This document shows positions 1 to 64,000 of a DNA stretch of 64,000 nucleotides, piece after piece (positions within the stretch are counted from its first letter, which is position 1; each line of letters starts with the position of its first letter). The stretch comes from Prevotella sp. Lineage in GTDB: Bacteria; Bacteroidota; Bacteroidia; Bacteroidales; Bacteroidaceae. The stretch is from contig JAGBJJ010000031.1 of NCBI GenBank assembly GCA_017934525.1, positions 14,184-78,183 of the forward strand, given 5' to 3'. The position numbers and the translations under genes were made by a program. Below the pieces are notes generated by a model. The model was not told the origin of the DNA. It saw only the letters and a list, made by a program, of their open reading frames with translations, and searched no databases.

Positions 1-37
1 TGTCATTTGCCGAGGGAGGGCTTCATCCCCGCTGGCG

Positions 38-895
38 TCATGCCTCAGTCAGTTTTTTGATACATTCGGCCAGCGACTCCTCCCAGTACGGAATCTCCAG
101 GCCGTAGGTCTGCTTGATTTTCGATTTGTCGAGCACTGAGTAGTGGGGCCTGCTGGCAGGCGTGGGATACTCCGACGTGAGCAACGGCCTCACCTGGCAG
201 CCGCCGATATGAGCCAGCCGGTGGATGGCCTTGGTGAAGTCGTACCACGAGATGACGCCCTCATCGCTGAAGTGATAAATGCCGGGCACGATGCCCTTCT
301 CTACAGCGGCAAAGATGGCCACGGCCAAATCGCGCGCATAAGTGGGTGTGCCCACCTGGTCGAAGATGACCCCCAGCTGCTCTTTCTCCCTGCCGAGCCG
401 CATCATGGTCTTCACGAAGTTGGCCCCGTAGGTACTGTAGAGCCAGGCCGTGCGTATTATCATCGAGTTGGGGCACAGCTTACTGACCCGGCGCTCGCCC
501 TCGAGCTTCGTACGGCCATACACAGAGTTGGGGCAGACGGGGTCGGTCTCCACATAGGGCCGATGATTGGTGCCGTCGAAGACATAGTCGGTCGACACCT
601 GAATCATCCAGCCTCCGCGGTCGGCAATAGCCTCGGCCAGATAGCCCGGAGCAACGGCATTCAGCAGCCGGCAGAGCTCTTCGTTAGACTCTGCCTTGTC
701 TACGGCGGTATAGGCCGCGCAGTTCACTATTCCATCGATGGCGTTGTCGGCCACAAAGCGCCCGATGGCGGCAGCATCGGTGATGTCGAGCTCCTGCACG
801 TCTGTATTGAAAAAGGTATGGCGCGGATGTTGCTTCTGCAACACCTGCATCTCGTTGCCCAGCTGGCCGTTGCAGCCTGTGATAAGAATATTCAT
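38..895 (-). CDS. rfbD: dTDP-4-dehydrorhamnose reductase
   Basis: N-terminal GxxGQLG Rossmann motif, NCAAYTAVD, STDYVFDG and catalytic YGRTK (YxxxK). Confidence 0.95.
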   Translation of the reverse strand: MNILITGCNGQLGNEMQVLQKQHPRHTFFNTDVQELDITDAAAIGRFVADNAIDGIVNCAAYTAVDKAESNEELCRLLNAVAPGYLAEAIADRGGWMIQVSTDYVFDGTNHRPYVETDPVCPNSVYGRTKLEGERRVSKLCPNSMIIRTAWLYSTYGANFVKTMMRLGREKEQLGVIFDQVGTPTYARDLAVAIFAAVEKGIVPGIYHFSDEGVISWYDFTKAIHRLAHIGGCQVRPLLTSEYPTPASRPHYSVLDKSKIKQTYGLEIPYWEESLAECIKKLTEA

Positions 896-900
896 GGGGT

Positions 901-1443
901 TCAGAATTCAAGTGGTTCCTCTTTGTCTTTTTTGTAATAGTCGCTCAGCATGCCTATGAATGTGGATATCTCCTCTACGGCATGCTGTGTGTTGGTAGAC
1001 ACCTCTTTCTTCTGCAGCCGCAGCAGCATGACGCCATAGAGTGAGTTCAAACATGTCTCTATTTCGTTCTCGTCTTTGCTGGCCCCGCGGTTGCGCAACT
1101 CTACAATGAAGGGCAGCACTTTGTAGTAAGCCGCATTGTAGAAAGGATACTTCGGCGATGCCAGCAACTGGCTGTGAAGGTCTTCCAGCAGCTGCAGCGT
1201 CACCTTGTTAATCTGCAGGTGGCCGTGCTCTCGGCAGCCTTCTTCGTTCATCATCCTGATGAGGTTGCCATACCAGTCGGCCTCGTCTTCCTTCTGCTCG
1301 TCGGTGTAGTCAAAGCGGTCGATATATTCTCTCTTTATTCGCCCGAGTGAACAGCCGAAGGCTCTGATGGTGTCTTCCACCTGCCACATATAGAGCAGGT
1401 ATTCTGCTATGTTCGATTTACGTAGCTCTTGTGCAATAAACAT
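901..1443 (-). CDS. Conserved Bacteroidetes protein (DUF4924-like)
   Basis: NIAEYLLYMWQVED N-terminus; co-directional with rfbD, 5 nt gap. Confidence 0.75.
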   Translation of the reverse strand: MFIAQELRKSNIAEYLLYMWQVEDTIRAFGCSLGRIKREYIDRFDYTDEQKEDEADWYGNLIRMMNEEGCREHGHLQINKVTLQLLEDLHSQLLASPKYPFYNAAYYKVLPFIVELRNRGASKDENEIETCLNSLYGVMLLRLQKKEVSTNTQHAVEEISTFIGMLSDYYKKDKEEPLEF

Positions 1444-1455
1444 ACTGATGGCGGT

Positions 1456-2118
1456 CTAAAAAATACGATAGAGATTGGTCACGGTGCCCACCAGCATGAT
1501 GAGCGAGCCGATGATGACGGCCACACCTATGGCCTGGTTGATGATGCGTATGCCGTTTTCGTCAAACTTTGTCCTGATCTTGTCCACCAGCCATGTCAGC
1601 CCCCACCACCACAGCAGAGCGCCTGCCACGATGCTGAGGAAGCCCACCACCATCTCAAACGGATGGTCGCTGATGACGAATGCAAACTGCGCATAGAGGG
1701 CAAGGAAAAGAAAGATGATGAGCGGGTTCGACAGGGTCACCAGGAAAGCCGTCAGCCCGTTGTGCATCAGCGTGCCCTTCTGGTGCCCCGACCTATGCAT
1801 GTTCTTCGTTGGATCAGTGCGATAGGTGTAGCAGCCGAAGGCCAGAAGCATCAGACTGCCGATGATCTGCAGGTAGAAGCGGTGCTGCTTGTCGTCGACA
1901 AAGTCCACCACCAGACTCATGCCCAGCCCGGTGACGCCGGCATAGATGATGTCGCTGAGCGCAGCGCCGCAGCCCGTCACGAAGCCATACCAGCGCCCTT
2001 TGTTGAGTGTGCGCTGCACGCAGAGCACGCCTACGGGCCCCATCGGAGCCGAAGCTATCACCCCAATGAGCATGCCTTTAAAGATAAAATCCAATATGTT
2101 AGGGACCTCGAAATGCAT
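1456..2118 (-). CDS. LysE family amino-acid efflux transporter
   Basis: APMGPVGVLCVQRTL and LSNP motifs; multiple hydrophobic helices. Confidence 0.85.
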   Translation of the reverse strand: MHFEVPNILDFIFKGMLIGVIASAPMGPVGVLCVQRTLNKGRWYGFVTGCGAALSDIIYAGVTGLGMSLVVDFVDDKQHRFYLQIIGSLMLLAFGCYTYRTDPTKNMHRSGHQKGTLMHNGLTAFLVTLSNPLIIFLFLALYAQFAFVISDHPFEMVVGFLSIVAGALLWWWGLTWLVDKIRTKFDENGIRIINQAIGVAVIIGSLIMLVGTVTNLYRIF

Positions 2119-2250
2119 AGTGCCTGCAAAGGTACAAATAAAAAACGAGAGTTGGGCTCTGTGCGACTAACTTTTTTTTGCCTGCGCATAAATAATGTTA
2201 AATAAGCAGAATTATCAAGCCGCAGCATCAGCCTACTGTTTTTTTTTCAG

Positions 2251-2258
2251 TACCTTTG
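2251..2258 (+). promoter_or_regulatory. Bacteroidetes primary-sigma -7 element (TACCTTTG) for the ROK kinase gene
   Basis: Matches TAnnTTTG, 35 nt upstream of the ATG at 2294. Confidence 0.6.
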
Positions 2259-2293
2259 CAAGAAATAACGATAACTACAAAAACCATTTTATT

Positions 2294-3268
2294 ATGAACG
2301 AACAGACTGTGATAAAGCCATACGTGATTGGCTTGGACTTGGGAGGCACGAACTCTGTGTTCGGCATTGTCGACTCGCGTGGCGAGATAAAAGCCACTAC
2401 GGCCATCAAGACGGGGCTCTACAAGACGGTAGACGAATATGTGGATGCCTCGGTGAATGCCCTGATGCCCATCATCGAGGAAGTGGGCGGCATTGACACT
2501 ATCAAAGCCATGGGCATTGGCGCGCCTAACGGCAACTATTATAATGGCACCATCGAGTTTGCCCCCAACCTGCCCTGGGCTCACAACGGCGTAGTGCCTC
2601 TGGCCAAGATGTTCAGCGACAAGCTGGGCGTGCCTGTGGCGCTGACCAACGACGCCAACGCAGCCGCCATCGGCGAGATGGTCTATGGTGTGGCACGCGG
2701 CATGAAGAACTTCATCGTCATCACACTCGGCACGGGTGTAGGCTCGGGCATCGTGGTCAACGGACAGCTGCTCTACGGCTGCGACGGTTTTGCCGGCGAG
2801 CTGGGCCACGTCATCGTGGAGAAAAACGGCCGCCCGTGCGGCTGTGGGCGCAAGGGCTGCCTGGAAGCCTACTGCTCGGCCACCGGCGTGGCTCGCACGG
2901 CACGCGAGTTGCTCGCCACCACCGACCGCCCATCGCTGCTGCGCGACATGAAGCCTGAAGACATCACGTCGCTCGACGTGTCGATTGCTGCCGGCAAGGG
3001 CGATGAGCTGGCCAACGAGATATACGAATTCACCGGCCACATGCTCGGCGAGGCTTGCGCCAACTTCGCTGCCTTCTCCAGCCCCGAGGCATTCATCTTC
3101 TTCGGCGGCATGACGAAGGCCGGCGAGCTCATCATGAAGCCCATCCGCGAGAGCTATGAAGAGAACGTGCTGAAGATTTTCAAGGGCAAGGCCAAGTTCC
3201 TTGTCAGCGTGCTCGACGGCTCGTCGGCTGCCGTGCTCGGCGCCTCGGCCGTAGGTTGGGAGATTTGA
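2294..3268 (+). CDS. glk: ROK family glucokinase
   Basis: DLGGTN, NDANAAA, GTGVG, GELGH and CGCGRKGCLE Zn motif; start moved to ATG 2294, downstream of the promoter. Confidence 0.9.
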   Translation: MNEQTVIKPYVIGLDLGGTNSVFGIVDSRGEIKATTAIKTGLYKTVDEYVDASVNALMPIIEEVGGIDTIKAMGIGAPNGNYYNGTIEFAPNLPWAHNGVVPLAKMFSDKLGVPVALTNDANAAAIGEMVYGVARGMKNFIVITLGTGVGSGIVVNGQLLYGCDGFAGELGHVIVEKNGRPCGCGRKGCLEAYCSATGVARTARELLATTDRPSLLRDMKPEDITSLDVSIAAGKGDELANEIYEFTGHMLGEACANFAAFSSPEAFIFFGGMTKAGELIMKPIRESYEENVLKIFKGKAKFLVSVLDGSSAAVLGASAVGWEI

Positions 3269-3322
3269 TTTCGGCAGACAGACACGGCTCGTGCGTGACA
3301 ACAACGTGGCCGAACGCTCATA

Positions 3323-3361
3323 GCAAAGGGGCACATCTTTGGCAGAGATGTGCCCCTTTGC
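3323..3361. terminator. Perfect 16-bp inverted repeat between convergent glk and nadE
   Basis: GCAAAGGGGCACATCT ... AGATGTGCCCCTTTGC. Confidence 0.6.
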
Positions 3362-3494
3362 CATGGGTGATGTGGCTCATCGACGACAGTCTTCGGTGCC
3401 GTTGCTTCATTGCACCCGTCACCTTGCCTGCCGGAGGCTTTAGCTACCATGATTCTGAGTCGCTCCGCCGCATCGTAATTTTGGCCGGAATTTT

Positions 3495-3531
3495 AAAAAA
3501 AACGGCCGAAATCGCTTCAATTTCGGCCGTT
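3495..3531 (-). terminator. Intrinsic terminator of nadE
   Basis: 12-bp stem AACGGCCGAAAT/ATTTCGGCCGTT with an A8 run (U tract on the minus strand). Confidence 0.7.
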
Positions 3532-3559
3532 ATTCATCAGCAAGTCGCACGTTTCGTCA

Positions 3560-5482
3560 TCATAACTCTTCGCACTCCTTCAGCCAAAGAGCACCGGAAG
3601 CATCGCTGGGCATGCGCCAGTCGCCCCGCGGCGACAGGCTCACGCTGCCCACCTTCGGGCCGTCGGGCAGACAGCTGCGCTTAAACTGCTGGTTGAAGAA
3701 GCGTCGGAAGAATGTGGTGAGCCACTTCTTGATGGTCTCGTCTCCGTATTTGCCACCGAAGGCATGCTGCGCCAGCATGAATATCTTTGACGGACGGAAG
3801 CCCGCGCGCAGATGATAGTAGAGAAAGAAGTCGTGCAACTCGTAGGGCCCCACAAGGTCTTCAGTCTTCTGGGCAATGTTGCCATCGGCATCGGCAGGCG
3901 TCAGTTCTGGCGAAATCGGCGTGTCTACAACGTCGATGAGCACAGCTCGCTGAGCCTCGAAGTCAGGCAGCTGGGCAGCATAGCGTATCAGATACTGCAC
4001 AAGCGTCTTGGGCACACCGCTGTTGACGCCGTACATCGACATGTGGTCGCCGTTGTAGGTGCACCAACCCAAGGCCAGCTCCGACAGGTCGCCCGTGCCG
4101 ATGACCATACCTCCCACCTGGTTGGCCACGTCCATCAGTATCTGGGTGCGCTCACGAGCCTGCGAGTTCTCGTAGGTCACGTCATGACTCTGTCCGTCAT
4201 GGCCGATATCCTCGAAATGCTGCGTGACGGCTTTGGCAATACTGATTTCCCGCTGGGTGATGCCCAGCGTCTGCATCAGGCTGACGGCATTGTCGTGCGT
4301 GCGGTCGGTGGTGCCGAAGCCCGGCATGGTGATGCCGATGATGCCCTTGCGCGAAAGCGCCAGCTTGTCGAAGGCCCTCACCACCACGAGCAGTGCGAGC
4401 GTGGAGTCCAGCCCGCCGCTGATGCCAATGACGGCCTTGTCGCAGTGGGTGTGCTGCAGCCGCTTGCAGAGGCCCATGGTCTGTATGTTGAGTATCTCCT
4501 CGCAGCTCGACTCCATCTGAGTACCCTGCGGAATAAACGGGTGGGGACTGACTGGGCGCAGCAATTCGAAGTCGCGAGGCTCCACGAGTTTCGTCTCCAC
4601 CACCTTGGCGTGGGCCCCGTCTTGGGCCGTGCGGAAGGTGGTGTTATTCTGGCGCTCCAGCCGCAGGCGCTCCACGTCAATCTGCTGTATCTGCATCTGT
4701 GCGCCGACGTCGAAGCGCCGTCCCTCGGCCAGACAGCGGCCGTTCTCGAAGATCATGGCATTGCCGCCGTAGACCACGTCTTGCGTCGACTCGCCGAAAC
4801 CACAGCTTGCGTAGACGTAGCCGCATATCATGCGGGCGCTCTGCTGGGCCAGCAGCGAGAAGAGATAGTCGTGCTTGCCTATCAGCTCGTCGGAGGCCGA
4901 GAGGTTGACCACGATGTCGGCTCCGGCCAGAGCCAAGTTATTGCTCGGTGGCAGCGGAGCCCACACGTCTTCACATATCTCTATGCCGAAGCATACCCCG
5001 TCGCACGTACGGAAAATCTGCGGTTCCGACGATATATGCACAGGCGTGCCGGCTATATAGAAGTCCTGTTCCTGCAGGTCGGTGGCAGAGGCAAACCAGC
5101 GTTTCTCGTAGAACTCGTTGTAGTTCGGGAGATATGTCTTAGCTACAATGCCGAGCAGGCAGCCGCGCTGCACCACTGCGGCACAGTTGTAGAGCAGCGA
5201 ACCGACGCGCACAGGGAGGCCTACCACCGAGATGACGTCGAGCTTCCGCGTAAAGTCGAGCAGCTTGAGCAGGCCCTCCTCGGCCTTGTCTGTAAGCATC
5301 TGCAGGCGGAACAAATCCTGGCAGGTGTAGCCCGTAAGACTCAGTTCGGGAAAAACGAGCAGCTCCACGCCGCGGCCCTCGGCCTGGGCAATGAGGCTTT
5401 CCATCTGCTCTACATTGTAGTTCACATCAGCCACCCGCACACCCGGTATCGCGGCGGCCACCTTTATCAGTCCGTATTTCAT
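3560..5482 (-). CDS. nadE: Glutamine-dependent NAD+ synthetase
   Basis: Nitrilase domain (FPEL, EKRW, EICED) fused to NAD synthase domain (SGGLDS, ENSQARER, FKRSCLPDGP). Confidence 0.95.
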   Translation of the reverse strand: MKYGLIKVAAAIPGVRVADVNYNVEQMESLIAQAEGRGVELLVFPELSLTGYTCQDLFRLQMLTDKAEEGLLKLLDFTRKLDVISVVGLPVRVGSLLYNCAAVVQRGCLLGIVAKTYLPNYNEFYEKRWFASATDLQEQDFYIAGTPVHISSEPQIFRTCDGVCFGIEICEDVWAPLPPSNNLALAGADIVVNLSASDELIGKHDYLFSLLAQQSARMICGYVYASCGFGESTQDVVYGGNAMIFENGRCLAEGRRFDVGAQMQIQQIDVERLRLERQNNTTFRTAQDGAHAKVVETKLVEPRDFELLRPVSPHPFIPQGTQMESSCEEILNIQTMGLCKRLQHTHCDKAVIGISGGLDSTLALLVVVRAFDKLALSRKGIIGITMPGFGTTDRTHDNAVSLMQTLGITQREISIAKAVTQHFEDIGHDGQSHDVTYENSQARERTQILMDVANQVGGMVIGTGDLSELALGWCTYNGDHMSMYGVNSGVPKTLVQYLIRYAAQLPDFEAQRAVLIDVVDTPISPELTPADADGNIAQKTEDLVGPYELHDFFLYYHLRAGFRPSKIFMLAQHAFGGKYGDETIKKWLTTFFRRFFNQQFKRSCLPDGPKVGSVSLSPRGDWRMPSDASGALWLKECEEL

Positions 5483-5510
5483 AGTGTAAATTGGTTGAAG
5501 CGGTTTGTTG

Positions 5511-6569
5511 TCAGCGTATGGTCACCTGGGTTGCCCCGTAGCCATATTCGCGGAACGAGGCGTCCTGATAGGTGTATTGCTTGTAGCGATACTGCAGCTC
5601 GTTGACCAGGGCCTTGCGGAGCACGCCTTCGCCCTTGCCGTGGATAAACACAATCTTCGTGCCGTGTTTCTTCTCATGCTCCTTCAGCGTCTTGCGAAAC
5701 ACGTCGAGCTGGTAGTTAAGGATGTCTGAGGCCGACATGCCTGCCGTCGTTTCAAGCAGCTCGGCGGCGTGCAGGTCTACCACCACTGGGTCGCCAGGGT
5801 TGCGCGAGGGCGTAACCATCGGCCGTTTGGCAGGCTCGTCACTCTTCTGATACATGCTTGCCTTCAGCTGCTGCGCATCGATGCTGAGCGAACGGGCGGG
5901 CCTGTCGTTCTCAATGATAGTATAGACGAGGGCCGGCTGCTCAAAATACACGCTGGGCTGGAAGGTGTGAAGCTTATAGAACTTCACGGGGTCGAGGCGC
6001 AGCTGCACGTCAACAACCGGTTTCATGAGGTATGTTTTCTCGCGCTTATAGGCTAATATCTGTACGGCCACACGCTCCATCGAGTTGAGATCCTCACGCC
6101 CGAACTCTTCCAGAAACACCTGCATGTTGGGCTCCACCTCGGCCGTCTCGCGCAGCCGCCAGCCGGCGCCCTCGGCTGTCATGTAGGTGAAGCGCATGTA
6201 GTAGTTGGAGTCGTTGACGAAGTAGGTTTCAAAGCGTGTCTGCGATAGTTCCTTCACGTCGATGGGCACAAAGGCCAGATAGGCCGACAGCTGGTCGCCG
6301 CCCTTGCGGTCTTGCGGCTTGGCCTTGAATGTGACAGGCCGGTCGGCAGGCTCCAATTCACGCTCGGCGGGCTTACTCATGCGCTGCTTTACTTCCACCA
6401 CATGCGATGTGTCATAGTCTTCGTTGCCCACAACCACCACTTCGCTTATTCGCATAGGCACCTGGAAGCCGTCTTCATCTTCCACCAGCACAATGTCTTT
6501 GGCCTGGAATCCTGCCACGCGGCCGCCTCCCACCTCACTCAGAAATCTTACTTTATCTCCTATTTTCAT
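5511..6569 (-). CDS. DUF2027 / Smr-domain protein
   Basis: N-terminal KOW-like MKIGDKVRFL; C-terminal Smr domain with VDLH and IHGKGEGVLR. Confidence 0.85.
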   Translation of the reverse strand: MKIGDKVRFLSEVGGGRVAGFQAKDIVLVEDEDGFQVPMRISEVVVVGNEDYDTSHVVEVKQRMSKPAERELEPADRPVTFKAKPQDRKGGDQLSAYLAFVPIDVKELSQTRFETYFVNDSNYYMRFTYMTAEGAGWRLRETAEVEPNMQVFLEEFGREDLNSMERVAVQILAYKREKTYLMKPVVDVQLRLDPVKFYKLHTFQPSVYFEQPALVYTIIENDRPARSLSIDAQQLKASMYQKSDEPAKRPMVTPSRNPGDPVVVDLHAAELLETTAGMSASDILNYQLDVFRKTLKEHEKKHGTKIVFIHGKGEGVLRKALVNELQYRYKQYTYQDASFREYGYGATQVTIR

Positions 6570-6592
6570 TTTTCTTCTATGTCGTTGTTCTG

Positions 6593-6979
6593 TCAGTTGC
6601 CATAATCGTCTTTCGTAAGTAGCGCCTCGAAGAGCACCACGTCGGGATTCTTCTCCGACCTGTATTCGTAGCTGAAGCTGTAGCCGTGCTCGCGATATAC
6701 TCTATAGGTAGGCTCGTTTTTCAGCTCGTCGATAAGGCTGGATCTCAGCAGGTCGAAATCCAGACCATCGTGGTCGGCATCACCCGTGAGGCGGAAGTAG
6801 CGTTTCAGCGTGCGGGTGGGCACATCAAACACCATGCTGTCGAGCACCTGCATGCCTATCTGCATGGGGCAACGCTCTGCCGTAAACTTCTTTGCTTGCT
6901 GAGCCGTGCGCTCTTCAAGAGACTCCTGGCAGCCTGCAAGCATCACTGCACAAACAGCGAGTATGAGATTTTTCTTCAT
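6593..6979 (-). CDS. Hypothetical lipoprotein
   Basis: MKKNLILAVCAVMLAGC lipobox; start moved to 6979, downstream of the -7 element at about 7012. Confidence 0.75.
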   Translation of the reverse strand: MKKNLILAVCAVMLAGCQESLEERTAQQAKKFTAERCPMQIGMQVLDSMVFDVPTRTLKRYFRLTGDADHDGLDFDLLRSSLIDELKNEPTYRVYREHGYSFSYEYRSEKNPDVVLFEALLTKDDYGN

Positions 6980-7173
6980 ATTATTACAGATTCTGTTGTC
7001 GTTTCCGATTGCAAAGGTAGTGTAAAAATCTGAGTCTCTGAGTGTAATGCGACACATTTTCACGATTTTTTAATATTCCATCAAAAAAAAAACAATAACC
7101 AAGGTTGTTTATTCAATAAATTTGCTTACCTTTGCCGGACATTTAAATCTGATTAATACAAGACACTACTTTT

Positions 7174-8679
7174 ATGAACAATGACATCCTGACGATGAAT
7201 GCCAACCCTGTGGTGGCATTTCTTCAGAAGCCTGCAGAGGCACTGACAAAGGCAGACATTATTAAATATGTCCGCGAGAATGACATTCGCATGATTAACT
7301 TCATGTATCCCGGCGGCGACGGCAAGCTCAAAACGCTGAACTTTGTCATCACCAACCTACAATATCTCGACACTATTCTCACCTGCGGCGAGCGTGTCGA
7401 CGGCAGCAGCCTTTTCTCTTTCATCCAGGCCGGCTCGAGCGACCTCTATGTGCTGCCGCGTTTCCGCACCGCATTCCTCGACCCGTTTGCCGAGATTCCC
7501 ACCCTGTCAATGCTGTGCTCGTTCTTCGACAAAGACGGCCAGCCGCTGGCCAGCGCACCGGAGCAGACGCTGCGCAAGGCCTCGGAGGCATTCAAGAAGG
7601 TCACCGGCATGCAGTTTGAAGCCATGGGTGAGCTGGAATACTACGTCATTTCTGCCGACGAGGAGGTGTTCCCTGCCATCGACCAGCACGGATACCATGA
7701 GTCTTCTCCCTATGCCAAGACCAATGCTTTCCGTACCAAGTGCATGCAATACATCGCCCAGACCGGCGGTCAGATTAAATATGGCCACTCGGAAGTGGGT
7801 AACTTCACACTCGAAGGTATGACCTACGAGCAGAACGAGATTGAATTCCTGCCCGTTCCCGTGGAGCAGGCTGCCGACCAGCTGATGCTTGCCAAGTGGG
7901 TGATTCGCAACCTGGCCTACGAAGAGGGCTACGATGTGACCTTCGCACCGAAGATTACATCAGGAAAAGCCGGCAGCGGTCTCCACATCCACATGCGCAT
8001 GACGAAAGACGGGCACAACCAGATGCTCGAGAATGGCGTGCTCTCAGAAAGCGCCCGCAAGATGATTGCAGGCATGATGGAGCTTGCTCCCGCCATCACG
8101 GCCTTCGGCAACAAGAACCCCACAAGTTACTTCCGTCTGGTGCCTCACCAGGAAGCTCCCACGAACGTATGCTGGGGCGACCGCAACCGTTCGGTGCTGG
8201 TGCGCGTGCCCTTAGGCTGGGCTGCCGGCGTCGACATGTCGGCCGTGGCTAATCCGCTAGAAGAGAAGATGAATCGCGACATGAGCGGCAAGCAGACCGT
8301 GGAGATGCGCTCGCCCGACGGCAGCGCCGACCTGTATCAGCTGCTGGCCGGACTGTGCGTGGCTTGCCGTCATGGCTTTGAGATGGACAATGCTCTCGAG
8401 GTGGCAGAGCGCAACTATGTGAACGTGAATATTCACGATGCCAAGAACGCTGACCGCCTGGCTCAGCTGGCACAGCTGCCCGACTCGTGCGTTGCTTCGG
8501 CTGCATGCCTCGAGAAGCTGCGCCACGTCTTTGAGGAGTACGACGTGTTCAGCCCTGCCATGATCGACGGAATCATTGCCCAGCTGCGTGCCTTCAACGA
8601 CACAACGCTCCGTGCCGACATTGCCGACAAGCCCGAGGAGATTCTGAAGCTCGTGGAGCAGTACTTCCACTGCGGATAA
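7174..8679 (+). CDS. glnA: Glutamine synthetase, type I-like
   Basis: DGSS, ELEYY, HSEVG, QNEIE, FAPK, GSGLHIH, NRSVLVRVP and EMRSPD motifs; TACCTTTG at 7127. Confidence 0.88.
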   Translation: MNNDILTMNANPVVAFLQKPAEALTKADIIKYVRENDIRMINFMYPGGDGKLKTLNFVITNLQYLDTILTCGERVDGSSLFSFIQAGSSDLYVLPRFRTAFLDPFAEIPTLSMLCSFFDKDGQPLASAPEQTLRKASEAFKKVTGMQFEAMGELEYYVISADEEVFPAIDQHGYHESSPYAKTNAFRTKCMQYIAQTGGQIKYGHSEVGNFTLEGMTYEQNEIEFLPVPVEQAADQLMLAKWVIRNLAYEEGYDVTFAPKITSGKAGSGLHIHMRMTKDGHNQMLENGVLSESARKMIAGMMELAPAITAFGNKNPTSYFRLVPHQEAPTNVCWGDRNRSVLVRVPLGWAAGVDMSAVANPLEEKMNRDMSGKQTVEMRSPDGSADLYQLLAGLCVACRHGFEMDNALEVAERNYVNVNIHDAKNADRLAQLAQLPDSCVASAACLEKLRHVFEEYDVFSPAMIDGIIAQLRAFNDTTLRADIADKPEEILKLVEQYFHCG

Positions 8680-8701
8680 TACGCTCTGCAAACCATAACA
8701 C

Positions 8702-8754
8702 AATTGGCACTAATGCCGGAGTCGCCCTCCTGACATTAGTGCCAATTTCTTTTA
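8702..8754 (+). terminator. Terminator hairpin between glnA and the convergent reductase gene
   Basis: AATTGGCACTAATG/CATTAGTGCCAATT stem followed by TCTTTT. Confidence 0.7.
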
Positions 8755-8769
8755 TCGCCGTCGGCAGAT

Positions 8770-10137
8770 CTATGCGTTCTGCTTCAGCTCTTCGATGAAC
8801 TGACCTATGCGCTGCAGCTCCATCGGGATGCGTATGTTCTGCGGACAATGCGGCATACACTGCCCACACTGTATGCAATGGTCGGGCTGACGGTCGCGTG
8901 CCACGGCGCGGTCAAGGCTGATAAGATAGCGTCGGCGGTTGGCCCGATAGCTGGCGTCGCCCGCATCGTCGGGCAGCCGACCCTCTATCTTCATCTTGTT
9001 GTAGTGCACGAAGATGCCGGGTATGTCAATCCCGTAAGGACATGGCATGCAGTATTTACAGTCATTGCAGGGTATGTTATCCTCCTCCATCATCTGATGG
9101 GCAATAGTTGTGTCGAGGAATCGCTGCTCCTCTTCAGTGAGAGGCACCAGCGGACAATAGGAAAGCAGGTTGTCTTTCAGGTGCTCCATAAACGTCATGC
9201 CGCTGAGCACCGTGAGCACACCCTCAGGAGTGCCTGCATACCGGAAAGCCCACGACGCCACACTGCGCTGCGGTTCGCGCTGCTTCAGCTCGCTGACCAC
9301 ATACTGGGGCACCTTGGCCAGGCGCCCGCCAAGCAGCGGCTCCATGATGACGGCCGGAATGTTGCGCTTGTGCAGCTCTTCATAGAGATAAGAGGCATCG
9401 GTGTTTCTCTCGTTGATTTCGTCGGCATAGTTCCAGTCGAGGTAGTTCAGCTCTATTTGCACGAAGTCCCAGTGGTACTTATCATTCTCGGAAAGCAGAT
9501 AGTCGAACACTTCAATCTCGCCATGATACGAGAAGCCAAGGTTCTTGATGCGTCCGGCCTCGCGTTCCTTTAGCATAAAGTCGAGCAGGCCATTGTCTAT
9601 GTAGCGGGCTTTCAGTGCCCTCATGCCCCCCATCCCGATGCCATGCATCAGATAATAGTCGATATAGTCTACCTGAAGCTCTTTCATCGAGTTGCGATAC
9701 ATCTGGATAGAGGCCTCACGCGTCTGAGTCGAGGGGTCGAAGTTTGAGAGCTTCGTGGCAATGAAGAACTTATTGCGCGGATGACGCTTCAAGGCGATGC
9801 CCGTGCAGTGCTCCGAGAGTCCGCGGCAGTACGTAGGCGACGTATCGAAATAGTTCAGCCCGTGTTCAATGGCATAGTCCACCTGGCGGTTGATCATGTC
9901 CTGGTCATATTCCTCACTGTTAGGCAACGTAGGCAGGCGCATCATTCCATAGCCAAGCAGCGAGACGGACTCTCCTGTTTTAGGATTCTTGCGATAAGTC
10001 ATTTGTCCCACAGGCGGTTCCACCAGCGATTCCTCTCCGCTGTTGCCCTTGCCTGCACAAGCAGCCAATGCTGCCACCGAACCTGCTCCCATCAGCTTAA
10101 GGAAGGAACGGCGTGAAATACTCTTATTATCGGTCAT
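8770..10137 (-). CDS. Aldo/keto reductase with C-terminal 4Fe-4S dicluster and Tat lipoprotein signal
   Basis: SRRSFLK, h-region and LAAC; AKR tetrad residues in YFDTSPTY, ATKL and LMH; CNDCKYCMPCP and CIQCGQCMPHCP. Confidence 0.88.
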   Translation of the reverse strand: MTDNKSISRRSFLKLMGAGSVAALAACAGKGNSGEESLVEPPVGQMTYRKNPKTGESVSLLGYGMMRLPTLPNSEEYDQDMINRQVDYAIEHGLNYFDTSPTYCRGLSEHCTGIALKRHPRNKFFIATKLSNFDPSTQTREASIQMYRNSMKELQVDYIDYYLMHGIGMGGMRALKARYIDNGLLDFMLKEREAGRIKNLGFSYHGEIEVFDYLLSENDKYHWDFVQIELNYLDWNYADEINERNTDASYLYEELHKRNIPAVIMEPLLGGRLAKVPQYVVSELKQREPQRSVASWAFRYAGTPEGVLTVLSGMTFMEHLKDNLLSYCPLVPLTEEEQRFLDTTIAHQMMEEDNIPCNDCKYCMPCPYGIDIPGIFVHYNKMKIEGRLPDDAGDASYRANRRRYLISLDRAVARDRQPDHCIQCGQCMPHCPQNIRIPMELQRIGQFIEELKQNA

Positions 10138-10159
10138 AGTCTTTTCTCTGTTCTTTGGA

Positions 10160-11635
10160 TTAAATATTGCGATGTACTTCGTGACCTTCTACAAAGATGG
10201 CCGAAAACGGCCTGACAGGACACAGATGCTCGCAGGCACCGCAGCCGATGCATGCTTCCTCATTGACGACAGGCACATAGGGTGACAGGTCGTCGTCGGG
10301 ATCAGAGGGCACCATTTCAATGGCTCCAGCAGGGCAATGGCGGGCGCAGTTGCCGCACTCGGTGTTGCCTTGAGCCGAAAGACAGTGGTCTAATGACACG
10401 ACAGCGTGACCTATCTGTATGGCTGTCTTCTCTTCTTTGTCTATCGGTTTGATGGCACCGGCAGGGCAGACCTCCGAGCAGCGGGTGCACTCCGGGCGAC
10501 AATAGCCACGCTCATAACTCATCACCGGCTGCATCAGATGAAGCAAGTCAGTAGAGGGACGCAGCACATCGTTGGGACACTCTGACACACAGAGCTGACA
10601 TCCCGTGCAGCGTGTCGCCATATTCTTGGCCGACAACGAGCCCGGAGGCGTCAGGGGCGTCTTGCGCTTTGGAGCGCGCTTGTCTTCCAACTCCGCCAGA
10701 CCGCCATCCACTTTTTTCTTCTCCTGCGCCAAAGCAGCTGTAGCTACCATGGCAGAGGCCACGAGGAATGAACGTTTTCCCGGGTCAGGGCGGCCGGTTC
10801 CTGTCGCCGACGACTTGCGGGGAAGAGAGTAGCTGAGGGCTCCGAACTTGCATTTGCTGATGCAATCGCCGCAGACCACACAGCGCGAATAGTCGACCGT
10901 GTGCGACTTAAAGTCGATGCAGGAGGCCTTACAGTTCTTCGTGCAGAGCGAACACGAGCGACACTTGTCGGTCTGAAACCTGACTTTCAGCAAAGAGAAA
11001 CGCGAGAAGAACGAAAGCAGCGTGCCCACAGGACATATGGTGTTGCAATAAGTACGCCCGCCACGCCATGCAAGCACCGCGAGCACCACGAGCGTAACTA
11101 CAGCAATAACAAGCACCGGCAGCGACTTCATCCATACGTCGACCGAATAAAAAGCATAGCTGTCTGCCCGTTCTGCCAGCATGGCAAGCACGTTATTGCC
11201 CAGTTTCCATAGCGGCTGGAAAATCATGGTTGCAATACGGCCGAAGGCACTGTAGGGAGCCAGCAGCTCAACCAGCGAGCCCACACCGGCTGCCAAGGCG
11301 ACGACGAAGACGCCAAGAACCGAATAGCGCAGCCAGGAGATGGCGCGTGAGAAGGTGTACCGGTTCTTTCGCTTCTTCTTGCCAAACCACGCAATGAGGT
11401 CCTGCATCACCCCCAGCGGACATATCACGGAGCAATAGATACGTCCGAAGACAAGCGTCAGCGCCGCCAAAGCCGCCACCACTATGAAGTTAAGGGCCAT
11501 GACGGCCGGCAAAAACTGCACCTTGGCCATCCATCCCAGCCAAACATGAAGCACACCCGTGAAATCGAGAAACAACAACGTGATTCCGATGAAGAACACG
11601 CTTGCCAACAGAATTCTTATTCTTCTAAGCATCAT
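10160..11635 (-). CDS. Membrane polyferredoxin (NapH/MauN-like N-terminus plus multiple 4Fe-4S motifs)
   Basis: TM helices with two CxxxCP motifs (YCSVICP, YCNTICP), then several CxxCxxCxxxC motifs. Confidence 0.85.
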   Translation of the reverse strand: MMLRRIRILLASVFFIGITLLFLDFTGVLHVWLGWMAKVQFLPAVMALNFIVVAALAALTLVFGRIYCSVICPLGVMQDLIAWFGKKKRKNRYTFSRAISWLRYSVLGVFVVALAAGVGSLVELLAPYSAFGRIATMIFQPLWKLGNNVLAMLAERADSYAFYSVDVWMKSLPVLVIAVVTLVVLAVLAWRGGRTYCNTICPVGTLLSFFSRFSLLKVRFQTDKCRSCSLCTKNCKASCIDFKSHTVDYSRCVVCGDCISKCKFGALSYSLPRKSSATGTGRPDPGKRSFLVASAMVATAALAQEKKKVDGGLAELEDKRAPKRKTPLTPPGSLSAKNMATRCTGCQLCVSECPNDVLRPSTDLLHLMQPVMSYERGYCRPECTRCSEVCPAGAIKPIDKEEKTAIQIGHAVVSLDHCLSAQGNTECGNCARHCPAGAIEMVPSDPDDDLSPYVPVVNEEACIGCGACEHLCPVRPFSAIFVEGHEVHRNI

Positions 11636-11660
11636 ACTTGATTATATCACTATTCTTAAA

Positions 11661-12398
11661 TTAAACTTTCACTACCAGCATGCTGCCTTCATAGAGCAGC
11701 CAAATGGGCAATGCCACAACCAAGAGCGTAAACACATCGGTTGTGGGGGTAATGACGGCCGCCACCACGAGGATAGCCACCAGGGCATGACGACGGTAAT
11801 AGCGCATCAGCCGCCTGTTGATGAACCCCATACGGCTTAAGATGGCGCAGACCACCGGAAGCTCGAACACCACGCCCATCACCAGATTCATTGAGATAAG
11901 CGTATCTACATAGCTCTGCAGGGTCAGCATATTGTCTACGTCGGGGCTCACCTGATAGGTGCCTAAGAAGCGCACCGTAAGCGGGAAGATGACGAAATAG
12001 CAGACCAGCGTGCCGACGGCAAACATGACATACGACGCCACCACCACCCTCACGGCGGCCTTACGTTCGCTCTGGTAAAGGCCAGGGGAGACAAAGCGCA
12101 TGAGTTGACACAGCACGTAGGGCAGGCCGAAAAGCAGGCCTGCATAGACGGCGACACGCATGTGGGTCATAAACTGCTCGGTCAGTCCCGTGTTCATCAG
12201 ATGCAGGCTGAAAGGTTCTGCGTGCATAAGACGGTAGACAAAGAAATCGCTCGAGCGGGGGGCCAGCACCACGGCAAACAAACTGTCTTTCAGGCAGAAC
12301 GCTACCACAGCGAGCACTAACACCACGCACAGCGACCGCAGAATGACGGCCCGCAACTCGTCGAGATGTTCCCAGAACGTGCCCTGTCCGTCAGTCAT
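11661..12398 (-). CDS. tatC: Twin-arginine translocase subunit TatC
   Basis: [33 protein letters not shown]. Confidence 0.93.
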
Positions 12399-12585
12399 CG
12401 CCCTTCACCTCATCGTCAATATCCTTCATTCCCTCCTTGAAACTTTTCACGCCCTTGCCCAGGCCGCGCATCAGCTCGGGAATCTTCGATCCCCCGAAAA
12501 GCAGCAGCACTACCAAGGCTATGAGCAGCACTTCCTGGCCTCCAAGACCAAGGAGCAGCATTACATTCAGTTCTGTCATATTCAT
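12391..12585 (-). CDS. tatA: Twin-arginine translocase subunit TatA/E
   Basis: [37 protein letters not shown]. Confidence 0.93.
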
Positions 12586-12631
12586 TTATTGTTTGGTATC
12601 TCTATTCAAAGTAATAACTATGTTTCTGTTG

Positions 12632-12639
12632 CAAAATTA
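12632..12639 (-). promoter_or_regulatory. -7 element (TAATTTTG) of the tatA-tatC-polyferredoxin-AKR operon
   Basis: Reverse complement of CAAAATTA matches TAnnTTTG, about 47 nt upstream of tatA. Confidence 0.5.
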
Positions 12640-12788
12640 CAAAAAATAATTGAATATAACAACACGAGCCTCGCTCTTTTGCAAAAAAAAGGCAATAAAA
12701 AGGACACAACAGATGGCTATCTGCTTTTTTTTTCGTAACTTTGCGCTCCGTAAACATACATATTGTAAACAAGAAAACATCAACAACT

Positions 12789-13655
12789 ATGAGTTTTTGG
12801 AAAGCCCTCTTCGGCGGTAACACTTCGCCTGAGGAAGAGAAGAAAAACAATGAGACACGCAACTTCGACCTGCTGAAATACGACGGCGTGAAAGCTCTGC
12901 GCATGGGCAAGGCCGACTATGCCGTGAAGTGCTTTCAAGAAGCCTTGAGAATAAGCGACGACCTGGAGACGCGCGACTATCTCTCGCAGGCTCTCATACA
13001 CACCGGGCAACTTGAAGAGGCCCTGCAGACGCTTGAGGAAATGCGACTGAGCGGACAGCCCAGCCGCGCACTGATGGCGCGCATGGGCCACATAGCCTAT
13101 ATGATGGAAGACTACGGCCGGCTGGCCGACATAGCCAACCAAGCCGCTGAGGCCGACGACAGCAACCCGCATGCCTACTATATGGCAGCCCAGGCAGCTC
13201 TGGGCACGGGCGACTATGCCACTGCCATAGACCGGCTCACTACGGCCGTGAAACTCGACGAGAGCCGTGCCGACGCACGGCTGCTCAGGGCGCAGACCTG
13301 CATGGCCACTGGCAATATTGACGATGCGCTGGCCGATGCTGAATGGCTGCTGGACAATACGGCCGACAACGAAGACGTGCTCCTGCTTGCTGCGCGTCTG
13401 GCCGTCAGTCAGAAACGCTACGACGATGCCCTCAATTATTACAATAATGTGACCGAAGCCAACCCCTTCAATGCCGATGCCTACCGCGAACGGGCCAAGC
13501 TGCGCACGGAAACGGGCGACCCGGCCGGGGCGCTGGAAGACATGGAGCATCTGCATGAGTTGATGCCCGACGAAACGCCGGCGAACGGAGAGCCGGAGAG
13601 CGTGGAGCAAATGATGAAGCGCGGCAACGACGCACTGAACCCTTTCGCGTCATAA
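12789..13655 (+). CDS. Tetratricopeptide repeat protein
   Basis: Repeated TPR-like A-rich helices; start moved to MSFWK at 12789, downstream of TAACTTTG (12736). Confidence 0.8.
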   Translation: MSFWKALFGGNTSPEEEKKNNETRNFDLLKYDGVKALRMGKADYAVKCFQEALRISDDLETRDYLSQALIHTGQLEEALQTLEEMRLSGQPSRALMARMGHIAYMMEDYGRLADIANQAAEADDSNPHAYYMAAQAALGTGDYATAIDRLTTAVKLDESRADARLLRAQTCMATGNIDDALADAEWLLDNTADNEDVLLLAARLAVSQKRYDDALNYYNNVTEANPFNADAYRERAKLRTETGDPAGALEDMEHLHELMPDETPANGEPESVEQMMKRGNDALNPFAS

Positions 13656-13693
13656 GCCGACGACTTTTCATGACAGCGATAACACTTTAAGAC

Positions 13694-14809
13694 ATGGAAC
13701 TACATCTCTCTCCGCTCCAGCTGCCCATATCCGACGGGCAACCCCTCATCATTGCGGGGCCATGTGCCGCCGAGACTGAAGAGCAGGTGCTCACCACAGC
13801 ACACCAGCTGGCCCACATGGGCGTCAGAATATTCAGGGCCGGCGCATGGAAGCCACGCACCAAACCCGGCGGATTTGAAGGACAAGGCGCACTGGCCCTG
13901 CCCTGGCTGCAACGTGTGAAGGCGGAGACGGGCATGCTCGTAGCCACCGAAGTGGCCACGCCTGAGCACGTGAAGCAAGCCCTCGAGCACCAAATCGACC
14001 TACTGTGGATAGGAGCGCGCACCACGGCCAACCCCTTTGCCATGCAGGCTTTGGCCGATGCCCTGAAAGATTTCCCAAGGCCGATTCTCGTGAAAAACCC
14101 CACAGCACCCGACCTCGAGCTGTGGATTGGCGCCCTGGAACGCCTCAACCAGGCAGGCATCACGCAGCTCGCCGCCATTCACCGAGGATTTGCCTCCTAC
14201 GAAGAGAAGATCTACCGCAACAAGCCCATGTGGCAGATTCCCATCGAGCTGCATCGCCGGCTGCCCGCACTGCCCATCATCTGCGACCCTTCTCACATTG
14301 CCGGACGGCGAGACCTGGTGGAGCCGCTCGCACAGCAAGCCATGGATCTGGGCTTCGACGGACTAATCATCGAGAGCCACTGCAACCCTCAGCAGGCTTG
14401 GAGCGATGCGGCACAACAGCTTACGCCTGAGTCGCTTAGACATCTGCTTGGCTCACTGACCATACGCGACGTGACGGCCTCGGCCGAAGACATCAGGCAG
14501 TTGCGCAACGAAATCGACGAACTCGACGACCAGCTGATGGACACGCTTGCACAGCGCATGAGCATCTGTCGCGAAATAGGTCGCTACAAACGCGAACACA
14601 ACATGACCGTGCTGCAGCCATCACGCTATAGTGACATGCTCTCGCTGAGACTGGCCGAAGGGGCGCAGTGCAAGCTGTCGGCACATTTCGTGGCTAAGAT
14701 GTTTGAGTGTATCCATGCAGAATCAGTGCGCCAGCAAATCGAAATATTCAGAGAATCCGACCGGCAGAGCAGCGATATAAGCCGCAGCAAGACTACCACC
14801 GACCAATGA
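13694..14809 (+). CDS. Bifunctional DAHP synthase (type I-beta) / chorismate mutase (AroQ)
   Basis: IAGPC, WKPRT, IGAR, HRG, DPSH and IESH motifs; C-terminal LRNEIDELD...IGRYK CM domain. Confidence 0.92.
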   Translation: MELHLSPLQLPISDGQPLIIAGPCAAETEEQVLTTAHQLAHMGVRIFRAGAWKPRTKPGGFEGQGALALPWLQRVKAETGMLVATEVATPEHVKQALEHQIDLLWIGARTTANPFAMQALADALKDFPRPILVKNPTAPDLELWIGALERLNQAGITQLAAIHRGFASYEEKIYRNKPMWQIPIELHRRLPALPIICDPSHIAGRRDLVEPLAQQAMDLGFDGLIIESHCNPQQAWSDAAQQLTPESLRHLLGSLTIRDVTASAEDIRQLRNEIDELDDQLMDTLAQRMSICREIGRYKREHNMTVLQPSRYSDMLSLRLAEGAQCKLSAHFVAKMFECIHAESVRQQIEIFRESDRQSSDISRSKTTTDQ

Positions 14810-14828
14810 AACAGCCAGAGAGCAACAT

Positions 14829-14891
14829 GATTTTGGCCAAAATTTAATCGATTTTGGCCAAAATCTGTTGAATTCCGGCCAAAATTTCCAC
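14829..14891. repeat. Three tandem 21-bp units, each with a (near-)palindromic ATTTTGGCCAAAAT core
   Basis: gattttggccaaaatttaatc / gattttggccaaaatctgttg / aattccggccaaaatttccac. Confidence 0.85.
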
Positions 14892-15115
14892 TCGGCGTGC
14901 CACCTTGCAGGGCGAACCTTTCCACCCTTGCAGCCTGAAAAGGCGCCGTCCACAACCCGATGCGTATGGCTGCGCACAAAATAATTCCACTCTTTTCTTC
15001 GTGTTTTCCAATATTTTTCTTACCTTTGCATCGGCATTGGGGAGCTCCCGGCGAGATTTTCACCGCCCCGCAAAGCCGCCAATGCCTGACATAAACTCCA
15101 AAAAACATTAGCGAT

Positions 15116-16075
15116 ATGATGAATATTGTAGTACTCGACGGCTATGCCGCCAACCCTGGCGACCTCTCGTGGGACGCCATGAAAGAACTGGGACAACTTA
15201 CGGTCTACGACCGCACACCTGCTGAAGAAGTAATCGCACGAAGTCAGGAGGCCGACATCGTGCTCACCAACAAAGTGGTGCTCACGGCCGACATTATCAG
15301 CAAGCTGCCGCACCTGAAATATATCGGAGTGCTGGCCACCGGCTACAACGTGGTTGACACCGAGGCAGCCCGACTGAAGGGCATCGTGGTCACCAACATT
15401 CCCTCTTACAGTTCCGATAGCGTGGCGCAACTCACGTTTGCCCACATTCTCAACATTTCAAACCGCGTGGCTCACTATGCTCAACTGAACCGGCAGGGTG
15501 TCTGGAGCAGCAACAAAGACTTCTGCTACTGGGACACTCCGCTCTTTGAACTCGCAGGCAAGACGCTCGGCATTGTGGGACTGGGAAGCATTGGCATGAA
15601 GGTGGCTAACATAGGACGCCAGCTGGGCATGGACATCTTCGCCATGACAAGCAAGAACTCAAGCGACCTGCCTCAGGGAATACAGAAGACGACGCTCGAC
15701 GGACTGCTGGCTGTCAGCGACGTGCTCACCCTGCATTGCCCTCTGACCCCGCAGACGCGCCATCTCATCAATCAGGAGACGCTCAGCCGGATGAAGCAAG
15801 GAGCCATTCTCATCAACACCGGCAGAGGACCGCTGGTAGACGAAGCCGCCGTGGCCCAGGCCTTGCAGTCGGGCCACCTGATGGCCTATGGAGCCGACGT
15901 CATGTCGCAAGAGCCTCCTGCAGCCGACAATCCCCTGCTCGCATGCCCTAATGCCTACCTGACGCCTCACATCGCATGGGCTACTTACGAGGCCCGCGTG
16001 CGCCTGATGCAGATTGCCACCGACAACGTCAAAGCCTTCATTGCCGGCAGTCCGGTAAACGTGGTAAACAAATAA
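15116..16075 (+). CDS. D-2-hydroxyacid dehydrogenase (glycerate dehydrogenase/HprA-like)
   Basis: GIVGLGSIG, LHCPL, INTGRG, DVMSQEP and TPHIAW. Confidence 0.9.
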   Translation: MMNIVVLDGYAANPGDLSWDAMKELGQLTVYDRTPAEEVIARSQEADIVLTNKVVLTADIISKLPHLKYIGVLATGYNVVDTEAARLKGIVVTNIPSYSSDSVAQLTFAHILNISNRVAHYAQLNRQGVWSSNKDFCYWDTPLFELAGKTLGIVGLGSIGMKVANIGRQLGMDIFAMTSKNSSDLPQGIQKTTLDGLLAVSDVLTLHCPLTPQTRHLINQETLSRMKQGAILINTGRGPLVDEAAVAQALQSGHLMAYGADVMSQEPPAADNPLLACPNAYLTPHIAWATYEARVRLMQIATDNVKAFIAGSPVNVVNK

Positions 16076-16096
16076 GCTGCTTGCGGCTGCAACACG

Positions 16097-16144
16097 CGGA
16101 AAGAGGGGCAGATGCTGCGCTTGCTGCATCTGCCCCTCTTTCCG
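16097..16144. terminator. 19-bp inverted repeat between convergent genes (bidirectional terminator)
   Basis: CGGAAAGAGGGGCAGATGC/GCATCTGCCCCTCTTTCCG. Confidence 0.7.
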
Positions 16145-16160
16145 TGTCAGCCTCCTTTCC

Positions 16161-17432
16161 TCAATCCTCAAATCTTTTTCCCCAATAGCTCACCATGCGC
16201 TGATATAGCTTTTCTTCGCTGGGGCTATGCTGACCGTGCCAGAAACGCTGGTCCTTGATGGCGTCCGGCAGATATTGCTGGGCCACAAAATGGCCGGGGA
16301 AGTCGTGAGGATACTTGTAGCCGTCGCTGTAGCCGAGGTTTTTCATCAGCTGCGTCGGGGCATTTCTTATATGAAGAGGTACGGGGAGATTCCCCGTCTG
16401 CCTGACCAGACTAAGGGCTGCGTCGATGCCAAGGTAGGCAGAGTTGCTCTTTGGCGACGTGGCCAAATAGACGACGGTCTCCGCCAGCGCAATGCGTGCC
16501 TCAGGCCAACCTATCTTCATCACCGTGTCGAAGGCGGCATTGGCCAGCAACAATGCGTTGGGATTGGCCAGCCCAATGTCTTCTGAGGCCGAAATCACCA
16601 TTCTGCGAGCTATGAACTGCGGGTCTTCACCGCCTTCTATCATACGCGCCATCCAATAGAGGGCAGCATCAGGGTCACTGCCTCGGATGCTCTTGATAAA
16701 GGCAGAGATGATGTCGTAGTGCATCTCGCCGTCCTTGTCGTAGGCCAGCGGGTTCTGCTGCAGGCGCGCCACAACCAGCTCGTCGGTGATAACCACATCG
16801 CCGCTCTCCGACTCTACCACCAGCTCAAGTATGTTGAGCAGCTTGCGCGCATCACCGCCGCTAAAGCGCATCAATGCGCCCGTCTCCTTCAGCTCTATGT
16901 GCCGCTCACGCAGCTCCACATCGGTTGTGATGGCCCTATGCAGCAGCTTCATCAGGTCATCAGCCTCCAAGGGCTTCAGCACATAAAGCTGGCAGCGCGA
17001 CAGCAGCGGACGAATCACCTCAAACGAGGGGTTCTCCGTCGTGGCACCTATCAGCGTGACGATGCCACGCTCCACGGCGCCGAGCAAGGAGTCTTGCTGC
17101 GACTTCGAGAAACGGTGTATCTCGTCAATGAACAAGATGGGCGACGCCTCGTTGAAAAAGCGCCCTTTCTGGGCTTTCTCAATGACATCACGCACGTCTT
17201 TCACGCCACTGGTCACTGCAGAGAGCGTGTAGAAGGGAATCTCCAGTTTGCTGGCAATGATGTGGGCCAGCGTCGTTTTACCCACCCCCGGCGGCCCCCA
17301 GAGAATGAATGACGATATGCGGCCCGAATCAATCATGCGTCTCAGTACAGCACCCTCGCCGACCAGATGCTGCTGGCCTATGTAGTCGTCGAGTGTGTGC
17401 GGGCGCAGTCTTTCTGCTAATGGTTGCGACAT
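16161..17432 (-). CDS. rarA: Replication-associated recombination protein A (RarA/MgsA AAA+ ATPase)
   Basis: PLAERLRP, GPPGVGKTT, IDEIHRF, ATTENP and SAFIKSIRGSDPDAA; start at MSQPL. Confidence 0.93.
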   Translation of the reverse strand: MSQPLAERLRPHTLDDYIGQQHLVGEGAVLRRMIDSGRISSFILWGPPGVGKTTLAHIIASKLEIPFYTLSAVTSGVKDVRDVIEKAQKGRFFNEASPILFIDEIHRFSKSQQDSLLGAVERGIVTLIGATTENPSFEVIRPLLSRCQLYVLKPLEADDLMKLLHRAITTDVELRERHIELKETGALMRFSGGDARKLLNILELVVESESGDVVITDELVVARLQQNPLAYDKDGEMHYDIISAFIKSIRGSDPDAALYWMARMIEGGEDPQFIARRMVISASEDIGLANPNALLLANAAFDTVMKIGWPEARIALAETVVYLATSPKSNSAYLGIDAALSLVRQTGNLPVPLHIRNAPTQLMKNLGYSDGYKYPHDFPGHFVAQQYLPDAIKDQRFWHGQHSPSEEKLYQRMVSYWGKRFED

Positions 17433-17573
17433 ATTTGGATAATATTCATTTTTATCTGGCAAAGATAATGAAAAAAAAGCGGAAATTTGCGACAAAGCGA
17501 AAAAAATTAAGCGTTATCCACTAAGAATTAAGCATTATTTCGTATCTTTGCACACAAAATAAAGCATAACAAT

Positions 17574-18380
17574 ATGGAACAAGAGACAGAAAAGAAAACA
17601 TTGACACTGAAGACCCTCACCAAGAGTACGGTGTGGGATGTGCAGGAAAATGACATTTTCCGCATGTGGGATGCTGCCGACAAAGACGCAGAGATGAAAG
17701 AAAACATGCGCCACTATATCGACATCATCCGGTCGGCCTTCATGATTGAAGAGGTGACCACCGACTCGCAGATTGCACGCACGAAATATGAGAAGCAAGG
17801 CTACAAGGTAGGAACTGTAAAGATTGACGAGAACCAAAAGATGACGCTGGCCATCAAGAAGCGCCCCATCATGCGGGTGACCGATCTTACCTATGAGAAT
17901 ATTCGCCATATCTCGGCAGCAAAACTCATAGAAGTGCTTGACAGAAACTTCGGCGGCGGATGGGATTCGCTCTCACAGTCGATAAAAGATATCATCGAGA
18001 ACGGCTTCGACATCTCAACTACCACGCTTCCCAAAGACCGTCTGCACAAAAAGGGCGGTATGTATGAGAAGAAGGTGGAAGACGGCTATGAGGTGCTCGA
18101 GGTGGCCAAAGGCACATGGGTGGAGGCTATCTTTGCCAAGGCTAAGCCTGAGGCTGAGAAGCCAAGAATGAAGTTCAACACCTACGGCGGCAACAACGAG
18201 GACAACGACGAGGATGTTGAAATCGAAGACAACTACTACAAGCAGGACGAGGAGGACATCGAGATAGACGGGCCGAACGACGACGAAATCACCGAGGACA
18301 ACTACTCGACCATGATGGACTTGGGCAGCGACGATCCCGATGAGGAGGCCGAGAACCTGTCAGAATATGCTGATGAGTAG
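17574..18380 (+). CDS. Conserved hypothetical protein with internal duplication and long acidic C-terminal tail
   Basis: Clean ORF after TATCTTTG; D/E-rich last ~65 aa; own terminator. Confidence 0.8.
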   Translation: MEQETEKKTLTLKTLTKSTVWDVQENDIFRMWDAADKDAEMKENMRHYIDIIRSAFMIEEVTTDSQIARTKYEKQGYKVGTVKIDENQKMTLAIKKRPIMRVTDLTYENIRHISAAKLIEVLDRNFGGGWDSLSQSIKDIIENGFDISTTTLPKDRLHKKGGMYEKKVEDGYEVLEVAKGTWVEAIFAKAKPEAEKPRMKFNTYGGNNEDNDEDVEIEDNYYKQDEEDIEIDGPNDDEITEDNYSTMMDLGSDDPDEEAENLSEYADE

Positions 18381-18384
18381 CATC

Positions 18385-18432
18385 ACTTTACGTTGCGAGG
18401 CGACCTGCACAGGCCGCCTCGCAACGTAAAGT
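18385..18432. terminator. 18-bp inverted repeat (bidirectional terminator)
   Basis: ACTTTACGTTGCGAGGCG/CGCCTCGCAACGTAAAGT. Confidence 0.7.
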
Positions 18433-18527
18433 TTGCCGAATGGCGAGCATTAATTATTCTGTTGAATAATAAGCCGCAGTGTCAGCTGCCATTTCCAGAA
18501 GGACAATGTCTTTCGGGCAATTTGTTT

Positions 18528-19109
18528 TTAGAAGGCAGCCAGTTCTGTGTATATTCTTTGCACCGGCAGTCCCATGACGTTGAAATAGCTCCCATTGAGC
18601 CCCGTCACGCCAATATAGCCAATCCACTCCTGAATGCCGTAGGCTCCAGCCTTGTCGAAGGGACGATAAGTCTCAATGTAATAGGATATTTCTTCGTCAG
18701 ACAGCTGTTTGAACGTGACGTCAGTCGACACGGAAAAGTGGCGCTGCTGCTCAAATGTGGTGAGACATACTCCCGTGACTACCTGGTGTGTGCGACCGCT
18801 CAACATGCGCAACATGCGGTGAGCATCCGCCGCATCAACGGGCTTTCCCAACGCCTGCCCCCCCACAACGACTACTGTGTCGGCCGTAATAATCAGGTTA
18901 TCGGCCAGCATCACCCTTCTGTAGGCATCAGCTTTCTTGCGCGCAATATATTCGGCTATGTCCTCGGCGGGGATGCCGTCGGGGTAGTCTTCGTTGATAA
19001 ACGGCAGCACTTTCACGTCGAAGTCGAAGCCGAGCCCCGACAACAACTGCTTGCGGCGTGGAGAATTGCTTGCCAAAATGATGTGATAGTTTTTCAGATT
19101 GTCTAACAT
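18528..19109 (-). CDS. maf: Maf-like nucleotide pyrophosphatase
   Basis: ILASNSPRR, ADTVV, DKAGAYGIQ and NVMGLP. Confidence 0.92.
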   Translation of the reverse strand: MLDNLKNYHIILASNSPRRKQLLSGLGFDFDVKVLPFINEDYPDGIPAEDIAEYIARKKADAYRRVMLADNLIITADTVVVVGGQALGKPVDAADAHRMLRMLSGRTHQVVTGVCLTTFEQQRHFSVSTDVTFKQLSDEEISYYIETYRPFDKAGAYGIQEWIGYIGVTGLNGSYFNVMGLPVQRIYTELAAF

Positions 19110-19155
19110 AACAGGAGTCTCCTTATCTCTTCAGTTCCTTATTTCCTTTTCGTTT

Positions 19156-19674
19156 CTACCAGCCAAAGGCAGTGGCATTCATCTGCCAGAGTCCTTGTGC
19201 CCTGAGCGTCTGCTCTATGACGTCGCGTGCGCAGCCGCAGCCACCATTGCGATGGCTCACATAGATGCTTGCCTCGCGCACTTCCGGGCAGGCGTCTTTC
19301 GGGCAAACAGGGCACCCTACGCGCCGCATCACCTCCAAGTCGGGTATGTCGTCGCCCATATACATGATGTTTTCGTCGGCCAGTCCGTATTTCTGCAGAA
19401 AGGATTCATAGGTCTTTATCTTCACCGAACAGCCCATATAGATATCTTCCATCCCCAGCCCCTCGTAGCGATGCTTGATGGCATCGACCGTGGCCCCCGT
19501 CATGACGACGATGCGCAGCCCCAGCTTCATGGCCAGCTGTATGGCATAGCCGTCTTTGATGTTCACCGTGCGCAGGGGCACGCCTTCGGCAGGCAGTGTG
19601 ATGGTTTCGCAAGAGAGCACACCATCGACATCGAAGATGATGGCTTTTATTTTCTTCAGATCGTAGTTTATCAT
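19156..19674 (-). CDS. kdsC: 3-deoxy-D-manno-octulosonate 8-phosphate phosphatase (HAD)
   Basis: FDVDGVL, KDGYA, GDDIPD and GGCGCARD. Confidence 0.85.
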   Translation of the reverse strand: MINYDLKKIKAIIFDVDGVLSCETITLPAEGVPLRTVNIKDGYAIQLAMKLGLRIVVMTGATVDAIKHRYEGLGMEDIYMGCSVKIKTYESFLQKYGLADENIMYMGDDIPDLEVMRRVGCPVCPKDACPEVREASIYVSHRNGGCGCARDVIEQTLRAQGLWQMNATAFGW

Positions 19675-20444
19675 TGTCTTTGGTATAATTGGTGTATACT
19701 TCTGCTCAGTTCCGAATAGACGGCCTGCAGCTGTGGGTCGTCGGCCAGCAGCTGTTCGTGGGCGCGAATGACATTCTCATCGTAACGTACAGCCGGCCCC
19801 GTCTGTGCGTCGCGCGGACTCATGTGGTGCACCTTTGCCGTCGTCTCGTCGATGAGAGGCAGCAGCACATCGAATGTCAGTCCGCACTTGCCGAGCACTT
19901 CGGCCGCCAGGGCATAGCAGTGGTTTGAAAAATTGCAGGCAAACACTGCAGCCAGATGCAGACGGCGGCGGTCGGCAGAAGCCAGCACCTGCACCCGGCT
20001 GCTCAGCGATGTGGCTATGCTGCGCGCCGCCTCTTGCGCAACAGCGTCGCTGCCCTCAATAAAAAAAGGTACGCGCGAAAAATCAACCTGCCTCTCCTTT
20101 GAGAAAGTCTGCAGCGGATATATCACTCCGTGATGCCCCACTGTGCCGACAGCCGCCATGGGCACTGCTCCCGACGTGTGGAGAAACACCTGGTCCTGCC
20201 GCCCCACGGCCAGCCGGCCGGCCACCGACGCCAGCGCATCGTCTTTCACTGAGATGATGAAAGCATCGGCCTCATGCGGCAAAGAGCCAATATCGTCGGT
20301 AGCCTCGCTACCTACAAGGCGGGCAAGCCCTTCAGCCGACGCCATGGTACGACTATAAACGGCCGCTATCTGATGGCCGGCCTGGCTCAAAGCAAGCGCG
20401 AAATTAGTGGCAAGCCTGCCTGCCCCTGCAAACACAATCTTCAT
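19671..20444 (-). CDS. Rossmann-like / DUF2520 oxidoreductase
   Basis: GAGRLA, HTSG, YPLQTFS, LHLAAVFACNF and QTGPAVR. Confidence 0.85.
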   Translation of the reverse strand: MKIVFAGAGRLATNFALALSQAGHQIAAVYSRTMASAEGLARLVGSEATDDIGSLPHEADAFIISVKDDALASVAGRLAVGRQDQVFLHTSGAVPMAAVGTVGHHGVIYPLQTFSKERQVDFSRVPFFIEGSDAVAQEAARSIATSLSSRVQVLASADRRRLHLAAVFACNFSNHCYALAAEVLGKCGLTFDVLLPLIDETTAKVHHMSPRDAQTGPAVRYDENVIRAHEQLLADDPQLQAVYSELSRSIHQLYQRQ

Positions 20445-20971
20445 CAGAACTTATTGAGATGAACGTTTTCCCACTTCAGCGTCTCTTCATCGTGCGGCTC
20501 ACGACTCTCGGCCTTATGGCCGAAAGCGACCACGCAGAGCACGGAGTAGCTCTCTGGGATGTCGAGCACGCCGCGTATGACAGTGTCGGCCGAAGTGGCA
20601 TCGGCAAGCCCCCGCCCGCGCATCTGCACCCAGCATGAGCCCAGCCCCAGCTCTTCAGCCTGATATTGCATTGACAAAGCTGCCAGCGCACCGTCTTCAA
20701 TCCAGCAGTCGTTGTGCAGGGGGTCGCCCAGTACAACGATGGCCATCGCGGCTCCCTTGATGAGCTGAGCACCATGCTCCTTGGCATCCGACAGCTTCTC
20801 TAAATCAAGTTTATCGTCGACCACCACAAACTGCCACTCCCTCCTGTTGCGCGACGTAGGCGACATGAGGGCGGCTCTCAGGATGAGCCCCACCTGTTCG
20901 GCATCAATCTCCTCGCCCGTGAACTGTCGGCAGGAACGCCGGCGCTGCACTAAAGTCTTAAAATCAGCCAT
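20444..20971 (-). CDS. Nitroreductase family protein
   Basis: RRSCRQF, SPTSRN..W and LGLGSCW. Confidence 0.88.
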   Translation of the reverse strand: MADFKTLVQRRRSCRQFTGEEIDAEQVGLILRAALMSPTSRNRREWQFVVVDDKLDLEKLSDAKEHGAQLIKGAAMAIVVLGDPLHNDCWIEDGALAALSMQYQAEELGLGSCWVQMRGRGLADATSADTVIRGVLDIPESYSVLCVVAFGHKAESREPHDEETLKWENVHLNKF

Positions 20972-21119
20972 ATGTCTTGTCGTATTTTATAACACTTAAT
21001 TAGGTGCAAAGATACGAAATAATACTTAATAAATCGTGCTTCGTGCACTTTTTTTTAGACTTCGTCATTATTTTTCATCCTTTTTTATTATCTTTGCCGA
21101 TAATTAGTCGACAAGCAGC

Positions 21120-22091
21120 ATGAAGACGCAGATATACACCAGCGGCAACACCCTGCCCGACCGGCTGGCCGAAACCAACTTCTTCCACGGACGCCAGCTG
21201 TTCTATCTTGCGCAGGCCACACCCAGACTGAAGCCCTACCTCGTCACCCTGGAGACCGACGGCGGCGAAGTGGCGGCCCAGATGCTGGCGCTGGTGCGCT
21301 ATCGCTCGTCGCTCTTTCCTCCCTATCTCTATCGCCACTGCCTCATTCTGGGCGAAGGTGTCTATGCCGACGGCGCATCAGACTCAGGCGAGCTCTTCGG
21401 CATCATGCTGCAGGCCATCACCTCGAAGCTGGGACGGTGGACGCTCTACATAGAGGTGAGCCACCTCAGCCAGAAGATGTTCGGCTACCGACAGCTGCGC
21501 GACAGGGGCTTCTTCCCCGTCAGATGGATGAGCATCCACAACTCGCTGCACTCCCGCACGCCCGAGGAGCGCATCAGCAGCCGCATGCTGGAGCGCATCA
21601 ACACAGCCTACGAGCGCGGCGTCGTCACCGCCCAGGTGGGCGGCGAGGAAGACTTCAGGGAATTCATGCGACTGCTGAAGCACCACAACTGGCTCAAGCC
21701 AAAGCGATACATACCCGACGAGCAGTTTTTCAGGGGCCTCATGGAGCAAGGCAACGGCCAGCTCAGCCTGACGCGTTATCACGACCATGTGGTGGGATGC
21801 TCGGCCGTAGTCTACAGCCACCGTCAGGCCTATCTGTGGTATGCCGCCTACAGGCGCAAGTCGTATGCCTTCATTCACCCCGACATACTTACCATCTGGC
21901 ATGCCATCAAGGATGCTCACCGCCAGGGCTGCGAGCATATTTACTTCATGGACGTCGGGCTGCCATACCGCAAAAACACGTTCCGCGACTTTATTCTGCG
22001 CTTCGGCGGCAAGCCCGTGTCTACCTACAGATGGTTCCGCTGTTCCATCAGATGGATTAACTGCGTCTTGTCGTGGCTTTATCGCGACTGA
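21120..22091 (+). CDS. GNAT/FemAB-like acyltransferase
   Basis: C-terminal GNAT-like pattern (W.AIKDA...G..YF.DVG...F..RFGG). Confidence 0.65.
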   Translation: MKTQIYTSGNTLPDRLAETNFFHGRQLFYLAQATPRLKPYLVTLETDGGEVAAQMLALVRYRSSLFPPYLYRHCLILGEGVYADGASDSGELFGIMLQAITSKLGRWTLYIEVSHLSQKMFGYRQLRDRGFFPVRWMSIHNSLHSRTPEERISSRMLERINTAYERGVVTAQVGGEEDFREFMRLLKHHNWLKPKRYIPDEQFFRGLMEQGNGQLSLTRYHDHVVGCSAVVYSHRQAYLWYAAYRRKSYAFIHPDILTIWHAIKDAHRQGCEHIYFMDVGLPYRKNTFRDFILRFGGKPVSTYRWFRCSIRWINCVLSWLYRD

Positions 22092-22295
22092 CGCCGCCCG
22101 CCCCCCCAACAGCACCGACTGACATGTCTATATAGCCTGTTCTGAAGGCATGTCGGCTGCAAATCTTGGCCAAAATTCGCCTCAGATATCACACATGCGT
22201 GTCTGCGCCAGCACAGGTTGGCAGCCGAATACATATATCAATTTAATCAGAAGGCGACATAATAAAAATGCCTTGCCTGCGTTATTAAGTAAGTT

Positions 22296-24659
22296 ATGAA
22301 AACAAACGGCAAACGATATATAGCGCTGCTCGCGCTGCTTCTGGCAACACGACTCAGCCTGCTGGCGCAGACATTCACGCTGAAAGGACTGGTGACCGAC
22401 GATGAAGGCAACCCGCTGGAACTGGCCACCGTGGCATGCGTGGCACAGGGCAAGGTGACAATGAGCAACCTGAAAGGCGAATACAGAATGACCCTCAACA
22501 CGGCCGACTCGGTGGTGGTGCGCTTCTCGATGGTGGGCTACAGGACACGCACGCGCACACTGTATAAACCACAGGGCACACAGACGCTGCGCATATTGCT
22601 GCGGGCCGACCAGCAGCTGGGCGAGGTGGTGGTCACCGAGAAACGACGCCAGACCGACCAGATGGAACAGCTTGACCTGAAGGAACTGAAGACCGTGCCC
22701 TCGGCCACGGGCAACGCCGTGGAAGAGCTCATACAGCAGCAGGCCGGCGTGTCGACCCACAACGAGCTGTCGAGCCAGTATAACGTGCGCGGCGGATCGT
22801 TTGACGAGAACTCCGTCTACATCAACAACGTTGAGATATACCGCCCGCTGCTCGTCAGAAGCGGACAGCAGGAAGGTCTCTCTATCATCAATTCTGACAT
22901 GGTGGAAAAGGTAGGATTCTCCAGCGGAGGATTCTCTGCCAAATACGGCGACAAGATGTCGTCGGCACTCGACATCACCTACCGGCGCCCCAGCAAGACG
23001 GAAGCGTCGGCCATGGCTTCGCTGCTCGGAGCCAGCGCCTACGCGGGCATCGCAGGCAAGAAGTTTTCCATGAGCCACGGCCTGCGCTACAAAACCAACC
23101 GCTATCTGCTGGGATCGCTGGAGACAACCGGCGAGTATAAGCCGAATTTCCTCGACTATCAGACTTTCATCACCTACGAGCCTAACCGGCGGTGGACCAT
23201 CAACGTGCTCGGCAACATATCGGAAAATCACTATAACTTCAAGCCTAAAGACCGCGAGACTTCATTCGGCACGATGGAAGACGTGAAGTCATTCAGAGTA
23301 TATTTCGACGGACAGGAAAAGGATATCTTCCGCACACTCTTCGGCACGGCCTCAATCACACGCCATATCAGCGACTCGCTGCACATCAAACTGCTGTGGT
23401 CGGGATTCTACACGAAGGAACAAGAGTGCTACGACATTCAAGGACAATACTGGCTCAGCGACACCGAGAGCGCGCAGCAGCTGGGAGTAGGCACTTATGC
23501 CGAGCACGCACGCAACTACCTGACGGCCAAGGTGCAAAGCATGAAGCTGATAATTGACAAGAAGCTGAAGCGCCACGACATTGAAGGAGGCCTCACCGTG
23601 AAATGGGAGCGCATAGAAGAGCAGAGCCGCGAATACGAAATGCGCGACTCCAGCGGCTATTCGGTGCCTCACACCAGCAACCGCCTGGATCTTATCTACA
23701 CACTCTCATCGAAAAACAACATGAAGTCTACACGCTGGGAGGGATACCTGCAGGACACCTACAAATGGCAGCGAGGCGAGACGTTCTACACCCTCAACTA
23801 CGGTGTACGCTTCGCCAACTGGTCGTTCACCAAAGAGACCATCGTATCGCCCCGTGTTTCGCTCGCCATCGTGCCGGGCTACAACACCGACATCACCTAC
23901 CGCCTGGCCACAGGCATCTACTATCAGGCGCCATTCTTCAAGGAACTGCGCGACACGGTCACCACGGCCGGCATCACGAAAGCCACACTCAACAGCAACA
24001 TCAAGAGCCAGCGGTCGCTGCAATTCATTGCGGCCATGGACTATCGCTTCAGGATGAAAGAGAGACCCTATAAGTTTACTGCCGAAGCCTACTTCAAGTC
24101 GCTGTCGAACCTCATACCCTACAACGTGCAAAACGTGAAGGTGACCTACTACGGACAAAACCTCACATCGGGCTATGCCGCCGGCCTGGACCTGAAGCTC
24201 TATGGCGAATTCGTGCCTGGCACCGACTCATGGGTGTCACTATCGCTCATGAGCACGCAGCAAAAGTTCAACGGCCAATGGGTGCCCATGCCCACCGACC
24301 AGCGCTTTGCACTCAATCTGCACTTCACCGACTACTTCCCCGGCACCGAACGCTGGAAGATGACGCTACGGCTGGCTTATGCCAACGGTCTGCCCTTTGG
24401 CGCCCCCCACCGCGGACTGGAGGCGCAAAACTTCCGTGCTCCTGCCTACAAGCGAGCCGATATCGGCATGAGCTATCTGGCTCTCCACAAGCAGAAAGGC
24501 ATCAAAAACCTGTGGCTTGGCCTCGACTGTCTGAACCTCTTCGGCATATCCAATGTCAACAGCTATTACTGGGTGACCGATGTGACCAACCGCCAATGGG
24601 CCGTGCCTAACTATCTCACGGGCCGACAAATCAACGGAAGGGTCATTGTGGAGTTCTGA
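22296..24659 (+). CDS. TonB-dependent receptor-like outer membrane protein
   Basis: Signal peptide, carboxypeptidase-regulatory-like domain, plug (YNVRGGSFDEN, GGFSAKYGDKMSS) and terminal Phe. Confidence 0.85.
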   Translation: MKTNGKRYIALLALLLATRLSLLAQTFTLKGLVTDDEGNPLELATVACVAQGKVTMSNLKGEYRMTLNTADSVVVRFSMVGYRTRTRTLYKPQGTQTLRILLRADQQLGEVVVTEKRRQTDQMEQLDLKELKTVPSATGNAVEELIQQQAGVSTHNELSSQYNVRGGSFDENSVYINNVEIYRPLLVRSGQQEGLSIINSDMVEKVGFSSGGFSAKYGDKMSSALDITYRRPSKTEASAMASLLGASAYAGIAGKKFSMSHGLRYKTNRYLLGSLETTGEYKPNFLDYQTFITYEPNRRWTINVLGNISENHYNFKPKDRETSFGTMEDVKSFRVYFDGQEKDIFRTLFGTASITRHISDSLHIKLLWSGFYTKEQECYDIQGQYWLSDTESAQQLGVGTYAEHARNYLTAKVQSMKLIIDKKLKRHDIEGGLTVKWERIEEQSREYEMRDSSGYSVPHTSNRLDLIYTLSSKNNMKSTRWEGYLQDTYKWQRGETFYTLNYGVRFANWSFTKETIVSPRVSLAIVPGYNTDITYRLATGIYYQAPFFKELRDTVTTAGITKATLNSNIKSQRSLQFIAAMDYRFRMKERPYKFTAEAYFKSLSNLIPYNVQNVKVTYYGQNLTSGYAAGLDLKLYGEFVPGTDSWVSLSLMSTQQKFNGQWVPMPTDQRFALNLHFTDYFPGTERWKMTLRLAYANGLPFGAPHRGLEAQNFRAPAYKRADIGMSYLALHKQKGIKNLWLGLDCLNLFGISNVNSYYWVTDVTNRQWAVPNYLTGRQINGRVIVEF

Positions 24660-24980
24660 AGTTTTGAAGAACAGACAGCCTTCCACCGGTCATAATCTGC
24701 TGCATAGCAAATAAATACGCCGCATTCCCAAAGCCTTTATAAACCATGGCCGAAGGGACTGAGGCCTTTTTGCCAATGGGCAAAACCGCCATGTAACGGC
24801 CGACGCCAGCAAAATATTATGAACTTTATCAACAAAACGCCGTGTCAGCGAAGCCTGCGCCCAATCGCCACAAAAGACGTCATACACACTTCATTCCTGC
24901 TGTAGAAACACTTTTTCCACAGGTCTTACGCTTTTTCTGTACAATTTTAATTCTGTTTCACAAACAAAAGTGTCGAAACA

Positions 24981-25012
24981 TTTGGCCAAAACGGAAAAAC
25001 TTCGTACCTTTG
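24981..25012 (+). promoter_or_regulatory. Primary-sigma promoter of the mce operon (-33 TTTG, -7 TACCTTTG)
   Basis: TTTG 24981-24984, 20-nt spacer, TACCTTTG 25005-25012. Confidence 0.7.
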
Positions 25013-25044
25013 CGCAGTAATTTATGTTTTAAACTTTAAACAAT

Positions 25045-25449
25045 ATGAAAATTTCGCACATTGAGCATCTGGGCATTGCCGTCCAGAGCATCGAAGAATC
25101 ACTCCCTTACTTTGAAAATGTACTGGGACTGAAGTGTTACAACATTGAAGAAGTTGCAGACCAAAAAGTAAAGACCGCTTTTCTGAAGTGCGGCGAGGTG
25201 AAGCTCGAGCTTCTTGAGCCCACATCACCTGAGAGCACCATCCAGAAGTGGCTCGACAAAGGCAACAAGGGCGTTCACCATGTGGCTTTCTGCATTGAGG
25301 ACGGCGTGGCCAACGCATTGGCAGAAGTCAGCGAGAAGGGCGTGCGTCTTATCGACCAGGCTCCCCGCAAAGGCGCAGAGAATCTGAACATCGCTTTCCT
25401 GCACCCGAAATCGACCTGCGGCATCCTGACCGAACTTTGCGAGCACTAA
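25045..25449 (+). CDS. mce: Methylmalonyl-CoA epimerase
   Basis: VOC fold: IEHLGIAV, ELLEP, GVHHVAF and FLHPKSTCGILTELC. Confidence 0.93.
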   Translation: MKISHIEHLGIAVQSIEESLPYFENVLGLKCYNIEEVADQKVKTAFLKCGEVKLELLEPTSPESTIQKWLDKGNKGVHHVAFCIEDGVANALAEVSEKGVRLIDQAPRKGAENLNIAFLHPKSTCGILTELCEH

Positions 25450-25543
25450 TTGGCTCCAAAGCAACTTTGGACCATGTGCGCACAACATAGAATCAAGGCC
25501 TACAGAAACCTGTATTAAATGATAATCATAGACATAAAATAAT

Positions 25544-27109
25544 ATGACCAAGCAATTAGAGAAAATCAAGCAGCTCATCGAGAAGCGCGAACAGGCCCGT
25601 CTCGGTGGTGGTGAAAAAGCAATACAGAAACAGCACGAGCGCGGCAAATACACTGCTCGCGAGCGTATCGAGATGCTTCTCGACGAAGGTTCTTTCGAGG
25701 AGTATGACATGTTCAAGGAACACCGTTGCCACAACTTCGGCATGGAGAAGAAGCAGTTCCCTGGCGACGGCGTGGTGGCCGGTTCGGGTACCATCGACGG
25801 CCGTCTGGTATTCATCTTCGCTCAGGACTTCACCGTCCATGCCGGCTCGCTGTCAGAGACCATGAGCCAGAAGATCTGCAAGGTGATGGACATGGCCATG
25901 AAGATGGGCGCTCCCGTCATCGGCATCAACGACTCGGGTGGCGCACGTATCCAGGAAGGCATCAACGCACTGGCCGGCTACGCTGAAATCTTCGAGCGCA
26001 ACATTCTGGCTTCGGGTGTCATCCCTCAGATCAGCGGTATCTTCGGCCCCTGCGCCGGTGGTGCTGTCTACTCTCCCGCCCTCACCGACTTCACGCTCAT
26101 GATGGAGAACACTTCATACATGTTCCTCACCGGACCGAAGGTGGTGAAGACCGTCACGGGCGAAGATATCGACCAGGAGCATCTTGGCGGCGCATCGGTT
26201 CACGCCACGAAGAGCGGCGTAACCCATTTCACTGCAAAGACCGAGGAGGAAGGTCTCCAGATGCTTAAGACGCTGCTGAGCTACATTCCCTCTAACAACA
26301 TGGAAGTGGCTCCCCGCAAGAAGTGCGACGACCCCATCAACCGCATGGAAGACAGCCTGAACGCTATCATCCCCGAGAATCCCAACGAGGCTTACGACAT
26401 GTACAAGGTGATTGGTGCCGTGGTTGACGATGGCGAATTCTTTGAAGTTCAGCCCAAGTTTGCCAAAAACATCATCGTCGGTTTCGCACGCTTCAACGGT
26501 CAGAGTGTAGGTATCGTTGCAAACCAGCCTATGTGCTACGCCGGTGTGCTCGATGTGAATGCATCGCGCAAAGGCTCGCGCTTCGTTCGGTTCTGCGACG
26601 CTTTCAACATTCCTATCGTCTCTCTTGTCGACGTTCCCGGATTCCTGCCCGGCACCGGCCAGGAGTACAACGCCGTTATCCTGCACGGCGCACAGCTGCT
26701 TTACGCTTACGGTGAAGCTACCGTGCCCAAGATCACGGTCACGCTGCGCAAGTCGTACGGCGGTTCTCACATCGTGATGGGCTGCAAGCAGCTCCGCACC
26801 GACCTGAACTATGCATGGCCCTCCGCCGAGATTGCCGTGATGGGTGCTTCAGGTGCTGCCGCAGTGCTCTATGCCAAGGAAGCCAAGGCCAAGAAGGAAG
26901 CCGGCGAAGACGTGAAGGCCTTCATTGCAGAGAAGGAGGACGAGTACAACGAGCTCTTTGCCAACCCCTATCAGGCAGCCAAGTATGGCTACATCGACGA
27001 TGTCATCGAACCTCGCAACACTCGCTTCCGCATCTGCCGCGGTCTGGCTCAGCTTGCTACCAAGCGCGATGCACTGCCCGCTAAGAAGCATGGCAACATT
27101 CCGATGTAA
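25544..27109 (+). CDS. mmdA: Methylmalonyl-CoA carboxyltransferase subunit (decarboxylase alpha / PCC beta / 12S-like)
   Basis: [30 protein letters not shown] and KKHGNIPM. Confidence 0.88.
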
Positions 27110-27129
27110 CAATTAAAAAACAGAGACCT

Positions 27130-27279
27130 ATGAAGAACGAAGTATATGCTGCCATCGCTCTGGCGCTGCACGAGCATCTCGGCAATAACGTTCACGATGT
27201 GGAGCCTGGCTTCATTACCATCGTGGAACATCCCACTCAGTGGAATGGTTACGCCCTCACCATGACAGCTCATCCTTAA
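27130..27279 (+). CDS. 49-aa small protein resembling the soluble C-terminal part of OadG/MmdD (delta) subunits; not in the ORF track
   Basis: MKNEVYAAIALALHEHLGNNVHDVEPGFITIVEHPTQWNGYALTMTAHP*; fills the gap between mmdA and the biotin carrier. Confidence 0.75.
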   Translation: MKNEVYAAIALALHEHLGNNVHDVEPGFITIVEHPTQWNGYALTMTAHP

Positions 27280-27291
27280 ATCAAAACAGAA

Positions 27292-27723
27292 ATGAAAGAA
27301 TACAAATATACAATCAACGGAACGAAGTACGAGGTTGCCGTTGGCGACATCGAGGAGAACATCGTGACCGTCACCGTAAATGGTGAAGAGTATAAAGTAG
27401 AAATGGAAAAGGAGCCGGAGCCCGAGAAGAAGAAGCCCGTGCTGGGTAAGGCTGCTGCTCCTGCCACAGCCGACGATGCTCCTGCAGCCAACAAGGATGC
27501 AGTGAACAAGAACAACGCCGTGAAGGCTCCTCTGCCTGGTGTCATCACCGACATCAAGGTGGCTGTAGGCGACGAAGTTCAGGCCGGCGACACAGTCATC
27601 GTGCTCGAAGCCATGAAGATGGCCAATGCCCTGCAGGCAGAAAAGGCCGGCAAGGTGACTGCCATCTGCGTGAAAATCGGTGAGAGTGTCATGGAAGACG
27701 ACGCCCTTGTGGTTATCGAATAA
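27292..27723 (+). CDS. Biotin carboxyl carrier protein (MmdC/1.3S-like)
   Basis: EAMKM biotinylation motif, A/P-rich linker and APLPG. Confidence 0.92.
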   Translation: MKEYKYTINGTKYEVAVGDIEENIVTVTVNGEEYKVEMEKEPEPEKKKPVLGKAAAPATADDAPAANKDAVNKNNAVKAPLPGVITDIKVAVGDEVQAGDTVIVLEAMKMANALQAEKAGKVTAICVKIGESVMEDDALVVIE

Positions 27724-27741
27724 TCAGTTTTCTTACGCTAC

Positions 27742-27785
27742 AAAAGAATCGCCACCGCCCTTTTGGGACGGTGGCGATTCTTTTT
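27742..27785 (+). terminator. Intrinsic (bidirectional) terminator ending the mce operon
   Basis: AAAAGAATCGCCACCG/CGGTGGCGATTCTTTT plus T tract. Confidence 0.85.
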
Positions 27786-27812
27786 GTAATATTCAAAACC
27801 CTGAACGGCTGA

Positions 27813-28877
27813 CTATTGCTTATAGTAGTTATAGTAGACATTGTCAGCCACGCTGTCAGCAGCTATATTGCTGCCATGGTGCCTCAACAACCTGCGCAGG
27901 CTGAGCGCCTCGCGATAATGACGTGGCAGCGAGTCCTCCTCCATGCTATAGTATCGGGGCAAGGCCTCGGCAAAGTCGTCGAGCTGGCGATCGATGAGCA
28001 AACCGCACAACACATAGTCGGCCACCATAGGATGTTCGACAGTGTCACGCTCGAGAGCAGACAGGTAAAACTTAGTGGTCATGGCATAGACAGGCCTGGC
28101 GCCAAAAGCCTTCCAGATGCTGTCAGCCGGCAACAGGCGCAAACGCGAACGGCTCCCTTTCAACGGCAACATGTCAGCGCTGTTGCCCTTCAAGGGATAG
28201 CAGAACAGCTGTTCGGCAAGTTGTCCCTGCCGTGCCAGTGCATGAATACGCAGCATCGACAAGCATTCATCGGTCTCTTCAGACCGTATACCAACCCGCG
28301 TTGCGCTCTCAGCATCGTTGCGCAGAAGTGCCGTCTCGGCGTGGGCAGTGAAATGAAACACGGCATTTGTATTGCCGACAACGGTAACAACAATCATCAT
28401 TATCACCATCTGGAGCAGATTAATCCACATGCGGCGAGAGAACACACCAGTAGGCGTCTTGTCGTCGTTTTCAAACGGCATCACATGCTTGGCAAGCCAA
28501 ACCACGCCGCCCCACGCTATCAGCACCACAGGAATCACCCATGCCCATGCTCCGAAAGAGAAGTGGTAGTCGATGTCGGACGGCACGTCGGATATCACAG
28601 CCAGAACGAGCATCGACGGCAGATAGGTCAGCGCATGCGTGCGCCGTGACAGTCGCGTGACGGCATAGACACACAACTGCAACAGCATCAGTACCGCCGT
28701 GATGAGCACAGCCCCGATAGTGCGGTCATAATGAGTCTGCCCCTGACTGAGCACATGCTGGGCAACAGCCAGCACATCGGCCTGAAACTCATAAAGCCAC
28801 AGAAACGAGAAGAGGATAAATATCACAGCACAGACCCCACGCACAGAGGCCAACCCGTTTTTCTTACGCAGCATCAT
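27813..28877 (-). CDS. Conserved Bacteroidales membrane protein (possibly DUF6057-like)
   Basis: About 5 N-terminal TM segments; DYVLCGLL and LPRHYREAL; 2 nt after the glgB stop. Confidence 0.65.
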   Translation of the reverse strand: MMLRKKNGLASVRGVCAVIFILFSFLWLYEFQADVLAVAQHVLSQGQTHYDRTIGAVLITAVLMLLQLCVYAVTRLSRRTHALTYLPSMLVLAVISDVPSDIDYHFSFGAWAWVIPVVLIAWGGVVWLAKHVMPFENDDKTPTGVFSRRMWINLLQMVIMMIVVTVVGNTNAVFHFTAHAETALLRNDAESATRVGIRSEETDECLSMLRIHALARQGQLAEQLFCYPLKGNSADMLPLKGSRSRLRLLPADSIWKAFGARPVYAMTTKFYLSALERDTVEHPMVADYVLCGLLIDRQLDDFAEALPRYYSMEEDSLPRHYREALSLRRLLRHHGSNIAADSVADNVYYNYYKQ

Positions 28878-28879
28878 GG

Positions 28880-30919
28880 TCAGTTTTTCTTCAAGACAAC
28901 TGCCGAGCGGGCAGGGATATACAGTTTCAACCACTCCTTATGCTCTTTCACATAGAGAGGGTCATAGTTAGTAAAGTGAGTCACGGTATCATCGGCCAGC
29001 CCATTGCCGCCAAACTCCTTGGCATCAGTGTTAAGTACCACCTCATAGGAACCGGTAGGCACAAGGAAACCATAGTCAGCAAACGATTTATTAGGCGAAA
29101 AGTTAAACACGAAAATCAAGTCGCCGCGCATGAATGCCAGAATCTGATCGCCGTCATTGTGCCATATTTCAACCACCGCCTTGTCCTGGAAGTTGCGAAT
29201 ACTCTTCACCACACGCAGCATTTCGCGGTCGAAATCGCCCAGCCAGTGGTAGCACAGGTCGTGGTTGTCCACCAGGTTCCATTGTCTTCTGGCATACTTA
29301 TGGCTCCATCCGTTGCCCTCACGCGGGAAGTCGATCCACTCCGGATGCCCGAACTCATTGCCCATGAAGTTCAAGTAGCCGCCATTGATAGCCGCGAGGG
29401 TCACCAGACGAATCATTTTGTGCAGAGCAATGCCCCGGCGTGCCACTTCATTCTCGTCGCCTTTCTTGAAGTGCCAGTACATATCGGCATCAATCAGCCG
29501 GAATATGATAGTCTTGTCGCCCACCAGAGCCTGGTCGTGGCTTTCGCAATAAGAAATGGTTTTCTCGTCAGGTCGTCTGTTTTTCACCTCCCAGAAAATA
29601 CTACTTGGCTTCCATGCCTCATCGGGCAGCTCCTTGATTGTCTTAATCCAATAGTCGGGAATGTTCATAGCCATGCGGTAGTCGAACCCGAATCCGCCGT
29701 CTTCAAACTTGGCAGCCAATCCCGGCATGCCACTCACCTCCTCGGCGATTGTGATAGCCTGCGGGTTGACTTCATGAATCAGCTTGTTGGCCAGTGTGAG
29801 ATAGCAGATGGCATTGTCGTCTTCAGCACCATTGAAATAGTCGCCATAGCCCGTGAAGGCCTCCCCCAAGCCATGACTGTAGTAGAGCATCGACGTGACG
29901 CCGTCGAAGCGGAATCCGTCGAAGTGGAACTCTTCGAGCCAATATTTACAATTGGAGAGCAGGAAGTGCAGCACGCCGTCATTGCCATAGTCGAAGCAGA
30001 GCGAGTCCCAAGCGGGATGTTCACGTCGCTCGCCGGGATAGAAGAACTGGTTAGGGTCGCCCGCCAGATTGCCAAGCCCCTCCACTTCGTTCTTCACGGC
30101 ATGGCTGTGCACGATGTCCATGATGACACTGATGCCCAGCCGATGCGCCTCGTCGATGAGCTGCTTAAGTTCCTCAGGCGTGCCGAATCGGCTGCTCGGC
30201 GCAAAAAACGACGATACATGATATCCGAACGATCCATAATAAGGATGCTCCTGGATAGCCATCACTTGTATGCAGTTATACCCATCGGCAGCAACGCGCG
30301 GCAACACATTTTCGCGAAACTCATTGTATGTGCCAACCTTCTCGGCATCCTGACTCATTCCCACGTGGCACTCGTAGATAAGTAGCGGCGACCTACGCGG
30401 TTTGAAGTTTTTTTTCTTGAAGTCATATTTCCGTGCCGGATTCCACACTTGAGCCGAGAATATCTTTGTCTGCTCATCCTGCACCACCCTGCGCACCCAT
30501 GCCGGGATACGCTCGCCTTCGCCGCCATTCCAGCGCACCTTCATCTTATAGAGCTGTCCGTGCTTCATGTCGCGCTCGCGCAGCTTCAGTTCCCAGTTGC
30601 CAGTGCCCTCAATGCGCTTCAGCTTGTAGCGTTCGTCCTCCTTCCAGTCGTTGAAGTCGCCTATGAGATATATTTCAGTGGCATTGGGGGCCCATTCCCT
30701 GAACACCCAGCCGCGCACCAGTTTGTGCAGACCGTAGTACAGATGTCCGGTAGCAAAGTCAGACAGCGTCTTTCTGCCGCCACGCGTCAGTTGTTTGATT
30801 TTCCACAGCGCGTGCTCGTGCCTGCCCCTGATGGCATCCTCATAAGGCTCGAGCCACATGTCGTTCTTCACCAAGCCGATGTGCTCAGTCTTCTGCTCTT
30901 TATTGTTTTTCTTCGTCAT
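28880..30919 (-). CDS. glgB: 1,4-alpha-glucan branching enzyme (GH13)
   Basis: FREWAP, IYECHVG, DIVHSH, FDGFRFDGVTSM, AEEVSG and ESHDQA. Confidence 0.95.
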   Translation of the reverse strand: MTKKNNKEQKTEHIGLVKNDMWLEPYEDAIRGRHEHALWKIKQLTRGGRKTLSDFATGHLYYGLHKLVRGWVFREWAPNATEIYLIGDFNDWKEDERYKLKRIEGTGNWELKLRERDMKHGQLYKMKVRWNGGEGERIPAWVRRVVQDEQTKIFSAQVWNPARKYDFKKKNFKPRRSPLLIYECHVGMSQDAEKVGTYNEFRENVLPRVAADGYNCIQVMAIQEHPYYGSFGYHVSSFFAPSSRFGTPEELKQLIDEAHRLGISVIMDIVHSHAVKNEVEGLGNLAGDPNQFFYPGERREHPAWDSLCFDYGNDGVLHFLLSNCKYWLEEFHFDGFRFDGVTSMLYYSHGLGEAFTGYGDYFNGAEDDNAICYLTLANKLIHEVNPQAITIAEEVSGMPGLAAKFEDGGFGFDYRMAMNIPDYWIKTIKELPDEAWKPSSIFWEVKNRRPDEKTISYCESHDQALVGDKTIIFRLIDADMYWHFKKGDENEVARRGIALHKMIRLVTLAAINGGYLNFMGNEFGHPEWIDFPREGNGWSHKYARRQWNLVDNHDLCYHWLGDFDREMLRVVKSIRNFQDKAVVEIWHNDGDQILAFMRGDLIFVFNFSPNKSFADYGFLVPTGSYEVVLNTDAKEFGGNGLADDTVTHFTNYDPLYVKEHKEWLKLYIPARSAVVLKKN

Positions 30920-30930
30920 TGTCTGTCTAT

Positions 30931-31377
30931 TTATACTTTCACTTTAAAAATAGCTTTCCTTATCTCCGGAACCGCAGCAATGCAAGGTGCATGTCCGTCT
31001 TGTGGGAAGAAGACGGCAAACATGCCCGGCTGGCATTCAATGAAGCTCTCGGCTATCAGGTTAGGATATTTCGTGATGTCTTTCTCCTCATTATAAGGTG
31101 TCGCTGGTAGATTACATAATGGCGTATAGCCATAAGTCTCGGTGCTGTCGAGCGGTATTTGTATATCAATCATTCGGCGGTGAGTCTCGATGACGGCCTC
31201 ATCGGGCGTTTTGCCCTTCGCCGTCTGTATATTTACAAAGAGCTCCCCCTCCTTGATTACATGCTTGCCCTCAGCCAACTGACTGAGTGGATGCTGGTCA
31301 ATAAACGCCACCACCTCTTTAAATAGCGGATGAAGCGACTCGTACTTAACGAGATTCTCAAGTGTGTCGATGATCAT
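30931..31377 (-). CDS. YhcH/YjgK/YiaL family protein
   Basis: MIIDTL, ETHRRMIDIQ, FFPQDGHAP and KAIFKV. Confidence 0.88.
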   Translation of the reverse strand: MIIDTLENLVKYESLHPLFKEVVAFIDQHPLSQLAEGKHVIKEGELFVNIQTAKGKTPDEAVIETHRRMIDIQIPLDSTETYGYTPLCNLPATPYNEEKDITKYPNLIAESFIECQPGMFAVFFPQDGHAPCIAAVPEIRKAIFKVKV

Positions 31378-31433
31378 ACTCTGCTATCTTTATTTCTTTT
31401 AGTAATTTGGTGTTAGGCAATCACAAGCCTTAC

Positions 31434-32552
31434 TCAGTTCGTCTTCCTGTGCCCACGAGTGTAGGTGCCACGTGCCGTCACGTTGCCGTTGCGGTCTTTT
31501 TCAACGAAGGCTCCGTCGCGCTTTCCGTCGACGTAGCTGCCCTCAAAGCGCAGTCCGTCTTTCGTCTCCTCGATGGCGGCCCCGTTGCGCAATCCGTCTT
31601 TAAACTTCGCCTTGAAGCGCGACCCATCAGCCATATGCCCAATACACTCGCCTTCCGGCAGTCCGTTTTTAAACTCACCTTCCACGAGGTCGCCCTGCTT
31701 GGTGGTCAGACGTCCCTTGCCGTTTGGCACGTCATACTGCCACTGGCCTACGTAGGTATTGCCGTTTTTCCACACGAGAGTACCCTGTCCGTGCTTGTCG
31801 CCGTTGAGAAATTGGCCGCTGTACTTGTCGCCGTTGGCATACTTGAAGATGCCAGTGCCCGTGCGCATGCCTTTCTCATAGTCGCCTTCATAGATGTCAC
31901 CGTTCTGAAACCTATAGATGCCACGCCCGTGCATGCGGTCGGCCAGCCACTGTCCTATGTACACATCGCCGTTAGCATACTTAAACGTACCTTTGCCGCT
32001 GCGCTGGTCGGCCAGCCACTGTCCGTCGTAGGTAGAGCCGTCGGCCCAGTCGAAGAAGCCCTGTCCGTGCTTCTTGTCCTGTTTCCAGTCGCCATTGTAA
32101 TAGGCTCCACTTGCAAAAGTGTAGAGGCCCTTACCCTCGCGTTTGTCTTCACGCCAGTTGCCCTTATATACGTCGCCATTGAAGTAATACATCGTGCCCT
32201 GCCCCTGCTGATAGTCGCGATACCAGAGCCCCACATACTTATTGTTGTTCTGAAAATAATAGGTGCCTTGCCCATGCTGCTGATCTTGCATCCACTGTCC
32301 CTCGTAGCGCTCACCGTCAGAGAATTGGTAGACGCCGTAACCCTGACGTTTTCCCTTCACGTACTCCCCCTCGTAGGTGTTACCGTTTTTCCAAGTTGTC
32401 TTACCTTTGCCGTGCGGTTTTCCCACAGCCATCTCACCATTGTAGTTGCCTCCGTCGTGGGTAGCACACGATCCCAACGTAATCTTCTGTGCCGTTGCCA
32501 TGGTGGGCATGGCAAGTAGCATGATATATAAAATATGTTTACAAATACTCAT
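31434..32552 (-). CDS. Secreted MORN-repeat protein
   Basis: Signal peptide plus about 14 23-aa Y.G.W......G.G repeats. Confidence 0.88.
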   Translation of the reverse strand: MSICKHILYIMLLAMPTMATAQKITLGSCATHDGGNYNGEMAVGKPHGKGKTTWKNGNTYEGEYVKGKRQGYGVYQFSDGERYEGQWMQDQQHGQGTYYFQNNNKYVGLWYRDYQQGQGTMYYFNGDVYKGNWREDKREGKGLYTFASGAYYNGDWKQDKKHGQGFFDWADGSTYDGQWLADQRSGKGTFKYANGDVYIGQWLADRMHGRGIYRFQNGDIYEGDYEKGMRTGTGIFKYANGDKYSGQFLNGDKHGQGTLVWKNGNTYVGQWQYDVPNGKGRLTTKQGDLVEGEFKNGLPEGECIGHMADGSRFKAKFKDGLRNGAAIEETKDGLRFEGSYVDGKRDGAFVEKDRNGNVTARGTYTRGHRKTN

Positions 32553-32756
32553 ATCAGATAATGCTTTGAAGTCCCAAAAGTACAAAAAAATTGTCACACA
32601 GACAAAGATTTTAAGATTTTACGATTAAGAATTAAGAAATATTTGTAACCTCACACATTCAGCAGTGCCTGCCACTTTCAGCCGTTGTCTCTCCAGCCGC
32701 AGAAGCCAGTAGAGTCTGTTTTTGCACACAAAGCAGGCAAAAAGGCTGCCGCTGCC

Positions 32757-32788
32757 TTTGCCAGATTGGCAAATAATTAGTAACTTTG
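32757..32788 (+). promoter_or_regulatory. Primary-sigma promoter of kdsB
   Basis: TTTG 32757-32760, 20-nt spacer, TAACTTTG 32781-32788. Confidence 0.65.
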
Positions 32789-32810
32789 CAGCCGAAATTC
32801 AACCCACAAT

Positions 32811-33560
32811 ATGACTATGAAGTTTATAGGAATCATACCGGCGCGCTACGCATCGACGCGCTTCCCGGGCAAGCCGCTGGCCATGCTCGGCGGAAAACCG
32901 GTCATCCGGCGTGTGTACGAACAGGTGGCTGCAGTGCTCGACGAGACGTATGTGGCCACCGACGACGAGCGCATCTTTTCGGCCGTGGAGCAATTCGGCG
33001 GCAAGGCCGTGATGACGTCAGCCCATCACAAGAGCGGCACCGACCGCATTGAAGAAGCTGCCAGCATCATCCACACCGACGCTGACGTGGTTATCAATGT
33101 GCAAGGCGACGAACCATTCATCCGTCGGGAGCAGATTGAGACCGTGAAGCAGCTCTTCGATGACGACGAAGCCCAGATATGCACACTGGGCAAGCCTTTC
33201 GACACACTTGAAGCAGCCATGAACCCCAACTCGCCTAAGATAGTATGCGACGTGAGGGGCTATGCGCTCTACTTCAGCCGCAGCATCATACCCTATGTCA
33301 GGGGCAGGGATACGGCCGAGTGGATGGATGCCTTCCCCTTTCTGAAGCACATTGGCCTCTACGCCTACCGGCGCCAGGTGCTGGCCGAAATCACCCAGTT
33401 GCCGCAGAGTTCATTAGAGAAAGCCGAAAGTCTGGAGCAGCTTCGATGGCTGCAAAACGGCTACCGCATACGTGTGGGACTGACCAATGCGGAGACCGTG
33501 GGCATCGACACGCCCGACGACCTGAAGCGTGCCGAGGCGTTTCTGCAAAACATGCAGTAA
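32811..33560 (+). CDS. kdsB: 3-deoxy-manno-octulosonate cytidylyltransferase
   Basis: IPARYASTRFPGKPL, SGTDR, NVQGDEP, LEQLRWL and IDTPDD. Confidence 0.95.
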   Translation: MTMKFIGIIPARYASTRFPGKPLAMLGGKPVIRRVYEQVAAVLDETYVATDDERIFSAVEQFGGKAVMTSAHHKSGTDRIEEAASIIHTDADVVINVQGDEPFIRREQIETVKQLFDDDEAQICTLGKPFDTLEAAMNPNSPKIVCDVRGYALYFSRSIIPYVRGRDTAEWMDAFPFLKHIGLYAYRRQVLAEITQLPQSSLEKAESLEQLRWLQNGYRIRVGLTNAETVGIDTPDDLKRAEAFLQNMQ

Positions 33561-33685
33561 GCCAAAAGCACGCTCTCTACGGGCCACCATAAGGTGATTT
33601 GGCCTTGAGGTAAGGGAATTGAGAAAGAATTCCGGCAATAATTCAGAGCGAAAGCACAGCAAATATAGCTGATACCCATAGCAAA

Positions 33686-33736
33686 GCGGCCCCGCGCCGG
33701 CAGCACGCAATAGCCATGCTACCGGCGCGGGGCCGC
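33686..33736. terminator. GC-rich inverted repeat between convergent kdsB and the J-protein gene
   Basis: GCGGCCCCGCGCCGG/CCGGCGCGGGGCCGC. Confidence 0.6.
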
Positions 33737-33750
33737 CTTGTATCAGTCTG

Positions 33751-34383
33751 TCAGCCCCGCATCTGGCGAAGCAACTCCTTCTGGCGCTCGGAAAGCGACG
33801 TGGGTAACACCACGTTGTAGGTGATAATCAGGTCTGTGCCGTTCTGCCCCTTGCCGCGCAGACGTACTTTGGCGCCAGGCTGGGTGCCAGGCTTCACCTT
33901 CAGCTTCAGCTTCTGCCCACCTGAAAGCCCCACGATGACATCACCCCCAAGCAATGCCGTGTACATGTCGATATTCATCGAGGCATTGGTCTCAGCCGGC
34001 TCCTGCATCCTGTGACCGAAGCCACCACCGCCGCCGAAGAGGTCTTGGAAGAACGAGCTGAAGCCACCGCCACCCTTGAAGTTGGAAAAGTCGAAGCCCT
34101 CGAAGGGCGAGCCCCCACCCGACGCATGGAAACCGCCGGCACCGCCGAAGGCCTCAGCTTCGCGCCACTGCTCGCCATACTGGTCGTACTTGCGGCGCTT
34201 CTCAGGGTCGCCTATCACGTCGTAAGCCTCATTGAGGGCCTGAAACTTAGCCTTCGCCTTCGGGTCATCGGGATGAAGGTCTGGATGAAACTGCTTAGCA
34301 CGCTTCAAGTAGGCCTTCTTCACGTCTTTCTGAGCAATCGTCTTGTCGACGCCTAAAATCTTATAATAGTCAATAAATGCCAT
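33751..34383 (-). CDS. Short class B J-domain protein (CbpA/DnaJ-like)
   Basis: DYYKILGV, HPD, G/F-rich linker and a short DnaJ C-terminal segment; start at MAFIDYY. Confidence 0.88.
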   Translation of the reverse strand: MAFIDYYKILGVDKTIAQKDVKKAYLKRAKQFHPDLHPDDPKAKAKFQALNEAYDVIGDPEKRRKYDQYGEQWREAEAFGGAGGFHASGGGSPFEGFDFSNFKGGGGFSSFFQDLFGGGGGFGHRMQEPAETNASMNIDMYTALLGGDVIVGLSGGQKLKLKVKPGTQPGAKVRLRGKGQNGTDLIITYNVVLPTSLSERQKELLRQMRG

Positions 34384-34526
34384 ATCTCCAGTCTCCTTTC
34401 TTTTCACTAAAAAAGCAGCAATTTTCGTGCCGAAAGAGGCTATATGACAAAAACGGCACGGTTTCTTTTGCATGTTTCTGCCGTTTTTTGTATCTTTGCA
34501 CCAAATTTCTTGAAGAAACCACTATT

Positions 34527-36266
34527 ATGAAAAAACTTTTAACCACAGGCATAGCAGCATTATGCCTCACCTTAACACCTGCTATGGGACAGACAAAAAC
34601 CGTAAAGCTGCGCGTTGTCGAGACAAGCGACGTGCACGGTCACTTCTTTCCTTACGACTTTGTGGAAGGCGAACCTCTGCAAGGCACGCTCACACGCGTC
34701 AACACCTACGTCAACCGGCTGCGCAGCGAATACGGCGACCGCCTGCTGCTCATCGACAACGGTGACATTCTGCAGGGCCAGCCCACTTGCTACTGGTCTA
34801 ACTATGTGGCCACCAGCGAAGAGAACATTGCAGCATCGGTAATCAACTACATGAAATACGACGCCGAAACCTTCGGCAACCACGACGTAGAGACGGGCCA
34901 TGCCGTCTACGACAAATGGGTACGTGAGGTGAACTGCCCCATGCTGGGCGCCAACATCATCGACAAGCAGACGGGCAAGCCTTACGTCGCACCCTATACC
35001 GTCTTCGTGCGCGACGGTGTGAAGATTGCCGTGCTGGGCATGCTGACACCCACCATACCCTGCTGGCTCAACGAAAGCCTGTGGAGAGGGCTGGAATTTC
35101 AGGAGATGGTAAGCTGTGCACGCCAATGGGTGAAGCATATAAAAGAGGTGGAGCATGCCGACCTCATCATAGGCCTTTTCCACAGTGGCAAGGCAGGAGG
35201 CATATCCATGGAGGGCGGCATTGAGGAAGACGCCTCAGAGAGAGTGGCCCGCGAGGTGCCGGGCTTCGACATCATCTTCTTCGGTCACGACCACATGCAG
35301 CACAACGACTGGGTGACCAACACTGCCGGAGAGAAAGTGCTCATGCTCGACCCTTCGTGCTGGGCGCTCAACGTGGCCGATGCCACCATTGAACTTACTT
35401 TCAAAGGTGGTAAACTGGTGAAGAAAGACATCAAAGGCGACATTGTCAGCGTGAGAGACGAGCAGGTCGACGAGCAGATGGTGGCTCACTTTGAGCCACA
35501 GATGCAGCGCATCAAGGACTACGTGAACCAACGCATCGGACACTTTGAGACCACGGCACGCACACGCGACTGCTACTTCGGCAACTCAGCCTTCACCGAC
35601 TTCGTACATAACCTGCAGCTGCAGATATCGAAAGCCGACATCTCGTTCAACGCCCCCTTGTCGTTCGACAGCAAGATTGAGGCCGGCGACATCACCGTGG
35701 CCGACATGTTTAAACTCTACCGCTTTGAGAACCAGCTATACATACTCAACATGACCGGACGCGAGATAAGAGGACATCTGGAAGAGAGCTACGACCGATG
35801 GGTGAACACCATGAAAAGCGCCGACGACCACCTGCTGCTGCTCAACGACGAATCAAAGGGCGACCAGCAGCGCATGGGCTTCCGCAACTATACATTCAAC
35901 TTCGACTCGGCCGCCGGCATCGACTACATCGTAGACGTGACCAAGCCCGACGGACAGAAAGTGAAGATTCTACAGATGTCTGACGGCACGGCCTTCGATG
36001 AAAACAAGACCTACAAGGTGGTGATGAACAGCTATCGAGCCAACGGCGGCGGCGAACTGCTCACCAAGGGCGCCGGCATCAGAAAGAAAGACATCGACAG
36101 CCGCATCGTCTATCAGTCGCCTCTTGACCTGCGCTACTATCTGATGGAGGAAATTAAGCGTATGGGCAACGTAAACCCCAAAGCCAACAGCAACTGGAGG
36201 TTCGTACCAGAAGAGTGGACCGTGGACGCAGGCAAACGCGACCGGAAACTGGTGTTTGGAGAATAA
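34527..36266 (+). CDS. Periplasmic 2',3'-cyclic-nucleotide phosphodiesterase / 5'-nucleotidase (CpdB-like)
   Basis: Signal peptide; TSDVHG, DNGDILQG, GNHD, HSG and GHDH metallophosphatase motifs; C-terminal nucleotidase domain. Confidence 0.88.
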   Translation: MKKLLTTGIAALCLTLTPAMGQTKTVKLRVVETSDVHGHFFPYDFVEGEPLQGTLTRVNTYVNRLRSEYGDRLLLIDNGDILQGQPTCYWSNYVATSEENIAASVINYMKYDAETFGNHDVETGHAVYDKWVREVNCPMLGANIIDKQTGKPYVAPYTVFVRDGVKIAVLGMLTPTIPCWLNESLWRGLEFQEMVSCARQWVKHIKEVEHADLIIGLFHSGKAGGISMEGGIEEDASERVAREVPGFDIIFFGHDHMQHNDWVTNTAGEKVLMLDPSCWALNVADATIELTFKGGKLVKKDIKGDIVSVRDEQVDEQMVAHFEPQMQRIKDYVNQRIGHFETTARTRDCYFGNSAFTDFVHNLQLQISKADISFNAPLSFDSKIEAGDITVADMFKLYRFENQLYILNMTGREIRGHLEESYDRWVNTMKSADDHLLLLNDESKGDQQRMGFRNYTFNFDSAAGIDYIVDVTKPDGQKVKILQMSDGTAFDENKTYKVVMNSYRANGGGELLTKGAGIRKKDIDSRIVYQSPLDLRYYLMEEIKRMGNVNPKANSNWRFVPEEWTVDAGKRDRKLVFGE

Positions 36267-36279
36267 ATACTGGCTGGAC

Positions 36280-37062
36280 ATGACACAAGATTGCTACTAC
36301 TTTGTATTCTGCAAAGACGACCTGCTGCTGGAGCGATGCCCCGACGGCACATTCACCATACCTTTGGGCTGTCTGCCTCCTACGGAGACGAAACCATGGA
36401 CACCAATGCTCAACGTGACGCAGATTGACGGCGTCAGCGTGAAAGCCTATGCCATCGACACACCCGTGGCCGGCAATGCGCGCTACGAGATGTGCCCCCT
36501 GAGACAAAGCTACTATAAGCTCGACGAGAAACTCTACCTGACGGCCGGCAAGTGTGCCGAACTGCTCTACTGGGACCGCAACACACGTTTCTGCGGCGTA
36601 TGCGGCGGGCCGATGAAATTCCACACCAACATCTCAAAACGCTGCGAGCACTGCGGCAAAGAGGTGTGGCCCCAGTTGGCCACGGCCGTCATTGTGCTGA
36701 TAAGAAGAGGCGCCGACGAAGCCCTTCTGGCCCGCGGGCGCAACTTCAAGAGCGACTTCTACGGCCTCATTGCCGGCTTCGTGGAAACAGGCGAGACGCT
36801 GGAGCAGGCCGTAGAGCGCGAAGTGAAGGAAGAAACGGGGTTGAGCATCACCAACATACGCTATTTCGACTCGCAGCCATGGCCCTATCCCAGCGGGCTG
36901 ATGGTGGGCTTCACGGCCGACTATGCCGGCGGCCAGCTCCACCTGCAGCATGAGGAGCTGAAGACCGCCGGCTGGTTTCACCGCTCCAAACTGCCTAAAC
37001 TGCCTGAAAAGCTGTCAATAGCCCGTCGTCTCATCGACCATTGGATAGCCGAAGGTGAATGA
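36280..37062 (+). CDS. nudC: NAD(H) diphosphatase NudC
   Basis: Zn ribbon (CGVCG...CEHCG), Nudix box GFVETGETLEQAVEREVKEETG and SQPWPYP; start uncertain (36256 or 36280). Confidence 0.92.
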   Translation: MTQDCYYFVFCKDDLLLERCPDGTFTIPLGCLPPTETKPWTPMLNVTQIDGVSVKAYAIDTPVAGNARYEMCPLRQSYYKLDEKLYLTAGKCAELLYWDRNTRFCGVCGGPMKFHTNISKRCEHCGKEVWPQLATAVIVLIRRGADEALLARGRNFKSDFYGLIAGFVETGETLEQAVEREVKEETGLSITNIRYFDSQPWPYPSGLMVGFTADYAGGQLHLQHEELKTAGWFHRSKLPKLPEKLSIARRLIDHWIAEGE

Positions 37063-37091
37063 CCGCAAGCGCGGAATACTCACAAACAAAT

Positions 37092-37149
37092 AGCAAAGAA
37101 CACGGATTTCTATATCGTTGAAACTATTAAGAAACCCGTGTTCTTTGCT
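37092..37149. terminator. Inverted repeat between convergent nudC and rny
   Basis: AGCAAAGAACACGG/CCGTGTTCTTTGCT. Confidence 0.6.
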
Positions 37150-37214
37150 TCACACTAAAAAAGGTTGCAGCTTCTATGCCACAACCTTTTCTTCAGTTGC
37201 AAAAATGTTTTGAA

Positions 37215-38759
37215 TTATTTGGCGTAAGCCACCGAACGCGTCTCGCGTATGACGGTGATCTTCACTTGTCCTGGATAGGTCATCTCGTTCTGAATCTTTG
37301 TGGCAATCTCGCCGCTCAGTGCCTCGGTCTCGGCATCGTCCATCTTGTCTGCACCGACAATGACGCGCAGTTCACGGCCAGCCTGTATGGCATAAGTCTT
37401 GGTCACGCCAGGATAGCTCATGGCAATAGCCTCAAGATCATTCAGGCGCTTGATGTAAGCCTCTACAATCTCACGACGGGCACCCGGACGGGCACCACTG
37501 ATGGCATCACACACCTGCACGATAGGAGCCAGCAGGGTCTGCATCTCCATCTCATCGTGGTGAGCACCAATGGCATTGCAGATGTCGGGCTTCTCCTTAT
37601 ACTTCTCTGCAATCTTTGCGCCATAGAGTGCATGCGGCATCTCACTCTCTTCATCAGGCACTTTTCCGATGTCGTGGAGCAAACCGGCACGCTTGGCTTT
37701 CTTGGGGTTCAGCCCCAGTTCGGCAGCCATCACAGCACAGAGGTTGGCCGTCTCGCGGGCGTGCTGCAGCAGGTTCTGGCCGTAGCTCGAGCGATATTTC
37801 ATCTTACCGATGATGCGCACCAGCTCCGGATGCAAGCCATGAATACCCAGATCGATGGCCGTGCGCTTGCCAGTCTCAATAATCTCGTTGTCGAGCTGCT
37901 TCTTCACCTTCTGCACCACTTCCTCGATGCGGGCAGGATGGATGCGGCCGTCGCTGACGAGCTGGTGCAGCGCCAGGCGACATGTCTCGCGGCGCACAGG
38001 GTCAAAACCGGAGATGACGATGGCCTCAGGTGTATCATCGACCACAATCTCCACACCGCAGGCAGCCTCCAAGGCCCGGATATTTCGGCCTTCACGGCCA
38101 ATGATGCGGCCCTTCACCTCGTCGTTGTCAATGTGGAACACCGACACAGAGTTTTCTATCGCCGTCTCCGTAGCCACGCGCTGGATGGTTTGAATCACGA
38201 TTTTCTTGGCCTGTGCATTGGCGTTGAGCTTTGCCTCGTCCATGATTTCATTGATATAGCTGGCTGCTTGTGTCTTAGCCTCGTCCTTCATGGCCTCCAC
38301 CAAGCGGTTGCGAGCCTCCTCGGCACTCAGTCCCGACAGCTCTTCCAGCTTCTCACGCTCTTTCTGCTGCATCTTGCCCAGCTCCTCCTGCTTCAAGGCC
38401 AGCGACTTCTTCTCATTATCAATGCGCTGCTGCTGATTGTCGAGGTCGTTCTTCCGCCGGCCCAGATCTTCCTGACGCTGATTGAGCGAAATCTCACGCT
38501 GTTTGAGCCGGTTCTCGTTCTGCTGAATTTGCTGATTGCGCTGCTGCACCTCCTTCTCCAACTCACTTTTCTTGTTGAGGAATTTCTCTTTCACCTCAAG
38601 CAGTTTCTTCTCCTTAATCACTTCGGCCTCCTTGTTTGCCGAATCAATCATCTCGTTATATTTTCCCTTTACTACTTTGAGAAAAACGAAATATCCGCCT
38701 GCCACTCCTATGGCAAGAGCAGCTACGGCAATAATAATTGCTAAAATTGTACTTATCAT
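37215..38759 (-). CDS. rny: Ribonuclease Y
   Basis: N-terminal TM, coiled coil, KH ([12 protein letters not shown]) and HD (LLHDIGK) domains. Confidence 0.96.
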
Positions 38760-38805
38760 AAACTTATATATAAAGTAAATATTCTCTTAGTCTATTTCCG
38801 CGACA

Positions 38806-39105
38806 CTATTTCAGCGCGTCCTCGATTTCGGAAGTAAGCTTTGCGAGAACATTATCATAAGGAGAAGTATCGTTGCGCTCAAGTTCTTTCTCGTAGCGCA
38901 AGGCTATCTCAATGAGCGTCATCAACGCAATGGAATGGTCGCTCTTACGCCCCGTGAACACCTGGGCATAGGCTCCATAGCGCTCACTGACAAGCTTGGC
39001 TGCGGCCCGATAGTATTCCTCGTCGGCCCTGTCTATCGACACGTGGATATCTTCATCGTAGACATGCAACCTTATATTGAATTTCTCCTTATTCACTTCT
39101 GCCAT
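38806..39105 (-). CDS. zapA: Cell division protein ZapA
   Basis: EEYYRAAAK pattern, size and position upstream of rny. Confidence 0.8.
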   Translation of the reverse strand: MAEVNKEKFNIRLHVYDEDIHVSIDRADEEYYRAAAKLVSERYGAYAQVFTGRKSDHSIALMTLIEIALRYEKELERNDTSPYDNVLAKLTSEIEDALK

Positions 39106-39120
39106 GCTTCTGCCTCCTCT

Positions 39121-39417
39121 TTACTTTTCGTCGCTCAGGACAGCAATGCACTTATTAACATCGCGTATCAGATGTGCTATCCGATCCTTGGCTCCTTGCA
39201 GGTCGCCGTTGGTTATCTGCAGCATCTTGGCCATCTTCAACGTCTGGTAGTCATGCTCAACCTTGGCTGTCTTCGCCTCAAGCTCACGAATGCGCTGGTC
39301 GTACTTTTCCAGCTCGGCATAAAGCTCGTCGTTCTCCTTTTTCAGTTTCTGAAACTGGAGAATCATCTGCCTTACCCGGGTCTGAAACGTCAACAGTGTC
39401 TTTTCGCTCTGATCCAT
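39121..39417 (-). CDS. Coiled-coil protein (ZapB-like position)
   Basis: 98-aa heptad-rich ORF directly upstream of zapA. Confidence 0.7.
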   Translation of the reverse strand: MDQSEKTLLTFQTRVRQMILQFQKLKKENDELYAELEKYDQRIRELEAKTAKVEHDYQTLKMAKMLQITNGDLQGAKDRIAHLIRDVNKCIAVLSDEK

Positions 39418-39499
39418 GACTACGCTATTTCTTTACAAAGGTAGGCAAATTTCTCATAACTGCCTGCCTTCGTGCCAGATATTTAATATTTATTAAACT

Positions 39500-40129
39500 T
39501 TATTCGCCGCTTTGTGGCTGTTTTTCCTTCTTGGCAAGCATCACTACACGGTAGACGAAGTCGGTGACCCATTTCTCTGAAAAATTAAGGCGCTTGTTAT
39601 ACTCACGTACTGCCACCACCGTCTTCATAACGCCGGCATCGGTGTAGTCGTTCTTCGTGAAGATGTCGTGTACGGTTTTCTCCGTCATGGTGCGAATAGC
39701 CTTCTTGAAGAAGCTGGGCAGCCGAAGCTTAAACTTCATCAGATTGCCAGTGAGCATCATTACATCTTGTATAAATGCCTGAAACTGAAGCAGGTATGCT
39801 TGCACATCTTGAATACGCTTGCACCTGCGGCCAATGCTTTGGTCAATCTCCTTGAAGAACTGGTCGTCCATGTCGTACATCTCCTTGAGCATCTTTTTGC
39901 AGCGGGCTTTCTCGCCGATGCCCAGTTTGCCACCCTGCGTAGGCACCCGCAGCGATGTCTTAAACACGCGCAAGTCAGGCAGGGCCGCAAGATTGGTAAT
40001 GTTCAGATCGGCAGCCATCACTGCCTGGAAATACACGCGGATGAGTGTCATGAAATCTTCCATGCCACCGATTTTCATTTCATTATTGCCAGCTGTCTGC
40101 CGGCCAAGTATTTTTGACAATATTCCCAT
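39500..40129 (-). CDS. Conserved hypothetical protein
   Basis: ORF from MGILSKI, downstream of the minus-strand -7 element at about 40150. Confidence 0.7.
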   Translation of the reverse strand: MGILSKILGRQTAGNNEMKIGGMEDFMTLIRVYFQAVMAADLNITNLAALPDLRVFKTSLRVPTQGGKLGIGEKARCKKMLKEMYDMDDQFFKEIDQSIGRRCKRIQDVQAYLLQFQAFIQDVMMLTGNLMKFKLRLPSFFKKAIRTMTEKTVHDIFTKNDYTDAGVMKTVVAVREYNKRLNFSEKWVTDFVYRVVMLAKKEKQPQSGE

Positions 40130-40254
40130 AGTTATAAAAAATTCGCCTGCAAAGTTACACTTTTTTCTCCACATTCACACATTTTTCGAATTAAAAAGAT
40201 GGAATATGTGATTTTTTTTAGTACCTTTGCACCCTGTATAGCTATATATAACAC

Positions 40255-41133
40255 ATGAAAGGTATCGTTTTAGCAGGTGGAAGCGGCACACGCCTCTATC
40301 CTATCACCAAAGGAATCAGCAAGCAGCTGATACCTATTTTCGACAAGCCGATGATCTACTACCCCATCTCGGCGCTCATGCTGGCAGGTATCCGCGAGAT
40401 ACTCATCATATCCACGCCCTACGATCTGCCGGGTTTCCGTCGTCTGCTAGGCGACGGAAGCGACCTTGGAGTGAAGTTTGAGTATGCCGAGCAGCCCTCC
40501 CCCGACGGACTGGCTCAGGCCTTCATCATCGGCGAACAGTTTATCGGCACCGATTGTGTCTGCCTCGTTTTAGGCGACAACATTTTCCATGGTGCCGGTT
40601 TCACAGAGATGCTCCGCCAAAGCGTGAAAGACGCTGAGGAGAAAGAGCAGGCCACGGTGTTTGGCTACTACGTCAACGACCCTGAGCGCTATGGCGTGGC
40701 CGAGTTTGATGCCGACGGCAAGTGCCTCAGCATTGAGGAGAAACCGCAGCACCCAAAGTCGAACTATGCCGTCGTGGGGCTCTACTTCTATCCAAACAGC
40801 GTGGTAGACATTGCCAAGACCATCAAACCGAGCGCCCGGGGCGAGCTGGAAATTACCTCCGTCAACCAGGTCTATCTGGAGCGCGAGCAGCTTCATGTGC
40901 AGACGCTGCAGCGCGGATTTGCCTGGCTCGACACCGGCACCCACGACTCGCTGGCCGAAGCGAGTACCTTTATAGAGGTAATAGAAAAGCGCCAGGGACT
41001 GAAGATAGCCTGTCTGGAGGAGATTGCCTTCACCAACGGATGGATTTCGCGCGAAAAACTACTTGACACTGCCAAGCCCATGCAGAAGAACGACTATGGG
41101 CAATACCTTCTACAACTGGCCAACAATGGTTAG
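40255..41133 (+). CDS. rfbA: Glucose-1-phosphate thymidylyltransferase
   Basis: [31 protein letters not shown] and AWLDTGT. Confidence 0.96.
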
Positions 41134-41171
41134 GAGAATAATCACCTGTTAACACATTACTTAATATAAAA

Positions 41172-43646
41172 ATGGAAGACAACAAAATTTTGGAGTCGAG
41201 CGTTGAAAATGCAGATGCCTTGGTTCAGAAAGAGGAATCTACATTTGATATAAAGACCATTTTCACGCTTATCGTGCTCAACTGGCAGTGGTTCCTGCTC
41301 TCACTATTCATCTGTGTGTGCGGGGCGCTTATCTATCTGCGCTACAAATCGCCTGTATATCAGGTATCTGCCAAAATGCTTATCAAGGAGGAGACCAACA
41401 ACAGACGAGGCAACCAGATGCTCGCCAACATGCAGGACTTTGGCTTTATCTCTAATTCGGCAGGTATTGAGAACGAGGTGGAAATTCTCAAGTCGCGCAT
41501 ATTGGCACTTGATGCTGTAAAAGACCTGAAGCTCTATGTGGAGTACAGAGGCGACGGCAAGGTGAAGAAGAGCTTGCTCTACAAGTCGCAGCCCATCTCG
41601 GTAGACCTCGACGCAGATCATCTGGCTGAACTCGACAAGACACGCTCCGGGTTCCGCTTCAAGATAACGAAAGACGGCGATAAATACCTGGTGGAAGAGA
41701 TGAACAAGGAGTTTAAAGGTACGTTCAAAACCATGCCCGCCATGATGAAGACCCCCTACGGCACCATCATGTTCACGAAAAACGGCAGCAAGGAAATGGC
41801 CAACAAGCAGAGTGTGCTCGTCACCATCTATTCGCCTGTCGCCGTAGCAACAGGCTATGCCAGAGCTCTGTCGGTCGAGCCTACCTCGAAGATGACGTCG
41901 ATCGCACTGCTCACTATCAAGGACCAGAACCGCGAGCGTGCCTTCGACTACCTGAAGCAACTGGCCGTGGTATACAACCGCCAGGCCAACGCCGACAAAA
42001 ATGAGATTGCCTACAAGACGGAGATGTTCATCAATGACCGTCTGGAGAAGATCAACGCAGAGCTGGGCTCAACAGAAAGCGAACTGGAAGACTATAAGCG
42101 CCGCCACAACCTGACGCAGCTGCGCCTTGACGCCACACAGACCATGGCACAGGCCAACCAGTATTCATCGCAGCTGGCTGATGCCAACACACAACTGCAG
42201 CTGCTCGACTATCTGCGCGAATACGTCAACATGGGCAGCAATAAGTATCAGATTATCCCGTCGAACGTGGGTCTCAGCGACCCCGTCTCGGCTTCGCTCA
42301 TCAACCAGTTCAACACTAACGTGCAGGAACGCAACCGCATGCTGGCCTCAGCTTCAGAGAACTCACCGCAGGTGATACAGATTACGAACACCCTCGACCA
42401 CTTGCAGCAGAGTATCCGCGAGGCTCTCAACCAGGCCCGCCGCACGGCCGACATTCAGCGCCAGAACATACAGCAGCAGTATCAGACCTATCAGTCGCGT
42501 GTGGAAAACACGCCTGAGCAGGAGCGTGTGCTCACCCAAATTGGTCGCCAGCAGGAAGTGAAGTCGGGCCTCTACCTGATGCTTCTGCAGAAGCGTGAGG
42601 AGAACTCCATCTCACTGGCTGCCACAGCCGACAAGGGCAAACTCATCGACGACCCCACGTTTGGTGGCAAGGTGAGCCCCAAGAAGTCGATTATCATGCT
42701 GTCGGCCATCGTCATAGGCTTTGCCTTCCCCCTGCTTTTCACCTACCTGCTGCAGCTTCTGCGCTACAAGATTGAAGGCCACGACGATGTACAGAAACTC
42801 ACCCGCCTGCCCATTGTGGCCGATGTGGCCGTGGCCAGCGACTCCGTCAAGACGGCTGCCGGTATCGTGGTGCACGAGAACAAGAATAACCAGATTGATG
42901 AGATATTCCGCTCAATGCGTACCAATATCCAGTTCATGATGAAGGGCGACCAAAAGGTCATCATGTTCACTTCGTCGACGTCTGGCGAAGGTAAGACGTT
43001 CAACGCCGCCAACCTGGCAGTGAGCTTTGCCCTGCTCGGCCGAAAGGTGGTGCTGGTGGGTCTCGACATTCGTAAGCCTGCCTTGGGACGCCTGTTCAAT
43101 ATTGCCGACCGCCAGGCAGGTGTCACCACGCTGCTCGTCCGCGATGTGGTAACGACAGACGACGTGATGTCGCAGATTCGCAACTCAGGCATCAATGCCA
43201 ACCTCGACATGCTTATGGCAGGTCCTACGCCTCCCAACCCCACCGAGCTGCTGGCCCGCAAGAATCTGGGTGACGTAATTAGCATACTGCGCGAGAAGTA
43301 TGACTACATCATCCTTGATACGGCTCCTGTGGGCCTGGTGACCGACACCCTGCAGATTGGCAAGTATGCCGACGTGACGGCATTTGTCTGCCGCGCCGAC
43401 TATACGCCCAAGAGCAGCTTTACCATGGTCAACCAGCTTTCCAACGAGAAGAAATTGCCCAACATGTGCGTCATCATCAATGGTGTCGACATGTCGAAGA
43501 AGAAATACGGCTACTACTACGGCTACGGCAAATATGGCAAGTACGGCCGCTATGGCTACGGTTACGGCTACGGCAGCTACGGCGCCTATGGCAACTATGC
43601 TGAGAGCCACTATGGCAAGAAAGACGACAACTCAATCAAGCGATAA
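41172..43646 (+). CDS. wzc: Polysaccharide co-polymerase / BY-kinase (Wzc)
   Basis: Two TMs flanking a periplasmic coiled coil; Walker A SGEGKT, DIRKP, ILDTAP; C-terminal Tyr cluster. Confidence 0.92.
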   Translation: MEDNKILESSVENADALVQKEESTFDIKTIFTLIVLNWQWFLLSLFICVCGALIYLRYKSPVYQVSAKMLIKEETNNRRGNQMLANMQDFGFISNSAGIENEVEILKSRILALDAVKDLKLYVEYRGDGKVKKSLLYKSQPISVDLDADHLAELDKTRSGFRFKITKDGDKYLVEEMNKEFKGTFKTMPAMMKTPYGTIMFTKNGSKEMANKQSVLVTIYSPVAVATGYARALSVEPTSKMTSIALLTIKDQNRERAFDYLKQLAVVYNRQANADKNEIAYKTEMFINDRLEKINAELGSTESELEDYKRRHNLTQLRLDATQTMAQANQYSSQLADANTQLQLLDYLREYVNMGSNKYQIIPSNVGLSDPVSASLINQFNTNVQERNRMLASASENSPQVIQITNTLDHLQQSIREALNQARRTADIQRQNIQQQYQTYQSRVENTPEQERVLTQIGRQQEVKSGLYLMLLQKREENSISLAATADKGKLIDDPTFGGKVSPKKSIIMLSAIVIGFAFPLLFTYLLQLLRYKIEGHDDVQKLTRLPIVADVAVASDSVKTAAGIVVHENKNNQIDEIFRSMRTNIQFMMKGDQKVIMFTSSTSGEGKTFNAANLAVSFALLGRKVVLVGLDIRKPALGRLFNIADRQAGVTTLLVRDVVTTDDVMSQIRNSGINANLDMLMAGPTPPNPTELLARKNLGDVISILREKYDYIILDTAPVGLVTDTLQIGKYADVTAFVCRADYTPKSSFTMVNQLSNEKKLPNMCVIINGVDMSKKKYGYYYGYGKYGKYGRYGYGYGYGSYGAYGNYAESHYGKKDDNSIKR

Positions 43647-43654
43647 TAAAGCAT

Positions 43655-44095
43655 ATGCTAATAGCAGTAGATTTCGACGGCACCATCGTTGAGCATCGCT
43701 ATCCCGAGATAGGGCCAGAGATTCCTTTTGCCACTGAAACGCTGAAGATGCTCATCAAGGATCATCATCGGCTCATACTCTGGTCGGTACGTGAGGGCGA
43801 GCTGCTCGAACAAGCCATCAACTGGTGCCGCGAGCGCGGCGTAGAGTTCTATGCCATCAACCGCGACTATCCGGAGGAGGAAAAAGAGAAGAACCAGCAC
43901 TTCAGCCGGAAGCTCAAGGTAGACCTGTTTATTGATGACCGCAACCTGGGCGGCCTACCCGACTGGGGCACCATCTATCGCATGATAAGCCATCACAAGA
44001 CGTGGCACGACTTGATGATAGAAGAAGTGCAGAGTGCCACCCTTACTCCCTACGAGGAACTCCACCCCAAGAAGAAGCCTTGGTGGAAATTCTGA
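43655..44095 (+). CDS. Small HAD-type phosphatase (BT0820-like)
   Basis: IAVDFDGTI, W(S)VREG and K...DLFIDDRN. Confidence 0.82.
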   Translation: MLIAVDFDGTIVEHRYPEIGPEIPFATETLKMLIKDHHRLILWSVREGELLEQAINWCRERGVEFYAINRDYPEEEKEKNQHFSRKLKVDLFIDDRNLGGLPDWGTIYRMISHHKTWHDLMIEEVQSATLTPYEELHPKKKPWWKF

Positions 44096-44102
44096 ACACA
44101 GC

Positions 44103-44141
44103 AAGAGGAGTTAACCCCAACATGGGGAAGACTCCTCTTTT
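44103..44141 (+). terminator. Intrinsic terminator after rfbA-wzc-HAD
   Basis: AAGAGGAGT..CCCC..GGGG..ACTCCTCTT followed by a T tract. Confidence 0.65.
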
Positions 44142-44160
44142 ATTCTTCCCTTATTCACAC

Positions 44161-45222
44161 ATGAAGAAGCAGAATATCATAGTGACCCGACAACTGGAGC
44201 AGCACCTGGACCATGCCATAGCCGACATACGCCCCGACAGGCTCTTCGTACTGACCGATGCGTCTACACGTCAGTGCTGTCTGCCCCTGGTGAGCCATTT
44301 CAACTGTATGGCCGACGCACACCACATCAGCATTCCTGCCGGCGAAGAATACAAAACGCTTAACTCGGCAGTGCATGTCTGGCAAGAGTTGCAGCACATG
44401 GGAGCCACGCGCCATTCGCTTGTCATCAACCTGGGGGGTGGCATGGTGTGCGACTTGGGCAGCTTTGCGGCAGCCACTTTCAAGCGGGGCATGCACTTCA
44501 TTAACATTCCCACCACGCTGCTCGCCATGGTTGATGCTTCGGCAGGCGGTAAGACAGGCATCAACTTCGAAGGGTTGAAGAATGAAATAGGTGTATTCCG
44601 CCAGGCCGACAGAGTTATTGTCGACACACGATTTCTGAAAACACTCGACCAACAGAATTTACTCTCTGGCTATGCAGAGATGCTGAAGCACGGGCTTATC
44701 AGCGACCGCCAGACGTGGGCGCATCTGCTTGCCGATGATATTCTCAGCGACAACTGGGCAGACATGCTCGGTCCGCAAATTGCGGAAAGCATACAGATCA
44801 AGCTGCGCCTCGTCAGCGCAGATCCCTTGGAGCGGGGCTTGCGCAAAGCGCTCAACTTCGGTCATACCGCAGGCCATGCCTTCGAGTCGTTCTCAATGCT
44901 CAGTCCTTCCTGCAAGCCCGTTCTTCATGGCTATGCCGTGGCCTATGGCATGGTTGTAGAACTCTACCTGAGTACCATAAAGAGTTCTTTTCCGGTAGAC
45001 GCGATGCGTCAGACCGTCAGATTCATTCGAGAGAACTACGGCTGTCTTGTCATCACTTGCAACGACTACCCCACCCTGCTGCAACTGATGACTCACGACA
45101 AGAAAAACACCGTCGGTCACATCAATTTCACGCTGCTGGCCGACATCGGCGACGTGAGAATCAATCAGACTGCCACCGAGGATGAGATAAAAGAAGCACT
45201 TGACTTTTACCGAGAGGCGTGA
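44161..45222 (+). CDS. aroB: 3-dehydroquinate synthase
   Basis: GEEYK, GGGMVCD, PTTLLAMVDAS.GGKTG, LNFGHT.GHA and HDKK; start at MKKQ 44161. Confidence 0.94.
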   Translation: MKKQNIIVTRQLEQHLDHAIADIRPDRLFVLTDASTRQCCLPLVSHFNCMADAHHISIPAGEEYKTLNSAVHVWQELQHMGATRHSLVINLGGGMVCDLGSFAAATFKRGMHFINIPTTLLAMVDASAGGKTGINFEGLKNEIGVFRQADRVIVDTRFLKTLDQQNLLSGYAEMLKHGLISDRQTWAHLLADDILSDNWADMLGPQIAESIQIKLRLVSADPLERGLRKALNFGHTAGHAFESFSMLSPSCKPVLHGYAVAYGMVVELYLSTIKSSFPVDAMRQTVRFIRENYGCLVITCNDYPTLLQLMTHDKKNTVGHINFTLLADIGDVRINQTATEDEIKEALDFYREA

Positions 45223-45235
45223 CCGCGCTTCTGGC

Positions 45236-45301
45236 GTCAGGTCATATCGTGGGTAGCGTTAGGCCACATCGCTGGGAGCGATGAGATATGCTGTCGACAG
45301 C
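45236..45301. repeat. Degenerate 22-bp tandem repeat (3 units) between convergent aroB and menE
   Basis: gtcaggtcatatcgtgggtagc / gttaggccacatcgctgggagc (16/22 identical) / gatgagatatgctgtcgacagc. Confidence 0.55.
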
Positions 45302-45384
45302 AGGCGGCGAAATCTGGCGGCCTGTTTTCTCAACTGACAGGACCATAGCTTCGCTGTTGTGGCAAAAAAGTAATAAAGAAAGAA

Positions 45385-46404
45385 TCAATGGGCTGAAGCC
45401 AACTTCTCGGCTTCCCGCCGGGCGGGCTTGCCAGTCTCAGTGAACGGAAGAGTATCAACGTTCACATAATGCCTCGGCTGCCAATATTTAGGAAGATGCT
45501 TTTCACAGAGTTGGCGCATAGCTGCCAAATCACCGGAAGTAGTCAGCATCACTACCACTTCTCCAAATTTATTGTCTTTTCTTTTACTTATGAAAAAGGG
45601 CACGTGGGTGAACTGCCGCAGCACGCGCTCAACGTCTTCTATCTGTATTTTCACCCCACCAGAACAAATCACATTGTCACGTCGGCCCAGAATGCGGAAA
45701 CGTCCGTCGCACACTTCTGCCAAGTCGTTGGTGACGAGCAGGCCATCGCACACTGCAGGGGCTTCGATAGTCAGACACCCCTCATCGGTCAGGCCAACCT
45801 TCACCGACTCAAAAGGCGTGTACCACTCGCTGGCTTCAGGACCGCTCAGTCTGCGCAGCGCTATATGCGAGAGCGTCTCAGTCATGCCATACGTGCTCCA
45901 CACGGCGTTCGGGAACGGACGCAACTCACGAGCCATCTCTTCATCGACAGCTCCTCCGCCAATAATCAGATGGCGTATCTGCATAAGCCGGTTGCGCTCT
46001 TCGGGCACCCTCAACGAGTTATACACCTGCATGGGTACCATGGCGGCAAAAGAGAGACTGACGTCACTCTCACCATCCCAAAGAGAAGTATTCTGAGGCA
46101 GAGCCTCACGCCATAGCGAAGGGTTGCTCAGCGGGTGTCCACTGGGGTCAACGCTCAGCAGGTGCAGACCGCACGTCAGCGATCTGACAACCATCATTTT
46201 ACCGGCAATGTAGTCGAGCGGCATGCATAGCAATGCTGTGTCGCCGGGCTTCAGCCCCAGAAAGCGACACGTGATGCGGGCAGATGCCTCCATACGCCGC
46301 TTCTCAACCCAAAGCGGCTTAGGCTGCCCGGTGCTGCCACTGGTGTGTACCAGAACGCGGTCGTCCGCGTTGTGCCATTCTGCTAAGAACGCGCCGAGAT
46401 CCAT
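45385..46404 (-). CDS. menE: O-succinylbenzoate-CoA ligase
   Basis: TSGSTGQPK, STYGMTET, TND, GR.D.VI.SGG.K and TGK. Confidence 0.9.
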   Translation of the reverse strand: MDLGAFLAEWHNADDRVLVHTSGSTGQPKPLWVEKRRMEASARITCRFLGLKPGDTALLCMPLDYIAGKMMVVRSLTCGLHLLSVDPSGHPLSNPSLWREALPQNTSLWDGESDVSLSFAAMVPMQVYNSLRVPEERNRLMQIRHLIIGGGAVDEEMARELRPFPNAVWSTYGMTETLSHIALRRLSGPEASEWYTPFESVKVGLTDEGCLTIEAPAVCDGLLVTNDLAEVCDGRFRILGRRDNVICSGGVKIQIEDVERVLRQFTHVPFFISKRKDNKFGEVVVMLTTSGDLAAMRQLCEKHLPKYWQPRHYVNVDTLPFTETGKPARREAEKLASAH

Positions 46405-47399
46405 AATTTGTCTCCTCTTATTTCAAGCGGCATAGGAATATTGTCGACGAAGAGCTGTCCCGTGCCCAATCCCTGCGGCATGGTAATCTTGTCGCCGTAG
46501 ACAGAGCTGCAGAAGCGTGCAATAGCACTCAGCCCCACATTACTCTCAAGCGCCGAAGTCATCCAGGAGCCAATGCCTTGCTCCTGCGCAATTCTTATCC
46601 ACTCACGACACCCCATCATTCCGCCGTGCAGCGATGGTTTCAGAATGATGTAATCAGGCTTGATGATTCTCAGCAACTGGCGCTTCTGATCAGGGTCGTT
46701 CACGCCGATGAGCTCCTCGTCAAGTGCAATAGGCAACGGCGCATAGCGGCACAACTCGGCCATGTTACCCCACTGCATCGACGCAATGGGCTGCTCAATG
46801 CTGTGGATGGCAAACTGCGAGAGCAGCTCCAGCTTGTAGAGAGCCTCTTTGAATGAGAACCCTCCGTTGGCATCGAGCCGCAGCTCTATCTCGCGCGGCG
46901 AGAAGCGCTCGCGAATGCGTTTCACCAGGTCCAGCTCTCGGCCGAAGTCTATGGCTCCCACCTTCAGCTTCACACAGCGAAAACCTTGCTCCAGCTTCTG
47001 CTCAATACGCCTGAGCATCTCCTCGTATGAACCCATCCATACCAAGCCATTGATGGGAATGCCTTGCTCACCGCGACTGAAGGGAGTATCGAAAAGCAAC
47101 GGTGAGCGCAAAGCAAGCATGGCTGTTTCCAAGCCAAAAAGCATCGACGGATAGTCGCGCATGGCCTCATAGTTGATGACTCCTGTGCGGCACACGTCGT
47201 CGCAGAAACGACGCAGCACGCTGGCGTAGTCAGGAATCGCATCGCAACTCAGATCTGGCAGCGGGGCACACTCGCCAACCCCGCTACGATCGCCATCTCT
47301 GATCGTAATAAACCAGCTGCGACGCACAGTATAGACGCCTCTTGAAGTGCCGGCCGGTTGTTTAAAATGGAGCACTCGCTCCTCAATGTTTATCTTCAT
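46383..47399 (-). CDS. menC: O-succinylbenzoate synthase
   Basis: Enolase superfamily: KLK, RLDANG, IEQP, LDEEL, ILKP and GLGTG; start at MKINIEE 47399. Confidence 0.9.
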   Translation of the reverse strand: MKINIEERVLHFKQPAGTSRGVYTVRRSWFITIRDGDRSGVGECAPLPDLSCDAIPDYASVLRRFCDDVCRTGVINYEAMRDYPSMLFGLETAMLALRSPLLFDTPFSRGEQGIPINGLVWMGSYEEMLRRIEQKLEQGFRCVKLKVGAIDFGRELDLVKRIRERFSPREIELRLDANGGFSFKEALYKLELLSQFAIHSIEQPIASMQWGNMAELCRYAPLPIALDEELIGVNDPDQKRQLLRIIKPDYIILKPSLHGGMMGCREWIRIAQEQGIGSWMTSALESNVGLSAIARFCSSVYGDKITMPQGLGTGQLFVDNIPMPLEIRGDKLWISARS

Positions 47400-47478
47400 A
47401 ATAGTAACCTTTATCGTTGCAAAGATACAAAAAAATTCTTTAAAAATATGTACCTTTGCAAAAAAGTTTTGAACAAAA

Positions 47479-47504
47479 TGTAATAAAAACGTCGACTGAC
47501 TGTC
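47479..47504 (+). promoter_or_regulatory. Candidate ECF-sigma promoter TGTAATAA-N13-CTGTC (copy 1)
   Basis: Same motif and spacing as 48362-48387; lies 24 nt upstream of the sigma ATG. Confidence 0.6.
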
Positions 47505-47528
47505 AAACAGATAAAAGAAAACGCGAGA

Positions 47529-48059
47529 ATGGAAGACAAAGAACTGGTCACCAGCATACTGAAAGACAAGAAGACGCAAGCCTTTAGCCACATCGTCAAA
47601 AAATATGAGGCAAAGGTCTACTCAAGAGTCCTGAGCATCACCAAACAAGGCGAGACTGCACGCGAGGTGACGCAGCAGACGTTCATACGCGTCTACCAGC
47701 GACTCGCCGACTGGCGAGGCGTAGAACTGGGGCCATGGATCACGGCCATCGCCTGCCACCTGTCGATTAATCATCTGGAGAAAGAGAAACGACAACGACG
47801 TACTATTGACGCAAGCCGCTTGGAGCAGCCCAGTGAGGAATACTCGGCAGAGCACGAGGAGCGCCTGGTCCTGATAGAGCAGGCCATCGCCAAGCTGGCA
47901 CCCGACGACCGCGAACTGATACGCCTCTTCTATTATCATAAGGTAAAAACCGACGAGATAGCCCGACGCACAGGGCTCACGCAATCGAACGTCTTGGTGC
48001 GCCTGCACCGCATACGTGAACGACTCAAGAAACAGATAGGAAATGAAAGAGATGAATGA
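47529..48059 (+). CDS. ECF RNA polymerase sigma factor
   Basis: Region 2 (EVTQQTFIRVY...W...IA) and region 4 HTH (EIARRTG..SNV.VRLHR). Confidence 0.92.
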   Translation: MEDKELVTSILKDKKTQAFSHIVKKYEAKVYSRVLSITKQGETAREVTQQTFIRVYQRLADWRGVELGPWITAIACHLSINHLEKEKRQRRTIDASRLEQPSEEYSAEHEERLVLIEQAIAKLAPDDRELIRLFYYHKVKTDEIARRTGLTQSNVLVRLHRIRERLKKQIGNERDE

Positions 48060-48366
48060 AAAGGAACTGGACGCGCTTATCAGCGCATCGTTCGAGCGCG
48101 AAGAACTGCTCGAACAAATCAACCGAAGCGTCATGACTGATGTGCGCCGTCAGGCCCGGCGGGCCTGGCTGCGCCGCTGGGGACGCATGGCAGCCTTCGC
48201 CTTCGGTGTTCCCACGGTACTGACGTGCTTTGCTTATAGCGTTTATAACATCTGCACAACATTGCCGATGCATCCTGCCATCGTCGTCGGGCTGGCACTC
48301 TCGGCCACAGCCATAATTGGCGTCAGCGGGCAGACGGTGAAGGAGTTTTCCATCGACAATGTGTAA
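48043..48366 (+). CDS. Putative membrane anti-sigma factor
   Basis: Overlaps the sigma stop; short cytoplasmic N-terminus plus two TM helices. Confidence 0.65.
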   Translation: MKEMNEKELDALISASFEREELLEQINRSVMTDVRRQARRAWLRRWGRMAAFAFGVPTVLTCFAYSVYNICTTLPMHPAIVVGLALSATAIIGVSGQTVKEFSIDNV

Positions 48367-48387
48367 TAATCAGCTCGTCAGGCTGTC
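48362..48387 (+). promoter_or_regulatory. Candidate ECF-sigma promoter TGTAATAA-N13-CTGTC (copy 2)
   Basis: Repeat of the 47479 motif, 36 nt upstream of ATG 48424. Confidence 0.6.
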
Positions 48388-48423
48388 GTAATAATGAAGT
48401 TTAACCCATAAAACGTATATGAT

Positions 48424-48840
48424 ATGAATTATGAAAGCTTAGAAGGCATTTTTGCCATCGTCTTAACACTCTCCATCCCCCTCGTGGCCATCGCCGGCAG
48501 TTTCTTCGTAGCCATCAAGAAGAAGAACCGCGAGACGGAGCTGCGCAAGGCCATCATAGAGAACCACGTGGATGCAGACAGTATCAAACTGCTCATCAAG
48601 GAGCAGGGAGAGAGGAAGAACCCCTTCAGCATGCTGCGCTGGGGCTGCATTTTATTAGGCGCAGGCTTAGGTGCCCTTACCTGCGCCTTGGCCGGCATGA
48701 CCCCAAAGCATAGCATCTACTTCTGGATGACCATCCTCGCCTTCATGGGCATAGGCATGCTCATCAGCTTCACCATTGAACTGAAGCTTCAGAAGAAAAG
48801 GATGACGAATAAAGATAGCGCAGAAGAAAACATCAGCTAA
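48424..48840 (+). CDS. Small membrane protein (DUF6249-like)
   Basis: TM, ELRKAIIE, LRWGCILLGAGLG and two further TMs. Confidence 0.7.
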   Translation: MNYESLEGIFAIVLTLSIPLVAIAGSFFVAIKKKNRETELRKAIIENHVDADSIKLLIKEQGERKNPFSMLRWGCILLGAGLGALTCALAGMTPKHSIYFWMTILAFMGIGMLISFTIELKLQKKRMTNKDSAEENIS

Positions 48841-48911
48841 TAGCCTGGCCAGCCGTTTTGTCGGCATATTGCATCTTAGCCTCAAGTCTTCTCTCATCCG
48901 TTCTCCACAGT

Positions 48912-49769
48912 TCAAGGCACCTGCGGGAACTTCCCGAAATCGGGCTTACGCTTTTCCAGGAAGGCATGACCGCCTTCCTGGGCCTCGTCGAGGAAGTAAT
49001 AAAGCATGGTGGCGTCGCCCGCCAGCTGCTGTATGCCCGCCTGTCCGTCGAGTTCGGCATTGAGCCCAGCCTTAATCATGCGCAGAGCTATGGGCGAACG
49101 CTCCATCATCGTTTCTGCCCACTCTACACATTCGTCCTCAAGCTGCGCCAGCGGCACCACCTTGTTCACCATGCCCATTTGCTCAGCTTCACGCGCCGTG
49201 TACTGACGGCAGAGGAACCATATCTCGCGTGCCTTCTTCTGCCCCACGATGCGAGCCAGATAGCTTGAACCGAAGCCGGCATCAAACGAGCCCACCTTGG
49301 GGCCCGTCTGCCCAAAGACAGCATTCTCGGAGGCAATGGTCAAATCACAAACCAGGTGAAGCACGTGACCTCCGCCGATGGCATAGCCATTGACCATGGC
49401 GATGACGGGCTTGGGCAGGCGGCGAATCTGCATCTGCACATCAAGCACCGAGAGGCGCGGCACCCCTTCATCGTCAACATAGCCGCCACGCCCCTTCACG
49501 TGCATATCGCCACCGCTGCAGAAGGCATGCTTCACATCCTCCAGGCGTTTGCCCTCAGGCACCTCTGACATGGCGCCTGTGAGCAGCACCACACGGATGC
49601 GCTGCAGCTCTCGACACATGGCAAAGGCCTGGCTCAGCTCGAGTGTGGTCTTTGGCGTGAAGGCATTGCGATAGCGCGGCCGATTGATAGTCACCTTTGC
49701 AATGCCGTTATACTCTTCGAAGCATATCTCTTCGAACTTCCTGATCTCTTTCCATTCTCTGTTTGCCAT
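48912..49769 (-). CDS. menB: 1,4-dihydroxy-2-naphthoyl-CoA synthase
   Basis: [29 protein letters not shown] and [10 protein letters not shown]; start 49769 or 49778. Confidence 0.95.
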
Positions 49770-49883
49770 AGCATTCATGATTAAATATGCTTGCAAAGAT
49801 ACAAAAAATCGACGAAACACATGGCCATTTCAAGAAAAATAGTTAACTTTGCACACACTAAAACCTAAATATCCGTTTCCCTC

Positions 49884-51563
49884 ATGCTCCAAATACGCTG
49901 CAAGAACAACGGCATCACGAAGAGTTTCCCCGAAGGCACCTCGCTGCTCGATGTCTATCAGGAGTTTGCAAAAGAACTCCAGTTTCCCTATCCTGTGGTT
50001 TCGGCCAAAGTGAACAACGCTTCGCAGGGGCTGAAATTCCGCCTCTTCCAAAACCGCGATGTAGAGTTCCTTGACGCCCGCGAGGGCTCTGGCCACCGTT
50101 GCTACGTGCGCTCGCTCTGCTTCGTGCTCTACAAGGCCACCCAAGACCTGTTTCCGGGGTCGAAGCTGTTTATCGAGCATCCGCTGTCGCGTGGTTACTA
50201 CTGCAACTTCAAGAAGCGCAACAACGATGCACTGACCGACGACGACGTGAAGAACATCTGCCAGAGGATGCAAGAAATCATCAGCCTCGACATGCCATTC
50301 CGCCGTAACGAGGCCACAACAGAGGAAGCCGTACGCGTGTTTGCTGAACGAGGCTTCTCCGACAAGGTGAAACTGCTGGAGACAAGCGGCCAGATATACA
50401 GCGACTACTACATGCTGGGCGACACGGCCGACTACTACTACGGTCCGCTGGTGCCGTCGGCCGGCTATCTGAAGGTGTGGGGGCTGGAGCGCTACCACGA
50501 AGGTCTGCTGCTGCGTGTGCCCGACTGGAACGACCCTACCCATCTGGCCGAGAAGGTGGCCATGCCCAAGACATTTGACATGTTTGCCGAGAAGGTGCGG
50601 TGGGACATCATCATGCGCCTGTCGAATGCCGGCGACGTCAACAAGGCTGTGCTCAAAGGCCATGCCTCCGAGCTCATACAGGTGAGCGAGGCATTGCAGG
50701 AAAAGAAAATCGTACAGATAGCCGAAGAGATAGACCAGCGTTTCCACCGTGAGAAAGATCCCGTCAGGCTGGTGCTCATCACCGGACCGTCGTCGTCAGG
50801 GAAAACCACCTTCTGCAAACGACTCAGCGTGCAACTGTTGGCCTGCGGCCTGCGGCCTGTCTCTTTCTCCACCGACGATTACTTCGTCAACCGCTCCGAC
50901 ACGCCCCTTCTGCCCAATGGCGACTACGACTTCGACAACGTGGAGACCGTAGACCATGCCCTGCTTGAAGACCACCTGCAGCGGCTGATGCGAGGCGAGC
51001 GCGTAGAGATACCTGAATACAACTTCGTCACCGGCAAGCGCGAATACAACGGCAAGAAGCTGCGTCTCTCCAACGACAGTGTGCTCATCATCGAAGGCAT
51101 CCACGCCCTCAACCCGCTGCTTACCAGAAACATTGCCGACACGGCCAAATTCAAAATATACATCTCGGCACTGACGAGCATCTCGCTCGACGACCACAAC
51201 TGGATACCCACCCGCGACAATCGCTTGTTGCGCCGCATCATACGCGACTATAACAAGGGAGCCTACACCGCCCGCGAGACCATCAGCCAGTGGAAGAATG
51301 TGTGCGAAGCTGAAGACCAATGGATTTTCCCCTTCCAGGAAACAGCCGACGTGATGTTCAACTCGGCCCTCAACATCGAATTCGCCGTGCTGCGGCCGCA
51401 TGCCGAAATCATCCTCTCGTCTGTGCCGCGCAACTGCCCGGAGTATTCTGAGGCTCACCGTTTGCTGAAGTTCATCCACTACTTTATTCCCGTCAGCGAT
51501 AAAGAGATACCCCCCACGAGCATCATGCGTGAGTTCCTGGGCGGTTCAAGCTTCAAGTATTAA
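49884..51563 (+). CDS. Uridine kinase-family nucleoside kinase with N-terminal ThrRS-like (TGS + editing-like) region
   Basis: GPSSSGKTT, DDYF, IEGIHALNP and RLLRRIIRD; N-terminus resembles ThrRS N1/N2. Confidence 0.85.
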   Translation: MLQIRCKNNGITKSFPEGTSLLDVYQEFAKELQFPYPVVSAKVNNASQGLKFRLFQNRDVEFLDAREGSGHRCYVRSLCFVLYKATQDLFPGSKLFIEHPLSRGYYCNFKKRNNDALTDDDVKNICQRMQEIISLDMPFRRNEATTEEAVRVFAERGFSDKVKLLETSGQIYSDYYMLGDTADYYYGPLVPSAGYLKVWGLERYHEGLLLRVPDWNDPTHLAEKVAMPKTFDMFAEKVRWDIIMRLSNAGDVNKAVLKGHASELIQVSEALQEKKIVQIAEEIDQRFHREKDPVRLVLITGPSSSGKTTFCKRLSVQLLACGLRPVSFSTDDYFVNRSDTPLLPNGDYDFDNVETVDHALLEDHLQRLMRGERVEIPEYNFVTGKREYNGKKLRLSNDSVLIIEGIHALNPLLTRNIADTAKFKIYISALTSISLDDHNWIPTRDNRLLRRIIRDYNKGAYTARETISQWKNVCEAEDQWIFPFQETADVMFNSALNIEFAVLRPHAEIILSSVPRNCPEYSEAHRLLKFIHYFIPVSDKEIPPTSIMREFLGGSSFKY

Positions 51564-51585
51564 CGCACATCGCCTGCACAAAAGG

Positions 51586-51640
51586 AAAAGCATTCTGACT
51601 CCTGACATCACAGTTTCAGAGTCTGAATGCTTTTTTCTTT
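51586..51640. terminator. Bidirectional terminator
   Basis: AAAAGCATTC...GAATGCTTTT with flanking A/T tracts. Confidence 0.6.
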
Positions 51641-51701
51641 TACAGAGCCGGAGCACACACATGCCCGAGCCGATGACTGCAGAGAGCAGCCTTGCAGCGC
51701 A

Positions 51702-54700
51702 TTACTTGCGCGCCGTGAAGGTCCTGCTGCCCGAGAGCGAGCCTACCGATGGAGACGCCACAAAGCCATTGACCGCCTCGCCACCCACTGATGTCGCTGC
51801 ACCGATGGTGTACGACGTGCCGCTCGCCATCGACGGCGAGCTGACCAGCACGATGCCACTGTACGACTTAGGCACCTTGACAGCGAAGATGGGCGCAGAG
51901 TTCTCCATCAGCACATAGTAAGCCGAAGAAGAGACGCTGTTGGAGGTGTAGCCATAGGCCTGCGACCCAGCAGTGCTGGATGGATAGCCGTCTACACGTC
52001 CGCCGATGCCGAATATCTGTCCGCCCGTAAGCTCCATGGTCTTACGCTCCGCCACATCGAGGCCAGCCTCGGCGCCGCCGGCGCCAAAGCTCACCACGAC
52101 ACCGCCTTTAATATACATATTTCCGTTAGAGTCGATGCCGTCGTTGCCAGCAGAGTAGGCATACACTGCGCCCCCTGTGATGGTCATGTCGAGGGCTGAG
52201 TTTACCGCATCATCACTGCCTTGCACGTTGACCACGCCGCCCGAGACATTCATCTTCCCTTTCGACTCCATGCCTTCGTGACTGGCCGAATATACAGTCA
52301 GGCTGCCGCCGCTGACGCTGAGATCGCCTGCCGCCTTGATGCCCTTGGCACTCTTGCTGTTGTCTGATGAGCCGCCGCCACCCCACGGCCAGCCGCCATG
52401 GCCGCCATGGCCGCCACCCGACGAGGTGCCGTAATTAGTCCCCTCAGCACGTGCATTGACGATGCCACCATTGAAGTCGATGGTGCCGTCAGACGTCATG
52501 GCCCGTCCGCCCTGTCCTGTAGCCGTCAGTGTCAGCGTGCCGCCGTTGACGGTGATGCTCTTGTCGCTCTTCAGACAGACAGAGCCTTTCGGGTCGTTGC
52601 TCACTGATGTGTCGACACCCCCCGAAGACTTGACGGTGACCATCGTCTGGGCCACCTCGTCGCCAATCACCACAGGCCCCTCGGCCTTGATGCCTTTCGC
52701 CGCCAAGCCCGTCACACTGATGTTCAGATTGCCGCCCTGCATAGTGAAGGCGCCTGTGTTGTCGGCGTCAGCCGTGTCAACGGCCCCAGCGTCAGTTTTC
52801 ACGAAGTTCACGGCAATGCCGTCATCGCCAGCGGCCTCGACGGCCACCGATCCGCCCGTCTGCATAAAATACTGGTTGACATTGAATCCGTCCTGAGCAG
52901 CCTTCTTCACCGTGACAGAGCCACTTTCCACCTTCACATATTCGTCGCCCCAGAAAGCATGCTTGGCATTTCCTGTCAACATGAGCGAACCGCTGCCCTC
53001 GAAGTGGGTATGCCCGTTCACCATGAAGCATGCCTTCTGTGAGCCATTGGCTGCATCGACTAAATAATTCTGGGTATTGGCGGCCAGTGTCACCTTGATG
53101 CGCTTGCCGTTGCGTATGTTGACGGCGGCACTGTCGGCGCAGGTAAGATTAAGACCATTGAACACTAAGGTAGCTTTGTAGCTGCCGTCCATATAGAAAG
53201 AGCCCGACGGCGCAGTGCCGGAGAGCGTATATACTATCTCGTCGGCCACAGTGTCGTCAGCCACAAGCGCCACATGGGCGCCACTGATGCTGACCGTCAC
53301 CTGACGGGCGATATTGTCGGCAATGTCGACAGTGGCGGAGCTTCCGCTCCATACCACTGCCACATTGTTGTCTGCCAGCTGCGACACCTTCGCACTGCCA
53401 CTGGGCGATACCAGCACATAGGCTCCTGAGCACGAGTAGCCAGCCGGCACGGTATAGCTGATGCCGTCGTAGGTCAGCGTCTGGCCGGCGCTGATGTTCA
53501 CGCCTTTGTAGTAGGCAGCCGCCTGCGTCCCGCTGACCGAAGCACTTGCCTTGGCACCCACCCCCATCAACTTGCCACCGTTGATGACGAAGCCGCCAGA
53601 GACGACATCGGTGTTGAAAGCCTTATTCTTCGACACAGCATAAAACTCACCGCCGCTGATGGTAATCACGCCCGTGGCCTTCACAGCATTGGGCTTAGCC
53701 TCGCTGGTTGTGCCCTCGGCATACACGCCGCCCAGGGCCAATGCCTCCACCCTGCCACCGCTGACGCTCAGTGCGCCCTTGGTGCCGATGGCCTTCGAGC
53801 CGGCTCCGGTGGCTATCAGCTTCAGCGTGCCGCCACTGATGGTCATGTCAGCCTCTGACTTCAGCGCTTTCACGTCGTCAGCCGCCGTGGTCGCCGTGAG
53901 CATACCGCCGTTGATGAACACCTGCCCATTGAACTCATCGGCCACGTTGGTCGTAGCAGACACGTCGACACCGTCGCCAGCCACATTGTCAACCACCACG
54001 TTGCCGCCGTTCATCTCCAGATACTGCTCCACGTGAAGTCCGTCGGCAGCAGCCTTCACCACGTTGATAGTGCCCGTGAAGGTTTTCTTCAGCTTGGTGT
54101 ACTCGTCGCTGCGATAGGCATGCTTGGCATTGCCCGTCAGACTGACGGTACCGCCACCCGAGAACTCCGCGTGGCCGTTCACGAAGAAGCAAGCCTTCTG
54201 CGTACCCAGCGCATAGTCGGCAAAGGTGTTCATCGTGCCGTCGGTCACCACGATGTCGATGCGCTTACCGTTCTCAATGTCAACGGCTGCCCCTCTGCCA
54301 CTTGTCAGACTGACACCGTTGAGCACCACAGTGGCTTTCAGTTCACCGTCCATGGTGAACGAGCCGTCTGTCGCAGCACCAGAGAGCGTGTAAGTGATTT
54401 CATCCACCACATCAGCACTCTGCACCAGAGTCACATGGGCGCCGTCTACCGTAGCCGTCATATACTGTGCAATGTTGCCTGCCATCACGACCTGGGCCGT
54501 TGTACCGGCATAACTCACGCTGACGGTGTTGTCGGCCACCTCGCTGTCATCAATATATATTCTCGTAATATCGCTCACCATGAAAGTTTTGCCACATACG
54601 GTCAGTTCCGTTCCGCCGGCAGAATAGACCATGTCACCTGTCTGGGCAGCCTTGAAAGCGGTGGTCACGTTAGCCGTCTGCACATTCATGGTCTGAGCGA

Positions 54701-54758
54701 AAGACACCGCTGCTGAGCATGCGATGCCTGTTATGGCCAATAGTCGCTTCATCATCAT
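51702..54758 (-). CDS. Secreted protein with two tandem Cthe_2159/DUF4353-like beta-helix carbohydrate-binding domains
   Basis: Signal peptide; repeated YTLSG, L.L.GV.L, DG.., I.GG, D.IDSNG and AGLD motifs; duplicated at 387-aa spacing. Confidence 0.8.
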   Translation of the reverse strand: MMMKRLLAITGIACSAAVSFAQTMNVQTANVTTAFKAAQTGDMVYSAGGTELTVCGKTFMVSDITRIYIDDSEVADNTVSVSYAGTTAQVVMAGNIAQYMTATVDGAHVTLVQSADVVDEITYTLSGAATDGSFTMDGELKATVVLNGVSLTSGRGAAVDIENGKRIDIVVTDGTMNTFADYALGTQKACFFVNGHAEFSGGGTVSLTGNAKHAYRSDEYTKLKKTFTGTINVVKAAADGLHVEQYLEMNGGNVVVDNVAGDGVDVSATTNVADEFNGQVFINGGMLTATTAADDVKALKSEADMTISGGTLKLIATGAGSKAIGTKGALSVSGGRVEALALGGVYAEGTTSEAKPNAVKATGVITISGGEFYAVSKNKAFNTDVVSGGFVINGGKLMGVGAKASASVSGTQAAAYYKGVNISAGQTLTYDGISYTVPAGYSCSGAYVLVSPSGSAKVSQLADNNVAVVWSGSSATVDIADNIARQVTVSISGAHVALVADDTVADEIVYTLSGTAPSGSFYMDGSYKATLVFNGLNLTCADSAAVNIRNGKRIKVTLAANTQNYLVDAANGSQKACFMVNGHTHFEGSGSLMLTGNAKHAFWGDEYVKVESGSVTVKKAAQDGFNVNQYFMQTGGSVAVEAAGDDGIAVNFVKTDAGAVDTADADNTGAFTMQGGNLNISVTGLAAKGIKAEGPVVIGDEVAQTMVTVKSSGGVDTSVSNDPKGSVCLKSDKSITVNGGTLTLTATGQGGRAMTSDGTIDFNGGIVNARAEGTNYGTSSGGGHGGHGGWPWGGGGSSDNSKSAKGIKAAGDLSVSGGSLTVYSASHEGMESKGKMNVSGGVVNVQGSDDAVNSALDMTITGGAVYAYSAGNDGIDSNGNMYIKGGVVVSFGAGGAEAGLDVAERKTMELTGGQIFGIGGRVDGYPSSTAGSQAYGYTSNSVSSSAYYVLMENSAPIFAVKVPKSYSGIVLVSSPSMASGTSYTIGAATSVGGEAVNGFVASPSVGSLSGSRTFTARK

Positions 54759-55207
54759 CGTACATGTATTTTAGTAGTTTTGTCATTCACTCTCACCACA
54801 TAGACACCGGGGCGCAACGGTGTGTTGACCGGCTCTGCACCCGTGGTGTAGCGGTCGACAAGCATACCGCTGACACTGCTCACCAGTACGCGGGTGCCGG
54901 CGGGTGCCTGTATCTGCAGCAGCCGGTCGTTGACGCGCAGCGTGTAGGGCGCCTCCAATGCGTTGCCGATGCCGTTAGTTTCCTCTTGCGAGAATCGCAT
55001 CGAGGCCAGCTGTGCCAGGTCGAACTGCGTCGTCACCCCCCCGGCCTTTGCGTTGAGCTGGCCGTCAGCGAAGGTAATCACTAACCCCGTCGTGGGCACC
55101 GACGTCTCTGTGCCGTCCAGCTGTCTCACGATGAGATAGCCGTAGTCGTAGGCTGCTGCTTGTATGACCATGGCGAGCAGCCCTGCCATCATCAAAAACT
55201 TCTTCAT
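54755..55207 (-). CDS. Small secreted protein with T9SS CTD-like C-terminus
   Basis: Signal peptide MKKFLMM...AAA; ends LRPGVYVVRVNDKTTKIHVR; ATGA overlap with the next gene. Confidence 0.7.
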   Translation of the reverse strand: MKKFLMMAGLLAMVIQAAAYDYGYLIVRQLDGTETSVPTTGLVITFADGQLNAKAGGVTTQFDLAQLASMRFSQEETNGIGNALEAPYTLRVNDRLLQIQAPAGTRVLVSSVSGMLVDRYTTGAEPVNTPLRPGVYVVRVNDKTTKIHVR

Positions 55208-55371
55208 AATTTCTCTGGTTCCTCTTTCTTCATAAAACAATACTCTCACATGAAGCATAAGCGAATGCCTGCAACTCAGAGGAGACAGGGCATAATGACA
55301 GCCCCGTAGCGTTCATACAAAAAGGGGGGCACGTCCAGTCGCCCAGATGCCCCCCATGGTTCAGCCGAAGC

Positions 55372-56010
55372 TTATTTCAGACCGGCACCCTTCAGCAATT
55401 TGTCGGCGCCTTCATTCACTTTGTCGTTCACCTTGTTGGCAGCCTCGTTCACCTTGTCGGCAGCAGCTTTCTTGGTGTCCTCCACCTTCTGGTTGGCGGC
55501 ATCCACGGCCTCGTTGGCCTTGTCAGCCACAGCCTGCTTCACCTCCTCAGCAGTTGCGTTGGCCTGATCCACGGCATTTTCCACTGCTTCCTGGCCGGCG
55601 TTCTCCACGTTGCCCACGGCCTGCTGCAGATTGCTGATGATGCTCTCGGCCGGTGTCTCCACAAGGGTCGACACGGCGGTGCTCACCAGAGCGTTGTCGC
55701 CCACCACGGCCTTCACCTTCTCCGCGTTGTCTTTCAGGAAGCTCTGCACCTTACCCAGATACTCCTTGGCCAGGTCGGGATTGGTGGCCAGCAGTTCGGC
55801 AGCCTTGGCCTTCACAGTCTCAATCAGTTCGCCAAGCTTGGTAGCGTTGCCTTCATCGAGCAGAGCGCTCATCTGTCCGGTGACATCGTCGGCGAGTGTG
55901 CTCACTTCTACTTGCTGCTCATCGGCCGGAGCCTCACTTTTTGCGTTGTTTCCACACGATGCGAATCCGATGGTCATAGCTACCATCACCATACATAACA
56001 CTTTTTTCAT
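55372..56010 (-). CDS. Ala-rich helical lipoprotein with 11/22-residue repeats
   Basis: FASC lipobox; C-terminal ADKANEAV/ADKVNEAA/NDKVNEGA repeats. Confidence 0.8.
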   Translation of the reverse strand: MKKVLCMVMVAMTIGFASCGNNAKSEAPADEQQVEVSTLADDVTGQMSALLDEGNATKLGELIETVKAKAAELLATNPDLAKEYLGKVQSFLKDNAEKVKAVVGDNALVSTAVSTLVETPAESIISNLQQAVGNVENAGQEAVENAVDQANATAEEVKQAVADKANEAVDAANQKVEDTKKAAADKVNEAANKVNDKVNEGADKLLKGAGLK

Positions 56011-56106
56011 AATGCTTTTTTGTTTGTTAATTGGTTAATCATAAACTTACTCTGGCGGCAAAATTACACATTATTGCCGAAAAACACAAAAAAAATGGAA
56101 AAATCT

Positions 56107-56138
56107 TTTGGCGAGAAACAAAATTTTAGTTATTTTTG
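56107..56138 (+). promoter_or_regulatory. Primary-sigma promoter of menI-menF-menD
   Basis: TTTG 56107-56110, 20-nt spacer, TATTTTTG 56131-56138. Confidence 0.6.
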
Positions 56139-56283
56139 CGAAATTATCAACTCAACCTGCGAAAGTTGAGTAGGAGTTGAGGATATTCTACTTTACCTCC
56201 GCCACCCGACCTTTGGCCGCTTCGCTCTGCGAAGAGCTCCTTGCTCCACGTCACATAAAAGTTGAGCGAATGAGAAACTAAAA

Positions 56284-56694
56284 ATGAATGTAGACAGAAT
56301 AAAACAGATTGTAGAATCAACGCCCAACCTGAGCACTGCGTTGGGCATGGAGTTTATATCAACCCCCGAAGACGATACGTGCATGGCCCGTATGCGTGTC
56401 GACGAGCGCAACCGCCAGCCCTTCGGTTTTCTCAGTGGCGGCGCCTCGCTGGCCTTGGCCGAGAATCTGGCCGGTGTGGGGTCGTCGTCGCTTTGCCCGG
56501 GCTGCGCTTGCGTAGGTATCGAGGTCAGCGGCAGCCATGTGAAGGCCGTCAGCGAAGGCGACAGCGTGACAGCCTATGGGCGACTGGTGAGTGGCGGTCA
56601 CACGCTGCATGTTTGGAATGTTGAGATACGCAACACATCGGGCGAGCTGATATCATCAGTGCGCGTCACTAACTATATCATCCGCCACAAATGA
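56284..56694 (+). CDS. menI: PaaI/hotdog thioesterase, probable DHNA-CoA hydrolase
   Basis: QPFGFLSGGASLALAE and GIEVSGSHV; first gene of the men cluster. Confidence 0.8.
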   Translation: MNVDRIKQIVESTPNLSTALGMEFISTPEDDTCMARMRVDERNRQPFGFLSGGASLALAENLAGVGSSSLCPGCACVGIEVSGSHVKAVSEGDSVTAYGRLVSGGHTLHVWNVEIRNTSGELISSVRVTNYIIRHK

Positions 56695-57851
56695 TGAGCT
56701 TTGCCTTCTATCGCCTGCCGCGCAGCCGACAGGTTGTATGCATACAACAGCAGGGCATGCCGACCACCTTCGGCTCGCTCAGCGATCTCAATGGCCACAG
56801 CGGCTTCGTGGTGGCTCCGTTTGCTATAGATGCCAGTCAGCCCGTGGTGCTCATCAGGCCTGACGACATAAGCATCGTGGACGACAGCACCCTGCTGGCC
56901 GACATACAGTTTCCGCCCCTCAACGAGGCGGCGTCGTCGCTTGCTTGCGCTGGCGTCGACACCTCTGAACCAGAATCCGCGCGTGCCGCTTATGGTGCCG
57001 ACTTCGCCCATTTCCATCAAGCACTGTCGGACGGCATGTTCCGCAAGCTGGTGCTGGCACGCTGTGCCACAGTGGTTCCCCATGGGGCGACAGCCAATCC
57101 GCTGCTGCTCTTTGCCGAGGCATGCAGCTGTTATCCGCAACTCTTCGTCTCGCTGGTCTATACGCCGCAGAGCGGCCTCTGGCTGACCGCCACGCCCGAA
57201 ATTCTGCTTGAGAGCGACGGCACCCAGTGGACCACCATCGCGTTGGCCGGCACCATGCCATTGCCCGCCGACAGCAGCCCTGACGCCCTGGAGCAGCTAC
57301 AGTGGTCGGCCAAGAACCGCGAGGAGCAACGCATTGTGGCTGACTACATACGGCAATGTCTGCAGCCCTATGCGACTGACGTGAGCGAAGCAGGGCCGCG
57401 CACCGTGAGGGCTGCCCAGCTAGTTCACCTTCGCAGCGACTTCCACTTCACCTTATTAAATGATGCACGCGTGGGCAACTTGCTGCAGTCACTCCACCCC
57501 ACCCCCGCCGTCTGCGGTCTGCCTAAGGCCGAGGCGCAGCGCTTCATCCTCGCCAACGAGCATGCCCCACGGCGCTACTACAGCGGTTTCATGGGTCCTC
57601 TGCAGATGGCTGTCGCTCCCCATGGGCCTGCCGCCACCCACCTCTACGTGTCGTTGCGTTGCATGCAGCTCTTCACCACCCACTTCCGTCTGTATGCCGG
57701 CGGCGGACTGCTGCCGGAGAGCGTGGAGCAACAGGAGTGGGCCGAAACCGAGGCCAAGATGCAAACCATGCGCCAATTGACAGAATGCCAAGACCGGCAG
57801 AGCATCGCTGTATCGAAAAGAAAAAGAGAAATAACAGAGAAAAGTGTATAG
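56691..57851 (+). CDS. menF: Isochorismate synthase
   Basis: KLVLAR, ATPE, ALAGT, KNREEQ, LHPTPAVCG and YAGGG. Confidence 0.9.
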   Translation: MMSFAFYRLPRSRQVVCIQQQGMPTTFGSLSDLNGHSGFVVAPFAIDASQPVVLIRPDDISIVDDSTLLADIQFPPLNEAASSLACAGVDTSEPESARAAYGADFAHFHQALSDGMFRKLVLARCATVVPHGATANPLLLFAEACSCYPQLFVSLVYTPQSGLWLTATPEILLESDGTQWTTIALAGTMPLPADSSPDALEQLQWSAKNREEQRIVADYIRQCLQPYATDVSEAGPRTVRAAQLVHLRSDFHFTLLNDARVGNLLQSLHPTPAVCGLPKAEAQRFILANEHAPRRYYSGFMGPLQMAVAPHGPAATHLYVSLRCMQLFTTHFRLYAGGGLLPESVEQQEWAETEAKMQTMRQLTECQDRQSIAVSKRKREITEKSV

Positions 57852-59577
57852 CAACAAAAACAACGTCAACATACTGACAGCCCTGCTCCTGCAGCACGGC
57901 GTCAGCCATGCCGTGGTGTGCCCCGGCTCACGCAACGCCCCCATCGTACACAACCTCGACACATGCCCGCAGATTACGTGCCACCCCGTCACCGATGAAC
58001 GGTCGGCAGGATTTGTGGCTCTCGGCATGGCGCAACAGCTGCAGGCGCCGGTGGCCGTGTGTGTCACGTCGGGCTCGGCCCTGCTTAATGTGTCGCCCGC
58101 CGTGGCCGAAGCCTTCTATCAGCATGTGCCACTGGTGGTCATCTCAGCCGACCGTCCCCCTATGTGGATCGATCAGCTCGACGGCCAGACCATTTGGCAG
58201 GCGGGCGCCCTCGGCCAGCTGGTGAAGAAGGCAGTCAACCTGCCCGAGCCCGCCCGAGCCGCCACCGATGAGTGGTGGCACTGCAATCGTCTGGTCAACG
58301 AGGCACTCCTTGCCGCCACTGCCGACGGCATGGGCCCGGTGCACATCAACGTGCCCATCCACGAACCACTTTTCGACTTCACCACCGACTCGCTGCCCTC
58401 CGAGCGCGTCATCCGCGCCATCCCCATGACTACCGATGCCGAGCTCATTGGCCACGAGCTGCTGCCGCGTTTCTTCGCGGCTCGACGCCCCATGATCGTG
58501 GTGGGCCAGACCAAGGCTGCGCTGTCCAGCGTCGTCCAAGAACCTTGGTTCAACTGCATCAGCCACTATGCCGTGGTGCTCCATGAAGCACTGGCCGACC
58601 TGCCCTGTCCCAATCATTTCGACGAGGCGCTCGTCAGCATCGGCGATGCCCCCGACTACCGCCCCGACTTTGTGCTGGTCCTGGGGGGCACCCTCGTCAG
58701 CAAGCGTCTGAAACAGTTTCTCCGCTCATGCAGTCATGCCACCATTGCCGCCGTCAGCGAGTCGGGCCAGCTGGCCGATACGTTCACCCATCTGTCGCTG
58801 CTTGTCAGAGCCCGCCCAGCCGACGTACTGCAGTTCATCGCTCAGGCCATTGCCCAGGGCGACAACTGCCACGCTGGCTCCTCACAGGACATTGACGGGC
58901 CTGCCAGTTTCCGACGCCGCTGGCACCTGCGTCTCAACCAGGCAGCCGACCACGCCGCCCGCTTCTCGCCGCCCTATTCGCAGATGGCAGCAGTCAGATG
59001 CTTTGAGCAGAGTTTGGCAGCTTCTGGGCGCACATGGAGCGTGCACTACGCCAACAGCTCGGCTGTTCGTCTGGCCAACATCTATGCCGACCACTACGTC
59101 AGCTGCAACCGCGGCGTCAACGGCATCGAGGGCTCGCTGTCTGCCGCTGTGGGCAGCTCTCTGGTGGCCCCCTATGGCGTGGTCTGCGTCATTGGCGACC
59201 TCAGCTTCTTCTACGACCAGAACTCGCTCTGGAACCAGCAGCTCAGAGGCAATCTGCGCATACTGTTGCTCAACAACGGCGGCGGCGGCATCTTCCGTCA
59301 ACTTAAAGGACTCGAAAAAAGTGCCGCCCGCGACGTACTCGTGGCGGCAGCCCACCACACTTCGGCCGAGGGCATCTGCCGCCAGAACGACGTCGTCTAT
59401 CTCTCGGCCCACACCCAGCAGCAGTTGCAAGCCGCCATGCCACAGCTGCTAATCGACGACTCGCCCCGTCCTGTGCTGCTTGAGGTGTTCACCGATGCCG
59501 ATACCGATGCCCTCACCCTCAGCACATACCTGGACAGCCTGTCGCACCAGGAGCCCTCTGTCGTGAGCAAACAGTAA
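57844..59577 (+). CDS. menD: SEPHCHC synthase
   Basis: CPGSRNAP, DERSAGF, ADRP, NRGVNGIEG, GDLSFFYD and NNGGGGIF; GTG start. Confidence 0.95.
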   Translation: MYSNKNNVNILTALLLQHGVSHAVVCPGSRNAPIVHNLDTCPQITCHPVTDERSAGFVALGMAQQLQAPVAVCVTSGSALLNVSPAVAEAFYQHVPLVVISADRPPMWIDQLDGQTIWQAGALGQLVKKAVNLPEPARAATDEWWHCNRLVNEALLAATADGMGPVHINVPIHEPLFDFTTDSLPSERVIRAIPMTTDAELIGHELLPRFFAARRPMIVVGQTKAALSSVVQEPWFNCISHYAVVLHEALADLPCPNHFDEALVSIGDAPDYRPDFVLVLGGTLVSKRLKQFLRSCSHATIAAVSESGQLADTFTHLSLLVRARPADVLQFIAQAIAQGDNCHAGSSQDIDGPASFRRRWHLRLNQAADHAARFSPPYSQMAAVRCFEQSLAASGRTWSVHYANSSAVRLANIYADHYVSCNRGVNGIEGSLSAAVGSSLVAPYGVVCVIGDLSFFYDQNSLWNQQLRGNLRILLLNNGGGGIFRQLKGLEKSAARDVLVAAAHHTSAEGICRQNDVVYLSAHTQQQLQAAMPQLLIDDSPRPVLLEVFTDADTDALTLSTYLDSLSHQEPSVVSKQ

Positions 59578-59719
59578 ATAACTCACAGGAGATGGAGAGG
59601 TAAAGAAGACTGAGTATATATAATTAAAAAATATTAAAAGATTAGAAATATCACAGAAAAAATGTACCTTTGCACCACCTTAACGTGCATAAGCATAAAT
59701 AATAACTAAAATACCAAAT

Positions 59720-61732
59720 ATGAAACGTATCCTTACAACACTTAACGCTTTGGTGCTTGTTCTGTTGGCACAGGCCCAGATGGCTGATCCCGTACACTTC
59801 ACCTCGAAGATGAACATGCTCGACGGCGACATGGCCGAAATCGTATTCAACTGTACCATCGACCCAGGATGGCACGTCTACTCGACCGACATCACCGACG
59901 ACGGCCCGACAAAGGCCACCTTCAACGTTGACAAGAAAGACGGCGTGGAGCTGGTGGGCAAGCTGACGCCACGCGGCAAGGTGACCGAGAAGTTCGATGA
60001 GATGTTCGGCACCAACCTGCGTTTCTTCGAGAACAAGGGCGCCTTCGTCCAGAAGATTCGTTTCACCAAGCCCCAATACACCATCGACTGCTATCTGGAG
60101 TATGGCGCCTGCAACGACGAGATGTGCATGCCCCCCACCACGGTGCAGTTCAAGCAGAGCGGCAAGGCTTCCGCTGTGGCCGAGGATGCCAAGGCCGAAG
60201 AGGCTGAGGAGCCTGCTGCCGAAGAACCTGAGGCTGCCGCCGACTCCGCGCAGACCGATACCGCCGTCGTGGCTGCTGCTCCCGTCAACGGCAACGACCT
60301 CTGGGCTCCCATCACCGACGAACTGAGCCAGCTGGAACGTGGCGGCGAAGACGCCTCCTCGATGTCGTGGTGGAAGATATTCCTCAGCGGTCTGCTGGCC
60401 GGTTTCCTCGCTGTGCTCACGCCCTGCGTATGGCCCATCATTCCCATGACGGTGTCGTTCTTCCTGAAGCGCAACAAAGACCGCAAAAAGGCCATCAACG
60501 AAGCTATCACCTACGGTCTCTCCATTGTGGTCATCTATGTGGTGCTCGGCCTTGTGGTCACGCTGCTCTTCGGCGCCTCGGCGCTCAACGCCCTCAGCAC
60601 CAACGCCATCTTCAACATCTTCTTCGCCCTGCTGCTCATTGTCTTTGCCGCCTCGTTCTTCGGAGCCTTCGAGCTGACGCTGCCCAGCAGCTGGTCTAAC
60701 AAGATTGACCAGAAGTCGGAGAACACCACCGGCCTGCTCTCCATCTTCCTCATGGCCTTCACACTGACGCTCGTGTCGTTCTCGTGCACTGGCCCCATCG
60801 TGGGTTTCCTGCTTGTAGCCGTCTCCACCCAGGGCGACATCATTGCTCCCACCATCGGCATGCTGGGCTTCGCCATTGCCTTAGCTATCCCCTTCACCCT
60901 CTTCGCCATGTTCCCCTCGCTGCTGAAAGCTGCGCCTAAATCGGGCGGCTGGATGAACACCGTGAAGGTGGTGCTCGGCTTCGTCGAGTTGGCTTTTGCC
61001 CTGAAGTTCCTCTCCGTGGCCGACCTGGCCTATGGCTGGCGTCTGCTCGACCGCGAGGTGTTCGTCTGCCTCTGGATAGCTCTGTTCGGGCTGCTCGGTG
61101 CCTACCTGCTGGGCTGGCTGAAGTTCCCCCACGACGACGACCAGCACCGCACCAACGTGCCACAGTTCTTCATGGGCCTCATCTCGCTGGCCTTTGCCAT
61201 CTACATGGTACCCGGCCTGTGGGGTGCTCCGCTGAAGGCAATCTCGGCTTTCGCACCTCCCATGTACACGCAGGACTTCAACCTCTACACCGGTTCCGTC
61301 GAGGCTAAATATACCGATTACGACCTGGGCATGGCTGCCGCACGCGCCGAGGGTAAGCCCGTGATGGTCGACTTCACTGGCTTCGGCTGCGTAAACTGCC
61401 GCAAGATGGAGGCTGCCGTATGGACCGATGCCAAGGTGCAGGACATCCTGAATAATAAATATGTGCTCATCTCGCTCTTCGTCGACGACAAGACGCCGCT
61501 GCCCGAGCCCATCGAGGTGACCGACGTCGACGGACAGACACGCAAGCTGCGCACCATCGGCGATAAGTGGAGCTACCTGCAGCGCGTGAAGATTGGCGCC
61601 AACACGCAGCCCTATTACGTGCTGCTCGACCCGCAGACGGGCAAACCCCTCAACGGTCTGCGCTCCTACGACGAGAATATCAGCGAGTACGTGGAGTTCC
61701 TGGAGAAAGGACTGAGCAACTATAAGAAATAA
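59720..61732 (+). CDS. dsbD: Thiol:disulfide interchange protein DsbD
   Basis: N-domain ACNDEMC, TM domain TPCVWP and SCTGP, thioredoxin GCVNC. Confidence 0.9.
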   Translation: MKRILTTLNALVLVLLAQAQMADPVHFTSKMNMLDGDMAEIVFNCTIDPGWHVYSTDITDDGPTKATFNVDKKDGVELVGKLTPRGKVTEKFDEMFGTNLRFFENKGAFVQKIRFTKPQYTIDCYLEYGACNDEMCMPPTTVQFKQSGKASAVAEDAKAEEAEEPAAEEPEAAADSAQTDTAVVAAAPVNGNDLWAPITDELSQLERGGEDASSMSWWKIFLSGLLAGFLAVLTPCVWPIIPMTVSFFLKRNKDRKKAINEAITYGLSIVVIYVVLGLVVTLLFGASALNALSTNAIFNIFFALLLIVFAASFFGAFELTLPSSWSNKIDQKSENTTGLLSIFLMAFTLTLVSFSCTGPIVGFLLVAVSTQGDIIAPTIGMLGFAIALAIPFTLFAMFPSLLKAAPKSGGWMNTVKVVLGFVELAFALKFLSVADLAYGWRLLDREVFVCLWIALFGLLGAYLLGWLKFPHDDDQHRTNVPQFFMGLISLAFAIYMVPGLWGAPLKAISAFAPPMYTQDFNLYTGSVEAKYTDYDLGMAAARAEGKPVMVDFTGFGCVNCRKMEAAVWTDAKVQDILNNKYVLISLFVDDKTPLPEPIEVTDVDGQTRKLRTIGDKWSYLQRVKIGANTQPYYVLLDPQTGKPLNGLRSYDENISEYVEFLEKGLSNYKK

Positions 61733-61739
61733 CCATTTC

Positions 61740-61784
61740 AAATGAGTAATGAGAAATGAGTGATTCACTACTCATTATTCATTT
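61740..61784. repeat. Heptamer-repeat inverted element (AATGAGW x3 plus inverted copy)
   Basis: aaatgagtaatgagaaatgagtga...ctcattattcattt. Confidence 0.55.
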
Positions 61785-61791
61785 AATCCTA

Positions 61792-63084
61792 ATGACTATG
61801 ATAGAAAAGAAAACACGTCAACAGATTATCGACCTGGTAAACCAGGAGGTAGTCCCCGCCATCGGCTGTACTGAGCCCATGGCGGTGGCTCTTTGTGCGG
61901 CACGCGCCACCGAAGTGCTGGGCCAGCGGCCCGAGCGCATCGAGGCCTACCTGAGTGCCAACATTCTGAAAAACGCCATGGGCGTAGGCATACCCGGCAC
62001 AGGCATGATAGGCCTGCCCATCGCCATTGCCCTCGGTGCCCTCATCGGCAAGAGCGAATACCAGCTGGAGGTTATCAAAGATCTCACACCCGACTCTCTG
62101 GAGCAAGGCAAGCAGTATATCAACGAGAAGCGCATCGGCGTTCACCTGAAAGAGGGCATCCAGGAGAAACTCTACGCCGAGGTGGTCTGCTCAGCAGCCG
62201 GCAAGAGCGCCACGGCCATCATCAGCGGCTCTCACACCAACATCGTCTATGCCGGCTCCACAGCCGATGCCCCCCGCAACATAGGCCTGGAGGCTAAACA
62301 CGAGGAGCAGGGCGGCATCAAGCTCAGCCTGCGCATGGTCTACGACTTCGCCACCACCGCACCGCTCGACGAGATTAGCTTCATCCTCTCAGCCCGCGAC
62401 TACAACATCGGGGCTGCACACCAGGCCATCAAAGGCAACTACGGCCACAATCTGGGCAAGACCATCGACCGCCCCCTCTCTAAGGGCATCTTCGGCAACT
62501 CCATCTACAGCCACATCATCGCTCGCACTGCCTCGGCCTGCGACGCCCGCATGGGCGGCGCCATGATTCCCGTCATGTCCAACTCTGGCTCGGGCAACCA
62601 GGGCATCTGCGCTACCAACCCCGTCTGCGTCTATGCTGAAGAGAACGAGAACACTGAGGAAGAGCTCATCCGCGCCCTCATGCTCTCGCACCTCACCGCC
62701 ATCTACATCAAGCAGTCGCTTGGTCGCCTGTCGGCCCTCTGTGGCTGCGTCGTCGCCGGCATCGGCTCGAGCGTAGGCATCACGCTCCTCATGGGTGGCG
62801 GCTACGAGCAGGTGTGCAGCTCGGTGAAGAACATGATTGCCAACATCGCCGGCATGCTCTGCGACGGTGCCAAGCCGTCGTGTGCGCTCAAGATTGCCTC
62901 GGGCGTGAGCACCGCCGTCATGTCGGCTCTGCTCTCCATGGAGGGCAAATGCGTCACATCGGCCGAGGGCATCGTCGACGACGACATCGACCGCACCATC
63001 CACAACCTCACCGCCATTGGTGCCGACGCCATGTGCCAGACCGACGACCTCGTGCTCCGCATCATGACGAGTAAAGGTTGCTAA
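61792..63084 (+). CDS. UPF0597/YhaM family serine dehydratase-alpha-like protein (L-cysteine desulfidase-like)
   Basis: PAIGCTEP, ACDARM.G, SGSGNQG, LSALCGC and CDGAKPSCALK; start 61792 or 61798. Confidence 0.85.
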   Translation: MTMIEKKTRQQIIDLVNQEVVPAIGCTEPMAVALCAARATEVLGQRPERIEAYLSANILKNAMGVGIPGTGMIGLPIAIALGALIGKSEYQLEVIKDLTPDSLEQGKQYINEKRIGVHLKEGIQEKLYAEVVCSAAGKSATAIISGSHTNIVYAGSTADAPRNIGLEAKHEEQGGIKLSLRMVYDFATTAPLDEISFILSARDYNIGAAHQAIKGNYGHNLGKTIDRPLSKGIFGNSIYSHIIARTASACDARMGGAMIPVMSNSGSGNQGICATNPVCVYAEENENTEEELIRALMLSHLTAIYIKQSLGRLSALCGCVVAGIGSSVGITLLMGGGYEQVCSSVKNMIANIAGMLCDGAKPSCALKIASGVSTAVMSALLSMEGKCVTSAEGIVDDDIDRTIHNLTAIGADAMCQTDDLVLRIMTSKGC

Positions 63085-63099
63085 TCAGCAATCATCCCC

Positions 63100-63157
63100 A
63101 ACAGCGAAGAGGGACGGGGCAGCTACACTAATAGCAGCCCCGTCCCTCTTCGCTGTT
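63100..63157. terminator. 21-bp inverted repeat terminator
   Basis: AACAGCGAAGAGGGACGGGGC/GCCCCGTCCCTCTTCGCTGTT. Confidence 0.75.
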
Positions 63158-63288
63158 TAACATTTTCCTTTAGACATTGCAGCACGACTGAAGCAAGGAA
63201 ACCTCCCTGAAGTTTTTTTGAAAATACCGAACGGAACATGCGCATGAGCATGTCCGTCCGGTAGGAATCGTCCGCGACTTGTATGGAA

Positions 63289-64000
63289 TCAAATACCGAT
63301 TCCCCTGCGATAGTCCATAGGCGTGATGCCGTACATCTTCTTGAAGGCACTATAGAAATTGGGTGTGTGCTCGAAGCCGCAGCGGTCGGCTACGTCCTCG
63401 ATTGTCAGTCCGGGTTTGGTTTCCAGCAGGCGGCGTGCCCTTTGCATCTTTATCTTCAGCATGTATGAGGCAGGAGAGTCGCCTGTGATGGCCACCAGCT
63501 TCCGGTGGAACTGTCGGGGACTCATGCAGAGTCTATCCGCCAGAGTGTTCACATCCAGCCGTCGCTTGTCCATAAGCTGATAGATGAAATCGACCGTCTT
63601 GGCCAAAAAGCGGCGCTCTGCATCCGTGAGCCGAGTGTTCTTATCGTTGTCCGTGTCGGCATTCTTGCTGAACTTGCCACGCAGGCGTCGATGGCGGTCA
63701 AGCAGTTTCTCCACCCTTGTGCGCATCTCGTCGGTGTTGAATGGCTTGGCAAGATAGGCATCGGCACCTGCTTCCAGTCCCTTGATGCGCTCCTCCTCCG
63801 TAACCTTTGCCGTTACCACGATGATGGGGATATGGTCGGTAATCTCGTTGCCGCGCACCTGCCGGCACACCTCCAGTCCGTCCATGCCGGGCATCATCAG
63901 GTCGGTGATGATGAGGTCGGGCACTTGTTCTTGTGCCTTTTCAAGTCCCACCTTACCGTTCTCCGCATAAGAAACAGCGTAGCGACCGGAAAACTGCGAG
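63289..64000 (-). CDS. C-terminal part of a hybrid two-component / AraC response regulator (runs off the window)
   Basis: Receiver domain (PDLIITDLMMP, TAK, KPF) plus AraC HTH (CGF..NFYSAFKKMYG.TP). Confidence 0.88.
   Translation of the reverse strand, partial: SQFSGRYAVSYAENGKVGLEKAQEQVPDLIITDLMMPGMDGLEVCRQVRGNEITDHIPIIVVTAKVTEEERIKGLEAGADAYLAKPFNTDEMRTRVEKLLDRHRRLRGKFSKNADTDNDKNTRLTDAERRFLAKTVDFIYQLMDKRRLDVNTLADRLCMSPRQFHRKLVAITGDSPASYMLKIKMQRARRLLETKPGLTIEDVADRCGFEHTPNFYSAFKKMYGITPMDYRRGIGI

Follow-up and report, generated by a model that had tools for sequence, protein, structure and literature searches.

How could an aldo/keto reductase (AKR) work in an extracytoplasmic compartment that lacks free NAD(P)H? 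This question is raised by a four-gene block within a stretch of DNA of 64,000 nucleotides (the window), whose host is a Prevotella-type gut or rumen bacterium. All four genes lie co-directionally on the minus strand, as do all features described below, and comprise tatA (12391–12585, 64 amino acids, TatA/E family), tatC (11661–12398, 245 amino acids), the gene of a polytopic polyferredoxin (10160–11635, 491 amino acids) and that of a predicted Tat-lipoprotein Fe-S AKR (8770–10137, 455 amino acids). tatA and tatC overlap by 8 nt, and gaps of 25 nt and 22 nt follow. A Bacteroidota-type −7 promoter box (TAATTTTG, 12632–12639) matches TAnnTTTG exactly, 47 nt before the ATG of tatA. This motif occurs 41 times in the window (18.4 matches expected), and a motif scan of the minus strand from 8770 to 12632 did not find a second one. 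Between the AKR stop codon and a convergent glutamine-synthetase-like gene, a hairpin with a 14-bp stem was detected by folding (8702–8747; MFE −41.4 kcal/mol, z = −6.95), and none of 200 shuffled sequences folded equally well. The hairpin was missed by a simple terminator scan because its loop is long, and it is likely a bidirectional terminator. The gene order, spacing, −7 element and downstream terminator described in the initial annotation were all confirmed. Judged from sequence, tatA-tatC-polyferredoxin-AKR forms one apparent transcription unit, which would be co-transcribed.

We consider it probable that this operon unites the cell’s only TatA-TatC translocase with its two principal clients, the polyferredoxin and the AKR, and that these together constitute an extracytoplasmic electron-transfer enzyme system. 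It would then represent a widespread and uncharacterised way of running the AKR class extracytoplasmically. A literature search found no paper describing a tatAC-polyferredoxin-AKR module.

The AKR starts with a predicted Tat signal peptide ending in a lipobox (residues 1–27, 10057–10137; SRRSFLK, h-region, LAAC with Cys27). TIGR01409 recognizes it with 19.7 bits (cut-off 16.7), the sole genome-wide match of this model, and PF10518 with 18.2 bits, below its cut-off of 22.7. All 80 orthologues have the RR motif and approx. 78 of them a Cys closing the h-region, and the AKR is by this prediction a conserved Tat lipoprotein. The protein matches PF00248 (111 bits) as well as Fer4_9 and Fer4_8. Its (alpha/beta)8 barrel was delimited by alignments and an AF2 model (residues 46–340, 9118–10002; pLDDT of the AKR model 92.6), for which Foldseek returned canonical AKR barrels only. 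The protein has the tetrad D98/Y103/K129/H165, which hardly varies across the protein family (67–107 diverse members); the family also has motifs of its own, S203-Y-H205 and M265-E266-P267. A C-terminal dicluster domain (residues 355–436, 8830–9075; Fer4_9/Fer4_8/Fer4_17) carries the motifs CX2CX2CX2CP and CX2CX2CX3CP about 55 residues apart (C357-C360-C363-C366-P and C421-C424-C427-C431-P), and all eight Cys are invariant in 67 sequences. Thus, the signal sequence, tetrad and two 4Fe-4S motifs noted earlier for this protein are present. The same two-domain architecture, including the tetrad, S-x-H, M-E-P and the eight Cys, is found at 33–40% identity in COG1453-type cytoplasmic AKR proteins with a 4Fe-4S dicluster. 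These differ in their length of approx. 370–390 amino acids and in lacking a signal peptide; they are also uncharacterised, and in the literature searched a single paper refers to the COG, in one place.

The second presumed client, the polyferredoxin, was analyzed using Pfam and NCBIfam profiles, a Cys map, hydropathy and alignment. It contains two Fer4_5 and several Fer4 domains, gives NapH- and NapG-like matches, and has six predicted [4Fe-4S] sites plus two CX3CP motifs. The NapH-like half (residues 1–270, 10826–11635; two Fer4_5; TIGR02163 napH with 68.6 bits, below cut-off) comprises four strongly hydrophobic TM helices (residues 8–26, 45–63, 106–124 and 171–189), the CX3CP motifs at 68–73 and 197–202, and two 4-Cys motifs at 225–235 and 252–262, which were assigned to the cytoplasmic side. 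According to alignment and hydropathy, an internal Tat-type motif G-K-R-S-F-L, a weakly hydrophobic TM5 (approx. 290–306) and the residues E-K-K-K follow (10706–10780); the mean hydropathy of TM5 is below the threshold of 1.2, compared to 2.3–2.9 for TM1–4. The motif (R/K)-R-x-F-(L/M) is found in 10 of 10 aligned polyferredoxins with R288 invariant, and K-R replaces R-R here and in four of the nine others (5/10 overall). The remaining part is a NapG-like, presumably periplasmic domain (residues 330–491, 10163–10648; NF007012 NapG with 69 bits, TIGR00397 with 57 bits, both below cut-off) with four 4-Cys [4Fe-4S] motifs, whose Cys columns are invariant in the alignment of 10. The polyferredoxin is accordingly classed, by prediction, as a NapH-NapG fusion of the dual Sec/Tat-inserted type, and if this is correct its C-terminal half must itself be exported by Tat.

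Dual Sec/Tat insertion was shown experimentally for the polyferredoxin PFD (Q1NSB0) of the delta proteobacterium MLMS-1 (Tooke et al., 2017, eLife 6:e26577; PMC5449189). All five defining features of PFD recur in the protein of the window. In both, NapH- and NapG-like parts are fused, and four TM helices of Sec type are accompanied by Fe-S sites on the cytoplasmic side; TM5 is weakly hydrophobic, with a Tat-type motif immediately in front of it and positive charges behind it, and the periplasmic domain has four clusters. PFD, however, has R-R where the polyferredoxin studied here has K-R, and the Tat dependence of the latter is predicted. For the PFD family, Chloroflexi, Nitrospirae and Euryarchaeota but no Bacteroidota are listed, and no partner enzyme is named (PMC5449189).

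The NapGH system of periplasmic nitrate reductase (E. coli, Wolinella; also NosGH and MauMN) likewise joins a NapH-like membrane subunit with a Tat-exported NapG-like four-cluster ferredoxin to feed a periplasmic terminal enzyme. In the window, by contrast, both parts are fused in one polypeptide, the scores are 69 versus 269 bits for NapG and 63–69 versus 213–234 bits for NapH, and an Fe-S AKR would take the place of the molybdoenzyme or cytochrome as terminal enzyme. Since these scores fall far below the curated cut-offs, quinol dehydrogenase activity may be assigned to the polyferredoxin by analogy, not by family membership. Membership of a Nap system was ruled out, as neither NapA nor any other Mo-enzyme was matched in the window’s genome (a MAG of 76.5% completeness).

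Of the 80 nearest loci, 75 have a polyferredoxin gene immediately upstream of the AKR gene and in the same orientation, and three of the remaining five are truncated at a contig end. The order sample contains 17 other AKR-positive genomes, and the two genes adjoin in 16 of these; the pair also persists at 35–39% AKR identity. Nevertheless, the same genome encodes an AKR paralogue (49% identity, with a Tat signal, no lipobox) that stands alone on another contig without a polyferredoxin, and one distant AKR homologue likewise stands alone; the pairing is therefore not obligatory. As a side observation, many relatives have an ECF S-component-like gene, sometimes also a TonB-dependent receptor, within the operon.

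TatC and TatA are clearly recognized (PF00902, 218 bits, and TIGR00945, 169.7 bits with a cut-off of 132.7; PF02416, 56.4 bits, and TIGR01411, 65.3 bits with a cut-off of 53.9). tatC gave a single match in the window’s genome, and tatAC is the only Tat system found there. This would also be expected if a housekeeping tatAC merely happened to adjoin two unrelated redox genes and the AKR N-terminus were an ordinary Sec lipoprotein signal. The AKR’s Pfam TAT_signal score below the gathering threshold fits such a coincidence, as does the separation of tatAC from the pair in 16 of the 17 other AKR-positive genomes of the genus-level order sample; outside the window’s own family, tatAC and the polyferredoxin/AKR genes are usually unlinked. 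However, 34 of the 80 nearest loci have tatAC within 10 kb of polyferredoxin/AKR, with two gene orders among them, and tatAC is linked to the AKR in roughly 60% of AKR-positive genomes of the window’s family (hand comparison). In the sample of 201 genomes from this family, tatC was present in 137 of 139 AKR-positive but only 28 of 62 AKR-negative genomes. At order level, 70 of 73 polyferredoxin-positive genomes have tatC, compared to 54 of 78 polyferredoxin-negative ones, and the three positives without tatC are each at most 89% complete. Also speaking against coincidence are the RR motif kept in every orthologue, the TIGR01409 score above cut-off and the fact that Fe-S cofactors require protein export in the folded state. 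Given linkage, co-occurrence and RR conservation, this explanation is already disfavoured, and we regard it as highly improbable.

The initial annotation had viewed the locus as a module with its own translocase. The linkage among homologues that this implies was found in the gene-neighbourhood survey, with synteny far beyond chance. tatAC is not a private extra, being the sole Tat system of the genome, but its linkage and co-occurrence are recurrent. Based on these, on RR conservation and on the pairing with the polyferredoxin, the reading as a module with its translocase largely holds. Because of the recurrent association with tatAC, together with the Tat lipoprotein signal and near-constant pairing, an extracytoplasmic electron chain of AKR and polyferredoxin, as initially proposed, is a sound reading as well.

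In such a chain, Sec would insert the four hydrophobic helices of the polyferredoxin, so that the two CX3CP motifs and a pair of [4Fe-4S] sites would face the cytoplasm, while TM5, preceded by K-R-x-F-L and followed by lysines, would hand the folded four-cluster NapG-like domain to Tat. The AKR would fold and acquire its two [4Fe-4S] clusters in the cytoplasm, and would then be exported by Tat and lipid-anchored at Cys27, facing the periplasm. There, it may exchange electrons with the NapG-like domain via its dicluster domain, presumably by direct contact, and the polyferredoxin may couple this exchange to quinones of the membrane or to Fe-S donors in the cytoplasm. The Asp-Tyr-Lys-His site would oxidise or reduce a carbonyl/alcohol substrate, perhaps derived from a sugar, with no need for free NAD(P)H. 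A link to menaquinone is suggested by analogy with NapGH; MenA was detected in five of five near-complete AKR-positive relatives and not found in the 76.5%-complete MAG of the window.

What might carry the hydride at the active site? A permanently bound pyridine dinucleotide could well do so, at somewhat less than an even chance, while a solution other than the candidates considered here is unlikely. The initial annotation had proposed that the AKR is exported with tightly held NAD(P)(H) as a prosthetic group, recycled through its own 4Fe-4S clusters, the polyferredoxin and perhaps menaquinone. In favour of this, the tetrad is intact, the canonical dinucleotide elements Ser203, Gln227 (88 of 107 sequences), Gly313 and Asp322-Asn323 are kept, and the closest relatives of solved structure, L-galactose dehydrogenases and AKR11C1, depend on NAD(P). 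Precedents exist, as Kv-beta AKRs bind NADPH very tightly and the periplasmic glucose-fructose oxidoreductase of Zymomonas mobilis, the model behind this idea, is Tat-exported with bound, non-dissociable NADP. The latter, however, has a Rossmann (Gfo/Idh/MocA) fold instead of an AKR barrel, contains no Fe-S clusters, has no membrane partner and recycles its cofactor by a second substrate rather than by electron transfer. Furthermore, the AKR family has lost canonical contacts: the carboxamide-binding Asn is replaced by Phe/Tyr, the ring-stacking Tyr by Met265 and the 2′-phosphate-binding Lys/Arg by Met-Ser. Family members in the cytoplasm, where NAD(P)H is freely available, keep the same Fe-S domain, and the clusters are therefore not just a periplasmic adaptation. 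In addition, one-electron clusters would have to feed a hydride-transfer site without an obvious converter such as a flavin, and Pfam/NCBIfam profiles detected no flavin-binding domain in either the AKR or the polyferredoxin. To our knowledge, there is no established flavin- or metal-free route from one-electron [4Fe-4S] clusters to nicotinamide hydride chemistry. Recycling of nicotinamide by Fe-S clusters is chemically awkward and unproven; this mechanism is not supported so far and we regard it as doubtful.

The lost cofactor contacts and the missing flavin domain would be accounted for if no organic hydride carrier were involved, which is possible but rather unlikely. The proximal [4Fe-4S] cluster or a mononuclear metal (His165/His205/Glu266/Asp98) would then pass single electrons, two in succession, directly to the bound carbonyl, and the tetrad would supply the protons. 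This agrees with the Fe-S domain being invariant even in cytoplasmic members and with the invariant His205/Met265/Glu266 set that the family has gained at the C-terminal face of the barrel. On the other hand, conservation of the AMP-side motifs Gly313 and Asp322-Asn323 suggests that a nucleotide is still bound, and ketyl-radical chemistry would demand very low potentials.

A further candidate is a scavenged nickel-pincer-type cofactor. NphT, an NPMN-dependent hydride transferase, belongs to the AKR superfamily (PDB 9YEB; Semersky et al., 2026, Nat Chem; PMC13524815), and the AKR of the window might be an exported, Fe-S-wired relative holding NPMN or NPAD instead of NAD(P). Periplasmic NAD(P)H would then not be needed and the metal could take single electrons. 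Both proteins share the AKR barrel with conserved Asp, His and Ser/Thr contacts and depart from the canonical NAD(P) contacts. His205 of S-Y-H aligns with the Ni-ligand His144 (T-G-H) of NphT and is found in 103 of 107 family representatives, where canonical AKRs have Phe, Ile or Leu. NphT has a covalent Lys (Lys200), but no Lys occurs at or beside the equivalent position in the AKR, placed by spacing from a conserved Asn, where M-E-P is nearly invariant; still, 40% of lar-linked AKRs carry the His without the Lys (PMC13524815). The AKR also differs in its Tat signal, lipid anchor and two-cluster Fe-S domain, and NphT shuttles hydride between two substrates without an electron-transfer partner; in the main text of PMC13524815, iron-sulfur clusters, ferredoxin, Tat and the periplasm go unmentioned. 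The ECF S-component-like and occasional TonB-dependent receptor genes in relatives’ operons would permit a small molecule to be taken up. The lar genes argue against this cofactor, which we consider quite unlikely: LarB, LarC and LarE gave no match above cut-offs in the window’s genome, none of the 80 orthologous loci contains lar genes, LarC was found in none of the 201 genomes of the window’s family (139 of them AKR carriers) and in none of the 17 other AKR carriers of the order sample, and LarB is above cut-off in none of five near-complete AKR carriers. In Bacteroidales, lar genes instead adjoin the gene of a Tat-exported DUF362 protein, which is another partner of polyferredoxin.

The minus strand carries four consecutive, co-directional genes: tatA (12391-12585, 64 aa, by ORF call), tatC (11661-12398, 245 aa), which overlaps tatA by 8 nt, a polyferredoxin gene (10160-11635, 491 aa) spaced 25 nt from tatC and, after a further 22 nt, the gene of an Fe-S aldo-keto reductase (AKR; 8770-10137, 455 aa). 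Spacing and gene order are exactly those of the initial annotation, which had also placed a -7 element upstream of the block and a terminator downstream. Both were located. An exact Bacteroidota -7 box, TAATTTTG, occupies 12632-12639 (-) with the tatA ATG 47 nt downstream, and a hairpin with a 14-bp stem (8702-8747; -41.4 kcal/mol, z = -6.95) fills the spacer between the AKR stop codon and a convergent glutamine-synthetase-like gene. The hairpin has a long loop and was found by reading and folding the spacer, as a simple terminator scan missed it. No second TAnnTTTG box was found on the minus strand within the four-gene block. Profile matches from Pfam and NCBIfam concur with the gene names proposed earlier, e.g., TatC with PF00902 (218 bits, model positions 1-208 of 208) and TIGR00945 (169.7 bits against a cut-off of 132.7), and TatA/E with TIGR01411 (65.3 bits against 53.9) and PF02416 (56.4 bits). 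Across the whole window, TAnnTTTG occurs 41 times compared to 18.4 expected after shuffling, several of these boxes being arranged as divergent pairs between genes. The glutamine-synthetase-like gene (7174-8679, +, 501 aa) scores well under all NCBIfam GlnA cut-offs; beyond it, a protein with DUF2027 and Smr domains is encoded at 5511-6569 (-). The window belongs to a 2.6-Mb MAG (76.5% complete), and the closest named homologs of the AKR are found in rumen and gut MAGs assigned to Prevotella and Prevotellaceae.

The N-terminus of the AKR reads SRRSFLK at residues 8-14, and the following h-region closes with the lipobox L-A-A-C27. TIGR01409 recognizes this Tat signal (19.7 bits, cut-off 16.7) as its sole match in the MAG, while the Pfam model TAT_signal stays under its threshold (18.2 against 22.7 bits). 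The twin arginine is present at all 80 of the nearest orthologous loci and the cysteine closing the h-region at about 78 of them, which bears out the Tat-lipoprotein signal read from the sequence before. The residues following Cys27 are Lys-rich and not acidic; judged by the surface-export signals of Bacteroidota, the AKR is expected on the periplasmic side and not at the cell surface.

The mature part combines an aldo-keto reductase domain (PF00248, 111 bits, positions 2-284 of 291) with Fer4_9 and Fer4_8 matches. An AF2 model was obtained with a pLDDT of 92.6 and a pTM of 0.87, and its barrel superimposes on solved AKRs with TM-scores up to 0.83 (Foldseek, normalized to target). Since all Foldseek matches are canonical AKR barrels, the combination of barrel and dicluster domain occurs in no solved structure. 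In agreement with the initial annotation, the catalytic tetrad (D98/Y103/K129/H165) and two 4Fe-4S motifs (CX2CX2CX2CP, CX2CX2CX3CP) are present. In alignments of 67-107 diverse members of the Fe-S AKR family, both the tetrad and the eight cysteines of these motifs are invariant or nearly so. The same holds for S203-x-H205, M265-E266-P267, G313 and N323. This family is annotated but uncharacterized and comprises 760 clusters at 50% identity (E < 1e-30). Many members are about 375 aa long and carry no signal peptide, so they are presumably cytoplasmic, and Tat-type forms measure 440-490 aa.

A second Fe-S AKR is encoded in the same MAG on another contig (C34:11214-12593, equivalent to L099:2215-3594). 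It is 49% identical to the window's AKR and retains all catalytic and cysteine motifs, but its Tat motif (SRRQFL) leads to a signal-peptidase-I-type end with no lipobox, and neither a polyferredoxin nor a tat gene adjoins it. Distant Tat-type Fe-S AKRs were seen in other contexts on two metagenome contigs (L102:3237-6052 and L100:1122-9362): one follows a separate NapH-like protein of 250 aa and an FMN_bind protein, and the other stands alone beside a glycan-utilization cluster with SusC/SusD, a fucosidase and GH20.

The polyferredoxin matches two Fer4_5 and several Fer4 domains in Pfam. In the hydropathy profile, four helices stand out as strongly hydrophobic (residues 8-26, 45-63, 106-124 and 171-189). 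One CX3CP motif comes after helix 2 and another after helix 4, and residues 225-262 hold two 4-Cys motifs, so that the N-terminal part has the layout of NapH. The linker ends with G-K-R-S-F-L and is followed by an Ala-rich, weakly hydrophobic segment (approx. residues 290-306), an E-K-K-K stretch and a NapG-like domain with four more 4-Cys motifs. The weakly hydrophobic segment falls below the threshold of 1.2 used on the Kyte-Doolittle scale, on which TM1-4 reach 2.3-2.9; this fifth segment was thus judged by another measure than the delta-G(app) server of Tooke et al. (2017). A motif (R/K)-R-x-F-(L/M) is present in 10/10 aligned Bacteroidales polyferredoxins, with an invariant second arginine (R288) and the K-R variant in the window protein. 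For the NapH-NapG fusion of the delta proteobacterium MLMS-1, it was demonstrated experimentally that Sec and Tat act together in membrane insertion, a fifth helix of low hydrophobicity and trailing positive charges marking the handover to Tat (Tooke et al., 2017; PMC5449189). All sequence features of this dually targeted family are present in the window protein, and its periplasmic four-cluster domain is on this basis predicted to need Tat. Among 151 Bacteroidales genomes, tatC was detected in 70 of the 73 polyferredoxin-positive genomes (the three exceptions are at most 89% complete), compared to 54 of the 78 polyferredoxin-negative ones.

The protein falls far short of the NapG and NapH models (NF007012, 69.3 against 269 bits; NF007013, 62.8 against 234; TIGR02163, 68.6 against 213). 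As no NapA was found in the MAG, we rejected the possibility that it is a component of a Nap system. By analogy it would nevertheless work like NapGH, though it is not classed as such, and it adds a new lineage to a family that a single study has described.

At 75 of the 80 nearest AKR loci, the AKR gene is immediately preceded, on its own strand, by the polyferredoxin gene, and three of the five remaining loci are cut by a contig end. In a genus-level sample of the order Bacteroidales, it adjoins the AKR in 16 of 17 other AKR-positive genomes, and the pair recurs down to 35-39% AKR identity. In the genus-level sample, tat genes were near the pair in just 2 of 18 genomes, but the sporadic linkage this suggested was overturned by the 80 nearest loci and, within the window's own family, by a sample of 201 genomes. 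At 34 of the 80 loci, tatA-tatC lies within 10 kb, in two gene orders: tatAC-polyferredoxin-AKR as in the window (9 loci) and polyferredoxin-AKR-(DUF1893)-(ECF-S-like)-(TonB receptor)-tatAC (24 loci). The neighborhood survey largely substantiates the grouping that had been proposed from the window's sequence. In the family sample, the AKR occurs in 139 of 201 genomes (approx. 70%; 30 of 35 genera), and tatC is present in 137 of these 139 compared to 28 of the 62 AKR-negative genomes, although such co-occurrence counts overstate independence because the sampled genomes are related to one another. Of the two AKR-positive genomes without tatC, one is a MAG of 87% completeness and the other has its AKR at a contig end. 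When coordinates were compared by hand, roughly 32 of 52 AKR-positive genomes of this sample had tatC no more than 5 kb away from the AKR.

The claim that the module has its own translocase needs qualification. The window's MAG contains a single tatC, and tatAC is the general and only Tat machine, an ordinary translocase. What stands is that, in the window's lineage, tatAC accompanies the module and is kept along with it. Only three recognizable Tat clients were found in the MAG, i.e., the AKR, its 49%-identical paralog and the polyferredoxin. Since Tat retention tracks the module in the family, the module may be a main reason for keeping Tat.

In many relatives, genes for a cytoplasmic DUF1893/TM1506 protein and for a membrane protein of 170 aa resembling the S-component of ECF transporters lie between AKR and tatAC (e.g., L040:11404-13286, L032:11390-15198 and L002:4712-8565, besides about 25 other AKR loci), sometimes joined by a TonB-dependent receptor gene. 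Neither the S-component-like protein nor DUF1893 was found in the window's MAG.

Tat exports folded proteins; both clients would hence take up their Fe-S clusters in the cytoplasm and be exported in a folded state. The polyferredoxin would then span the membrane, placing two clusters on the cytoplasmic and four on the periplasmic side, and the AKR would be tethered in the periplasm with two clusters of its own. In NapGH, quinol is oxidized and electrons are passed to a periplasmic terminal enzyme (PMC5449189). By analogy, the NapG-like domain may exchange electrons with the dicluster domain of the AKR, and the NapH-like part may link this electron exchange with menaquinone or with Fe-S donors in the cytoplasm. 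We would class the module with the periplasmic electron modules of the NapGH type, its terminal enzyme being new. MenA was not found in the window's MAG, which is 76.5% complete, so menaquinone dependence should not be assumed for this strain. However, five of five near-complete AKR-positive relatives, two of them of the same genus, encode MenA, and its absence here is likely an assembly gap. With menaquinone at approximately -74 mV, oxidation of an aldose or alcohol would be downhill, whereas carbonyl reduction would need a donor of lower potential. The nearest characterized sequence relatives of the AKR are L-galactose dehydrogenases and AKR11C1, a kinship which gives a weak hint of sugar substrates.

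Aldo-keto reductases are textbook examples of soluble, cytoplasmic, NAD(P)H-dependent enzymes. Here, by contrast, such an enzyme is fused to Fe-S clusters, predicted to be lipid-anchored and exported in a folded state, and genetically tied to a membrane polyferredoxin. Literature searches for AKR with Tat and Fe-S, COG1453, AKR with a ferredoxin domain, DUF362 with Tat, and Bacteroides with tatC returned nothing relevant, and we found no description in the searchable literature of a Tat-exported, lipid-anchored Fe-S AKR combined with a dual-targeted NapGH-like polyferredoxin and tatAC. The family in which about 70% of sampled genomes carry the module is that of Prevotella and Bacteroides, dominant gut and rumen bacteria, and cultured carriers include Bacteroides cellulosilyticus DSM 14838, Parabacteroides hominis NSJ-79 and Prevotella sp. 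ne3005. Its characterization could uncover new periplasmic redox chemistry of sugars or carbonyls in the gut, a new electron route into or out of an anaerobic respiratory chain, or a flavin-free coupling of hydride chemistry to one-electron carriers.

How hydride chemistry would be sustained outside the cytoplasm depends on the cofactor. The initial annotation proposed a permanently bound NAD(P) that is recycled through the Fe-S clusters. We compared the AKR with the canonical NAD(P) sites, namely Ser-Asn after beta5, Gln after beta6, the aromatic-Ser pair before Pro-Leu after beta7, and Lys/Arg with Glu-Asn at beta8/alpha8. The intact tetrad fits this proposal, and Ser203, Gln227, Gly313 and Asp322-Asn323 resemble the dinucleotide contacts of canonical AKRs. 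However, Tyr/Phe takes the place of the carboxamide-binding Asn, Met-Glu that of the aromatic-Ser pair, which includes the ring-stacking aromatic residue, and Met-Ser that of the Lys/Arg contacting the 2'-phosphate. Moreover, the presumably cytoplasmic Fe-S AKRs keep their Fe-S domain even with free NAD(P)H at hand, and according to Pfam and NCBIfam no flavin domain for converting hydride to single electrons is present in either AKR or polyferredoxin. We regard a permanently bound nicotinamide as somewhat less likely than not, and its recycling through the clusters as rather unlikely.

One position of the AKR recalls another type of cofactor. NphT is an AKR with a nickel-pincer cofactor (NPMN) whose structure was solved in 2026; its His144 coordinates nickel, Lys200 tethers the cofactor, and the cavity is too small for an AMP moiety (Semersky et al., 2026; PMC13524815). 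If the window's AKR were NphT-like, an NPMN-type cofactor would take the place of NAD(P). His205 aligns with the nickel ligand His144 (G-F-S-Y-H-G compared to G-I-T-G-H-G of 9YEB) and is found in 103 of 107 family representatives, at a position occupied by a hydrophobic residue in canonical AKRs. Lys200, on the other hand, has no counterpart: its equivalent, placed by spacing from a conserved Asn and thus beyond residue-level alignment, is the nearly invariant M265-E266-P267, and a Lys occurs there in none of the 107 representatives. In addition, the conserved Gly313 and Asp-Asn323 hint that the AMP pocket was retained. No larB, larC or larE scored over the cut-offs in the window's MAG, five near-complete carriers yielded no LarB match above the cut-off, no lar gene was found at any of the 80 nearest loci, and LarC was detected in none of the 201 family genomes, 139 of them AKR-positive. 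Consequently, a self-made nickel-pincer cofactor is excluded for the window's lineage as far as sampled, and only a scavenged one would rescue the NphT-like assignment, which we consider quite improbable.

A broader nicotinamide-free alternative would have the His205/Met265/Glu266 pocket hold a nickel-pincer-type or other metal center, recharged one electron at a time by the enzyme's own 4Fe-4S clusters. In that case, lar-less genomes of the Prevotella and Bacteroides type would scavenge the cofactor or a precursor from the community, and the ECF S-component-like and TonB-dependent transporters of many orthologous operons could serve as the uptake route. We think this combination unlikely; if true, it would define a new class of hydride enzyme wired to a respiratory chain and reliant on a cross-fed rare cofactor.

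In other Bacteroidales genomes, the partner of polyferredoxin homologs with 38-47% identity is a DUF362 protein with a Tat signal, in place of the AKR (L096:5225-9801, L097:4948-12370, L098:4900-10833). Within the order sample, at least 11 of the 24 genomes with LarC have this DUF362-polyferredoxin pair back-to-back with larC, so the nickel-pincer genes of Bacteroidales go with the DUF362 partner and not with the AKR; larE and larB are also present at the two such loci examined in full. The S-component-like protein of the AKR loci is 43-63% identical to one encoded beside the DUF362-polyferredoxin pair, and in three genomes that pair adjoins tatA-tatC.

Follow-up and report, generated by a model that had tools for sequence, protein, structure and literature searches.

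The DNA analysed here is a 64,000-nucleotide stretch of a Prevotella sp. genome (the window; all coordinates are positions within it), and the region of interest is a single operon of four genes on its + strand, bounded by a -7 promoter box at one end and a strong terminator at the other. The promoter box is of the Bacteroidetes type (TACCTTTG, 25005-25012) and lies 33 nt upstream of the mce start codon; matches to TANNTTTG number 41 within the window (18 expected), and the box at 25005-25012 is the sole copy on the + strand between 21096 and 30461. The first gene, mce (25045-25449), encodes a methylmalonyl-CoA epimerase of 134 aa (TIGR03081, 139 bits, above the cut-off of 115), and is followed by mmdA (25544-27109), encoding a 12S/PccB-type acyl-CoA carboxyltransferase of 521 aa (PF01039, 662 bits), an ORF of 49 aa (27130-27279), and the gene for a biotin carboxyl carrier of 143 aa, BCCP1 (27292-27723; PF00364, 61 bits). 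BCCP1 consists of an N-terminal anchoring segment, an Ala/Pro linker and a biotinyl domain bearing the motif EAMKM, with MKM at residue 108. The operon closes with an intrinsic terminator, a hairpin with a T-run behind it (27739-27788, -35.7 kcal/mol, z = -9.8); none of 200 shuffles folds as well as this hairpin. The initial annotation, made from the letters of the sequence, had placed all four ORFs and the terminator correctly.

MmdA scores 788 bits against the dedicated mmdA model, TIGR01117, which is under that model's cut-off of 999. Its relatives in the PDB include propionyl-CoA carboxylase beta (676 bits) and the transcarboxylase 12S subunit (1ON3, 570 bits), and a methylmalonyl-CoA decarboxylase complex structure is not among them. 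No other Carboxyl_trans gene was found in the source genome.

Comparison with congeners indicates that the 49 aa ORF is a real gene under purifying selection. We surveyed 60 congener genomes, each at least 90% complete; these genomes are related to each other, and counts across them are not counts of independent events. In all 12 congener loci examined the ORF sits between mmdA and the carrier gene with its ATG and stop codon kept and a length of 49-57 aa, and the gene was found in 58 of the 60 genomes, none of these 58 copies containing an internal stop. Start, stop and length are kept even at 48% identity, the median dN/dS (NG86) is 0.17, and the variable columns per codon position number 29, 21 and 48. 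Eighteen columns are invariant (A7, A8, I9, A10, A12, E15, G18, N19, N20, H22, D23, E25, I29, T30, I31, W38, T46 and P49), and the motif quoted in the initial annotation coincides with such columns. Both the synteny and the selection on this ORF bear out its original proposal as a gene; its description as unannotated does not hold as a general statement, since public databases contain about 200 clusters of 49-52 aa proteins labelled “hypothetical protein [Prevotella sp.]”. An AlphaFold model of the peptide alone has a helix at residues 3-18 and is otherwise of low confidence (pTM 0.32).

Resembling a delta gene minus its 5' part, and being skipped by the locus tags of P. ruminicola 23, in which PRU_1231 adjoins PRU_1232, the ORF could also be read as the decaying, non-functional remnant of a truncated delta gene. 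The low dN/dS, the invariant columns, the retention of start, stop and length and the 58 copies free of stops effectively refute such decay, which we regard as extremely improbable.

By homology, the peptide is paralogous to the C-terminal tails of OadG-type delta subunits, but has no anchor. It is 45% identical over 44 aa to the tail of the genome's own 327 aa delta (E = 2e-7), which a profile of the peptide (alignment A1) matches at 3e-11, and the motif common to peptide and delta tail is visible in alignment A2. While homologous to the C-terminal cytoplasmic tail of Bacteroidales delta, the peptide differs from OadG/MmdD/GcdD (PF04277) in lacking the transmembrane helix, the Ala/Pro linker and a PF04277 match (none at E ≤ 1), and its gene has no pump gene nearby and is retained in pump-less genomes. 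The initial annotation's claim that this “delta” peptide has no membrane anchor is upheld, as the 49 aa contain no hydrophobic segment; in anchor-less relatives from other genera the maximum 19-residue Kyte-Doolittle mean does not reach 1.4, whereas a classical delta has 3.4. Whether carried by long LTD-type deltas, by classical deltas with a transmembrane segment and Ala/Pro linker, or by free peptides, the tail motif is invariably C-terminal. A tree of 30 tail domains (53 columns) does not separate a single from a repeated origin of the free peptides.

The tail of OadG is known to bind an OadA peptide of about 30 residues, and that of GcdD has been modelled as part of the linker to GcdA (PMC7145394). 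Free tails of some genera occur fused to a segment resembling the N-terminus of the carrier (39% identity over 31 aa, E = 1e-5), which hints at a common site of action for the tail and the N-terminus of the carrier. Such a reading agrees with the model of Gcd, where the linker is built jointly from the tail of GcdD and the N-terminus of GcdC (PMC7145394).

The absence of a Na+-pump beta subunit, as initially stated, is true of the operon but not of the genome, which proved on searching to encode OadB/MmdB on another contig (PF03977, 498 bits; TIGR01109, 480 bits, above the cut-off of 191). With it are a second carrier, BCCP2, and, adjoining the pump gene, a full-length anchored delta of 327 aa with a transmembrane segment and tail (PF04277, 44 bits, cut-off 27). 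The decarboxylase genes of this genome, which is 76.5% complete, are thus divided over two contigs and do not form one operon of the kind known from Veillonella and Propionigenium; both mutase subunits are also encoded, and mutase and epimerase for the succinate-to-propionate pathway are both present. Because delta, BCCP2, OadB/MmdB and both mutase subunits are encoded, a Na+-pumping methylmalonyl-CoA decarboxylase is expected in the source genome.

An identical architecture is on record for Xylanibacter (Prevotella) ruminicola KHP1 and 23, for which a Na+-pumping methylmalonyl-CoA decarboxylase has been proposed (PMC11575231, mSystems 2024): locus 1 comprises MCEE, mmdA, a “short 50 aa hypothetical protein” and mmdC, and locus 2 comprises oadG, mmdC and mmdB. 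That study left the 50 aa protein uninterpreted and treated the two-locus system purely as a Na+ pump, and we found no expression entry for the 50 aa gene in its supplement. The persistence of the core genes in pump-less relatives and the missing biotin carboxylase, both described below, are not reported there.

Across the congeners, the core of mmdA, peptide and BCCP1 and the pump part company. The pump is present in 35 of the 60 genomes and the anchored delta in 33 of these 35 and in none of the 25 others, while the mutase occurs in 26 of the 60, every one of them pump-positive. The 25 genomes without pump, anchored delta and mutase retain mmdA-peptide-BCCP1, with the free peptide found in all 25. 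In the four near-complete pump-less congeners that were checked, the three genes occur without mce, and no epimerase exceeds the cut-off genome-wide. The carrier of these pump-less genomes retains EAMKM, and their peptides retain nearly all of the congener-invariant residues, with dN/dS of about 0.05-0.16 where dS is measurable, and 55 of the 60 congeners have a single Carboxyl_trans gene. Two further genera (g33 and g38) have the pump in none of nine genomes each, and carry free tails beside mmdA and the carrier gene. From these comparisons, the core is conserved independently of the pump in the congeners and in g33 and g38; the new element here is the persistence of mmdA-peptide-BCCP1, under purifying selection, in pump-less congeners and in these other two genera.

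Gene neighbourhoods at the loci examined follow a rule. At all nine where MmdB is encoded adjacently the delta is anchored, and four of these loci have an additional free peptide (order A-delta-peptide-carrier-B); at the loci without an adjacent MmdB gene the tail is always free. The single-operon order with a free peptide between the delta and carrier genes occurs in four Bacteroidaceae genera, and is the gene order of the Veillonella decarboxylase operon, mmdADECB. In Veillonella parvula the epsilon subunit (MmdE) is similar to the C-terminal part of delta and has a stabilising role in the complex. Like the peptide, it has about 50-57 residues and is encoded directly 5' of the biotin-carrier gene, and the NCBIfam model of the MmdE subunit (NF047904) spans 57 positions.

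These parallels invite a reading that confines the peptide to the part of an epsilon-type accessory subunit in a membrane-bound Na+-pumping decarboxylase, the two loci being a split operon for one complex of MmdA, delta, peptide, two carriers and MmdB, in which the peptide would cap delta-free MmdA sites and stabilise the assembly. The presence of all pump components and of the mutase in the source genome is in keeping with it, as is the treatment of both loci as one decarboxylase in PMC11575231. The MmdE model, however, does not match the peptide by hmmscan at E ≤ 1, nor anything in a whole-genome search at E ≤ 10, and the peptide occurs without a pump, so that the likeness to MmdE is one of role and position only. 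Moreover, because the core is under purifying selection in pump-less genomes (25 of the 60 congeners, with g33 and g38, keep peptide, mmdA and carrier without pump or anchored delta), a role confined to the pump cannot account for the conservation of the peptide, and we consider this reading unlikely.

The peptide might instead act as a regulator, a soluble decoy of the delta tail that vies with it for docking on MmdA and thereby determines the balance between pump-attached and free carboxyltransferase. Peptide and delta have a docking motif in common, they coexist in pump-bearing species, and in the two single-operon genera for which both copies were read, free and anchored tails share lineage-specific residues (L026, for example, has HDWE and SPW..K..TLRH in both), as would be expected of two tails fitting one site. 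In pump-less species there is no competitor, yet the peptide is equally conserved, and its co-transcription with mmdA suggests a constitutive structural role instead of a regulatory one; we judge a decoy function to be quite improbable.

A soluble complex had been proposed in the initial annotation in two forms, an uncoupled decarboxylase or a Wood-Werkman-type transcarboxylase. The first, in which the operon would encode a soluble, energy-uncoupled methylmalonyl-CoA decarboxylase, took its appeal from the missing beta gene in the operon, but MmdB is the only decarboxylating subunit present, and it is encoded, with the delta, elsewhere in the genome. The pump-less congeners, in turn, have no route to methylmalonyl-CoA because the mutase is missing, as is the epimerase in the four checked. 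The gene inventory therefore gives this form no support, and we reject it as highly improbable. The second form is partly supported by the retention of the core in the 25 pump-less congeners and by the presence of a candidate partner enzyme in 58 of the 60.

This putative partner, for which the initial annotation had suggested looking, is a 5S-like pyruvate/oxaloacetate carboxyltransferase candidate encoded on a third contig of the source genome. Among PDB structures, the transcarboxylase 5S subunit matches it best (1RQB, E = 1.5e-40), and the copy in the source genome retains the RD, KDMAG and HGHS (HxHS) motifs. It appears to be biotin-less, as its C-terminal domain is degenerate, lipoyl-like and without lysine, there being no conserved lysine at the biotin position, where this genome has VEKWGE and g33 has IENTHGQ. 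The protein falls below every NCBIfam cut-off, scoring 179 bits against the cut-off of 827 of the 5S model. It is found in 58 of the 60 congeners, including the member of the genus studied here, and in all five g33/g38 genomes tested. Being nearly universal, it has a distribution that does not discriminate between hypotheses.

Biotin carboxylase (PF02785), also sought at the initial annotation's suggestion, was not found in the source genome at its 76.5% completeness, and it occurs in four of the 60 congeners, each time beside a second carboxyltransferase; FabD is present in all five genomes tested. At the family level we rejected a tie between the absence of biotin carboxylase and the free peptide: g42, which has a classical delta and the pump, lacks both (biotin carboxylase in 0 of 9 genomes), and g40, which has the split layout, has both (6 of 9). 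Because biotin carboxylase is also missing outside the free-peptide lineages, any argument from it about malonyl-CoA supply concerns MmdA generally and not the peptide.

In its parts the system resembles the transcarboxylase of Propionibacterium freudenreichii (12S, 5S, 1.3S; EC 2.1.3.1), the corresponding genes here being those for a 12S-type carboxyltransferase, a small carrier with an N-terminal anchoring segment and a candidate biotin-less 5S-type enzyme, with no biotin carboxylase found in the 76.5% complete genome. It differs in that the genes are dispersed, a free docking peptide is added and the 5S-like protein is divergent. Actinobacterial AccE/PccE epsilon and haloarchaeal PccX (PF26062) are also short soluble peptides found beside a PccB-type carboxyltransferase; they are thought to aid assembly, and the enzymes to which they belong use biotin carboxylase. 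The connection to PccX consists of one weak language-model lead in the ESM Atlas (0.76), which otherwise returned only the peptide's own “hypothetical protein” clusters, and no HMM match was obtained.

The explanation that we favour, and consider fairly probable as a whole, is that the peptide is a free tail within a soluble MmdA/BCCP1 core which has two outlets in this organism. The 49 aa ORF would be translated into a peptide that duplicates, in free form, the cytoplasmic docking tail of delta (OadG/MmdD), forming a soluble core module with the 12S-type MmdA and BCCP1 and probably occupying the place that the delta tail has in pump-bound complexes, at the junction of carboxyltransferase and carrier N-terminus; this core is the invariant part of the system in the genus. 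Through the first outlet, the core would join delta, BCCP2 and MmdB to decarboxylate methylmalonyl-CoA, with Na+ pumping, on the succinate-to-propionate pathway. Through the second, it would work with the biotin-less 5S-like enzyme in an ATP-independent transcarboxylation, oxaloacetate + acyl-CoA → pyruvate + carboxy-acyl-CoA, and congeners without the pump would have this outlet alone. We infer the binding partners of the peptide and both activities of the core. As the source genome has pump, delta and mutase, the role of the peptide there may even be a purely pump-associated one. Most likely the core in the source genome feeds the pump as well, and in pump-less Prevotella-type species it is probably also a soluble carboxyl-transfer enzyme. 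The predicted pump-independent, transcarboxylase-like role is well motivated, because the core is kept without pump, delta and mutase and because a 5S-like enzyme is encoded elsewhere.

In genomes with FabD but without biotin carboxylase, the second outlet would be the only candidate source of malonyl-CoA among the genes searched. We raise, as a tentative extension, the possibility that most species of the genus and a good part of the family, which lack an ATP-dependent biotin carboxylase, make their malonyl-CoA for fatty-acid synthesis through an ATP-independent transcarboxylase that draws its carboxyl group from oxaloacetate. Such an enzyme might comprise MmdA, BCCP1, the free delta-tail peptide and the biotin-less 5S-like enzyme; the Na+ pump (delta, BCCP2 and MmdB) might then be an optional add-on to the core in propionate formers, and the peptide might serve as the soluble-state substitute for the delta anchor, keeping the core together. 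In the literature searched, nothing relevant came up on a transcarboxylase or an alternative malonyl-CoA route in Prevotella or Bacteroidales, an absence that does not establish novelty.

Prevotella-type bacteria rank as dominant propionate and succinate producers of rumen and human gut, and recent papers (PMC10542786, PMC11575231) still call the final steps of their route to propionate incomplete. Once it is read as a free delta docking tail, the 50 aa “hypothetical protein” acquires a role that can be put to the test. The products of mmdA, the peptide gene and the carrier gene make up the sole acyl-CoA carboxyltransferase system of many species that lack pump, mutase and biotin carboxylase, and these genes are not merely “propionate genes” but may be a route to malonyl-CoA. 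If that route is real, these genes would be essential and energetically unusual, with a carboxylation that costs no ATP, and there would be consequences for metabolic models of gut communities and for studies that take metagenomic “mmdA” abundance to indicate propionate formation.

The window's methylmalonyl-CoA genes form a compact single operon on the + strand at 25005-27788, flanked by genes that look unrelated to it (a TonB-dependent receptor upstream and, on the opposite strand downstream, a DUF6057 membrane protein). A Bacteroidetes-type -7 box (TACCTTTG, 25005-25012, +) lies upstream of mce (25045-25449, +; TIGR03081 above cut-off), mmdA (25544-27109, +; PF01039 at 662 bits, TIGR01117 at 788 bits, under that model's cut-off), the 49-aa ORF (27130-27279, +) and the biotin carrier BCCP1 (27292-27723, +; PF00364, EAMKM present), and a terminator hairpin ends the operon (27739-27788, +; -35.7 kcal/mol, z -9.8). 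The mmdA stop falls 20 nt before the ORF's start, and the next start 12 nt past its end. The layout is as the initial annotation described it. The -7 consensus TANNTTTG occurs 41 times in the whole window against 18 expected, mostly right upstream of ORF starts, and its copies help to mark the limits of transcription units in the window.

Judged by its conservation, the 49-aa ORF is a gene. Translated search recovered it in 21 of 24 congeners at 48-84% identity with no interruption in any, and in all 12 loci fetched mmdA precedes it and the carrier gene follows, with the ATG start and the stop kept, a length of 49-57 aa and a terminal proline before the stop in 11 of 12. Median dN/dS is 0.17 (Nei-Gojobori, from the 27 pairs whose dS was usable; saturation of synonymous sites is frequent), variable columns are distributed 29/21/48 by codon position, and 18 columns of the peptide are invariant (AAIA.A..E..GNN.HD.E...ITI......W.......T..P). 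The selection data exclude a reading of the ORF as a decaying remnant. It had been called unannotated, which is not universally so, as about 200 public database clusters of 49-52 aa carry it as 'hypothetical protein [Prevotella sp.]'. The original observation is confirmed.

The peptide has no detectable match to the Pfam OAD_gamma (PF04277) or NCBIfam MmdE family models, and aligns with the last part of the genome's own 327-aa delta (45% identity over 44 residues, E 2e-7). This tail motif is C-terminal in every family member examined, whether in long deltas of 300-400 aa, in classical deltas of 121-161 aa composed of anchor, Ala/Pro linker and tail, or in free proteins without a hydrophobic segment. 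Searched against 1.84 billion proteins, a profile built from 30 tails retrieved 1310 representative clusters, with the tail domain at or near the C-terminus in all but one of the 150 matches listed. In OadG/GcdD the N-terminal helix binds the beta pump, and the C-terminal region docks on the side of the carboxyltransferase, beside the biotin carrier N-terminus (PMC7145394). Given these roles and the homology to the delta C-terminus, we infer that the peptide is a docking tail minus its anchor. Its AlphaFold model contains a single confident helix (residues 3-18) and is otherwise poorly defined, as would be expected of a stretch that takes up its fold on binding a partner. Two other genera have a free tail protein of 87-89 aa (L029:6747-7010, -; L033:2083-2352, -; L036:6749-7018, +) that begins with a segment like the carrier N-terminus (39% over 31 aa, E 1e-5; MRTYKY.. 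versus carrier MKEYKYTING..) and is a biotin-less 'carrier N-terminus plus delta tail' fusion, which suggests that tail and carrier N-terminus share one site of action. Some short relatives (P0142, P0187 and P0226) have the AAIA.AL helix doubled in tandem, followed by one HD.E..ITI..W tail. A tree of the 50-residue tail domain cannot separate one from several origins of the free peptides.

The initial annotation had also noted the lack of a beta subunit, which is correct for the operon but not for the genome (2.6 Mb, 101 contigs, 76.5% complete). A second locus, on contig C99, encodes the anchored 327-aa delta (L008:4889-5872; signal peptide, lamin-tail-like domain, TM segment, OAD_gamma (PF04277) at 44 bits and C-terminal tail), a second carrier, BCCP2 (156 aa, MKM present), and OadB/MmdB (383 aa; PF03977 at 498 bits, TIGR01109 above cut-off). 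Mutase genes are also encoded and, because core, pump module and mutase genes are all present, Na+-pumping decarboxylation through the window's MmdA would be expected here. The lamin-tail-like domain of this delta (PF00932, 30.5 bits, slightly below cut-off) lies on the outer side of the membrane, and the family has many such long deltas, about 300-400 aa in length.

Across the family, Type A operons (mce-mmdA-delta-carrier-mmdB) have no free peptide; Type B operons, in four genera, combine everything in one unit (mce-mmdA-delta-free peptide-carrier-mmdB), as in the mmdADECB order of Veillonella; and Type C, that of the window's genus, is split into mce-mmdA-peptide-BCCP1 and delta-BCCP2-mmdB. 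Wherever mmdB is adjacent the delta is anchored (9 loci), and where it is not, the tail is free in the loci examined. One genus (genome G187; L034, L035) carries two mmdA genes, in mce-mmdA1-peptide-BCCP1 and mmdA2-delta-BCCP2-mmdB, and the Type C split is therefore probably the product of an operon duplication with subsequent reciprocal loss. The G187 state resembles an intermediate that precedes such loss.

Gene content was counted in one draw of 60 congeners, all at least 90% complete, which are related samples, so that the counts are not independent. The MmdB pump is present in 35, and the free peptide in 58, among them every one of the 25 without a pump (E 1e-24 to 1e-30); an anchored delta tail occurs in 33 of the 35 pump-bearing and 0 of the 25 pump-less genomes. 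Methylmalonyl-CoA mutase is found in 26 of the 60, every one pump-bearing. The locus of four near-complete pump-less genomes reads mmdA-peptide-BCCP1, with mce absent and no epimerase above cut-off found anywhere in these genomes; their carrier keeps EAMKM and their peptide nearly all congener-invariant residues, at a dN/dS of ~0.05-0.16 where dS is measurable. In two other genera (9 genomes each) neither pump nor biotin carboxylase was found, and the free tail adjoins mmdA and the carrier. MmdA, the free tail and BCCP1 make up the invariant unit, and the pump module (delta, BCCP2, MmdB) goes with mutase and, where checked, epimerase, that is, with the succinate-to-propionate pathway. The core clearly has a pump-independent role as well. 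The interpretation first offered, a soluble complex (uncoupled decarboxylase or Wood-Werkman-type transcarboxylase), is partly supported: it is correct in that the operon specifies a core that can work independently of a pump, which pump-less congeners keep, and mistaken in that this organism does have one. Eight genomes (G010, G020, G244, G248, G251, G258, G268 and G273) keep delta and MmdB without the mutase, and their pump may serve as an oxaloacetate (or malonyl-CoA) decarboxylase with the 5S-like enzyme described below; a ninth, G241, has a classical OadA beside a 424-aa OadB instead.

The peptide would most likely be a small structural subunit, the soluble-state counterpart of the delta tail, seated in the tail site where MmdA and the N-terminus of the carrier meet. 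In pump-bearing species of Types B and C it may occupy sites free of anchored deltas. A role as decoy or regulator is possible in such species, but fails to account for conservation of the peptide where delta is absent.

The two-locus arrangement is already known: Xylanibacter ruminicola KHP1 and 23 have an identical layout (PMC11575231, mSystems 2024), in which 'a short 50 aa hypothetical protein' sits between mmdA and mmdC. That study proposed the oadG beside mmdC and mmdB as the 'missing' mmdD and left the 50-aa protein without comment, its supplement holding no data on it; MmdD had been listed as missing in PMC10542786. Neither paper identifies the small protein as a paralogue of the delta tail. 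Within the literature searched, its identity, the core's independence of the pump and the lack of biotin carboxylase appear to be unpublished.

This genome also encodes a 593-aa pyruvate/oxaloacetate carboxyltransferase (contig C81, L009:478-2259, +), whose closest solved relative is the 5S subunit of Propionibacterium transcarboxylase (1RQB, E 1.5e-40). It keeps RD, KDMAG and HxHS (HGHS) as metal and catalytic motifs, scores under every NCBIfam cut-off, and ends in a degenerate lipoyl-like domain in which the biotin-position lysine is not conserved (VEKWGE here, IENTHGQ in another genus). Such 5S-like enzymes (593-620 aa) occur in 58 of the 60 congeners, all pump-less ones among them, and in 5/5 genomes tested from the two other pump-less genera. 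Outside the core, this biotin-less protein is the sole carboxybiotin-handling enzyme that was found in these genomes, and with the core it completes a transcarboxylase parts list at the level of genes. Exactly one Carboxyl_trans gene (mmdA) is present in 55 of the 60 congeners, and biotin carboxylase (PF02785) in four, each time with a second carboxyltransferase adjacent; family-wide, it was found in 66 of 200 genomes. Its absence is not confined to lineages that have the free peptide. FabD is above cut-off in the four pump-less genomes and the window's own (5/5 tested). Where FabD is present and biotin carboxylase and a second carboxyltransferase are absent, a putative transfer of the carboxyl group of oxaloacetate onto acetyl-CoA is the obvious candidate for the source of malonyl-CoA, which conventional annotation leaves unexplained in these bacteria. 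A fused enzyme of this transcarboxylating kind is used by anaerobic protists, Giardia and Entamoeba among them.
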